From NCBI GenBank assembly GCA_035513115.1, contig DATKCP010000160.1, forward strand, positions 1 through 38,833: 38,833 nt of DNA. The letters are read 5' to 3'. The translations under genes and the position numbers were made by a program. Under the pieces are notes generated by a model. That model made no database searches, had not been told where the DNA came from, and saw nothing but the letters and a program-made list of their open reading frames with translations. Position 1 is the first letter of the stretch. Every line of letters starts with the position of its first letter. Source of the DNA: Candidatus Limnocylindria bacterium (lineage in GTDB: Bacteria > Chloroflexota > Limnocylindria > P2-11E). This document shows, piece by piece, positions 1 through 38,833 of the stretch.

Positions 1-2
1 GC

Positions 3-401
3 TCAGCCTTTCGCGACCAGCACTCCGACCATGCCGTATGCCTCGTGCGCCGGGAAGTGGCAGATGAAGACGTACGTGCCGGGCGCGAATGTCAGCGTCG
101 TCGTTCGCGTCGCCATCGGCGGGAGCGACACCTCGTCGGGACGGTCACCGTGAGCGGGCTCGGTCCCGGTGCGATGGCGGTCGTGGAACGCCGCATCGCC
201 GATGAGCCACTCGTGCTCGATAGGGTCGTCGTTCACGATCGTGAAGGTGATCGGCACATTCGCGGGGACCTCGATGCGGTCCGGTCCGAAGTGCGAGTAA
301 TGGAGCCGGATCCCGATCTCGGTCGGCAGTGTCGCGGCCTGCGCCGGGGCGCAAGCGCTCGCCGCGAGTGCGGCGAGCGCGAGCGCCGCGAGATGACGCA
401 T
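3..401 (-). CDS. Secreted cupredoxin (type-1 blue copper protein, plastocyanin/azurin-like)
   Basis: 132-aa ORF with an N-terminal signal peptide (LAALALAALAASACAPAQA). Copper-ligand pattern His (IEHEW) plus C-x4-H-x4-M (ICHFPAHEAYGM). The start overlaps the upstream stop (TAATG at 399-403). Confidence 0.8.
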   Translation of the reverse strand: MRHLAALALAALAASACAPAQAATLPTEIGIRLHYSHFGPDRIEVPANVPITFTIVNDDPIEHEWLIGDAAFHDRHRTGTEPAHGDRPDEVSLPPMATRTTTLTFAPGTYVFICHFPAHEAYGMVGVLVAKG

Positions 402-1435
402 TACCGGGCGGTCCGGGGTGCGACGCGGGCGATGAGGAGCAGCGCGCCGAGGCCGGCGATCGCGATTCCCGCGAGCACCAGCGGTTCACTCGACTCTGAT
501 GCGGGAACGTTGTTGGTCGCGGGAGCCTCGAGCCCCGCGGCAACGCGCGAGGGTACCGTGCCGTTCGCGCTGACCGCGAGGTCGTACGTCAGCTGGCTGG
601 CCTTGGCGTCGATGCTGATCTTGGTCAGCCAGGCCATCTCGGGGACCCAGTCCATGCCCTTGTCGGAGCGCAGGTCGTCGAGCAGTGAGGCCGACGCCGT
701 GGCGCTGTGGTCGAGTTTCATGCCGTTCGCGAACGGCGCGGGGAGGAGCGCCGGCTTACGGTCGGTGAGCAGGTACACGTCGGCCTCGATGCGGTCGTCG
801 GCGGCCTTGCCGGTGCCGAGGATCCGCAGCGGGACCCAGGGGTTGTCCGTCGGAATGGTGATGTGGACCGGCGTGCCGTCGCCGATCTCCTGCCCCCTCG
901 CCTTCGCCGCGTCCGCGTCGAAGATCGCCGCCATGAAGATCGGGCTGCGCGCCGCGTAGAAGTCGAGGACTTCCGGCGCGTCCGGCGGGAGACGGAAGCC
1001 GTGCTCGGTGGCCCAGCGGCCCACGGCCTCGCCGCCACCTCTCAGTACGGTGATGTCGAGCGCGTCGATCTTCACCTGAAGGAGGACCTCGGCGTCCTCA
1101 CGCGCGCCGGCCGACAACGCGACCGGGAACGAGCCCCGCTTCGCAAAGACCTCGGTCTCGCGGATCAGGCGCTGGAGCGTCCAGTCGCCGCCCTTCTCGA
1201 CCGAGGTGGGGACACCCGGCAGAGGAACGAGCGAGCCGAACTGGCCGCTGCCGCCCTGGAACTTGAACGAGGTGATGTAGTGCTCGATGCCGTCGTGATA
1301 GCCCGCGAAGGTCGTCGTGCGAAGCAGGTTGACCGCCCCGTTGGGGCCGATCAGGCCCGCGCAGGCCGCGGCCGGCTGCGTGCCGACGGCCAGAGCGGCG
1401 ACGATCGCGGCCGCGCCGGCCATGAACCGTCTCAT
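401..1435 (-). CDS. Secreted protein with a C-terminal membrane anchor, unknown function (tentatively DUF2330-like)
   Basis: 344-aa ORF with a signal peptide (AAIVAALAVGTQPAAACAG) and a C-terminal hydrophobic helix followed by basic residues (LVLAGIAIAGLGALLLIARVAPRTAR). AAGGAGG Shine-Dalgarno upstream of the ATG at 1435. The family assignment is from memory only. Confidence 0.65.
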   Translation of the reverse strand: MRRFMAGAAAIVAALAVGTQPAAACAGLIGPNGAVNLLRTTTFAGYHDGIEHYITSFKFQGGSGQFGSLVPLPGVPTSVEKGGDWTLQRLIRETEVFAKRGSFPVALSAGAREDAEVLLQVKIDALDITVLRGGGEAVGRWATEHGFRLPPDAPEVLDFYAARSPIFMAAIFDADAAKARGQEIGDGTPVHITIPTDNPWVPLRILGTGKAADDRIEADVYLLTDRKPALLPAPFANGMKLDHSATASASLLDDLRSDKGMDWVPEMAWLTKISIDAKASQLTYDLAVSANGTVPSRVAAGLEAPATNNVPASESSEPLVLAGIAIAGLGALLLIARVAPRTAR

Positions 1436-1532
1436 ACCGTGGTCCTCCTTCCCGGCCTGGGCCGGATAGGGGTACGACGGCGCCGCCGCCGGAAGGTTCC
1501 GGCGCCAGCTCCGGGGCGGGGCAGCCGCGCCG

Positions 1533-2039
1533 TCAGCTCAGGCGCGCCATGACCATCGCGAGGATGATGAGCACGCCGACGGCGACCTGGACGCGGCCCA
1601 CCGTACGGATCCGCGACAGGAGCGATCCCGCTTCCGCGGCGGCGCCGGCGTCGCCCGCCGCGGCCTTGGGTCCGAGCGCGAGCATGCGCCGCGTCCAGGG
1701 GACGACGGTGACGCGTATCAGCACGTACAGCCCGATCGCGAGGAGCGACCCAAGGAGGATGACCGCCGCCCAGCGCGAGCCGAATGGCTCCTCGAGCTGC
1801 TGGGCCCGACCGGACGCGAACAGGTTGAGGAAGCCGGTGGCGATAGTGAGCTCCGCCACGCGCAGGATGTAGAAGACCTGACGCGGCGCCAGCTGCGCCA
1901 TGACCGGCCCTCGCGCCGCCGGCGGCGCGGCGAGGACGGCCGGAAGCTGCACCAACAGCGTGTAGAAGCCGCCGCCGATCCAGAGGATGGCCGCCAAAAC
2001 ATGGAGGAACTGGGTCGTCAGTCGGAAGAGATCGTCCAT
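1533..2039 (-). CDS. Integral membrane protein, CopD/DUF4149-like
   Basis: Only the last 168 codons of the 582-aa track ORF 1533..3281 look real. It starts MDDLFRLTTQFLHVLAAILWIGGGFY and has about 4 hydrophobic helices. The rest of that ORF is antisense to dnaJ. ATG at 2039..2037. Confidence 0.6.
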   Translation of the reverse strand: MDDLFRLTTQFLHVLAAILWIGGGFYTLLVQLPAVLAAPPAARGPVMAQLAPRQVFYILRVAELTIATGFLNLFASGRAQQLEEPFGSRWAAVILLGSLLAIGLYVLIRVTVVPWTRRMLALGPKAAAGDAGAAAEAGSLLSRIRTVGRVQVAVGVLIILAMVMARLS

Positions 2040-2057
2040 GAGCCGGGATAATGACAG

Positions 2058-3164
2058 GTGATGCCCACGAAGACCGACTACTACGAGCTTCTCGGCGTGC
2101 CGCGCAACGCGACGGCGGATCAGATCCGGAGCGCCTACCGGAGGCTCGCGCGGCAGCACCACCCGGACGTCAGCGACGCTTCCGACGGGGCGGAGCGCTT
2201 CAAGCAGATCACCGAGGCGTACGAGGTGCTCTCCGACGCCGAGCGGCGGCAGCGCTACGACATGTTCGGGAACGGCCAGGGCCTCGGCGACTTCGGCATC
2301 GGCGATCTCTTCGAGACCTTCTTCGGCAGCGAGTTCCGGCGGCGCGAGCCGCGCGGACCGATGCGCGGCGCCGACCTTCGGATGGAGATCGAGATCGAGC
2401 TCATCGACGCGGTGAAGGGCGGCGCGCGCACGATCCGAGTGCCGCGGCTCGAGACCTGCGAGGGCTGCGAGGGGAGCGGCGCCGAGCCCGGCTCGAAGAT
2501 CTCCACCTGCGGCACCTGCAACGGCCGCGGCGAGGTGCGGCAGGTGCAGCAATCCGTGTTCGGCCGCTTCGTCAACGTGTCGACCTGCCCGCGCTGCGGC
2601 GGCTCGGGCAAGACCGTCGACGCTCTGTGTACGCGCTGCCGCGGCGAGGGCCGCGAGCGTAGCGACCACGAGCTTCCGCTCGACATCCCCGCCGGCATCG
2701 ACGACGGGCAACAGCTGCGCGTCGCGGGCGAAGGCGAGGCCGGCCTCCGCGGCGGTCCGTCCGGCGACCTCTACGTGCTCATCCGGCTGCGCGACCACGG
2801 CTTCTTCCGCCGCGAGGGCGACGACCTCGTGCACGTGCTGCGGGTCTCGCCGGCGCAGGCCGCGCTCGGCGCCGACCTCGAAGTGCCCACGATCGAGGGC
2901 GCCGCCGCCGCGGTGAAGGTGCCGAGCGGCGCGCAGCACGGTCAGATGGTCCGGCTCCGCGGGAAGGGCGTACCGCATCTTGGCTCGTCCGGCCGCGGCG
3001 ATCAGCTCGTGTATCTCGACGTCGCGATCCCACGCACGCTCACGAAGGAGCAGAAAGCGCTCTACCGGCAGCTGCACGATATCGAGGGTGCGCCCGAGCA
3101 GCGCGACGAGGGCGACGCGCGGGGCGTCTTCGATCGCATCAAGGACGCCATCGGCGGCGAATGA
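2058..3164 (+). CDS. dnaJ: Molecular chaperone DnaJ
   Basis: J domain (DYYELLGV...HHPDV), a short G/F region, four CxxCxGxG zinc-finger repeats and a C-terminal substrate-binding domain. Start is GTG 2058 or ATG 2061. Confidence 0.95.
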   Translation: MMPTKTDYYELLGVPRNATADQIRSAYRRLARQHHPDVSDASDGAERFKQITEAYEVLSDAERRQRYDMFGNGQGLGDFGIGDLFETFFGSEFRRREPRGPMRGADLRMEIEIELIDAVKGGARTIRVPRLETCEGCEGSGAEPGSKISTCGTCNGRGEVRQVQQSVFGRFVNVSTCPRCGGSGKTVDALCTRCRGEGRERSDHELPLDIPAGIDDGQQLRVAGEGEAGLRGGPSGDLYVLIRLRDHGFFRREGDDLVHVLRVSPAQAALGADLEVPTIEGAAAAVKVPSGAQHGQMVRLRGKGVPHLGSSGRGDQLVYLDVAIPRTLTKEQKALYRQLHDIEGAPEQRDEGDARGVFDRIKDAIGGE

Positions 3165-4036
3165 CGCCGCCGCCCACTCGCTGGCTCGAGATCGCCGTCC
3201 CCGCGCAGGCGGAAGCCGTCGAAGCGGTGAGCGAGATCCTCTCGCGCGTGGGGTACAACGGCATCGCCGTCGAGGTCCCACTGGAACGTGGACGCGGGGC
3301 CGACCACACCGTGAAGGCGTACGTCTTCGACGACGCCGACGCCTTCGCCAAGGTCTCGGACGTGCGCGACGCGCTGGGGCATCTTCAAGCGTTCGGACTC
3401 GGGCCGATCGGCGAGCTCGTCGCGCGACGCGTGGAAGACCAGGACTGGCTGGAGAGCTGGAAGGCCGAGTTCGTGCCCCTCCGGATCGGGACCTTCGTGG
3501 TGCGACCGACCTGGTCCGAAGCCGTCGCCGGTGACGCGATCGAGCTCGTGCTCGATCCGGGCATGGCCTTCGGCACGGGTCTGCATCCGACCACGCAGCA
3601 GTGCCTCGAGGCTCTCTCGACGCTGCCGCTGGAGGGGAAGAGCGCTCTCGATGTCGGGACCGGCTCCGGCATCCTCGCGATCGCCGCCGCGAAACGCGGC
3701 GCCTCGCCCGTCGTCGCTGTCGATACGGATCGGATCGCCGTCGATGCGGCGCGTGAGAACGCGGTGCACAACGGCGTCGCGATCCCGGTGGGCGAGGGCA
3801 GCGCTGCGGATGTGCCGGGTCGCTTCGACGTGGTCATCGCGAACATCGTCTCGCCGGTGCTGCAGCGGATCGCGCCGCATCTCGCGGCGCGGCTCTCCGG
3901 TGGTGGCACGCTCCTGGCCGCGGGGATCAGCGCGCCCGCGGAGGCCGCGACCCGCGAGGCGTTCGCGCAGGTGCGCCTGGAGGTCGTCGATCGCACCGAG
4001 CGCGATGACTGGGTGGCGCTGGCCCTGCGCCGCTGA
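3161..4036 (+). CDS. prmA: Ribosomal protein L11 methyltransferase
   Basis: 291 aa with the PrmA architecture and the SAM motif LDVGTGSGILAIAAAK. Conserved dnaJ-prmA-rsmE order. ATGA overlap with the dnaJ stop. Confidence 0.9.
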   Translation: MTPPPTRWLEIAVPAQAEAVEAVSEILSRVGYNGIAVEVPLERGRGADHTVKAYVFDDADAFAKVSDVRDALGHLQAFGLGPIGELVARRVEDQDWLESWKAEFVPLRIGTFVVRPTWSEAVAGDAIELVLDPGMAFGTGLHPTTQQCLEALSTLPLEGKSALDVGTGSGILAIAAAKRGASPVVAVDTDRIAVDAARENAVHNGVAIPVGEGSAADVPGRFDVVIANIVSPVLQRIAPHLAARLSGGGTLLAAGISAPAEAATREAFAQVRLEVVDRTERDDWVALALRR

Positions 4037-4746
4037 TGCATCGGTTCTTCGTCGCCCCCCAGACCCTGCGCTCGGATCGCGTGACGCTCACGGGATCGCA
4101 GGCCCGTCAGATCGCCACCGTGCTGCGCCTGCGCGCGGGAGACGCGATCGTCCTCGTGGCCGAGGGCGCCGAAGCGGTCGTCACGCTCGAGGCCGTGCGG
4201 GCGACGTCGGTCACCGCCGTCGTCAGCGAGCGCGGCTTCAACGCGGCCGAACCGACGGTCGCGCTGACGCTGGCGCTGCCCGTCCTGCGTGGCGACCGCG
4301 ACGAGGAAGTCATCGAGGCCGTCACGCAGCTCGGTGCGTCGCGGATCGTCCCGTTCACCAGCGCCCGCTCCGTGGTCCGGAGCCTGGGCGAGGCCAAGCG
4401 CGCGCGCTGGGAGCGCATCGCGCGCGAGGCGGCGGAGACCGCGCGGCGCGGTCGGGTGCCGTCGATCGAGCCGGCGCGCTCGTGGGCGGAGCTGTTCGCC
4501 GTCTTGCCGTCGCCGGTCTTCGTCGCGTGGGAGGGCGAGCGGCGCGCGCAGCTACGCGACGCGCTGCCTCGGAGCGCGCCCGTGCTGTCTTTGGTGATCG
4601 GACCCGAGGGCGGGATCTCCGACGACGAGATCGCGCTGGCGCGCGAGCGCGCGGCGGTCACCGTTTCGCTCGGAGCCCGGAACCTTCGTAGTGAGACCGC
4701 GGCTATCGCGGCGGTCGCGCTGGTGATGGATCGCCTGCGGAGCTAA
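4036..4746 (+). CDS. rsmE: 16S rRNA (uracil1498-N3)-methyltransferase RsmE
   Basis: 236 aa with the typical N-terminus MHRFFV and C-terminal SPOUT motifs (VIGPEGG, LGARNLRSETAAIAA). TGATG junction with prmA. Confidence 0.9.
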   Translation: MHRFFVAPQTLRSDRVTLTGSQARQIATVLRLRAGDAIVLVAEGAEAVVTLEAVRATSVTAVVSERGFNAAEPTVALTLALPVLRGDRDEEVIEAVTQLGASRIVPFTSARSVVRSLGEAKRARWERIAREAAETARRGRVPSIEPARSWAELFAVLPSPVFVAWEGERRAQLRDALPRSAPVLSLVIGPEGGISDDEIALARERAAVTVSLGARNLRSETAAIAAVALVMDRLRS

Positions 4747-4915
4747 GCCGCGCGGCCGCCACCCCCGTCGCCGCCGTCATCGCTGTCGTGCGGCGCCGTC
4801 ACAGCGAGCCACGTGATCATCGTCGCGTCTGACGCTGTTCGCGTCGACGGATGAGCGCTCTCGGGACCGCGCCACTCAGCCTCGCCGCGTCGCGTGCCAA
4901 GGCGCGGGAAATGAA

Positions 4916-5086
4916 CTAGGCCGCCCAACTGTCCACCTCGTTCCACTTGCGCTGCTTGCGCGGCAGACCACGCAGCTCGCCCCTGCGCCTGGCGTATCCG
5001 CGCCACGCCGCGTAAAAGCCGAAGCAACCGCCCGAGAGGAACGCCGCCAGCGACACCAGCGGGTAGTAACCATCGATCGGCGGCAT
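4916..5086 (-). CDS. Small (56 aa) single-pass membrane protein, hypothetical
   Basis: Hand-translated ORF below the track length cut-off: MPPIDGYYPLVSLAAFLSGGCFGFYAAWRGYARRRGELRGLPRKQRKWNEVDSWAA. Third-position GC is high in this frame. It has one hydrophobic helix followed by a basic tail, and lies 56 nt downstream of plsY on the same strand. Confidence 0.35.
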   Translation of the reverse strand: MPPIDGYYPLVSLAAFLSGGCFGFYAAWRGYARRRGELRGLPRKQRKWNEVDSWAA

Positions 5087-5142
5087 ACCTCGCGGCAGAG
5101 CACACCGGATGCCGCGCGGTCGCTGCCGAGCGCCCCTTCACG

Positions 5143-5805
5143 CTAGATCGCCACGATGCCCCGCTCCTGGAGCTCGCTCCGGTCGTATATCGCTCGGTTG
5201 GCGAGCACCCGCGCGAGCGGGGCGCCGGTGGCGAGATCGTGCCGCAGCCCAGCCGTCAGCCGCCGCACGAGGATCAGCCCCAGCACGACGAGGCCGGCGA
5301 TGACCGTCGGCGTCGCCCCCTCCTGCTCCCAGATGACCGCCGGAAAGATCGCGAAGGAGAGGAGGCTCGCGAGAGGGAGCAACCGATTCGGCCGTGGACG
5401 GATCCACCGGACGGCGAGCAGGCCGACGTAGAGCGGCACTCCCATGATGAGCGCGGCGATCGGATCCGCCGCGAGCGCGAAGCCCCAGCCCGTCGCGTTC
5501 GCGCGCCCGCCGTCGAACTGATGGAACACCGGCCACATCTGTCCGACGAGCGCCGCGATGCCGCACGCGAGCTGCGTCTCGAGAGGCAGATCGAGCGAGC
5601 GCGCCACGACCACCGCGAGGAAGCCCTTCGCCCCGTCGAGCGTCCCGCCGGCGATGCCCTGGGCGAGGCCGATGCTCTTCGCGAGATTGCCGCCGCCGAG
5701 CTTGCGCTCGCCGACCGCCCGCAGATCGACGCCGTAGGCGCGCGCGATCCAGTAGGGGAACGAGATCGAGCACAAGAGGTAGGTCACGATCACGGCGGCC
5801 GCCAT
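5143..5805 (-). CDS. plsY: Glycerol-3-phosphate acyltransferase PlsY
   Basis: PlsY-like multi-TM protein (GGGNLAKSIG, WPVFHQFDGGRANATGWG). Start moved to the internal ATG at 5805 (MAAAVIVTYLL) because the upstream 24 codons are Arg/Pro-rich and unlike PlsY. Confidence 0.85.
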   Translation of the reverse strand: MAAAVIVTYLLCSISFPYWIARAYGVDLRAVGERKLGGGNLAKSIGLAQGIAGGTLDGAKGFLAVVVARSLDLPLETQLACGIAALVGQMWPVFHQFDGGRANATGWGFALAADPIAALIMGVPLYVGLLAVRWIRPRPNRLLPLASLLSFAIFPAVIWEQEGATPTVIAGLVVLGLILVRRLTAGLRHDLATGAPLARVLANRAIYDRSELQERGIVAI

Positions 5806-5828
5806 CACGCCGGTATTCTCTTGGTTGC

Positions 5829-6164
5829 GTGGAGGACTGCCTGTTCTGTCGCATCGTGGCGGGGAAGCTGCCCGCAACGGTCGTCTACGAGGACGACGAC
5901 GTCGTCGCGATCAAAGACGTCTTCCCGCGCGCGCCCTTCCACGTCCTGGTCGTTCCGCGCACGCACGTCGCGATGCTCTCGGACCTCGACGACGAGCCGC
6001 TTGGGGGGCGGCTGCTCCAGGCGGTCCGGCGCGTCGCGCGTGGGGGCGGCGTCGGCGACAGCTTCCGGCTGGTGGTGAACAACGGCGACCAGGCCGGCCA
6101 GAGCGTGTGGCATCTTCACCTCCACGTGCTCGGTGGCCGGGAGTTCTCCTGGCCTCCAGGCTGA
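5829..6164 (+). CDS. HIT-family (histidine triad) nucleotide hydrolase
   Basis: 111 aa with the N-terminal CLFCRI motif and the histidine triad HLHLHVLGG. GTG start. Confidence 0.9.
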   Translation: MEDCLFCRIVAGKLPATVVYEDDDVVAIKDVFPRAPFHVLVVPRTHVAMLSDLDDEPLGGRLLQAVRRVARGGGVGDSFRLVVNNGDQAGQSVWHLHLHVLGGREFSWPPG

Positions 6165-6278
6165 ACCGGCAACAAAAGCGCGTATCTTTACCGCCCCGTC
6201 CCGGCCTCGCGGCGGGTATCATCACGCCTGTCGGCCTCCTCGGGGGGCCGTCGTTCTGTCTCTGACAGCCAGTCTCAT

Positions 6279-6476
6279 ATGACCGAAGGGCGGGTGATCC
6301 AAGGACCGTTGTCTGAAGTGATCGTCGGTGATGGCGAGTCATTCGAGGCCGCCCTTCGCCGTTTCAACAAGAAGATCCAGCAGGCCGGGATCCTCGCGGA
6401 AGCCCGCCGTCGCGAGTTCTACGAGCGCCCCGCCGCACGTCGCAAGCGCAAGGAAGCAAAGCGGCGCAAGCGCTAG
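6279..6476 (+). CDS. rpsU: 30S ribosomal protein S21
   Basis: The C-terminal 55 aa match S21 ([46 protein letters not shown]). The true start may be the in-frame TTG at 6309 or GTG at 6318, downstream of AAGGA at 6301-6305. Confidence 0.85.
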
Positions 6477-6504
6477 TTCGGAGAGCCCCGCCGTCGCATC
6501 CCCT

Positions 6505-7038
6505 ATGAAGCAGAGGCTCGAGAGCGATCTTCGGGCCGCCATGAAGTCGGGCGACACGTCGCGCCGTGACACCCTGCGCTTCCTGTTGGCCGCGATCCAG
6601 CGCGAGGGGGTCGACCGCCTCCAGGCGACGATCGAGCGTCTCAGCGCCGAAGGCAAGGACGAGACGGCGCGACAAGCGCATGTCGCCGAGCACCGCCCAT
6701 CGGACCTCGACGATGTCGCGGTCCTGGAGGTCCTTCAAAGGCAGGCGAAGATGCGCCGTGACTCGATCGAGGCATTCAAGAAAGGCGAGCGGCCCGAGCT
6801 CGCCGCCAAGGAAGAACAGGAACTCGCGCTGATCCAGGGCTATCTACCCGCGCCGATGTCCGACTCCGACCTGCGCGCGATCCTCGAACGCGTCGTCGCC
6901 GAGGCGGGCGCGGCCGGTCCGCGGGATATGGGAAAGGTCATGCCCAGGGCGCTGGCCGAGACGAAGGACCGCGCCGACGGCAAGAAGGTCGCCGGCCTCG
7001 TCGCCGCGATGCTCAAGGAGAAGGCGGCGCCCTCTTGA
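6505..7038 (+). CDS. GatB/YqeY domain-containing protein
   Basis: Starts MKQRLESDLRAAMKSGD and ends GKVMPRALAETKDRADGKKVAGLVAAMLKE, typical of YqeY. Conserved rpsU-yqeY linkage. The 5' part of track ORF 6328..7038 overlaps rpsU out of frame and was discarded. Confidence 0.85.
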   Translation: MKQRLESDLRAAMKSGDTSRRDTLRFLLAAIQREGVDRLQATIERLSAEGKDETARQAHVAEHRPSDLDDVAVLEVLQRQAKMRRDSIEAFKKGERPELAAKEEQELALIQGYLPAPMSDSDLRAILERVVAEAGAAGPRDMGKVMPRALAETKDRADGKKVAGLVAAMLKEKAAPS

Positions 7039-9017
7039 GCGCGTCGGCGCAGATCACCATCCTCATCCCCGATCCCGAGGAGATGATGTTCGTCACCGGG
7101 AACAACGACACGAACATCGATCGCATCGAGCGCGAGTTCTCGGTGAAGATCGTCTCGCGGGGCGCGGAGCTGCGCATCACCGGTGACCCGGCGAACGTCG
7201 CGCGCGTTGGCGAGCTCGTCGGCGCCATGCGCACGCTCTCCGACCGCGACGACAACCTGCGCAAACCCGCGCTGGAGCGGTTGATCGACGAGGCCAAGGA
7301 AGCACCTGTTGGCGCGCCGGAGCAGCTGCGCGAAGTCGTCGCGACGACCGTCCGCGGAAAGCGCATCACACCGCAGTCCGCGAATCAGCGACGCTACGTC
7401 GACGCGATCCGGACTCACGACCTGGTCTTCGCCACCGGGCCGGCCGGTACGGGTAAGTCCTACCTGGCGGTCGCGCTGGGTGTCGCCGCGCTACGCGATC
7501 GCAAGGCCGCGCGCCTCATCCTCACCCGGCCCGCGGTCGAGGCGGGGGAGCGGCTCGGATTCCTGCCGGGCGACCTCACCGAGAAGATCGATCCATATCT
7601 CCGTCCGCTGTACGACGCGCTGTACGAGCTCATGCCCCCCGAACGCTTCACCCGCGCGATGGAGCGCGGAGAGATCGAGGTCGCGCCGCTGGCGTTCATG
7701 CGTGGCCGCGCACAGCCGGTCTTCAGCAGGGTACTGACACCGACCGGCTTCACGGCCATCGGCGCGCTCTCGGTCGGAGACCTCGTTGTCGGCTCCGACG
7801 GACGGCCAACGGCGGTGCTCGGGATCTATCCGCAGGGCCGCAGGCCGGTGTATCGCGTGCGGACGCAGGACGGCGCATCGACGCTCGCCTGCGGCGAGCA
7901 CCTATGGGCAGTGGCCACTGCGAGCGATCGGCGTCGCGGCAAGCCTCCGCGGATCCTGCGGACGCGTGACCTGGTGGGACGGCCCCGTTCGGCGCATCAG
8001 CACCGATACGAGCTGCCGCTCCTGTCGCGGCCAGTCGAGTTCGAGCGCCTCCACACCATTCCCATGGACCCGTACGCCCTCGGTCTGCTCCTCGGCGACG
8101 GATACGTCACCGCGTCTACGACCCCGACGTTCACGACGGCGGACGGGGAGCTCGTTCCCGCGCCGGGGTCGCGCCTGCCGGGCACCGCGATCGTTCGCAA
8201 GAGGGCGCTCGATCACGTCTTGCGACGAAAAGGCGGTGGCCGAGGCGGGCGATCGGCGGACAAGTTCGTCCCGACGGAGTACCTGTACAACACTCCCGAC
8301 GTAAGGCTCGCGGTGATGCAGGGCTTGCTGGATGCCGACGGCGGACCGGTCACACAGGAAGCCCGAACGTGCCGGATCCAATACACGACCACATCTCCCC
8401 GTCTGCGCGAGGGCATGGTCTTCCTCGTTCGATCCTTTGGTGGAGTTGCGTACTGGCGGAAGCGCCGCGCCGAAGGACGCAAGCCCGGTCGGGCGCGCGG
8501 TCGCGATGTCCACAACCGCTCCGACGAGTACGTCGTCGAGATTCGTTTGCCAGCCGGTGTCGCGCCGTTCAGGCTCGCGCGTAAGCTCGATCTGTACGAC
8601 GCGCACGGGGGCGGCCGCCCGATGCGGTTCATCGACAGTGTTGAGAAAGCCGGCGAGCACGAGACCGTCTGCATCAAGGTCGCTGCCGCCGACTCCCTAT
8701 ACATCACCGATGACTTCATGGTCACGCACAACACGCTGAACGAGGCGTTCATCATCCTCGACGAGGCCCAGAACGCCACACCCGCGCAGATGAAGATGTT
8801 CCTCACACGTCTCGGCTACGGCTCGCAGGCCGTGGTGAACGGCGACATCACGCAGGTCGACCTCGAGAAGGACCAGCGCTCGGGCCTGGTGGTCGCGCGC
8901 GAGATCCTGCGGGGGGTCGAGGGGATCGCGTTCGTCGATTTCGACGAGCGGGACGTCGTCCGCCACGAGCTCGTTGCCCGGATAGTCCGGGCGTACGATC
9001 GGCACGAGAAGAAGTGA
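7035..9017 (+). CDS. phoH: PhoH-like ATPase precursor, interrupted by an intein (exteins 225 + 94 aa)
   Basis: Walker A is GPAGTGKS. The conserved PhoH block FMRGR|[14 protein letters not shown] is split by 341 extra residues. Removing them gives a 319-aa protein of normal PhoH length. TTGA overlap with the upstream stop. Confidence 0.9.
7710..8732 (+). mobile_element. Intein (341 aa) with a LAGLIDADG homing endonuclease domain and class 3 signature
   Basis: In-frame insertion that begins [13 protein letters not shown] (Ala1) and ends DDFMVTHN, followed by Thr at +1. Block B is [12 protein letters not shown] (His B:10, Trp B:12). Block F is ETVCIKV (Cys at the position usually Asp, F:4). Block G has Thr at G:5. 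The two LAGLIDADG motifs are [11 protein letters not shown] and [12 protein letters not shown]. Confidence 0.85.
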
Positions 9018-11131
9018 TCAAGCTGCCGGCTGGCCCGCGGTTCGACCCGCCGCCCGTGGCGCTTCGCAGGATGCTGGGCGCGACGACGGCGCGGATGTAT
9101 GTGTTCGTCATCGTGACGGGCATCCTCACGTCGATCGCGATGCTGCTCTCGCCACCGGCGACGGTCGGCTACGACGTCGGGTCGCTCGCCGACCGCCAGG
9201 TGAGGGCGCCGCGCTCCGTGGCGTACGTCTCCGAGACGCTCACCCAGGCCGAACGCGAGCGGGCCGCCGCGGCGGTGCCCAGGGTCTACGCGCGCAACCC
9301 GGCCGTGGTGGCCAGCTCCCGCGACCGGCTGGCGCAGGCGGTCGCCGCCACCGGCCGGGTGCGCGCCGACACGGCGCAGAACCGCGAGCAGCGGATCACC
9401 TCACTCACGCGCCTCACCGAGGTCGCGATCAGCCCACAGATCGCGCCGCTGATCGTCGACATGCCCGCTCCCGAGTGGGACGCGGTGGCGAGAGAAGTGG
9501 ATAACGCGCTGCGCACGCTCTACCAGCCGGGCATCCGGCCGGAGCAGCTCGAGACCGCCAGGGATGCGTCGGCGACCGCGCTGCCGCCGGCGTGGACCGA
9601 TCGTCAGAAGACCGTCGGGGCCTGGCTGGTGAGGCAGTTCGTCGACTCGGATGTGGCCCTCGACCAGATCGCCACGACGACCGCGCAGGAGGCGGCGCGC
9701 AGCGGCGTCCCCGCGGTGCAGGTGCAGGTCGTTTCGGGCGAGGTCGTCGTGCGCGAGGGCACCGTCGTGAGCGAGCTCGACGTCGAGAAGCTGCGCGCGC
9801 TGGGTCTGGTCGATACGGGGATCGACTGGCCGGGTGCTGTCGGTCTCACGATCTGGGCGGTCCTCATCGCCGCGGTGCTCGCGTTGTTCGTCGCGCGCTA
9901 CGCGACCGAGGCCTGGAACGACGACCCCAAGATGATCCTCGTCATGCTGTCGCTGCTCGCTGTCACCGTGACCGCGCGAGCGTTGGTCCCAGGTCACACG
10001 CTCCTCGTCTACTTCGTCCCGTTCGCCGCGGTCGCGATGATCATCACCGTCCTCGTCGGCGGGCGCACGGCGCTCGCGACGCAGATCGCGGGCGCGCTGC
10101 ACGTCGGGATCCTGTCCGGCCAGGTCGAGCTCGTCGCGTATGTCCTCGTCCCCGCGCTCCTCGGCATGGCCGCGGTGCAGCGGGCCACCACCGCGCGCGA
10201 GTTCGCCGCGGGTGCGGGCGCGGTGGCCGTGGGCAACCTCGGTGTCGTCCTCTCGTTCACGCTCGTCGGCGAGTCCATCGATCCGGTCGGCGCGGCGCAG
10301 CTCGCGGTCGCGGCGCTGACGAGCGGAGCGGGCTCCGGACTTCTCGCGTTCGCGGGGATGGCGATCTTCGGCCACCTGTTCGGGATCACGACCGTGTTCG
10401 AGCTGCGCGAGCTCGCTGATCCGAACCATCCGCTGCTGCGGCAGCTCCTGCTCCGCACCCCCGGCACGTATCACCACTCGCTGCTCGTGGCGAACCTCGC
10501 GGAGCGCGCGGCCGAGGTGATCGGCGCCGACCCGCTCGTCGCGCGCGTCGGTGCCTACTACCACGACATCGGCAAGATGCGGAACCCCACCGGCTTCATC
10601 GAGAATCAGACCGGCACCAACCCCCATGACGAGCTCGATCCGGTCGTGTCCGCGGGTATCGTGGCCGCCCACGTCCGCGACGGGCTGTCGCTCGCGGAGC
10701 GCTATCACCTGCCGCCGATGATCCGCGAGATGATCCCGGCGCATCACGGCACCAGTGTCGTGAAGTACTTCTATCAGCTCGCGCAGCAGCGTGGCCAGAA
10801 TCCCGATGAAGCGTCCTTCCATTACCCCGGCCCCCGGCCGCGCACCAAGGAAGCCGGCATCGTGATGCTCGCGGACGGCACCGAGGCATCGGTGCGCTCG
10901 CTCGCGGAGAAGAAGCCCGAGACGATCCGCGCGATGGTCGAAAGGATCGTCGCCGATCGTGTGAGCGAAGGTCAGCTGGACGAGTGTGACCTCACGCTGC
11001 GCGACATCCAGCGGATCAAGGACGCGTTCTGCGAGCTCCTCCTGGGCGTGTACCACGAGCGGATCCCGTATCCGGAGGATCGGATCGCGCGGATCCCCCC
11101 GGCGGCCGACAAGGCGGCGTCCGACCGCTGA
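9014..11131 (+). CDS. pgpH: 7TM-receptor/HD-domain phosphohydrolase (PgpH/YqfF-like, putative c-di-AMP phosphodiesterase)
   Basis: 705 aa with an N-terminal TM helix, an extracytoplasmic domain, a 7-TM block and a C-terminal HD domain (HHSLLVANL...YYHDIGK). Conserved phoH-pgpH-ybeY order. GTGA overlap with phoH. Confidence 0.85.
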
Positions 11132-11184
11132 GGATCGCGGTCCGGGGCGATGCGCCATGTGACCTCCTGGCCGCGCGCCGCGCC

Positions 11185-11583
11185 GTGCGTGCCGCGCTCC
11201 GACCGTACGGCGTCGCGAAGGATGCGGAGCTCGTCATCGCGTTCGTCGACGACGCGGCCATGCGCGAGCTCAATCGCCGGTACCGGCGGAAGGACCGCAC
11301 CACCGACGTGCTGTCGTTCGGTCAGTCGCTGCGTCGCGGCACGAAGGGAACGACGGCCGCGTCGTCGCTGCGGCGCGAGGCCGACGGCACGCTCGAGCTC
11401 GGCGACATCGTCATCAGCGGTGCGCAGGCGGCGCGGCAGGCGAAACGGCGGCGCCGGCCGCTCGCGATGGAGGTCGCCTTCCTGGCCGCGCACGGGGCAC
11501 TCCACCTCCTCGGCTTCGAGGACGAGACGGGCGCCGGGTACCGCGAGATGCTGCGGCTGGGGCGCGAAGCGCTGAAGTCGTGA
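11185..11583 (+). CDS. ybeY: Endoribonuclease YbeY (rRNA maturation factor)
   Basis: Family motifs TDVLSF, GDIVIS and HGALHLLG. Coordinates use the first canonical start (GTG 11185). The reading frame is open and YbeY-like from 11128 (CTG overlapping the pgpH stop); see findings. Confidence 0.8.
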   Translation: MRAALRPYGVAKDAELVIAFVDDAAMRELNRRYRRKDRTTDVLSFGQSLRRGTKGTTAASSLRREADGTLELGDIVISGAQAARQAKRRRRPLAMEVAFLAAHGALHLLGFEDETGAGYREMLRLGREALKS

Positions 11584-11616
11584 GCGGCTGCCTCTGGCGG
11601 GGCGTCGCGCCCCCGG

Positions 11617-12417
11617 TCAGCGCTGGGTGCCGGGTACCGGCATGGCTCCGGGGTACGTACGTGATCGCTCGTACGACCTGACCGGGCCGGTCGCGCGTAG
11701 GGCGAGAACGATGCGATGCCGCATCTTCAGGCCCAGGAGCGAGAGCGCGACGCCGATCGATCCCCCGAGGCCGAAGTGGAGCCGGCTGTCCGGATCGTGC
11801 CGCCACAGGGCGGGCCGCTGGCTGATGCGGGCGCCCCGCTGCGTGGCCATCGCGAGCACCTCGGTGTCGAACAGCACGCCCGACTCCGTCGATCCGGCGA
11901 AGAGCTCGCGGCCAAGCGCACCGCGATAGAGCTTCAGACCGCACTGCGGGTCGGGCACGCCGCGCAGGACGAGCAGCTGCGCGAGGAAGCCGTAGAGCTT
12001 TCCCATCGTTTCGCGCGGCCGCGACTGGCGGCGCTCGAGCCGCGTGCCGGGCAGAGCGCGGGACAGGATCGCGATCTCCGCGTCCTCCAGGTCGCCGAGC
12101 AGAAGCTCGAGCTGCTCGATCGGAGCGGAAAGGTCCGCGTCGGCGAAGCCGACGATCTCGCCACGGCTGGCGAGTATCCCGGCGCGCACCGCCGCGCCTT
12201 TGCCCTGATTCGCCGGGAGCTGGATGAGCCGAAGCGCCGGCCACCGGACGCTCCACTCGCGCACGAGGCCCGCGGTGCCGTCGGTGCTCCCGTCGTCCAC
12301 GACGATGACCTCGGCGTCGCGATGCCCGGCGCGGGCGAGGTGCGCGGACACGAGCTCCAGCGACCGTGACAGGCGCTCGTACTCGTTGTACGCGGGGACC
12401 ACGATCGAGAGCTGCAT
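11617..12417 (-). CDS. Family 2 glycosyltransferase (dolichyl/polyprenyl-phosphate glycosyltransferase-like)
   Basis: Starts MQLSIVVPAYNE, with VIVVDDGSTDGT, NQGKGAAV and the DAD motif (FADADLS). Start set at the ATG at 12417, preceded by GAGGTG. Confidence 0.85.
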   Translation of the reverse strand: MQLSIVVPAYNEYERLSRSLELVSAHLARAGHRDAEVIVVDDGSTDGTAGLVREWSVRWPALRLIQLPANQGKGAAVRAGILASRGEIVGFADADLSAPIEQLELLLGDLEDAEIAILSRALPGTRLERRQSRPRETMGKLYGFLAQLLVLRGVPDPQCGLKLYRGALGRELFAGSTESGVLFDTEVLAMATQRGARISQRPALWRHDPDSRLHFGLGGSIGVALSLLGLKMRHRIVLALRATGPVRSYERSRTYPGAMPVPGTQR

Positions 12418-12491
12418 GCCCACCTCGGCATCATAGGAATCGGCCCGGTGCATGGGGGAGGCAGCCGGGTATCAGGCGACTTTTGGGCGCG

Positions 12492-13310
12492 TTAGCGCCA
12501 TCTTGCGAGGATGTTCTCGCGCTGGAACGCGAGCCGCGCGAAGAGGAACACCGCGACGTCCACCACGACGAGGATCGCGGTGAACTGCACGAAGGCCTCG
12601 TTGTCGAGGACGACACGTCCGGTCACGTGAGCGATCCCGAGGCCGACGACCGGCACGACGACGAGACCGCCGATCTGCTGCGCCACGCGCACGTCGTTCA
12701 CGCGCGTCGAGATGAGGATGCCGAGGTTGACCGAGAGCATCGTGATGAGCGGCACCAGCACGATGATCGCCAGCACCCAACGCGGCGCGGTCACCGCGTT
12801 CACGGCGGCCTGGCTTCCGAGCGCGGACACCGACAGCAGGTAGATGGCGTAGGCGAGCCACGTGACGATCACCGACGGGATCGTCGAGGCGAGGCTCTTC
12901 GCGAGCAGGAGCTCTCCGACGCCCACCGGCGTCGCGAGGAGCGGCTCGAGGGTCCGGGCCGCCTTCTCGCCGATGACCGAGAAGATGGCCATGGTGAGCG
13001 GGACGACGGTCGGGATGAGCATGAACAGGATCAGGAAGTAGGTCGCGATGAAGCCCTGAATGGCCTCCTTGGGATCGAGTCCCGCGGCCGCGGGCGCCGC
13101 GGCGTACAGCGCCTGCATGTCACGGTCGCTCGGCGGGTTTGCCGCGGCCGCCGCGACCGCGCCGATCCCGGCGGCGAGGATGACGACCGGCGGGAGCAGC
13201 GTCATGGCCACCAGCAGCTTGTTGCCGAGGGCCTCGCGCCACTCGCGGATGCACACCGCGCGCACCAGCGCGCCACGCTCCGGCGTTCGCGCGAGCGCGA
13301 TCGTCGTCAC
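12492..13310 (-). CDS. ABC-2 type exporter permease
   Basis: The C-terminal 272 codons of track ORF 12492..14126 form a 6-TM ABC-2-like permease. The GTG start at 13310 overlaps the ATPase stop (GTGA). Confidence 0.8.
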   Translation of the reverse strand: MTTIALARTPERGALVRAVCIREWREALGNKLLVAMTLLPPVVILAAGIGAVAAAAANPPSDRDMQALYAAAPAAAGLDPKEAIQGFIATYFLILFMLIPTVVPLTMAIFSVIGEKAARTLEPLLATPVGVGELLLAKSLASTIPSVIVTWLAYAIYLLSVSALGSQAAVNAVTAPRWVLAIIVLVPLITMLSVNLGILISTRVNDVRVAQQIGGLVVVPVVGLGIAHVTGRVVLDNEAFVQFTAILVVVDVAVFLFARLAFQRENILARWR

Positions 13311-14275
13311 GATCGGGGGGTTCTCGGGGGGCGCAGCCCCCCGGTGGCTGTCTGACCTTCGACGATGCTGAGATACACGTCCTCGAGATGGACCCTCCGC
13401 TCGACGACGTACGCGATCTGCGCGCCGCCCTCGACCAGCGCGCGTACGAGCAGGGGATTCGTCCGCAGCGGGTCCGCCGCGGACACGACGATCGAGCCGT
13501 TCTCGAGGTGCGCTTCGCGCACGCCCGGGGTGCCCTGCACGCGGACGAGATCCTCGGGGCGGGGCGCGGGCACGAGGCGGATCTCGGTGGCGCGGCCGTA
13601 GAGCTCGGCGCGAAGGCGATCCGGCGTGTCGATGCGGATGACCGACTGCCGGAAGAACGCGATGCGGTCGCACAGCCGATCCGCCTCGTCGAGGTTGTGC
13701 GTGCAGAGGAATACGGTGCGTCCCTGGCCGCGCAGCGCGACGATGAACTCGCGCACGGTCTTCGCGGCATCGGGGTCCAGTCCGGTGGTCGGCTCGTCGA
13801 GGAAGAGCACGCGCGGCTCGTGAAGCGCGGCGCGCGCGATCGCCATCTTCTGCTTCATGCCGCGCGAGAACGTCGCGACGGCCTCCAGACGCCGATCCCA
13901 CAGCCCCATCAGCCGCAGGAAGTGCTCGGCCTGCCGCGCCGCGGCCGTGCGGTCCAGGCCGTACAGCGTCGCGAAGAACACGAGGTTGTCCCACGCGGAC
14001 TGCCTCTCGTAGAGGCCGGGCTGCTCGGTCAGGATGCCCACGGCCGCGCGGATCTCGGGATCCTGCCGTCCGAGGCGGTATCCGGCGACCTCCGCGGTTC
14101 CGGACGTCGGTCCGATCAGCGCGCACAGGAGGCGCAGCGTGGTCGTCTTGCCGGCACCGTTCGGGCCGAGGAACCCGAAGACCTCGCCCTCCTGCACCTC
14201 GAGATCGAGGCCGTCGACGGCGACGAGCGTGCCGAAGCGCTTCGTCAGGCTCTCGGTGCGGATCACGGTCTGCAC
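13307..14275 (-). CDS. ABC transporter ATP-binding protein (ABC-2 exporter ATPase)
   Basis: Walker A GPNGAGKTT, signature region FSRGMKQKM, Walker B LFLDEPTTGLD and H-loop CTHNLDE. Confidence 0.9.
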   Translation of the reverse strand: MQTVIRTESLTKRFGTLVAVDGLDLEVQEGEVFGFLGPNGAGKTTTLRLLCALIGPTSGTAEVAGYRLGRQDPEIRAAVGILTEQPGLYERQSAWDNLVFFATLYGLDRTAAARQAEHFLRLMGLWDRRLEAVATFSRGMKQKMAIARAALHEPRVLFLDEPTTGLDPDAAKTVREFIVALRGQGRTVFLCTHNLDEADRLCDRIAFFRQSVIRIDTPDRLRAELYGRATEIRLVPAPRPEDLVRVQGTPGVREAHLENGSIVVSAADPLRTNPLLVRALVEGGAQIAYVVERRVHLEDVYLSIVEGQTATGGLRPPRTPRS

Positions 14276-14316
14276 GCGAGCGAGTCTATTGGCGGTGCGT
14301 CCCTATCCTTGACGCC

Positions 14317-15957
14317 GTGACCCCCACCGATGCCGAACGGAAGCTGCGTGAGCTGTCCTTCCTCCACGAGGTCGCGCGGCTCGCGTCGTCGGCGCGCGAC
14401 TGGGACGAGATGCTCCACATCGTCATCGACCGGACCACCGACGCCATGCGCGCCGAGGTGTCGAGTCTGTATCTCCTCGAACGGCGCGAAGGGCTGCTGC
14501 GCCTGGTCGCCACGAACGGCCTGAACCCGCGCGCGGTCGGCCGCGCCACGCTGCGCTACGGCGAGGGCATCACCGGCTGGGTCGCGAACGCTCGCGTCCC
14601 GCTGGCGGTTCGCGACGTGCGCAACGAGCCGCGCTGGAAGGTGGTCCCGACCGTCGACGTCGACCGCTTCACGTCGATGCTCTCCGTGCCGCTCGTATCG
14701 CGCGACGAGGTCATCGGCGTGATGAACGTGCAGACGGTCGAGCCGCGCGACTTCGACCGCACCGAGATCGACTTCCTTCAGACGATCGCGAACCAGGTGG
14801 CGGGCATCATCGAGAAGGGCCGCCTGCAGCGCGAGTCGGAACGCAAGCTGCGCGAGGTGTCGGCACTCTTCGAGGTCTCGAACGTCCTGACGTCGACCCT
14901 CGACCTCGACGAGGTGCTTTCGCTGATCGTCGACCGCCTCGTGCGCGTATATCCGGGTTCCGCGGGCGCCATCTACCTGCGCGACCGCGACGACGTGCGC
15001 GAACGCGCTCGCTCGGGCGACATCGGAAAGTCGCTGCCACCGGCGGCGCGGCAGGCGATGGCGGAGACGCGGCCGATCGTCGAGGGTGACCACGTCGCGC
15101 TCCCGCTCCTCGCGGGCGACCGGCTCCTCGGCGCGGTCGCGCTGCGCGTGCCGGCCGGCATCGAGCTCGCCGACGAGGAGGTCGCGTTCGTCGGCGCGCT
15201 CGCGAACCAGGCCGCCCTGGCCATCGACAAGGCGGCGCTGTACGCCCTCGAGCGCCAGACGACCGAGAGCCTGCGCGAGCTCGAACGCGCACGGAGCGAG
15301 TTCGTGGCCGTGGTCACGCACGATCTGCGCACGCCGCTGTCGGTGATCCGCGGCTATCTCGATCTGCTCGCGGAGAAGAACGGGAACCGCAGGATCCCGA
15401 TCGACGAGGCCGTCGCGCAGGTGGTCCGCCTCGACCAGCTCGTCGACCGCATCCTCACCGGCGTCCGCGTGGACCACCCCGATCTGACCCTCCGCCGCGC
15501 CAGATTCGATCTGCGCGCGACCGCGATCGCGACGCTCAGGGAGCTCGCGCCGATCGCGCGCCGGCATCGCCTCGGCGGTCCGCGCGAGGGCGCGGCCATC
15601 TGGGTGCGCGGCGACCGGAGGCGCACCGCCGAGGTGCTCTCCGGCCTCGTGCACAACGCGACGAAGTACGCACCCGAGGGGACGCGGATCAGCGTCAAGG
15701 TCGAACGGCGCCGCGACCGCGGCGTCGTGCGGGTCGTCGACGAAGGTCAGGGCGTCGCCCCCCGGGATCGCGCGCGGATCTTCGAGCCCTACGTGCGTGC
15801 CGCGGCGCACGCCGAGCTGCCCGGCTCGGGCATCGGCCTGTTCGCCTCGCGGCGCGTCGTCGAGGCGCAGGGTGGCGACATCTGGTACGAGGAGAGTCCC
15901 GGGGGCGGTGGCGTGTTCGCCTTCAGCGTGCCGCTGGCGAGCGAGGGGCGCGGTTGA
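14317..15957 (+). CDS. Cytoplasmic sensor histidine kinase with two GAF domains
   Basis: 546 aa with no TM segments. It has two GAF-like domains, the H-box FVAVVTHDLRTPL and HATPase motifs (HNATKY, DEGQGV, GSGIGL). Confidence 0.9.
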   Translation: MTPTDAERKLRELSFLHEVARLASSARDWDEMLHIVIDRTTDAMRAEVSSLYLLERREGLLRLVATNGLNPRAVGRATLRYGEGITGWVANARVPLAVRDVRNEPRWKVVPTVDVDRFTSMLSVPLVSRDEVIGVMNVQTVEPRDFDRTEIDFLQTIANQVAGIIEKGRLQRESERKLREVSALFEVSNVLTSTLDLDEVLSLIVDRLVRVYPGSAGAIYLRDRDDVRERARSGDIGKSLPPAARQAMAETRPIVEGDHVALPLLAGDRLLGAVALRVPAGIELADEEVAFVGALANQAALAIDKAALYALERQTTESLRELERARSEFVAVVTHDLRTPLSVIRGYLDLLAEKNGNRRIPIDEAVAQVVRLDQLVDRILTGVRVDHPDLTLRRARFDLRATAIATLRELAPIARRHRLGGPREGAAIWVRGDRRRTAEVLSGLVHNATKYAPEGTRISVKVERRRDRGVVRVVDEGQGVAPRDRARIFEPYVRAAAHAELPGSGIGLFASRRVVEAQGGDIWYEESPGGGGVFAFSVPLASEGRG

Positions 15958-16622
15958 CGAGCGTGCTGGTCGTCGACGACGAGCGCGCGATGGTGGGGAT
16001 GGTGGCCGCCCTCCTCGGCGAGGACGGCTACGAGGTCGTCACCGCCTACGACGGCGAGGCCGCGCTGAGGCGCCACGCCGAAGAAACGCCGGACCTGGTC
16101 ATCCTCGATCGCGGGCTGCCCAAGCTGTCGGGCGACGAGGTCTGCCGGCGCATCCGCGCCGCGTCGTCCACGCCGATCCTCATGCTCACCGGCGAGAAAG
16201 GCAGCGACGAGCGCGCGCGCCTTCTGGACCTCGGCGCGGACGATTACCTGGAGAAGCCCTTCTCGAAGAAGGAGCTCTCCGCGCGCGTGCGCGCGCTGCT
16301 TCGCCGCGCCGCTCCGGCGTCCCGCGCGCGGCCCGCGGCGTCGATCGGCAGGCTCACGGTGGACACGCGCGCGCATCAGGCGAGCGTCGCGGGAAAGGCG
16401 CTCGACCTGACGCCGACCGAGTTCCGGCTGCTCGCGGCGCTGGCGGTGCATCCGGGCGACGTCGTGGACCGCCGCGCGCTGCTCCGCGCGGGCTGGCCGG
16501 AGGAACGCGACCCCGATCCCGAGTGGTTGAAGGCACACCTCGCGCGTCTGCGATCGAAGCTCGACGGCGCGGGAGCGCCCGCGCTCTCGAACGTGCGTGG
16601 CGTCGGCTATCGCCTCGGCTAG
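15954..16622 (+). CDS. OmpR-family DNA-binding response regulator
   Basis: Receiver domain (VLVVDDE, DLVILDRGLPKLSG, LTGE) plus a winged-helix output domain (LTPTEFRLL...VRGVGYRL). TTGA overlap with the kinase stop. Confidence 0.9.
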   Translation: MTSVLVVDDERAMVGMVAALLGEDGYEVVTAYDGEAALRRHAEETPDLVILDRGLPKLSGDEVCRRIRAASSTPILMLTGEKGSDERARLLDLGADDYLEKPFSKKELSARVRALLRRAAPASRARPAASIGRLTVDTRAHQASVAGKALDLTPTEFRLLAALAVHPGDVVDRRALLRAGWPEERDPDPEWLKAHLARLRSKLDGAGAPALSNVRGVGYRLG

Positions 16623-17184
16623 GGGACTACCCACGGCGCCGCTGGTCTGCGGCGCGGTGAACTTCGCCGCCGCGGTCGTCATGGCGTTCGTGCTCGCTCC
16701 GGCGACGCCGCTGCTGGCCGACGCGTCCTCGCGCTCGGAGTACGTGCAGACCAATCTGTGGGCGTGGCGACTCGGCTGGTCGGTGTGGATCGCGGCCGCG
16801 CTCTCGCTTCTCTGGTTCTACTCGTGGTGGCGCGCCCGTGTCGGCGCGTCGCACGCGCCCGTCGTCATCGCGGTCTTTGGCTTTCTCGCCGATGCCGCCG
16901 CCGAGACGGCGCTGATCGTCTACCTCGAGGCGACGGCCTTCGTCGCATTCTGGCTGACCGGCGTCGTCGCGAACGGCCTGTACACCATCGGCGGGATCTG
17001 GCTGACGCTCGCGACACGCCTGGGCACCGCCGAGCGCATCTGGTCCGGTGTGATGTGGGCCGCCGGCATCACCTTGAGCGTCGCCACTCTGACCGGTCTC
17101 TACCTGACCGCGGCCGTCGCGACGGCGGTCCTCTTCGCGCTCTTCTGCCCGTGGTGCGTCTACCTCGCGGTGAAGCTCCGCTGA
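16597..17184 (+). CDS. Hypothetical integral membrane protein (about 5 TM helices, Trp-rich loops)
   Basis: Hydrophobic 195-aa ORF with high third-position GC. Alternative in-frame starts are GTG 16657 and ATG 16681. I recognise no family. Confidence 0.55.
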   Translation: MASAIASARGLPTAPLVCGAVNFAAAVVMAFVLAPATPLLADASSRSEYVQTNLWAWRLGWSVWIAAALSLLWFYSWWRARVGASHAPVVIAVFGFLADAAAETALIVYLEATAFVAFWLTGVVANGLYTIGGIWLTLATRLGTAERIWSGVMWAAGITLSVATLTGLYLTAAVATAVLFALFCPWCVYLAVKLR

Positions 17185-18116
17185 GGCGCGTCGTCGTCAT
17201 CGGCGCCGGCTTCTTCGGTGGCGTCATCGCGCGCCGTCTCGCGGACGTCGGCATCCCACTGGTCGTCGCATCGCGTACGCGTGGCGACATGCGCATCGAC
17301 GTCGAGGACCGCGGCTCGCTTGCTCGCGCCCTCCAGGCGCACGACGTGGTCGTCGACACCGCTGGGCCGTTCCAGGCGCGCTCGACGACGTTGGTGGAGG
17401 CGGCGATCGACCGTGGCTGTGACGTCGTCGATCTCTCCGATGCCCGCGCTTATGCCGAAGCGGTGCTCGCGCTCCACGATCGCGCGGCAGCGCACGGTGT
17501 GCGGATCCTGACCTCATGCAGCGCGATCGCGACGGTCGCCGCGTCGGCTATCCGCGCGAGTGGCCTCGCCTCGCCGGAGGCGTGCGATCTCTTCCTGGCG
17601 CCGGCCTCGGCCGAAACGGGCAATCCCGCGACCGTGCGCGCGTTCCTCGCGTCGGTCGATTGGTCTCGTGCGCGCGGCTTCCCGGGCGGCGGCCGCCGCG
17701 GTCACCGGGTGGAGAGCGCCGCGACCGTGCTGCTCCCGCGCTCCTGGCCGAGCCTTCGCCGCGTGGAGCTCTGGGTCGATCCGAACGCGCCGTTCGCGGC
17801 GACGTCGCTCGCCCTGGCGTCACGCCTCGGCCTGGCGCGATTGGCCGAGGCGGTCGCGCCACTGTCGGCGCACCTGCTGGGGCGGCGGGACGGGCTGTTC
17901 CTGATCGCGGTCGCGGGTGCTGGCCGCGAGCACGTGACGCGCCTCGCGGCGGCGCGTGGCAGCTATCTCATTGCCGCGGAGCCCGCGGTGCTGGCCGCGG
18001 AGTCGCTCGCGCGCGGCGCGGACATCCCAGCCGGCGTCGTGCCGGCCGACACGCAGGTCGACGCGGCGGCCCTGTTCGCGCGGCTTCGGGGCCTGGGCGT
18101 GGACGTGCGCACCTAG
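17151..18116 (+). CDS. Saccharopine dehydrogenase-like NAD(P)-binding protein
   Basis: Rossmann N-terminus RRVVVIGAGFFGG and VVDTAGPF. The upstream part of track ORF 16758..18116 is out-of-frame overlap with the membrane gene. Start is GTG 17151/17154 or CTG 17181 (CTGA overlap). Confidence 0.7.
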   Translation: MVRLPRGEAPLRRVVVIGAGFFGGVIARRLADVGIPLVVASRTRGDMRIDVEDRGSLARALQAHDVVVDTAGPFQARSTTLVEAAIDRGCDVVDLSDARAYAEAVLALHDRAAAHGVRILTSCSAIATVAASAIRASGLASPEACDLFLAPASAETGNPATVRAFLASVDWSRARGFPGGGRRGHRVESAATVLLPRSWPSLRRVELWVDPNAPFAATSLALASRLGLARLAEAVAPLSAHLLGRRDGLFLIAVAGAGREHVTRLAAARGSYLIAAEPAVLAAESLARGADIPAGVVPADTQVDAAALFARLRGLGVDVRT

Positions 18117-18117
18117 A

Positions 18118-19443
18118 GTGATTCCGGTGCCGCGCACGATCGCCATGCGAGTCCTGGTCGGTGCCACGGCGGCGGTCGTGGCGGCCCTCGCGCTCGTCGA
18201 TCTCCTGGCGCCGCCTGACGGCATCTCTCGCCTGTTCGCCGCGGCGGTCGTCGCCGTGGTCATCGGTGTCCTCGTCGCGTGGGCCGTCGAACGCGGGATC
18301 TCGCGGCCGATCGTGCTGCTCACGCGGCGCACGGACGCGCAGGCCACCAGCATGGATGTGCGCGGACCGCGCGAGATCGAGGACCTCGCGGCCTCCGTAC
18401 GTCGGGCGATGGCGCTGATCCGCGACGAGCGTGCAACGGCTGGTGCGGAGCGTGATCGCCTCGGCACGCTGATCGATGAGCTCGGTGATGCGATCGTGAT
18501 CGCCGACGAGGGCGGCCACGTGCTGCTCGCGAACAAGGTGGCGCGCGCGAACATGGGCGCCGATGTGGTCGGCCGCCGGTTGCCCGAGGTGATCCGCGAC
18601 CACGAGATCCTCGAGGCGATCGGGTCAGCGCGGGCAGGTCGCGAGGCGAGCGCGACGATCGACCGCGCCGATCCTCGCCGGTTCATGCGAGCGGTGGCGC
18701 GCCCCTTCGAAGGGGGCCAGCTGCTTCTGGTGCTTCAGGATCTGACGCCGCTTCGTCGGCTCGAAACCGTCCGTTCCGACTTCGTCGCGAACGTGTCGCA
18801 CGAGCTTCGGCGGCCGATCGGCTCGCTGAAGGCGATGGCGGAGGCGCTCGATGAGGGCGCCATCGACGATCCTGTTGCCGCACGCGACTTCGTGCAGCGG
18901 ATGCAGCAGGAGATCGATGGTCTCGCGCAGCTCACCAATGAGCTCCTGACGCTCACGCGCATCGAATCCGGCGCGGAGACGCTGATGCTCCGGAGCCAGT
19001 CGCCGGACGAGCTGCTGGGCGAGTGCGCGCGCCGAATGGGCCCGCTCGCGTCGCGCGCTCGCGTCGCGCTTCTCGTCGAGCCAGGCGACGCGCCTCCGGT
19101 ACGCGCGGACGCCGAGCGCGTGGGTCAGGTGCTGGCGAACCTGGTGCACAACGCGGTCAAGTTCACGGCCCCGGGCGGCACCGTCCGACTCGCGGCTGCG
19201 CGCGAGGGCGGACGCGTCGCGTTCAGCATCGCCGACACCGGCGTGGGCCTCGAGCGTGGCGATCTCGAGCGCGTGTTCGAGCGCTTCTACAAGGCCGATC
19301 GATCGCGGTCCGGCGGCGGCACCGGGCTCGGTCTCGCGATCGCAAAGCACATCGTCCAAGCGCACGGCGGTCGGATAGAGGCGCGGAGCGATGGGCCCAG
19401 CCGCGGGGCGACGTTCCGCTTCACGTTGCCACTCGCCGAGTGA
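18118..19443 (+). CDS. PhoR/SenX3-like membrane sensor histidine kinase
   Basis: Two N-terminal TM helices with a minimal external loop, a PAS-like region, the H-box FVANVSHELRRPI and HATPase motifs (HNAVKF, DTGVGL, GTGLGLAI). It lies next to a PhoP/RegX3-like regulator and the pst operon. Alternative starts are GTG 18127 and ATG 18145. Confidence 0.85.
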   Translation: MIPVPRTIAMRVLVGATAAVVAALALVDLLAPPDGISRLFAAAVVAVVIGVLVAWAVERGISRPIVLLTRRTDAQATSMDVRGPREIEDLAASVRRAMALIRDERATAGAERDRLGTLIDELGDAIVIADEGGHVLLANKVARANMGADVVGRRLPEVIRDHEILEAIGSARAGREASATIDRADPRRFMRAVARPFEGGQLLLVLQDLTPLRRLETVRSDFVANVSHELRRPIGSLKAMAEALDEGAIDDPVAARDFVQRMQQEIDGLAQLTNELLTLTRIESGAETLMLRSQSPDELLGECARRMGPLASRARVALLVEPGDAPPVRADAERVGQVLANLVHNAVKFTAPGGTVRLAAAREGGRVAFSIADTGVGLERGDLERVFERFYKADRSRSGGGTGLGLAIAKHIVQAHGGRIEARSDGPSRGATFRFTLPLAE

Positions 19444-19522
19444 CGGCGATCATGCCCATCGAGTCGTCTTTGAAGATCACGACGCCGACCCGTACAGCGT
19501 CGCTGCTCGTTGTCATCCCGAC

Positions 19523-19539
19523 GTGAACGCGCGGTGAAC
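19523..19539 (-). promoter_or_regulatory. Candidate PHO box (two 11-nt direct-repeat units, inverted orientation) at the -35 position of the regulator gene
   Basis: The minus strand reads GTTCACCGCGC GTTCACGTCGG. The unit GTTCACCGCGC is identical to one upstream of pstS. A -10-like TAGGCT at 19555-19560 puts the expected -35 at about 19532-19537. Confidence 0.45.
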
Positions 19540-19569
19540 GTTCGAAGCGGATGGTAGGCTCGGCTGCCG

Positions 19570-20262
19570 GTGGCACGCATCGTCCTGGTAGACGACGACG
19601 CGAATCTGCGACATACGCTCGGCTACGCGCTCCGCCAGGAGGGCTTCGAAGTGCTCGTCGCGGAGGATGGCGAACGAGGCCTCGAGGCGTTCCATCAGAG
19701 TCGTCCCGACGTGGTCCTCCTTGACGTCATGCTGCCGCGCATGGACGGCTTCGAAGTGTGTCGTCGGATCCGGAAGGAGAGCGACGTCCCGATCATCATG
19801 CTCACGGCACGCGATACGGAGCTCGACAAGGTCGTGGGGCTCGAGCTGGGGGCGGACGACTATCTCGCCAAGCCCTTTTCGACGCGCGAGCTCGTCGCAC
19901 GCATGCGAGCGCTCCTTCGTCGGACCCGCGCGGTGAGGCCTTCCGCCGGCGAGCGCCTCGAAACCGCGGGTCTGATGCTCGATGCGGGCCGACACCGCGT
20001 CGTGCTGGAGGGGCAGGAGGTCGCGCTGAAGCCGAAGGAGTTCGACCTCCTTGCGTTCTTCATGGCACACCCCGGTCAGGTATTCGGCCGCGAACAGCTG
20101 CTCGCGAGCGTGTGGGGCTACGACTTCGCGGGTGATTCGCGGACGGTCGACACCCACGTCAAGACGCTGCGGGAGAAGCTCGACGACGCCGCCGAGCGTC
20201 CGCGCTGGATCGAGACCGTACGCGGCGTCGGGTACCGCTTCCGCGAGGCGTCCGCCTCGTAG
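19570..20262 (+). CDS. PhoP/RegX3-like OmpR-family response regulator
   Basis: Starts ARIVLVDDD, with VVLLDVMLPRMDG, LTAR and DDYLAKPFS, plus a winged helix (LKPKEFDLL...VRGVGYRF). Kinase-regulator-pstSCAB-phoU context. Confidence 0.9.
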   Translation: MARIVLVDDDANLRHTLGYALRQEGFEVLVAEDGERGLEAFHQSRPDVVLLDVMLPRMDGFEVCRRIRKESDVPIIMLTARDTELDKVVGLELGADDYLAKPFSTRELVARMRALLRRTRAVRPSAGERLETAGLMLDAGRHRVVLEGQEVALKPKEFDLLAFFMAHPGQVFGREQLLASVWGYDFAGDSRTVDTHVKTLREKLDDAAERPRWIETVRGVGYRFREASAS

Positions 20263-20284
20263 CGGTGACGGGCGCAGCGAGCCT

Positions 20285-20317
20285 GTTCACCGAGCGTTCA
20301 CCGCGCGCTCACCGCCC
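20285..20317 (+). promoter_or_regulatory. Candidate PHO box: three tandem 11-nt direct-repeat units upstream of pstS
   Basis: GTTCACCGAGC GTTCACCGCGC GCTCACCGCCC, with exact 11-nt periodicity, 72-104 nt upstream of the pstS ATG. A degenerate unit GTCACCGCACG lies in phase at 20340. This matches the GTTCACC-type units described for actinobacterial PhoP. Confidence 0.6.
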
Positions 20318-20388
20318 GCACATGCCGCAACACGACGCTGTCACCGCACGGCTCGACGCTGGGACCCATACGTGGGAGAGGAGAGCTC

Positions 20389-21420
<1,032 letters not shown>

Positions 21421-21461
21421 GTCCGAGTCCCGGGGGATCACGTCCCCAGTGTGTGTCGAGC

Positions 21462-21488
21462 GCAGAGCGGGCCGCCGGCCCGCTCTGC
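21462..21488 (+). other. Intercistronic stem-loop between pstS and pstC (perfect 12-bp stem, 3-nt loop)
   Basis: GCAGAGCGGGCC-GCC-GGCCCGCTCTGC with no U-tract after it. It sits 42 nt after the pstS stop and 58 nt before pstC. Confidence 0.55.
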
Positions 21489-21545
21489 GGCGCATGCGAT
21501 GACCGTCGGCGCCGGGCGCGCCCCGGCGGTGGCTGAGCGCTGGGC

Positions 21546-22475
21546 ATGATGACGGTCGCCGAAGGCGCCGCCCGGCGCTCGATCCGCCGCGACAACGCCG
21601 CGGCCATCCGCGAGCGGCTGGTCGAGCTGCCCCTGTTCCTTGCGGCCCTCGTGACGATCGTCACGACCGTGGGCATCGTCGGAGTGCTGCTGTTCGAAAC
21701 GCTCGAGTTCTTCCAGGTCGTTCCCCTCGTCCGCTTCCTTACCGAGACCGAGTGGACGCCGCTGTTCAGCACCAAGCAGTTCGGCATCATCGTGCTCATC
21801 TCGGCCACGGTGCTCACGTCGGTCGGAGCGATGCTGCTCGCGCTCCCGCTGGGTCTGCTGGTCGCGATCTATCTGTCCGAGTACGCGTCGCCGAACGTTC
21901 GCCGCGCGGTGAAGCCGGTCCTCGAGGTCCTGGCGGGGATCCCGACGGTGGTCTATGGGTATTTCGCGCTGCTCTTCGTCACGCCGATCATCCAGGCGCT
22001 GGTGCCCGGCACGGCGGTATTCAACGGCGCGTCGGCCGCGATCGTGATGGGCGTGATGATCATGCCGATGGTCACGTCGCTCAGCGAGGATGCCATGAGC
22101 GCCGTGCCCCAGTCACTGCGCGAGGCGGCATTCGGGCTGGGCGCCCTCCGCCATCAGGTCGCGCTTCGAGTGGTCGTTCCCGCGGCGCTCTCCGGCATCA
22201 GCGCCGCGTTCATCCTTGCCGCATCGCGCGCGGTCGGGGAGACGATGATCGTCGCCATCGCCGCGGGACTGAACCCGACCCTGACGCTCAACCCGTTCGT
22301 GCCGATCGAAACGATGACGGCCTACATCGTCCAGGTGAGCCTCGGCGACACACCGCACGGCACCCTCGAGTACAAGACGATCTTCGCGGTCGGAATGGTC
22401 CTGTTCCTGATGACGCTCGGCATGAACCTGCTCAGCCAGCTGTTCGTGCGGCGCTTCCGCGAGGAGTACCAATGA
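21546..22475 (+). CDS. pstC: Phosphate ABC transporter permease PstC
   Basis: 309-aa 6-TM permease with an EAA-like loop ([25 protein letters not shown]), located between pstS and pstA. Confidence 0.9.
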
Positions 22476-23338
22476 TCCTCGGTTCGCTCGGACGGGCGCG
22501 TGTCTACGATCGCCTCTTCGCGGGGCTTTGTCTTGGCGCGACGGCCCTGGCGATCGGGATACTCGCGTTGCTGCTGGTGAAGATCTTCGCCGATGGCGTT
22601 CCGACGCTGACGCTGAGCTTCCTCACGAGCTACCCGTCGCGGTTCCCGGCGGAGGCAGGTATCCGCGCGGCGATCCTCGGGACGCTGTGGCTCATCGGCC
22701 TCACGGCGGCGATCGCGGTCCCGACCGGGATCGCGGCCGCGGTGTGGCTGGAGGAGTACGCGCCACGGAACAACTTCCTGGCCCGCCTGATCGAGACCAA
22801 CATCGCGAACCTCGCCGGCGTTCCGTCGATCATCTACGGTCTGCTCGGCCTCGGCCTGTTCGTTCGGATCCTGCAGCTCGAGCGGTCGGTCATCGCGGGC
22901 GCGCTCACGATGTCCCTCCTCGTGCTGCCCATCATCGTCATCAGCGGGCGCGAGGCCCTGCGCGCGGTGCCGCGGTCGCAACGCGACGCCGCGTACGCGA
23001 TGGGCGCGACACGTTCGCAGGTGGTCTCGCGCATCGTCCTCCCGGCTGCCTACGGCGGCACGCTCACCGGCGTGATCCTGGCGCTGTCGCGTGCCATCGG
23101 AGAGACCGCGCCGCTGATCACGATCGGTGCGCTGACATTCATCGCGTTCGATCCCGACGGCCTTCTCAGCCCGTTCACCGTGCTGCCGATCCAGATCTTC
23201 AACTGGATCTCCCGGCCGCAGTCCGGGTTCCACGACATCGCGGCAAGCGCGATCGTCGTGCTGATCGTCACGCTGCTCTTCATGAACGCGCTCGCCGTCG
23301 TCGTCCGCGATCGGGCGCAACGGAGGTTGCGCGGATGA
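22472..23338 (+). CDS. pstA: Phosphate ABC transporter permease PstA
   Basis: Starts [14 protein letters not shown] and contains [29 protein letters not shown] overlap with pstC. The upstream part of track ORF 21752..23338 is out-of-frame overlap. Confidence 0.9.
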
Positions 23339-24189
23339 GCCCTGGCACCGCCACACCACTCGTGCAGAATCTCGACATGGTCCTCGAGCCCCCCGTCCGG
23401 AGGGACGTGCCTACCGAGACCGCGCCGGATCCCGCGTTCCGCATCAGTGGACTCAGCACGTGGTACGGCAAGGCGCAGGCGCTTCGCGACCTGACCCTGG
23501 ACCTCCCGAAGAACCGGGTCACGGCGATCATCGGGCCCTCGGGCTGTGGCAAGAGCACGCTGCTGCGCTGCCTGAACCGGATGAACGATCTCGTGCCGTC
23601 CTTCCGCGCGACGGGAGAGATCTTCTATCACGGCGACGACATCAACTCGGACAAGGCCGACCCCGTAATGCTGCGCCGGCAGATCGGAATGGTCTTTCAG
23701 AAGGCGAATCCATTCCCGAAGTCGATCTTCGAGAACGTCGCATTCGGCCCGCGCATCAACGGGTATCGCAAGGACCTCGGTGCGCTGGTCGAGCACACGC
23801 TCCGGCGCGCGTATCTCTGGGACGAGGTGAAGGACAAGCTGCATGCCAGCGGGCTCGCGCTGTCCGGTGGCCAGCAGCAGCGTCTCTGCATCGCCCGCGC
23901 CCTCGCCGTCTCGCCAGACGTGCTCCTCATGGACGAGCCATGCTCGGCGCTCGACCCCATCGCGACCTATCGGATCGAGGAATTGATCCGTGACCTGGCG
24001 AAGGACTACACGATCGTGATCGTCACACACAACATGCAGCAGGCGTCACGGATCTCCGATCGCACGGCCTTCCTCCTCTCCGGGGAGGAGCGTGTCGGCG
24101 AGTTGGTCGAGTACGATGTCACCGACACGATCTTCACGACGCCACGAGACAAGCGCACCGAGGCGTACATCACAGGGCGGTTCGGATGA
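23335..24189 (+). CDS. pstB: Phosphate ABC transporter ATP-binding protein PstB
   Basis: Walker [10 protein letters not shown], signature [14 protein letters not shown], Walker [13 protein letters not shown] and [12 protein letters not shown] overlap with pstA. Confidence 0.95.
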
Positions 24190-24884
24190 GCGCACGCTCG
24201 ATACACCATCGTGCCGCACTCGAAGACGGGCTGGCGCAGCTCGAGGCCGACCTTCGGGCCATGACCAGCCTCCTCGACGTCGCGATCGAGCGCAGCGTGC
24301 TGTCGCTGCAGACGCTCGACCAGCGCATTGCGGGACTCGTGATCGCCGGCGACGAGCACATCAACCGCGTGCGGTTCCAGATCGAGGACCGCGCCATCCA
24401 GCTCATCGCCACCCAGCAACCGATCGCGGGCGACCTGCGCTTCATCGTGGCCGTGCTCATGGTCGTCTCGGAGATCGAGCGCATGGGCGACTACGCGGCG
24501 GGGATCGCGAAGGTCACGCAGCTCCACGAGGGCCGGCAGCTCCTCAAACCCCTCGTCGATGTACCGGAGATGGCCCGACTCGTGCGCGCGATGCTGCGTG
24601 AGGCGGTGGACGCCTTTCTGCAGCGCAACGAGCACACCGCCGAGCGCGTTGCGCTCCAGGACGACGAGGTCGACCGGCTGTACGACATCGTCTACCGCGA
24701 GCTGCTCCACTACATGACCGAAGACCCGAGCACCATCGATCGCGCGACGTGGCTTCTCTGGGTCGCGCACAACCTGGAGCGCATGGGCGACCGGATCCAG
24801 AACATCTGCGAGCGCACGGTGTACGAGGTCACCGGCGTCATGCGCGAGTTCACCTCGCACAACCCGCGACCGCCGGAGGAGTGA
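24186..24884 (+). CDS. phoU: Phosphate signalling/transport regulator PhoU
   Basis: 232 aa with two PhoU repeats, each with the E(I/L)ERMGD motif ([18 protein letters not shown]). ATGA overlap with pstB. Confidence 0.92.
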
Positions 24885-25291
24885 CCCCGCGGCGTGTCCT
24901 CTTCCTGTGCACGCACAACTCGGCGCGCTCCCAGATGGCCGAGGGATACCTGCGCGCGCTCGGTGCGGACATGTTCGACGTCGCGAGCGCGGGCACCGAG
25001 GCGCGCGGCCTGAACCCGCTCGCGGTCCGGGCGATGGCGGAGCAGGGGATCGACATCTCGCTCCAGGGGTCGAAGACGCTCGACCGGTACCTGCAGGAGC
25101 CCTTCGATCTCGTGATCACCGTGTGCGACGAGGCGAACGATGCGTGCCCCTACTTCGCGAACGCGAAGGAGCGCCGGCACTGGTCCTTCCCCGACCCGTC
25201 CGCCGTGCGCGGTGATGACCAGACGCGGTTCACGGCGTTCCGCGCCGTGCGTGACGCGATCCGCGAGCGGATCGAGCGGGAGCTGCTCTAG
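24881..25291 (+). CDS. arsC: Arsenate reductase, thioredoxin-coupled LMW-PTP type (ArsC)
   Basis: P-loop LFLCTHNSARSQMAEG and a downstream Cys pair in VITVCDEANDACP, equivalent to the Cys10/Cys82/Cys89 triad of Bacillus/Staphylococcus ArsC. The GTG start overlaps the phoU stop (GTGA). Confidence 0.8.
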   Translation: MTPRRVLFLCTHNSARSQMAEGYLRALGADMFDVASAGTEARGLNPLAVRAMAEQGIDISLQGSKTLDRYLQEPFDLVITVCDEANDACPYFANAKERRHWSFPDPSAVRGDDQTRFTAFRAVRDAIRERIERELL

Positions 25292-25887
25292 CGGGCGCCG
25301 CGCGCGAAGCGCACCTCTTCGATCCCATCGTTCGCGCCACCGCGCAGCGTCACGTCCGGTGCGCCCAGCTCGCGCAGGCGCGCGTGGGCCCGATCGGCGC
25401 TCCCGAGGTCGCGGCAGCCGACGACGACGCTGGCGATCCCGGTCGTCCCATTCGCGTGCCGCGCGGCGTCGCCGCCTGGTACGCGGCGATCGCGCGGCGT
25501 GAGGTCCTCGATGAGGAAGGGGAGCGGTGGCGCGAGGAGGGCCGTGCGCCAGCGCAGGCTGATGCCATCGGGACGGACGCGTCCGCCATCCGCGGGCTCA
25601 CGAGACACCAGCGCGCCGAGCGCCGCGACGTCGGCGGCGAGGTCGTCGGACAGGACCGCGAAGTCGGCATACCCACCCCGGCCGGAGTGGCGCCACCAGC
25701 GGTGCTGCGGCGCCGCCTTCCGGAAGCCGACGAGCTCGAGGTACGCGCCATCGGAGAACGCGACGAGCGCGTTGTGGGTGATGCCCTCGACGTGCTCCCC
25801 GCCCGGCGTCACGGTGAAGCCGCGACCTCTGTACTCCGCGACGGTCGCGTCGAGGTCGTGCGCCACGAAGACCACGTGGTCGAGCAT
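25288..25887 (-). CDS. VOC-fold / glyoxalase-like domain protein
   Basis: Starts MLDHVVFVAHDLDATVAEYRGRGFTVTPGGEHVEGITHNALVAFSDGAYLELVGF, typical of the Glyoxalase_3-type family. ATG at 25887. Upstream codons of track ORF 25288..26010 were discarded. Confidence 0.75.
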   Translation of the reverse strand: MLDHVVFVAHDLDATVAEYRGRGFTVTPGGEHVEGITHNALVAFSDGAYLELVGFRKAAPQHRWWRHSGRGGYADFAVLSDDLAADVAALGALVSREPADGGRVRPDGISLRWRTALLAPPLPFLIEDLTPRDRRVPGGDAARHANGTTGIASVVVGCRDLGSADRAHARLRELGAPDVTLRGGANDGIEEVRFARGAR

Positions 25888-25927
25888 GCGGATCACGCGA
25901 ACGTAGTAGCACGACGCGTAGGTCGAT

Positions 25928-26680
25928 TCAGAACGCGATGAGCGGCCGCCACGTCCCGAGGGCCATGCTGAGCGACGTTGCGGCGATCGCGAGCACCAGC
26001 GCACCGGCAACGAGCGCGCCGTCGCGCGCCGTCAGCGCCCGTGGGCGCGCGAGCGTGCGGCAGTCGCGCGAGCCGAAGCCGCGCGCGTCCATGGCCAGGG
26101 CGAGCCGCGTCGACCGTCGGATGGCGGAGACGAGCAGACCGAGCGCGCGGCCCGGGAAGGCGACCGCGCGGTCGACAAAGGTGCGGTCGGCTTCGATGCC
26201 GCGCGCGCGGCGCGCGAGGCCGAGCACGTCCCACTCGCGCGAGAACAGCGGGAACAGCCTGAACGCGGCGAGCGCGCCGACGACGAAGCGCGACGGCGCG
26301 CGCGCGTGCTCGACGAGCGCGTCCGCGAGATCGGTCGGGTCGATCGTGGCGACCGCGAGCATGCCGGCCAGCGAGACGCCGATGATGCGCAGCGCGATCG
26401 CGGCACCGGCGGCCGCGCTTCCGGATAGAACGGCGTTGAAGAGACCGAAGCCGGCCGCGCCGATCAGCAGCGGCGCGGCGCGGGCCGCGAGCGAGCGGGG
26501 CGGGAGTCCGCTGAAGCGCGCGGCGAGGAGCACCGCGGCGACGACGACGCCCGAGGTGACGAGGTCCACGGTGACGAACAGCGCGAGCATGAGGATCAGC
26601 GCCGCGACGATCTTCGCGATCGGATGCGGGCGAGCGAGCGGCGCGGTCGGGTCGGCGACGAGCGGCTCGAGCAGCCTCAC
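25928..26680 (-). CDS. ykoC: ECF transporter transmembrane (T) component, YkoC/EcfT-like
   Basis: 250-aa multi-TM protein with conserved Arg-rich coupling helices (ARRARGIE, AMDARGF). The GTG start overlaps the ATPase stop (GTGA). Confidence 0.8.
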   Translation of the reverse strand: MRLLEPLVADPTAPLARPHPIAKIVAALILMLALFVTVDLVTSGVVVAAVLLAARFSGLPPRSLAARAAPLLIGAAGFGLFNAVLSGSAAAGAAIALRIIGVSLAGMLAVATIDPTDLADALVEHARAPSRFVVGALAAFRLFPLFSREWDVLGLARRARGIEADRTFVDRAVAFPGRALGLLVSAIRRSTRLALAMDARGFGSRDCRTLARPRALTARDGALVAGALVLAIAATSLSMALGTWRPLIAF

Positions 26681-28107
26681 GCGGCACGACCGCCGGCGAG
26701 GCGCAGTGTTCGGTCCGCGAGCGACGCGACGAGATCCTCGTGGTGCGTCGCGAAGAGCGTCGCGCCGCCGCCGTCGCAGTGCGCGGCGAGGAGCGCGACG
26801 AGCTCGCCGTACGTCCGGCGGTCCTGTCCGAATGTGGGCTCGTCGAGCACGAGGAGTGGGGGTGCCGTCGCGAGCGCGGTCGCGACGGAGAGCCGGCGCT
26901 TCTCGCCGCCGGAGAGGGTGAACGGATTCGCCGCCGCGAGGTGGGTGAGGCCGAGGCGCTCGAGCAGGTCCATCGCGATCCGCCGCGCGTCCGGCGCGTA
27001 GCGTCCCATGCGCAGAGGACCGACCATCAGCTCCTCGTCGACACGACCGGTCACGAACTGGTGCTCCGGATCCTGGAAAACGGTGCCGACGCGGGCGACC
27101 AGCCGGCGTGCCGGGAGGGACCACGGCTCCGCGTCCTCGAGCGCGACCCGCCCCCGCGCCGGCCGTAGCAGCCCCGCGACGACAAGCGCGAGCGTCGACT
27201 TCCCCGAGCCGTTCGGTCCCGTGAGGGCCAGGGCTTCGCCCGCGCGTACCGACAGGTCGACGCCGCCCAGCGCCCACGCCTCCGCGCCGGGATACCGGAA
27301 CGCGACATCGTCCGCGCGAGCGAGCTCGGCTCCGAAGGTCGTGCGCCGTGGCGGGGACGCGGGTGGCGGACCGGGCACCCATACGCCGAGCTCGGCGAGG
27401 CGCGCGCCGTGCCGCGCGAACACGTCCCCCGGAGCGCCGTCGGCGACGACGCCGCCGCCGGCTTCGATCACGACCACGCGGTCCACGAGCCCCACCGCCT
27501 CCGCGACACGATGCTCGACGAGGATCATCGTCAGCCCGGACAGGTCGGCGAGCGTCTGGCGTATCGCCGCCGCGCCGGCCGGATCGAGGTTCGCCGTCGG
27601 CTCGTCGAGGAGCAGCAGGCGCGGCCGCAGCGCCAGCGCGCCGGCGATCGCGAGGCGCTGTTTCTCGCCGCCGGACAGCGCCGCGGTGGATCGGTCCTCC
27701 GGATAGGGGAAGTGCACCTGAGCGAGCGCGCGGTGGACGCGTGGCCAGATCGCTTCGGTCGGCACGCAGTGGTTCTCGAGGCCGAACGCGACGTCGTCGC
27801 CGGCGCGCGCCATGACCAGCTGCGTCTCGGGGTCCTGGAACACGATGCCGGTGGCATCGCGCGCGTCGTGGGGCGGCCGCCCGTCGACCCGGAGCTCGCC
27901 CTCCGACTCGCCGCCGCCGGAGGGATCGAGAAGGCCGGCGAGCGCCGCCAGGACCGTGCTCTTGCCGGCGCCCGATGCCCCGAGCAGGAGCACGCGCTCC
28001 CCCGATCCGATGCGGAGGTCGAGCCCGCGCACGGCCCAGGCCTGCCGTCCGGCGTGGCGCCAGCCCCAGCCCGCTGCCTCGATCGCGGCTCCCTCGCTGC
28101 CGGTCAC
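26677..28107 (-). CDS. ykoD: ECF transporter duplicated ATPase, YkoD-like (two fused ABC domains)
   Basis: Two Walker A motifs (GASGAGKST, GPNGSGKST), two signature motifs (LSGGEKQRLAIAG, LSGGEKRRLSVAT) and two Walker B motifs (LLLDEPTANLD, LVLDEPTFGQD). GTG start at 28107, 11 nt after the ykoE stop. Confidence 0.85.
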   Translation of the reverse strand: MTGSEGAAIEAAGWGWRHAGRQAWAVRGLDLRIGSGERVLLLGASGAGKSTVLAALAGLLDPSGGGESEGELRVDGRPPHDARDATGIVFQDPETQLVMARAGDDVAFGLENHCVPTEAIWPRVHRALAQVHFPYPEDRSTAALSGGEKQRLAIAGALALRPRLLLLDEPTANLDPAGAAAIRQTLADLSGLTMILVEHRVAEAVGLVDRVVVIEAGGGVVADGAPGDVFARHGARLAELGVWVPGPPPASPPRRTTFGAELARADDVAFRYPGAEAWALGGVDLSVRAGEALALTGPNGSGKSTLALVVAGLLRPARGRVALEDAEPWSLPARRLVARVGTVFQDPEHQFVTGRVDEELMVGPLRMGRYAPDARRIAMDLLERLGLTHLAAANPFTLSGGEKRRLSVATALATAPPLLVLDEPTFGQDRRTYGELVALLAAHCDGGGATLFATHHEDLVASLADRTLRLAGGRAA

Positions 28108-28118
28108 AAGGGAGGAAT

Positions 28119-28700
28119 CTAAACGCGCTCCTGGCTCCGACCGGAGGGGAACTGCGCCAGGACGCCGGTCTGCACGAGCGCGCGCGTCAGCCACCACGAG
28201 CCGTAGCCCGCGATGACCAGCGCGGAGATCAGCATGAAAGCGCCGATCAGCAGCTGGTCGGCCAGCGGCAGCGCCGCGTAGTAGAGCGGGGTGTCGTGGA
28301 GCCACGCGCCCACCGCCGAGAGGGCCGCGGCGAGCAGCGCCGCGATGAGGTCCCAGCGCCGGTAGCGGAGCAGCGCGAAGGCGAGCTCCGCGCCCGCACC
28401 CTGGAACAGGCCCGAGATCGCCGCGTCGAGACCCCACTGGGATCCGAGGATGAGCGACACGCTCGCGGCGACGAGCTCAGCAAACAGCGCGGCGCCGGGC
28501 TTCTGCACGACGAGCCCGGCGACGACGGCGGCGGCCAGCCAGGTGCCGTACAGAATGTTCTGCGCCGGAGGGACGGCAACGAATACCGGACTGGCCGCCG
28601 CCCACAGCGCGTTCCACGCCCAGAAGACCACGCCGAATGCGACCGCGATCGCCGCGGTGACGACGATGTCGACCGTTCGCCAGGACCTTGACTCCTTCAC
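28119..28700 (-). CDS. ykoE: ECF transporter substrate-specific (S) component, YkoE-like (HMP/thiamine)
   Basis: 193 aa. From my memory of the sequence, it aligns with B. subtilis YkoE at several blocks: QKPGAALFAELVAA vs RKPGAALVSEIIAA, GAGAELAFALLRY vs GLGAEAVFLATRW, and TGVL near the C-terminus. The GTG start overlaps the thiN stop (GTGA). Confidence 0.85.
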   Translation of the reverse strand: MKESRSWRTVDIVVTAAIAVAFGVVFWAWNALWAAASPVFVAVPPAQNILYGTWLAAAVVAGLVVQKPGAALFAELVAASVSLILGSQWGLDAAISGLFQGAGAELAFALLRYRRWDLIAALLAAALSAVGAWLHDTPLYYAALPLADQLLIGAFMLISALVIAGYGSWWLTRALVQTGVLAQFPSGRSQERV

Positions 28701-29347
28701 GAGACACCTCCAGCGCGTATTTCGATGACGAGCAGCACGCCGCGATCGCACGAGACCGAAGCGCCCGCCGACGTGACGACGTTCGACAGCCCGCGGGCGG
28801 CGCCGAAGGGCAGCCCCTCGCCGGCCAGTGGATAGCGGAGACGATGCGTTCGGACGCCTTCGGCGTCGCCGTGCACCGCAAGCAGCGTCACGAGATCCCC
28901 GGGCGCGCCGGCGAGCTCCAGCCGATCTCCGCCGTGCAGCGCGCGCACCGTCACGTCGCCGCGCACGGCGCGCATCCGGCGTCCACGGTAGACGTGGGCC
29001 GCGATGAGCAGCGTGTTCGCGAGCTCGTGATCGAAGCGCGCGCCGCCGAGGATTCCGAGAAGCACGAGCTCGTCGGCCTTCGCGTCCATCGCGTGGTCGA
29101 TCGCGAGCTCGAGGTCGGACTCGTCCTTCTCTGGTGAGAATGGGACGACCGTGACGCCGCGCGCGGCGTATTCGAGAGCGCGCTCCATGCCGAGCGAGTC
29201 CATGTCGCCGACGATGGCATGCGGAACGACCCCCCATCGCTCGAGCGCCAGCGTGCCGCCGTCCGCGGCCACGATGAGGTCGGCGCCCTCGAGGTGCGCG
29301 CGGTCGCGCGGGTCGACATCGCCGTGTGCGATCACCACGGCCCTCAC
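28697..29347 (-). CDS. thiN: Thiamine pyrophosphokinase
   Basis: TPK motifs GDMDS, EKDESDLELAI and GGARFDH, with a C-terminal thiamine-binding domain. It lies directly downstream of a TPP riboswitch. Start is GTG 29347, or GTG 29338/29335. Confidence 0.85.
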   Translation of the reverse strand: MRAVVIAHGDVDPRDRAHLEGADLIVAADGGTLALERWGVVPHAIVGDMDSLGMERALEYAARGVTVVPFSPEKDESDLELAIDHAMDAKADELVLLGILGGARFDHELANTLLIAAHVYRGRRMRAVRGDVTVRALHGGDRLELAGAPGDLVTLLAVHGDAEGVRTHRLRYPLAGEGLPFGAARGLSNVVTSAGASVSCDRGVLLVIEIRAGGVS

Positions 29348-29356
29348 CCGCCGGGC

Positions 29357-29384
29357 ACAAAAACGCGGCGCATCCGAGCGCCGC
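29357..29384 (-). terminator. Intrinsic terminator forming the riboswitch expression platform
   Basis: The minus strand reads GCGGCGC-UCGGAU-GCGCCGC followed by GUUUUUGUG. It lies between the TPP aptamer and the thiN start. Confidence 0.7.
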
Positions 29385-29402
29385 AGCGAGGTCTCACGCG
29401 TT

Positions 29403-29491
29403 CCGACTCCCTACGCTGACATTACTCAGATCAGGTTCTGGGGTCTGCGGCTCACCGCACTCTCAGCGCCCCGCGGGCGCTCCCCCGTCGT
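29403..29491 (-). promoter_or_regulatory. TPP (THI-box) riboswitch aptamer
   Basis: The minus strand reads CGACGGGGGAGCGCCCGCGGGGCGCUGAGAGUGCGGUGAGCCGCAGACCCCAGAACCUGAUCUGAGUAAUGUCAGCGUAGGGAGUCG. It contains the conserved CUGAGA, ACCC, GAACCUGAUCUG-UAAU-CAGCGUAGGGA elements and a CGAC/GUCG P1 helix. Confidence 0.9.
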
Positions 29492-29530
29492 ATTCAGTTG
29501 TCGCTTCAAGTCTACCGCGTACCTGAAAGG

Positions 29531-29641
29531 TCAGGCCGCCTTCTTGACCTCTTCGATCGCCACGATCTCGCCCTTGTCCGACGGGGCGACGAGCCAGGCG
29601 ACCACCAGAACCGCGAAGGAACCGAACGCGATGAACTCCAT
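29531..29641 (-). CDS. Small (36 aa) membrane protein, hypothetical, downstream of amtB
   Basis: MEFIAFGSFAVLVVAWLVAPSDKGEIVAIEEVKKAA. Near-ideal RBS (AAGGAGGAG, then 6 nt, then ATG) starting 4 nt after the amtB stop. One TM helix plus a charged tail. Confidence 0.5.
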   Translation of the reverse strand: MEFIAFGSFAVLVVAWLVAPSDKGEIVAIEEVKKAA

Positions 29642-29658
29642 CTGTCTCCTCCTTCGAC

Positions 29659-30888
29659 CTAGATCGTGTACGCGGCTTCGCGATGCTGCGTCGCGTCGAG
29701 ACCGAGGACCTCGTCCTGCTCCGGCACGCGCAGCGCGACGAAGAGGTTGATGACCTTCAGGATCACGAACGTCATGACGGCGGCGTAGGCGATGACCGCG
29801 GCGACGGCGACCGCCTGGATCCCCAGCTGCGCCGGGTTGCCGTAGATGAGACCGTTCGCCGCGGCGCTGTTCACCGCGCTGCTGGCGAAGAGGCCGGTCG
29901 CGAGCGCCCCCCACGCGCCGCCCACGCCGTGGACCCCGAAGACGTCGAGCGCGTCGTCCACACGCAGCCGCTTGGTGAGCTGGATGCCCAGGTAGCAGAT
30001 CGTGCCGGCGCCGAGGCCGATGACGATCGCCGCCGAGACGTCGACGTAGCCCGCGGCAGGGGTGATCGCCACGAGGCCGGCCACCGCGCCGGCCGACGCG
30101 CCGAGCACGCTCGGCGCTCCCTTGTGAAGCCACGACACCGTCATCCAGGTGAGGGCCGCCATCGCCGCCGCCGTGTTGGTCGCGACGAACGCGCTCGCCG
30201 CAAGACCACCGGAGCCAAGGGCGCTTCCGGCATTGAATCCGAACCACCCGAACCACAGCAGGGACGCGCCGAGCACCGTCATGGTCGCGTCGTGCGGCTC
30301 GATGGCCTCGCTGCCGAGACCCTTGCGCCGTCCGAGCACGAGCGCCGCGACGAGCGCCGAGACGCCACTGGTGATGTGCACGACCGTGCCGCCGGCGAAG
30401 TCGAGCGCGCCGAGGCTCCGCAGCCAGCCGCCCGTGCCCCAGACCCAGTGCGCGACCGGGTCATAGACGAGCGTCGCCCAGAGCAGCGTGAAGACGACGA
30501 ACGCCTTGAAGCGCTTGCGTTCGGCGAACGCGCCGGTGATGAGCGCCGGCGTGATCACCGCGAACATCATCTGGAACACCATGAACGCCTGGTGCGGCAC
30601 GGTGGCGGCGTAGTCCGCGTTCGGTTCCAGTCCGACGCCGCGGAGCGCGAGCCAATCCAGCCCGCCGATGAGACCGCCGATGTCCGGGCCGAAGGCCAGC
30701 GTGTACCCCCACAGCACCCACTGCACGCTGATCAGGCACAGGATGAAGAAGCTGTGCATGATCGTCGCGAGGACGTTCTTCCTGCGCACCAGACCGCCGT
30801 AGAAGAAGCCGAGCGCGGGTGTCATGAGCATGACCAGCGCCGCGGACGCCAGGATCCAGGCGGTGTCCCCGGAGTTGATGTTCTCCAT
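29659..30888 (-). CDS. amtB: Ammonium transporter AmtB
   Basis: 409 aa and 11 TM helices. Amt-family signatures include DTAWILASAALVMLMTPALGFFYGG, DFAGGTVVHITSG and GVHGVGGAWGA. Confidence 0.95.
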   Translation of the reverse strand: MENINSGDTAWILASAALVMLMTPALGFFYGGLVRRKNVLATIMHSFFILCLISVQWVLWGYTLAFGPDIGGLIGGLDWLALRGVGLEPNADYAATVPHQAFMVFQMMFAVITPALITGAFAERKRFKAFVVFTLLWATLVYDPVAHWVWGTGGWLRSLGALDFAGGTVVHITSGVSALVAALVLGRRKGLGSEAIEPHDATMTVLGASLLWFGWFGFNAGSALGSGGLAASAFVATNTAAAMAALTWMTVSWLHKGAPSVLGASAGAVAGLVAITPAAGYVDVSAAIVIGLGAGTICYLGIQLTKRLRVDDALDVFGVHGVGGAWGALATGLFASSAVNSAAANGLIYGNPAQLGIQAVAVAAVIAYAAVMTFVILKVINLFVALRVPEQDEVLGLDATQHREAAYTI

Positions 30889-30987
30889 GCCGGTAGCGTG
30901 CGCAGCGCCCGTGCCCCGGTCAGTAGCGCATCGGGAGCCTACGGTTTCGGTTCGGTGGTGGTGGGAATCACATTCCCGTGCTGAACC

Positions 30988-31437
30988 CTATTTCTTCTCG
31001 GTGGCTTCATGGCCGGCATCGGCGTCGCGGCCTTCGGCGACGTTCGTCAGGCGCGGCAGGAAGAAGTCCCAGCCCTCCCGGTGCGTGGCGATCGCGCCTT
31101 CCGGCAGGCCACGATGCACCAGACGCAGACGCGTGCCCTCTCCGTCAGGCTCGAGGTCGATCTCAACGGTGCTGCTCCCGGGCGGCACGACCTCGTTACC
31201 GTCCCAGCCCCAGGTGAACACGACGCGGCGGCCCGGCACGACCTCCACGTACTTGCCGACCACCAGGCCCTTCTCGATGAAGTCGACGCGGTAGGTGCCG
31301 CCCGGTCGAGGCTCGAGCTCTGCGACCTTGCCCTTCCAGCGGACGTACTCCTTCGGGTCGATCAGCAGCCGGAAGACGGTCTCCGGCCGAGCCGCGATGC
31401 GGATGACCTTCTCAATGGCTTTCGTGTCGATGGTCAC
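30988..31437 (-). CDS. SRPBCC / AHSA1 (Aha1-like) domain protein
   Basis: 149 aa starting IRIAARPETVFRLLIDP, with WDGNEVVPPGSSTVEIDLEPDGEGTRL. Typical partner of ArsR-family regulators. Strong RBS AAAGGAGGG. Confidence 0.8.
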   Translation of the reverse strand: MTIDTKAIEKVIRIAARPETVFRLLIDPKEYVRWKGKVAELEPRPGGTYRVDFIEKGLVVGKYVEVVPGRRVVFTWGWDGNEVVPPGSSTVEIDLEPDGEGTRLRLVHRGLPEGAIATHREGWDFFLPRLTNVAEGRDADAGHEATEKK

Positions 31438-31747
31438 GGCGTGCCCTCCTTTGTTCTTCCTGCTCCGCCGCCTGTTTCAGGAGGCGCAGGTTCTCGTCCC
31501 AATAGGACTCGAGGTAGGCGCGCAGCTGCGCGATGCTCTCCGGCCGCGCGCGGTACAGGCGCCGCGTGCCGTTCCGTCTCTCGCTCACCAGGCCCGCCTC
31601 CTTCAACACGCGCAGGTGCTGCGAGATCGCCGGACGGGTGACGTCGAAGTGACGGGCGATCTCACCCGCGGCGAGCTCCGAGGCCCACACCAATCGCAGG
31701 ATCTCGCGGCGGCGCGGCTCGGCGATGGCCCGGATCGCGGCTTCCAC
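31412..31747 (-). CDS. ArsR/SmtB-family transcriptional regulator
   Basis: wHTH motifs: IAEPRRREILRLV, GEIARHFDVTRPAISQHLRVLKEAGLV and GTRRLY. I prefer the GTG at 31747 (leaderless geometry, see promoter feature). The track start is GTG 31765. Confidence 0.85.
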   Translation of the reverse strand: MEAAIRAIAEPRRREILRLVWASELAAGEIARHFDVTRPAISQHLRVLKEAGLVSERRNGTRRLYRARPESIAQLRAYLESYWDENLRLLKQAAEQEEQRRARRDHRHESH

Positions 31748-31753
31748 GCCAGG

Positions 31754-31782
31754 ATGTAAGCACACACTTACGGAAGTGTCAA
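31754..31782 (-). promoter_or_regulatory. Candidate sigma-70-type promoter of the ArsR gene with overlapping direct repeats
   Basis: The minus strand has TTGACA (31782..31777), a 17-nt spacer, TTACAT (31759..31754), 6 nt, then GTG at 31747. The 9-mer TCCGTAAGT occurs twice (31790..31782 and 31774..31766), flanking the -35. Confidence 0.45.
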
Positions 31783-31931
31783 CTTACGGATATGACCACC
31801 GCGTTCGGGCGCGGCTCGGGCGACACCGTTCCACAACCCAAGCGAAACCCAGGGCCGGTTCACCGCGGCGGGCGGCGGCGGGATGCTCTGGTGCGCGAAG
31901 CTTGTTTGCAGCGACGTATAAGGAGGGTCAG

Positions 31932-32117
31932 ATGACAGCGGTGATCCAGTGGCGTGAGGCGGGGAGCGGCAAGCACTGGGCGCAGCGCGCGCTCCCCGAG
32001 CCGCCGCGGCACCGCCGCACGTCGAAGACCGCCGCGGTCCCGAGCGACAAGATCGGCCGCGACCTCGAGGAATGGCTGGACGACCTCACGGTGGCGAGCA
32101 CTCACGACGCGGACTGA
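31932..32117 (+). CDS. Small (61 aa) hypothetical protein
   Basis: MTAVIQWREAGSGKHWAQRALPEPPRHRRTSKTAAVPSDKIGRDLEEWLDDLTVASTHDAD. Strong RBS UAAGGAGGG 5 nt upstream of the ATG and high third-position GC. The 5' part of track ORF 31725..32117 was discarded. Confidence 0.5.
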   Translation: MTAVIQWREAGSGKHWAQRALPEPPRHRRTSKTAAVPSDKIGRDLEEWLDDLTVASTHDAD

Positions 32118-32120
32118 GCC

Positions 32121-32444
32121 CTAGGCGGCGCCGCGCGCCCTCGCTTCGCGGATGACGGGCAGGGCGAGAAGCGCCAGCGTCGCGAGCCAGTACGCGACGA
32201 ACTGGAGGACGCCGCCGGCGAGAGCGGTCACGAGGTAGACCGCGACGAGCGCGATCGCGCCGTACAGCGCGGGCCGGGAGCCCCGGTTCACCATGACCGA
32301 CAGAACGGCGAACGCCAGGGCCGCGGGCAGGTCAAGGGGCTCGACGATGCCGCGTTCTCGGTACGAGATGACGGCGTTGAGCAGAAAGACCGCAGCGGGG
32401 ATCGCCAGCGCGACCGACGCCGCGATCAGTCGGATCCGTTCCAT
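32121..32444 (-). CDS. Hypothetical membrane protein (3-4 TM helices)
   Basis: MERIRLIAASVALAIPAAVFLLNAV and further hydrophobic segments. The 16 codons upstream in the track ORF have low third-position GC, so the start is set at the ATG at 32444. Confidence 0.55.
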   Translation of the reverse strand: MERIRLIAASVALAIPAAVFLLNAVISYRERGIVEPLDLPAALAFAVLSVMVNRGSRPALYGAIALVAVYLVTALAGGVLQFVAYWLATLALLALPVIREARARGAA

Positions 32445-32528
32445 ACCTCGATGGTAGCCCGCTTGGCCGCTGCTGGTCGTGGGTCCACTCATCGGTCCGG
32501 TCGTCGCGCTTCGCGTGATGCGCTGCCG

Positions 32529-33371
32529 CTAGGCGAGGACCTTCGAGCGGAAGATCGAAAAGAGATCGGCGATCGCACTCGGGAGCTTCGCCGCGGGATC
32601 CTGCCGCGCGTCGTAGCCGCAGAGCTCGAAACCGCGGACGTCGGCGACAGACGCGAGCGACGTGATGGCCTCACCCAGCAGCGCGAGCGATACGCCTCCC
32701 GGGGCGGGGAACACGACGGCGCCGACCTCCGCCGGATCGACGACGTCGATGTCGACGTGCAGCCAGATCTTCCGCTTGCGCGCGAACGCGATGACGCTCG
32801 CCGTATCCGCCTGCTCCGCGTCGAAGCGGATGCGCGTGAGCTTCGAGCGGTCGAGGTTGCCGCGCTCGCCCGGGTCGAGGGACCGGCCGCCGACGAGCGC
32901 GACACGCTCCTCGGCGATCTTCCGCGCGCCCGGCCACAGGAGCGGCGCGACCGACCTTCCGCAGACATGCGCGAGGCACATGCCGCCGACGTAGTGGGAC
33001 GGCGTCGTCGCGAGCGTGTTGAAGTCGCCGTGCGCGTCGAAGTACACGAGCGCGAGATCGGGCTCGACGGGGAGCGCGCCCGCCAGGCTTCCGGCCACGA
33101 GCGTGCACTCTCCACCGAGCACCGCGCAGGTTGCGCCCGCGCGCAGCGACGAGCCGATCGCGTCGGCCAGCGTGCGGCAAGCCTCGCGTGCCGCGCTCAC
33201 CCAGCGGTCGCGCGGGTTGAACGGGACGCGGACGTGTTTCTCCGGCCCGAGTCGTCGAACGAAATGCTCGGAGAGCGCGCCGGGTGCGGCCGCCATCCCC
33301 GCGAAGCGTGTCTCCGTGACCACACCGGCCTCGAAGAGATGCAGCGGACGAGCCGCCATCAGTGGGCGCAT
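32529..33371 (-). CDS. Arginase/agmatinase/formiminoglutamase-fold (ureohydrolase family) protein
   Basis: Metal-site motifs DAHGD (YFDAHGDFN) and DIDVVDP (HVDIDVVDP) are present. The first motif reads GGECT instead of the usual GGDHS. Confidence 0.75.
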   Translation of the reverse strand: MRPLMAARPLHLFEAGVVTETRFAGMAAAPGALSEHFVRRLGPEKHVRVPFNPRDRWVSAAREACRTLADAIGSSLRAGATCAVLGGECTLVAGSLAGALPVEPDLALVYFDAHGDFNTLATTPSHYVGGMCLAHVCGRSVAPLLWPGARKIAEERVALVGGRSLDPGERGNLDRSKLTRIRFDAEQADTASVIAFARKRKIWLHVDIDVVDPAEVGAVVFPAPGGVSLALLGEAITSLASVADVRGFELCGYDARQDPAAKLPSAIADLFSIFRSKVLA

Positions 33372-33425
33372 CTTAGTGCGCTCGTTCGGCTGTCTGGAAC
33401 CCTCCCGAGCGCGCTGGAGGCGCTT

Positions 33426-33575
33426 CTACATGTTTATGAGACCGCTTTGGACCAGTGCCAGGCAGATGATCGCGATGGCCGCGAGCGGGAACTTGGACCA
33501 GCGTCCCGAGATGAGCATGAGGATGCCGCAGACGAGTGCTATGAGCGTGAGCAGAAGGCTGACCGTGATCGTCAT
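33426..33575 (-). CDS. Small (49 aa) two-helix hydrophobic protein, hypothetical
   Basis: MTITVSLLLTLIALVCGILMLISGRWSKFPLAAIAIICLALVQSGLINM. GGAGG lies 7 nt upstream of the ATG. It sits between the aminotransferase and arginase-fold genes on the same strand. Confidence 0.45.
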   Translation of the reverse strand: MTITVSLLLTLIALVCGILMLISGRWSKFPLAAIAIICLALVQSGLINM

Positions 33576-33634
33576 GTGATACCTCCGTGCGCTGCCCTGC
33601 TGGGCGAGCAAGAGTATGCCGCCACCGAGCCCGG

Positions 33635-34738
33635 CTAGTCTCCGAGCGAGGCCAGGAGCCGGTCGATCGCCGCCAGGCCGGCGTGCAGGATGCGCGGCTC
33701 CATCCCGTAGCCGATGCGCAGGTGCCGCTCGGCGCGGAAGTGGATCCCGGGGACCACCATCGTCGAGTACTCGCGGATCAGGCGGTCCACGAGGGCCATC
33801 GATTCCATCGGAAAGCGGTAGCTGAAGAAGCAGATGCCGCCGGCCTGGGGCGGCGTCCAGTGGAGCTCCCGCGAGTGCGTCGCCGCCCAGTCCTCGAGCC
33901 TCGGCCACCGCTCGCCCAGGATGAACCGCGCGCGCTTGAGCAGCTCGTCGCGCCGCTCCAGCGCGACCTCGGCCAGCGTCTCGGAGAGCGTCGCGGGCGC
34001 GATCGTCGTGTAGTCCTTGAGGCGCAGCGCGGCCTGGGCCTCGGCCTCCGGTGCGACGAGCCAGCCGATGCGCAGGCCCGGCAGCCCGTACACCTTCGAG
34101 AGCCCTCCGGTGACGACGATGCGCTCGCCGCGGCCGGAGAACGACGCGCTCTCGACGCTGTCGAGCTCCGCGCCGCGGTAGACCTCGTCCGACAGGATCC
34201 ACGATCCGTGCGTCGCGGCGATCGCGATGACGCGGTCGATCTCGCCGCGCGACAGCACCTGGCCGGTCGGATTGTTCGGCGTGCAAACGCAGATGAGCTT
34301 CGTCCTCTCGTTCACGGCGGCGGCGAGCACGTCGAGGTCGAGGCGCCACCCGCGCTCCTCGCGCAGCCACACCTCGCGCACGCGCGCGCCGAGTCCCTGC
34401 GCGACGCCGTGTACCTGCATGTAGTTCGGCATCAGCACCACGACCTCGTCTCCGGCTGACACGAGCGTCATGAGCGCGAGGAAGTTCGCCTCGCTGGTGC
34501 CGGTCGTGACGAGAACGTTCCTCGCGTCGCTTCCGGGATGGAAGGCGGCCACGAGCGTGCGCGTCGCCTCGCGTCCCACGCCCTCCGCGTATCCGAGCTT
34601 CGAGCGCATGAGCTCCTTCTGATCTCGTGTGGCTTCTTCGAGCGTCAGGGCCTCGACCCCGGACTCGGACAGGTCGTACTTCACCCGGTGCTCCCAGGTG
34701 GACTGCATGCGCTCCATGTCGAACGCCGGGAACTTCAT
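33635..34738 (-). CDS. Class I/II pyridoxal-phosphate-dependent aminotransferase
   Basis: Motifs TGTSEAN, CTPNNPTG, SDEVY, and the PLP-lysine motif GGLSKVYGLPGLRIGW. Start set at the ATG at 34738 (MKFPAFDMERMQ). Confidence 0.85.
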   Translation of the reverse strand: MKFPAFDMERMQSTWEHRVKYDLSESGVEALTLEEATRDQKELMRSKLGYAEGVGREATRTLVAAFHPGSDARNVLVTTGTSEANFLALMTLVSAGDEVVVLMPNYMQVHGVAQGLGARVREVWLREERGWRLDLDVLAAAVNERTKLICVCTPNNPTGQVLSRGEIDRVIAIAATHGSWILSDEVYRGAELDSVESASFSGRGERIVVTGGLSKVYGLPGLRIGWLVAPEAEAQAALRLKDYTTIAPATLSETLAEVALERRDELLKRARFILGERWPRLEDWAATHSRELHWTPPQAGGICFFSYRFPMESMALVDRLIREYSTMVVPGIHFRAERHLRIGYGMEPRILHAGLAAIDRLLASLGD

Positions 34739-34760
34739 CGCTCGGCGGTCCAGTCTGGCA

Positions 34761-35360
34761 TCAGCGCTTCTCCGCGTCCGCACGGAGGCGTTGCAGCTGC
34801 TTCTTCGCGATCTCGAGCACGTACGGGCGCTCGAACGAACCCGGCCGCCCGGTGACCTCGACGGCGTCGACGACGTTGGCGTAGCGGAACAGGACGGTGA
34901 GCGTGATCAGCACGCCGTCCATGGACGTGTGCTCGAACGCGAATCCCCCCGATTCGTCTCCGATGGTCTCCCCGAGGTCGGTCTCGACCGAGCCAAGGTC
35001 GAGCGCCCTCGCGCGGAACTGCGTGGCCGTCACGCGTGCCGCGGCCTCATCGGCGGTCATGATGAGGATCGAGTCGATCACGCAGCAGACGAACGGCGTG
35101 CCGCCTTTCGTGAAGGAGCGCACGTAGCCGGTCGCAAGTCGTTGTTTGAGCTCCGCCGGTGTCGTGCCAAGTCCGCTCGCCAGATCGTCCTGGGTCATCT
35201 CCCCATCCGTCTCGATGGTGTAATCCGCGGGCATGTCGGCGGCCTGGAGGATCACGGCCTGTGGCGCCGCGCGCACGACCGGTGCGGGCGAAGCGCTCGG
35301 CGCGGGCGCCTGCGGCGTGCAGGCGATCGCGACCACGAGCAGCGCTCCCCGAAGCCTCAC
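34761..35360 (-). CDS. Hypothetical lipoprotein
   Basis: Starts VRLRGALLVVAIAC (lipobox VAIAC) followed by a Pro/Ala-rich linker. I recognise no family. The rest of track ORF 34761..35690 is antisense to the GDPD gene. Confidence 0.6.
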   Translation of the reverse strand: MRLRGALLVVAIACTPQAPAPSASPAPVVRAAPQAVILQAADMPADYTIETDGEMTQDDLASGLGTTPAELKQRLATGYVRSFTKGGTPFVCCVIDSILIMTADEAAARVTATQFRARALDLGSVETDLGETIGDESGGFAFEHTSMDGVLITLTVLFRYANVVDAVEVTGRPGSFERPYVLEIAKKQLQRLRADAEKR

Positions 35361-35405
35361 GTAGCCAAGATACGGTGCTGCCGAGCCGCGAGGCAGAATC
35401 GCGGT

Positions 35406-36026
35406 GTGCGCCGTATCGGACACCGCGGAGCGATGGGTCATGCGCCCGAGAACACCATCGCCTCGTTCCAGAAAGCGCTGGATCTCGCCTGCGACGAGGT
35501 GGAGACCGACGTCTGGCTGACGCAGGACGGCCGGCTGCTCGTGTCTCACGACCGGCCGACGACGAAGACGAAGCTCTCGCTCGACGAGGTGCTCGACTTC
35601 TGCCGTGGCCGCATGGCCGTGAACGTGGAGGTCAAGTCGGAGAAGGACGAGGACCGCGCGCGAGAGACCGGGGCTCGAGTCGCCGCCCACCTCGCCGCGC
35701 GGAGAGGTGGAGACGTATACGTCTCCAGCTTCTGGTGGTCGGCATTGGAGGGAGCGCGCGCGGCCGCGCCCGCGGTGCGTCGCGCGTTCGTCTTCTCGGA
35801 CTCGCCCGACCGCGCGGCCCTACTGGGCAGTGCACGCGCCCTCGAGCTCTGGGCGCTGCACCCGAACCGCGCGTACCTGACACCGGACCTGATCCGCGCG
35901 GCGCACGCGGCGTCCCTTCGGGTGAACACGTGGACCGTGAACGACGCGAAGGAGATCACGACCTTCCGCAACTGGTCAGTCGACGGGATCATGTCTGACT
36001 ACCCGGAGCGGGTCCCCAAGGAGTAG
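35406..36026 (+). CDS. Glycerophosphodiester phosphodiesterase (GDPD family)
   Basis: Starts RRIGHRGAMGHAPENTIASF, with ETDVWLTQDGRLLVSHD, VEVK, TWTVND and DGIMSDYPE. GTG start at 35406. Confidence 0.85.
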   Translation: MRRIGHRGAMGHAPENTIASFQKALDLACDEVETDVWLTQDGRLLVSHDRPTTKTKLSLDEVLDFCRGRMAVNVEVKSEKDEDRARETGARVAAHLAARRGGDVYVSSFWWSALEGARAAAPAVRRAFVFSDSPDRAALLGSARALELWALHPNRAYLTPDLIRAAHAASLRVNTWTVNDAKEITTFRNWSVDGIMSDYPERVPKE

Positions 36027-36029
36027 ACG

Positions 36030-37520
36030 TTAGGCGGGCGTGGCCCAGCCTCGCGAGCGCTCAACCGCGCGCTGCCATGAGGCGTACAGCTGCTCCCTCT
36101 GGTCGCGCGCCATCTTCGGCTCGTAGCGGGCCGCGGTAGCGCGCCGCCGCCGCAGCTCCTCGGGTGTCTTCCAGATACCGGCGGCCAGTCCCGCCAGGAA
36201 CGCGGCGCCAAGCGCCGTCGTCTCGCGGATCGCCGCGACCTCGACGGGCACCCCGAGCAGATCCGACTGGAACTGCATCAGGAACCGGTTGGCCGTGCCG
36301 CCGCCGTCGGCCCGCAACACTTCGATCGGCTGTCCGGCCGCGCGCATCGCCTCGACGAGGTCGCGGGACTGATAGGCGATGCTCTCGAGCGTCGCGCGCG
36401 CGATGTGCGCGCGGGTGGTCCCACGCTCGATCCCGATGAGCAGTCCGCGCGCGTACATGTCCCAGTGCGGCGCGCCGAGGCCGGTGAATGCGGGAACGAA
36501 GTACACGCCCTCGTTGCCGGCCAGGCCCGCCGCGAGCGCTTCGGTCTCCTCCGCGCTCGAGATCAGACCGAGGCCGTCGCGCAGCCACTGCACCGCGGCC
36601 CCGGTGACGAACGCGCTCCCCTCGATCGCGTATCGCACGCCGTCGCCGATGTCCCAGGCGATCGTCGTCAGCAGGCCGCCGCGGGCCTCCGCCGCGGTCG
36701 CGCCGGTGCTCGCGAGGAGGAAACAGCCCGTGCCGTAAGTGTTCTTCGCCTCGCCCGGAGCGAAGCACGTCTGGCCGAAGAGGGCGGCCTGCTGATCGCC
36801 CGCGATCCCGGCGATCGGGAGCGCCGCGCCGAAGTGCGCCGGATCGGTCTCGCCGACGACGCCCTTCGAGCGCACCGGCTTCGCGAACATCGCGCGCGGC
36901 AGGTCGAGCGCGGCCAGCAGCTCGTCGTCCCAGCGCTGCCGGTGGATGTCGAAGACCATCGTCCGCGAGGCGTTCGAGACGTCGGTCACGTGCACGCGTC
37001 CGCCGGTGAGCTTCCACACCAGCCACGTGTCGATCGTCCCGCCGAGCAGCTCGCCCGCTTCGGCGCGCGCTTGCGCGCCCGGGACCTGATCGAGGATCCA
37101 TCGCACCTTCGTCGCGGAGAAGTACGCGTCGATCACCAGCCCGGTGCGCTCGCGCACGAGCGGTTCGAGGCCGCGCGTGCGCAGCGCTTCGCAGATCTGT
37201 GCGCTGGCACGGCTCTGCCACACCACCGCAGGGTGGATGGGCCGGCCGGTCGCGCGCTCCCAGACGACGGTCGTCTCGCGCTGGTTGGTGATCCCGATGG
37301 CCGCGACGTCCTTCGCGCCGATGCCGGCCGCGGCGAGCGCATCGCGTCCGACGGCGACGGTCGTCGCGAAGATCTCGTCGGGGTCGTGCTCGACGTGCCC
37401 CGATGCCGGGTAGCTCTGCGCGATCTCGCGGTCGGCGCTGCCCCGGACGGCGCCGGCCGCGTCGAACACGAGCGCGGCCGACCCGGTCGTGCCCTGATCG
37501 AGCGCGAGGACGAAGCTCAC
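36030..37520 (-). CDS. glpK: Glycerol kinase
   Basis: 496 aa with motifs [41 protein letters not shown] and [17 protein letters not shown]. The GTG start overlaps the glpD stop (GTGA). Confidence 0.95.
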
Positions 37521-38833
37521 TCGATGCTGAAGCGGCGCATGGGCTCTATCTCGCGCCGGTAGGCGGCGATCTCGCCTCTCCGGCGCTCGGGGTCCCAGCC
37601 GAGGAGCCGGCCCATCAGCTCCGCGACCGCGTCGAGGCAGTCGAGGCCCTGGCACGGCGCGAGGCCGAGCGTCGTTCGTCGCAGCAGCGCGTCTCCGATC
37701 GTCATCGCCCACTCGCGGCGCACCGCGTGCGCGATCTCGGCGGCGATGCCGTGCTGGTGGGCGCAGAGCGGCGCGGCCAGCGACGCGTCGCCGGCGGCGA
37801 GGCCGGCGATCTCGCGCGCCCGCGAGCCACCCGCACCCGGCAGGAGCATCGACGCGGTGAGCGACTGGCGTCCTGGTGAGCTCTGTGGACCCCCGAGTCG
37901 TTCGGCCGCGAGGTCCGTCACCTCCTCGGCGATGGCGCGGTACGCGGTGATCTTCCCGCCGACGACGGACAGCACGCCCGCGACGCCGTCGCGGCGCTGA
38001 TGGTCGAAGAGCGCGTGCTTGCGCGACACCTGGCCCTCGCTGACGCCTTCCTCGCGGACCAGCGCGCGCACGCCCGCCCAGGTGAAGTAGATCTCGTCGA
38101 ACGGCGCGTCCGGGAACGCTCGCCGCGCCTCGGCCTGCAGGTAGCGCACGTCCTCCTCGGTCGCGGCGGCGTCGGCGGGGTCTCCCTTGTAGTCGGTGTC
38201 GGTCGTGCCCACGATCGTCGCATCGAGCCACGGCACGACGAAGAAGAGCCGGCCGTCGCGCTTGGCGAACAGGACATGCGCCTGTCGGGTCGCGCGTGGC
38301 GTGACGATGTGGATGCCCTTCGTCAGACGGAGCAGCGGCTTCGGGGTCCGGCGTAGCGGCGCGATCGTCCGATCGAGCCACGGGCCGGTGGCGTTGATCG
38401 TCAGTCGAGCGCGCACCTCGAGGTCGGCTCCGGCGATCCGGTCCTGTACGACCGCGCCGTCGACACGGTCACCTTCGCGCAGATACGACGTCGCTCGAGC
38501 ATGGTTGAGGACGAGGGCGCCGTGAGCCGCCGCGTCGACGATGTTCTCGATGACCAGCCGCTCCACCAGCGGCACCTGGGCGTCGTAGAAGCGCCACGCG
38601 CCCTGAAGCCCGTCCGGATCCAGCGCCGGCTCGGCGGCGAGCGTCTCGCCGCGATCGAGCCACTCCCGCTTGGGCAGGCTCTTGTCGAGCGACAGCGCGT
38701 CGTAGAGCTGCATGCCGATCCGCAGCTTGAACCGGTACCAGAGGCTGGGCCGATACAGCGGCAGGAGGAACGGCAGAGGAGAGACGAGGTGCGGCGCGAT
38801 GCGGAGGAGGGTCTCGCGCTCGCTCATGTCGCT
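37517..38833 (-). CDS. glpD: Glycerol-3-phosphate dehydrogenase (FAD-dependent), 5' end outside the window
   Basis: GlpD-like middle and C-terminal regions ([23 protein letters not shown]). The N-terminal FAD-binding GxGxxG segment is missing because the frame is open to the window edge. Confidence 0.9.

Follow-up and report, generated by a model that had tools for sequence, protein, structure and literature searches.

A class 3-type intein with a LAGLIDADG endonuclease domain in the PhoH protein of a Limnocylindria bacterium

Class 3 inteins and the interrupted phoH gene

Class 3 inteins are defined by Kelley (2016; PMC5050341) and by Tori et al. (2010; PMC2807308), where the prototypes, the inteins of mycobacteriophage Bethlehem DnaB and Deinococcus radiodurans Snf2, combine a non-nucleophilic residue 1 (Pro in Bethlehem) with a Trp/Cys/Thr (WCT) triplet and Thr or Ser at position +1. 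PhoH was named among the intein hosts by Novikova et al. (2016; PMC4760082), who listed 21 PhoH inteins. Class 3 PhoH inteins of Mycobacterium fortuitum and M. xenopi appear in Fig. 6a of Kelley et al. (2018; PMC6195587), and Woods et al. (2020; PMC7360933) reported a PhoH intein in M. smegmatis. Splicing of PhoH inteins is apparently unreported in the literature, as is stated for M. smegmatis in PMC13347336.

The DNA analysed here (the window, 38,833 nt, contig DATKCP010000160.1) derives from a Chloroflexota bacterium of the class Limnocylindria. On its forward strand it carries a phoH gene (7035-9017), which starts with TTG and comprises 660 codons and a stop. The assignment to PhoH is made by Pfam PF02562 (E = 3.5e-87), the match being broken at residue 226, which confirms the view of an earlier note on this DNA that the 660-residue protein has its conserved MRGR block split by 341 residues. 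The insert (7710-8732) is with high confidence a class 3-type bifunctional intein that has long been inherited with phoH, and in which the endonuclease is probably homing-defective and the splicing domain intact. The upstream yqeY-like gene and phoH share 4 nt, and the same overlap is found in intein-less syntenic loci.

The N-extein (PhoH residues 1-225, 7035-7709) contains a weak KH-like N-terminus, the Walker A motif GPAGTGKS (7437-7460) and the terminal motif FMRGR (7695-7709). The C-extein (8733-9017, stop codon included) begins with Thr+1 (8733-8735) and contains the Walker B box ILDEAQN (8754-8774). The intein interrupts the PhoH ATPase core directly after FMRGR, seven residues upstream of the Walker B box. 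Excision of residues 226-566 (nt 7710-8732) restores a PhoH of 319 amino acids, and the comparison of this extein with PhoH proteins that the note had proposed gave, for the best 120 database matches, lengths of 302-319 residues (nearly all 319) at 90-97% identity, none of them with an insert. Syntenic intein-less alleles were found as well: three contigs (L081, L083 and L085; 84-86% nucleotide identity) lack exactly the segment 7710-8732 and represent clean empty sites, which in L081 read GCGTTCATGCGCGGGAGA before and ACGCTTAATGAAGCCTTCATC after the insertion point. A bacterial intein-like (BIL) domain or a conserved non-splicing domain of a PhoH subfamily, the latter foreseen in the note as a refutation, is ruled out by these empty sites together with the His-Asn/Thr+1 junction.

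Fold, class 3 signature and predicted splicing

The PDB sequence matches of the insert are inteins, namely gp41-1 (E = 1.7e-9) and class 3 DnaB inteins (2e-8 to 9e-7), and the profile/PDB matches comprise a class-3-converted gp41-1 variant (2.7e-15) and the class 3 inteins MchDnaB-1 and Msm DnaBi1 (2e-8 to 4e-7). An HMM search for both domains, as suggested earlier, recovered the endonuclease (Pfam LAGLIDADG_3, 1.3e-8) but not the splicing domain, since the Pfam Hint models scored below threshold (Hom_end_hint 0.0078, Hint_2 0.15); membership of the Hint superfamily therefore rests on the PDB sequence, profile and fold matches. The fold was predicted with AlphaFold2 from an alignment of 107 sequences (pLDDT 88.3, pTM 0.88), which replaced a discarded model from 12 sequences (pLDDT 58). 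Within the Hint part, confidence reaches 92-98 in residues 1-90 and 96-98 in residues 311-340; its minimum (58-74) lies at residues 131-180. Foldseek matched the model to PI-SceI (E = 2.3e-16, TM 0.70), and further to TliVMA, PI-PfuI, 6riy, 6bs8 and a Hedgehog Hint domain. As modelled, the insert is a Hint fold combined with a PI-SceI-like LAGLIDADG endonuclease. PI-SceI (yeast VMA1), TliVMA and PI-PfuI share this Hint and double-motif LAGLIDADG architecture (profile E = 1.3e-9), but they are class 1 inteins with Cys1, are larger, and have an extra DNA-recognition region.

The intein extends from Ala1 to Asn341. Block A (7710-7748) begins with Ala, which is not a nucleophile, and block B (residues 55-66, 7872-7907) contains Cys61 at B:7, His64 at B:10 and Trp66 at B:12. 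Block F, ETVCIKV (residues 318-324, 8661-8681), provides Cys321 at F:4 as the predicted initiating nucleophile, and block G, FMVTHN (residues 336-341, 8715-8732), provides Thr339 at G:5 and the terminal His340-Asn341, which is followed by Thr+1. The class 3 signature is therefore complete: Ala1, the WCT triplet of Trp66, Cys321 and Thr339, and Thr+1. All motifs that had been read by eye from blocks A, B, F and G, and both LAGLIDADG motifs, occur at the positions given for them, and the interpretation as a class 3-signature intein with a LAGLIDADG endonuclease is borne out by the sequence itself, by profile matches, by the predicted structure and by comparison with the family. His64, Trp66, Cys321, Thr339, His340 and Asn341 are invariant across 107 PhoH inteins. 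Among related inteins of other hosts, the full WCT triplet is present in 175 of 177; all 177 have Cys at F:4, and residue 1 is other than Cys, Ser or Thr in 169. This motif set and the homology to inteins are far beyond chance.

The mycobacterial PhoH inteins (Kelley et al. 2018 and Woods et al. 2020) reside in the same host protein and have the same Ala1 and WCT triplet, but their hosts are Actinomycetota and they are about 359 residues long versus 341, owing to an 18-residue deletion in the endonuclease of the window copy. Mycobacterium genomes, e.g. that of M. kyorinense, encode an intein of 59-62% identity at the identical site (MRGR/T, the slash marking the insertion point), and from such genomes the same site may be assumed for the published inteins of M. 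fortuitum and M. xenopi (OBK00716 and EID13626). The Hint domains of M. smegmatis DnaBi1 (6BS8) and M. chimaera DnaB-1 (6RIX, 6RIY) are homologous to that of the window intein (E = 2e-8 to 9e-7, Foldseek probability 1.0), and the WCT residues of DnaBi1 are Trp67, Cys118 and Thr137; unlike the window intein, DnaBi1 and DnaB-1 are mini-inteins in DnaB without an endonuclease, and DnaBi1 has Ser+1 and Asp at B:7, in place of Thr+1 and Cys. The Bethlehem DnaB and D. radiodurans Snf2 prototypes occupy other host proteins and sites and are only about 33-47% identical. Related inteins with the WCT triplet are also present in SNF2 helicases; of the 617 phage records that contain such inteins, 299 belong to mycobacteriophages.

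Another splicing route could be envisaged, either a class 2 (KlbA-like) one in which residue +1 attacks the N-terminal junction directly, or a class 1-like one in relatives with Ser1. Ala1 does occur in class 2 inteins too, and of the metagenomic PhoH inteins at MRGR/T roughly one in five has Ser1. Class 2 inteins, however, have Cys+1, and F:4 is Asp in classes 1 and 2 (PMC6195587), whereas the window intein has Thr+1, the invariant Cys at F:4 and the complete triplet, which sets it outside the KlbA-type class; its nearest solved relatives, moreover, are class 3 or class-3-converted inteins. We give such a route hardly any credence.

The splicing chemistry of the window intein may be drawn by analogy with the class 3 route worked out on the DnaB intein of Bethlehem and on M. 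smegmatis DnaBi1, and the block F branch pathway is deduced from signature residues and homology only. Once the 660-aa precursor has been translated, Cys321 would attack the Arg225-Ala226 peptide bond, aided by Trp66 and His64 of block B, to give a thioester branched intermediate. The N-extein would then be transferred onto Thr+1, Asn341 would cyclise with the assistance of His340, and after an O-N shift the products would be the 319-aa PhoH and the excised intein. The Cys at B:7 (CxxH) is nearly invariant, while DnaBi1 has DxxH and class 1 inteins TxxH, so that the details of N-junction activation may differ. Cys61 would adjoin the catalytic Cys321, and the two could conceivably be joined by a reversible disulfide or bind a metal together, so that PhoH would mature only under certain conditions of redox or metal stress, with lineages of decayed endonuclease keeping the intein as a switch. 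We regard this as an unlikely, speculative idea; if true, the intein would not be a selfish element but would control a stress-related ATPase post-translationally.

The endonuclease domain and its deletion

The LAGLIDADG homing-endonuclease domain spans approximately residues 115-290 (8052-8579). Motif 1, LGLLLGDGY (residues 124-132, 8079-8105), and motif 2 (residues 203-212, 8316-8345) lie on helices that both end in a catalytic Asp, Asp130 and Asp210 respectively. The earlier reading of two catalytic Asp residues thus stands, but the domain is not intact. Compared with nearly all relatives, the window copy has lost 54 nt (18 codons) in frame at 8244-8248, where the consensus VIVANPVTAALRELGLAGT of the relatives is absent between GGRGG and RSADKFVP. 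The missing 18 residues are predicted to form a helix in the first LAGLIDADG subdomain and align with ENPLWDAIVGLGF, a helix of PI-SceI. A complete double-motif LAGLIDADG endonuclease has an alpha-beta-beta-alpha-beta-beta-alpha core in each half; the deletion falls in the first half, and the confidence of the model is lowest at residues 131-180. Since these residues are missing, the homing activity of the window intein has probably been lost, as judged from the deletion and the low model confidence, although both catalytic Asp residues are kept. The ratio omega for the endonuclease part is about 0.19 between the window and its nearest intein-bearing relative (L001), a value that averages both lineages, and from which the date of the loss therefore cannot be read.

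The deletion might be taken as a sign of wider decay, in which case the insert would be a non-splicing remnant and phoH effectively a pseudogene or a gene for an inactive fusion protein. There is a precedent for a decayed class 3 intein in the Arthrobacter intein pseudogene Arth_1007 (PMC3196547), and the lack of any splicing on record for PhoH inteins (PMC13347336) would agree with such a state. The deletion lies, however, within a domain that mini-inteins lack entirely, the frame is open over 660 codons, all splicing residues invariant in the family are kept, and the Hint part is modelled with high confidence. In the comparison with L001, omega is 0.12 in the Hint part and 0.05 in the exteins. 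A decayed remnant is very unlikely; judged from these sequence comparisons, the splicing domain appears to be intact and under purifying selection.

Distribution, divergence and origin of the PhoH inteins

The earlier note had considered PhoH a possible new host and insertion site for class 3 inteins, which is refuted by the published PhoH inteins and by hundreds of genomes with an intein at MRGR/T. Relatives of the window intein were found in at least 575 species-representative genomes and in more than 1,000 protein clusters. Of 80 genome loci kept, 74 could be parsed for the insertion site, and in all 74, including those of Mycobacterium, Lentzea and Micromonospora, the MRGR/T site is occupied. 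Wherever both junctions are present among the best 120 matches (58-77% identity), MRGR is followed by (A/S)QP and THN by (T/S)L; the best intein match among the GTDB representatives scanned is 76% identical. The named entries of M. smegmatis, M. fortuitum and M. xenopi are not among the best 120 matches to the M. kyorinense intein. The family occurs chiefly in Actinomycetota, with fewer cases in Chloroflexota, Acidobacteriota and further phyla. Because a family at this exact PhoH site has already been described and is very widespread, the window intein is an ordinary further copy.

The intein contains more A/T-ending codons than the exteins (69 of 341 versus 35 of 319; Fisher p = 0.0013), which supports that part of a remark in the earlier note, even though for the specific codons it named the difference amounts to only a few counts. 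The GC content at third codon positions (GC3) is 0.798 in the intein, below the exteins (0.876 and 0.916) and below the 20 other genes of the window (0.804-0.924). The note saw in this codon usage a sign of horizontal acquisition, and it could be read as the un-ameliorated trace of a recent transfer to a new site, e.g. from Actinomycetota. The absence of an intein from all of the best 120 PhoH matches would fit such an event, as would the nesting of the Chloroflexota inteins among those of Thermoleophilia and Solirubrobacterales in a neighbour-joining tree. Against this, when the window is compared with its intein-bearing relatives L001, L002 and L082, the intein (0.65-0.70) and the exteins (0.65-0.74) show the same synonymous divergence (dS), the comparison with L001 giving 0.70 (omega 0.16) and 0.72, respectively; intein (83%) and flanks (83-85%) are equally conserved in nucleotide identity, and MRGR/T is the standard site of the family. 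A lower GC3 of the intein is also seen in L001, L012 and M. kyorinense, and so seems to be characteristic of the family or an effect of weaker selection. Intein GC3 is below that of the N-extein in six of six relatives checked, the gap being small in high-GC hosts, and in L082 it is not below that of the C-extein. GC3 was therefore rejected as evidence of recent transfer, a scenario that we consider improbable.

The equal divergence indicates instead that the intein has co-diverged with the exteins under purifying selection and that its acquisition was not recent. An ancient transfer across phyla is still likely. In a neighbour-joining tree of the exteins, intein-bearing alleles are scattered among empty ones, but at 90-96% identity and without support values this tree is too weakly resolved to count gains and losses. 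Intein and phoH have long been passed on together in this Limnocylindria lineage, whereas the site is empty in most close relatives.

In some RefSeq records the start of phoH is placed at the Met of MRGR, and the N-extein is consequently dropped; intein-aware annotation would mend these records. The direct value of the window intein is modest, in that it corrects the notion of PhoH as a new class 3 host. The PhoH MRGR/T inteins make up one of the larger families within class 3, and their hosts now reach past the Actinobacteria and Deinococcus-Thermus of the 2016 list to Chloroflexota, Acidobacteriota and others. The Limnocylindria set, in which alleles with and without the intein share about 85% of their DNA sequence and both full-length and deletion-bearing endonucleases occur, represents a natural system for the study of the intein homing cycle.

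The phoH gene and its intein

The phoH gene of the window is a single long ORF (7035-9017, + strand) with a TTG start codon, encoding 660 aa. Its PhoH domain (PF02562, E 3.5e-87) was matched by Pfam as two pieces split at residue 226, and the gap accommodates a LAGLIDADG_3 domain (E 6.7e-8 in the whole protein and 1.3e-8 in the insert alone). This split and the sequence itself bear out exactly the 341-aa insert proposed in the earlier note (residues 226-566, nt 7710-8732, + strand), and each motif named there was found in its place: Ala at intein residue 1 (nt 7710 onward), the block B motif with His64 and Trp66 (intein aa 55-66), LGLLLGDGY (aa 124-132) and a second LAGLIDADG motif (aa 203-212), both with the Asp taken to be catalytic, block F ETVCIKV (aa 318-324) and block G FMVTHN (aa 336-341), followed by Thr. 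FMRGR stands on the N side of the insert. The Walker A motif GPAGTGKS (nt 7437-7460) lies well before the insertion point, and the Walker B motif ILDEAQN (nt 8754-8774) comes seven residues after it. Since 341 residues part the MRGR motif from Walker B, the unspliced precursor is presumably unable to act as an ATPase.

The Pfam Hint models were under threshold, so the Hint assignment is based on PDB and fold comparisons. A sequence search against PDB chains retrieved only inteins, namely gp41-1 (E 1.7e-9), M. chimaera DnaB-1 (E 2e-8), the class 3 M. smegmatis DnaBi1 (6BS8, E 9.4e-7) and PI-SceI (E about 1e-3). With a profile of 12 family sequences, a gp41-1 variant engineered toward class 3 (C1A, F65W, D107C) was matched at E 2.7e-15 and PI-SceI, over the endonuclease domain, at E 1.3e-9. 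An AlphaFold2 model from 12 sequences was poor (pLDDT 58), and one built with 107 family sequences (pLDDT 88.3, pTM 0.88) was used instead. In a Foldseek search of the PDB it matched PI-SceI (E 2.3e-16, TM 0.70) and the TliVMA, PhoVMA and PI-PfuI intein endonucleases, while its Hint part matched the MchDnaB-1, Msm DnaBi1, Prp8 and gp41-1 inteins and the Hedgehog Hint domain.

Tori et al. 2010 (PMC2807308) characterise class 3 inteins by a Trp/Cys/Thr (WCT) triplet that goes together with a non-nucleophilic first residue; the triplet occupies positions B:12, F:4 and G:5 (PMC5050341). In the window intein it consists of Trp66, two residues past His64 in block B; Cys321, fourth in ETVCIKV; and Thr339, just before His340-Asn341. 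With Ala1, this triplet and Thr at +1, every sequence-level mark of class 3 is present. H64, W66, C321, T339, H340 and N341 are invariant in all 107 aligned PhoH inteins. In a wider set of 177 related inteins, taken from the 150 top-ranking representatives of clusters at 50% identity, Cys at F:4 is universal (177/177), the triplet is complete in 175 and position 1 is other than Cys, Ser or Thr in 169. On these sequence and fold comparisons, the insert is a genuine class 3 intein with a LAGLIDADG domain, correctly recognised in the earlier note; class 2 chemistry is disfavoured by both Thr at +1 and Cys at F:4. About a fifth of metagenomic PhoH inteins at the same MRGR|T site (e.g. P0015, P0019, P0023 and P0086) have Ser at position 1 and keep the full WCT triplet; Ser1 occurs in only 1 of 74 species-representative genome loci.

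In line with what is described for the Bethlehem DnaB and Msm DnaBi1 inteins (PMC2807308, PMC6195587), class 3 splicing would begin with attack of Cys321 on the Arg225-Ala226 bond, giving a thioester branch at block F; the N-extein would then be transferred to Thr+1, and cyclisation of Asn341 followed by an O-N shift would release mature PhoH. Splicing of the M. smegmatis PhoH intein is stated as not studied (PMC13347336). Block B of the window intein reads CxxH, with Cys61 at B:7 (nt 7890-7892), whereas DnaBi1 has Asp (DxxH) and class 1 inteins have Thr (TxxH) (PMC6195587). At least 90% of PhoH inteins share a Cys at B:7, as do 89 of the 177 wider relatives. Cys61 could form a pair with the catalytic Cys321 or act as a metal ligand.

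A deletion in the endonuclease domain

Related inteins are typically 357-360 aa long, compared with 341 in the window copy. In the family alignment the difference appears as a single in-frame gap, the consensus VIVANPVTAALRELGLAGT being absent between GGRGG and RSADKFVP; at the DNA level this is a net loss of 54 nt at about 8244-8248. The absent segment corresponds to ENPLWDAIVGLGF of PI-SceI in the profile alignment, and the lowest confidence of the AlphaFold2 model falls at residues 131-180. Both LAGLIDADG Asp residues are kept. Independent deletions in the same first LAGLIDADG subdomain occur in a few other family members (database proteins P0043, P0101, P0114 and P0118, and genome locus L008); P0118 lacks almost the same 18 residues, though it is only about 62% identical. 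We infer that the endonuclease of the window copy has probably decayed while the intein otherwise stays functional, a state to be expected towards the end of the homing cycle.

Empty and occupied alleles in Limnocylindria

Aligned to PhoH proteins, the spliced 319-aa extein is 90-97% identical to its best 120 matches, nearly all of which are exactly 319 aa and hence intein-less; those named belong to Candidatus Limnocylindria or Chloroflexota. Such intein-less alleles are encoded on three contigs (L081, L083 and L085) syntenic with the window (yqeY - phoH - 7TM-HD - ybeY; 84-86% nucleotide identity), whose alignments to it break exactly at 7709/8733. In these contigs the yqeY-like orthologues encode 164-176 aa and come after a gene for small ribosomal protein S21; the corresponding window ORF upstream of phoH (6328-7038, + strand) is mechanically listed as a much longer 236 aa, and its real start is probably downstream of 6328. 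Elsewhere in the window, a TPP riboswitch unrelated to the intein lies at 29391-29496 (- strand; Rfam RF00059, 69.3 bits, E 9e-12).

Intein-bearing alleles of the same group are found at loci L001 and L002 and on a JGI contig (L082), with inteins 80-83% and exteins (full or available length) 91-95% identical to the window; a fourth locus, L012, is more distant. Compared with L001, the window shows a synonymous divergence of 0.72 in the exteins and 0.70 in the intein, with omega at 0.05 and 0.16, respectively (0.12 in the Hint part, 0.19 in the endonuclease part); the comparisons with L002 and L082 agree. At the nucleotide level, about 83% of positions are identical within the intein and 83-85% in the flanks. 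The intein and phoH have therefore travelled together since these lineages parted, under purifying selection. The low omega, the intact frame and the invariant catalytic residues speak against a dead intein or pseudogene.

The excess of A/T-ending codons remarked on in the earlier note is real: GC3 is 0.798 in the intein versus 0.876 and 0.916 in the exteins, and under that of all 20 other window genes sampled; for the A/T-ending codons, Fisher p = 0.0013. Its reading as a sign of recent horizontal acquisition is disfavoured, since dS is equal in intein and exteins and the intein has lower GC3 than the N-extein in all six relatives checked, a difference that is clear in L001, L012 and M. kyorinense and only marginal in the Lentzea and Micromonospora loci, which are high in GC. 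A neighbour-joining intein tree, which carries no support values, broadly tracks host taxonomy; in it, the Chloroflexota inteins form one clade among those of Thermoleophilia and Solirubrobacterales, compatible with an old cross-phylum transfer.

PhoH as a known intein host

The suggestion that PhoH may be a new class 3 host or insertion site is contradicted by the literature and by family scans. In Novikova et al. 2016, 21 inteins are listed for PhoH (COG1702), from Actinobacteria and Deinococcus-Thermus (PMC4760082); class 3 PhoH inteins from M. fortuitum and M. xenopi are aligned next to DnaB ones in Kelley et al. 2018 (PMC6195587, Fig. 6a legend and Methods); and Woods et al. 2020 noted an intein in the PhoH of M. 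smegmatis (PMC7360933). Among scored candidates of the protein database, 1087 matched the insert at E <= 0.001; the best 120 are all PhoH proteins (58-77% identity), with MRGR|(A/S)QP...THN|(T/S)L in each having both junctions. Two proteins annotated as 'PhoH family protein', P0255 (Nonomuraea) and P0081 (Mycobacterium sp.), of 474-475 aa, start at the Met of MRGR, directly before the intein, so that the annotated product has lost the whole N-extein including Walker A. The intein seems to have misled the annotation of the start site, and similar lengths suggest that P0257, P0274 and P0280 probably share the pattern.

Scanning one genome per species, at least 575 genomes were found to encode a relative. 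Most of the 80 best belong to Actinomycetota (Mycobacterium, Lentzea, Micromonospora, Kribbella, Solirubrobacterales, Thermoleophilia and Acidimicrobiia), with Chloroflexota (L001, L002, L012), Acidobacteriota (Pyrinomonadaceae, Chloracidobacterium), one Myxococcales MAG and one Planctomycetota MAG; the intein is at MRGR|T in all 74 parsable loci. Remoter relatives (33-47% identity) with the same class 3 signature occupy other places, in SNF2 helicases and at the PhoH sites GxGK|T, in Walker A, and GFLPG|T, and some single PhoH proteins contain two or three inteins. Metagenomic proteins P0326, P0327, P0332, P0331, P0341 and P0344 have two or three class-3-signature inteins at GxGK|T, GFLPG|T and MRGR|T, P0326 and P0332 being confirmed as PhoH by Pfam. 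Such remoter relatives are also present in 617 phage records, including 299 of mycobacteriophages; the genes concerned mainly carry a terminase or DNA helicase annotation. This agrees with the connection made in the literature between class 3 inteins and phages (PMC5050341). Among the phage relatives, the closest (up to 40.8% identity) are in mycobacteriophage genes with these annotations, and a phage PhoH gene (MK557849.1, Caudovirales GX15bay, 23330-24355) contains a related intein at 34.5% identity.

The window intein adds a copy to a very large family that was already known, at a PhoH site likewise known; of local interest are its Chloroflexota host, its truncated endonuclease and the abundance of empty-site alleles.
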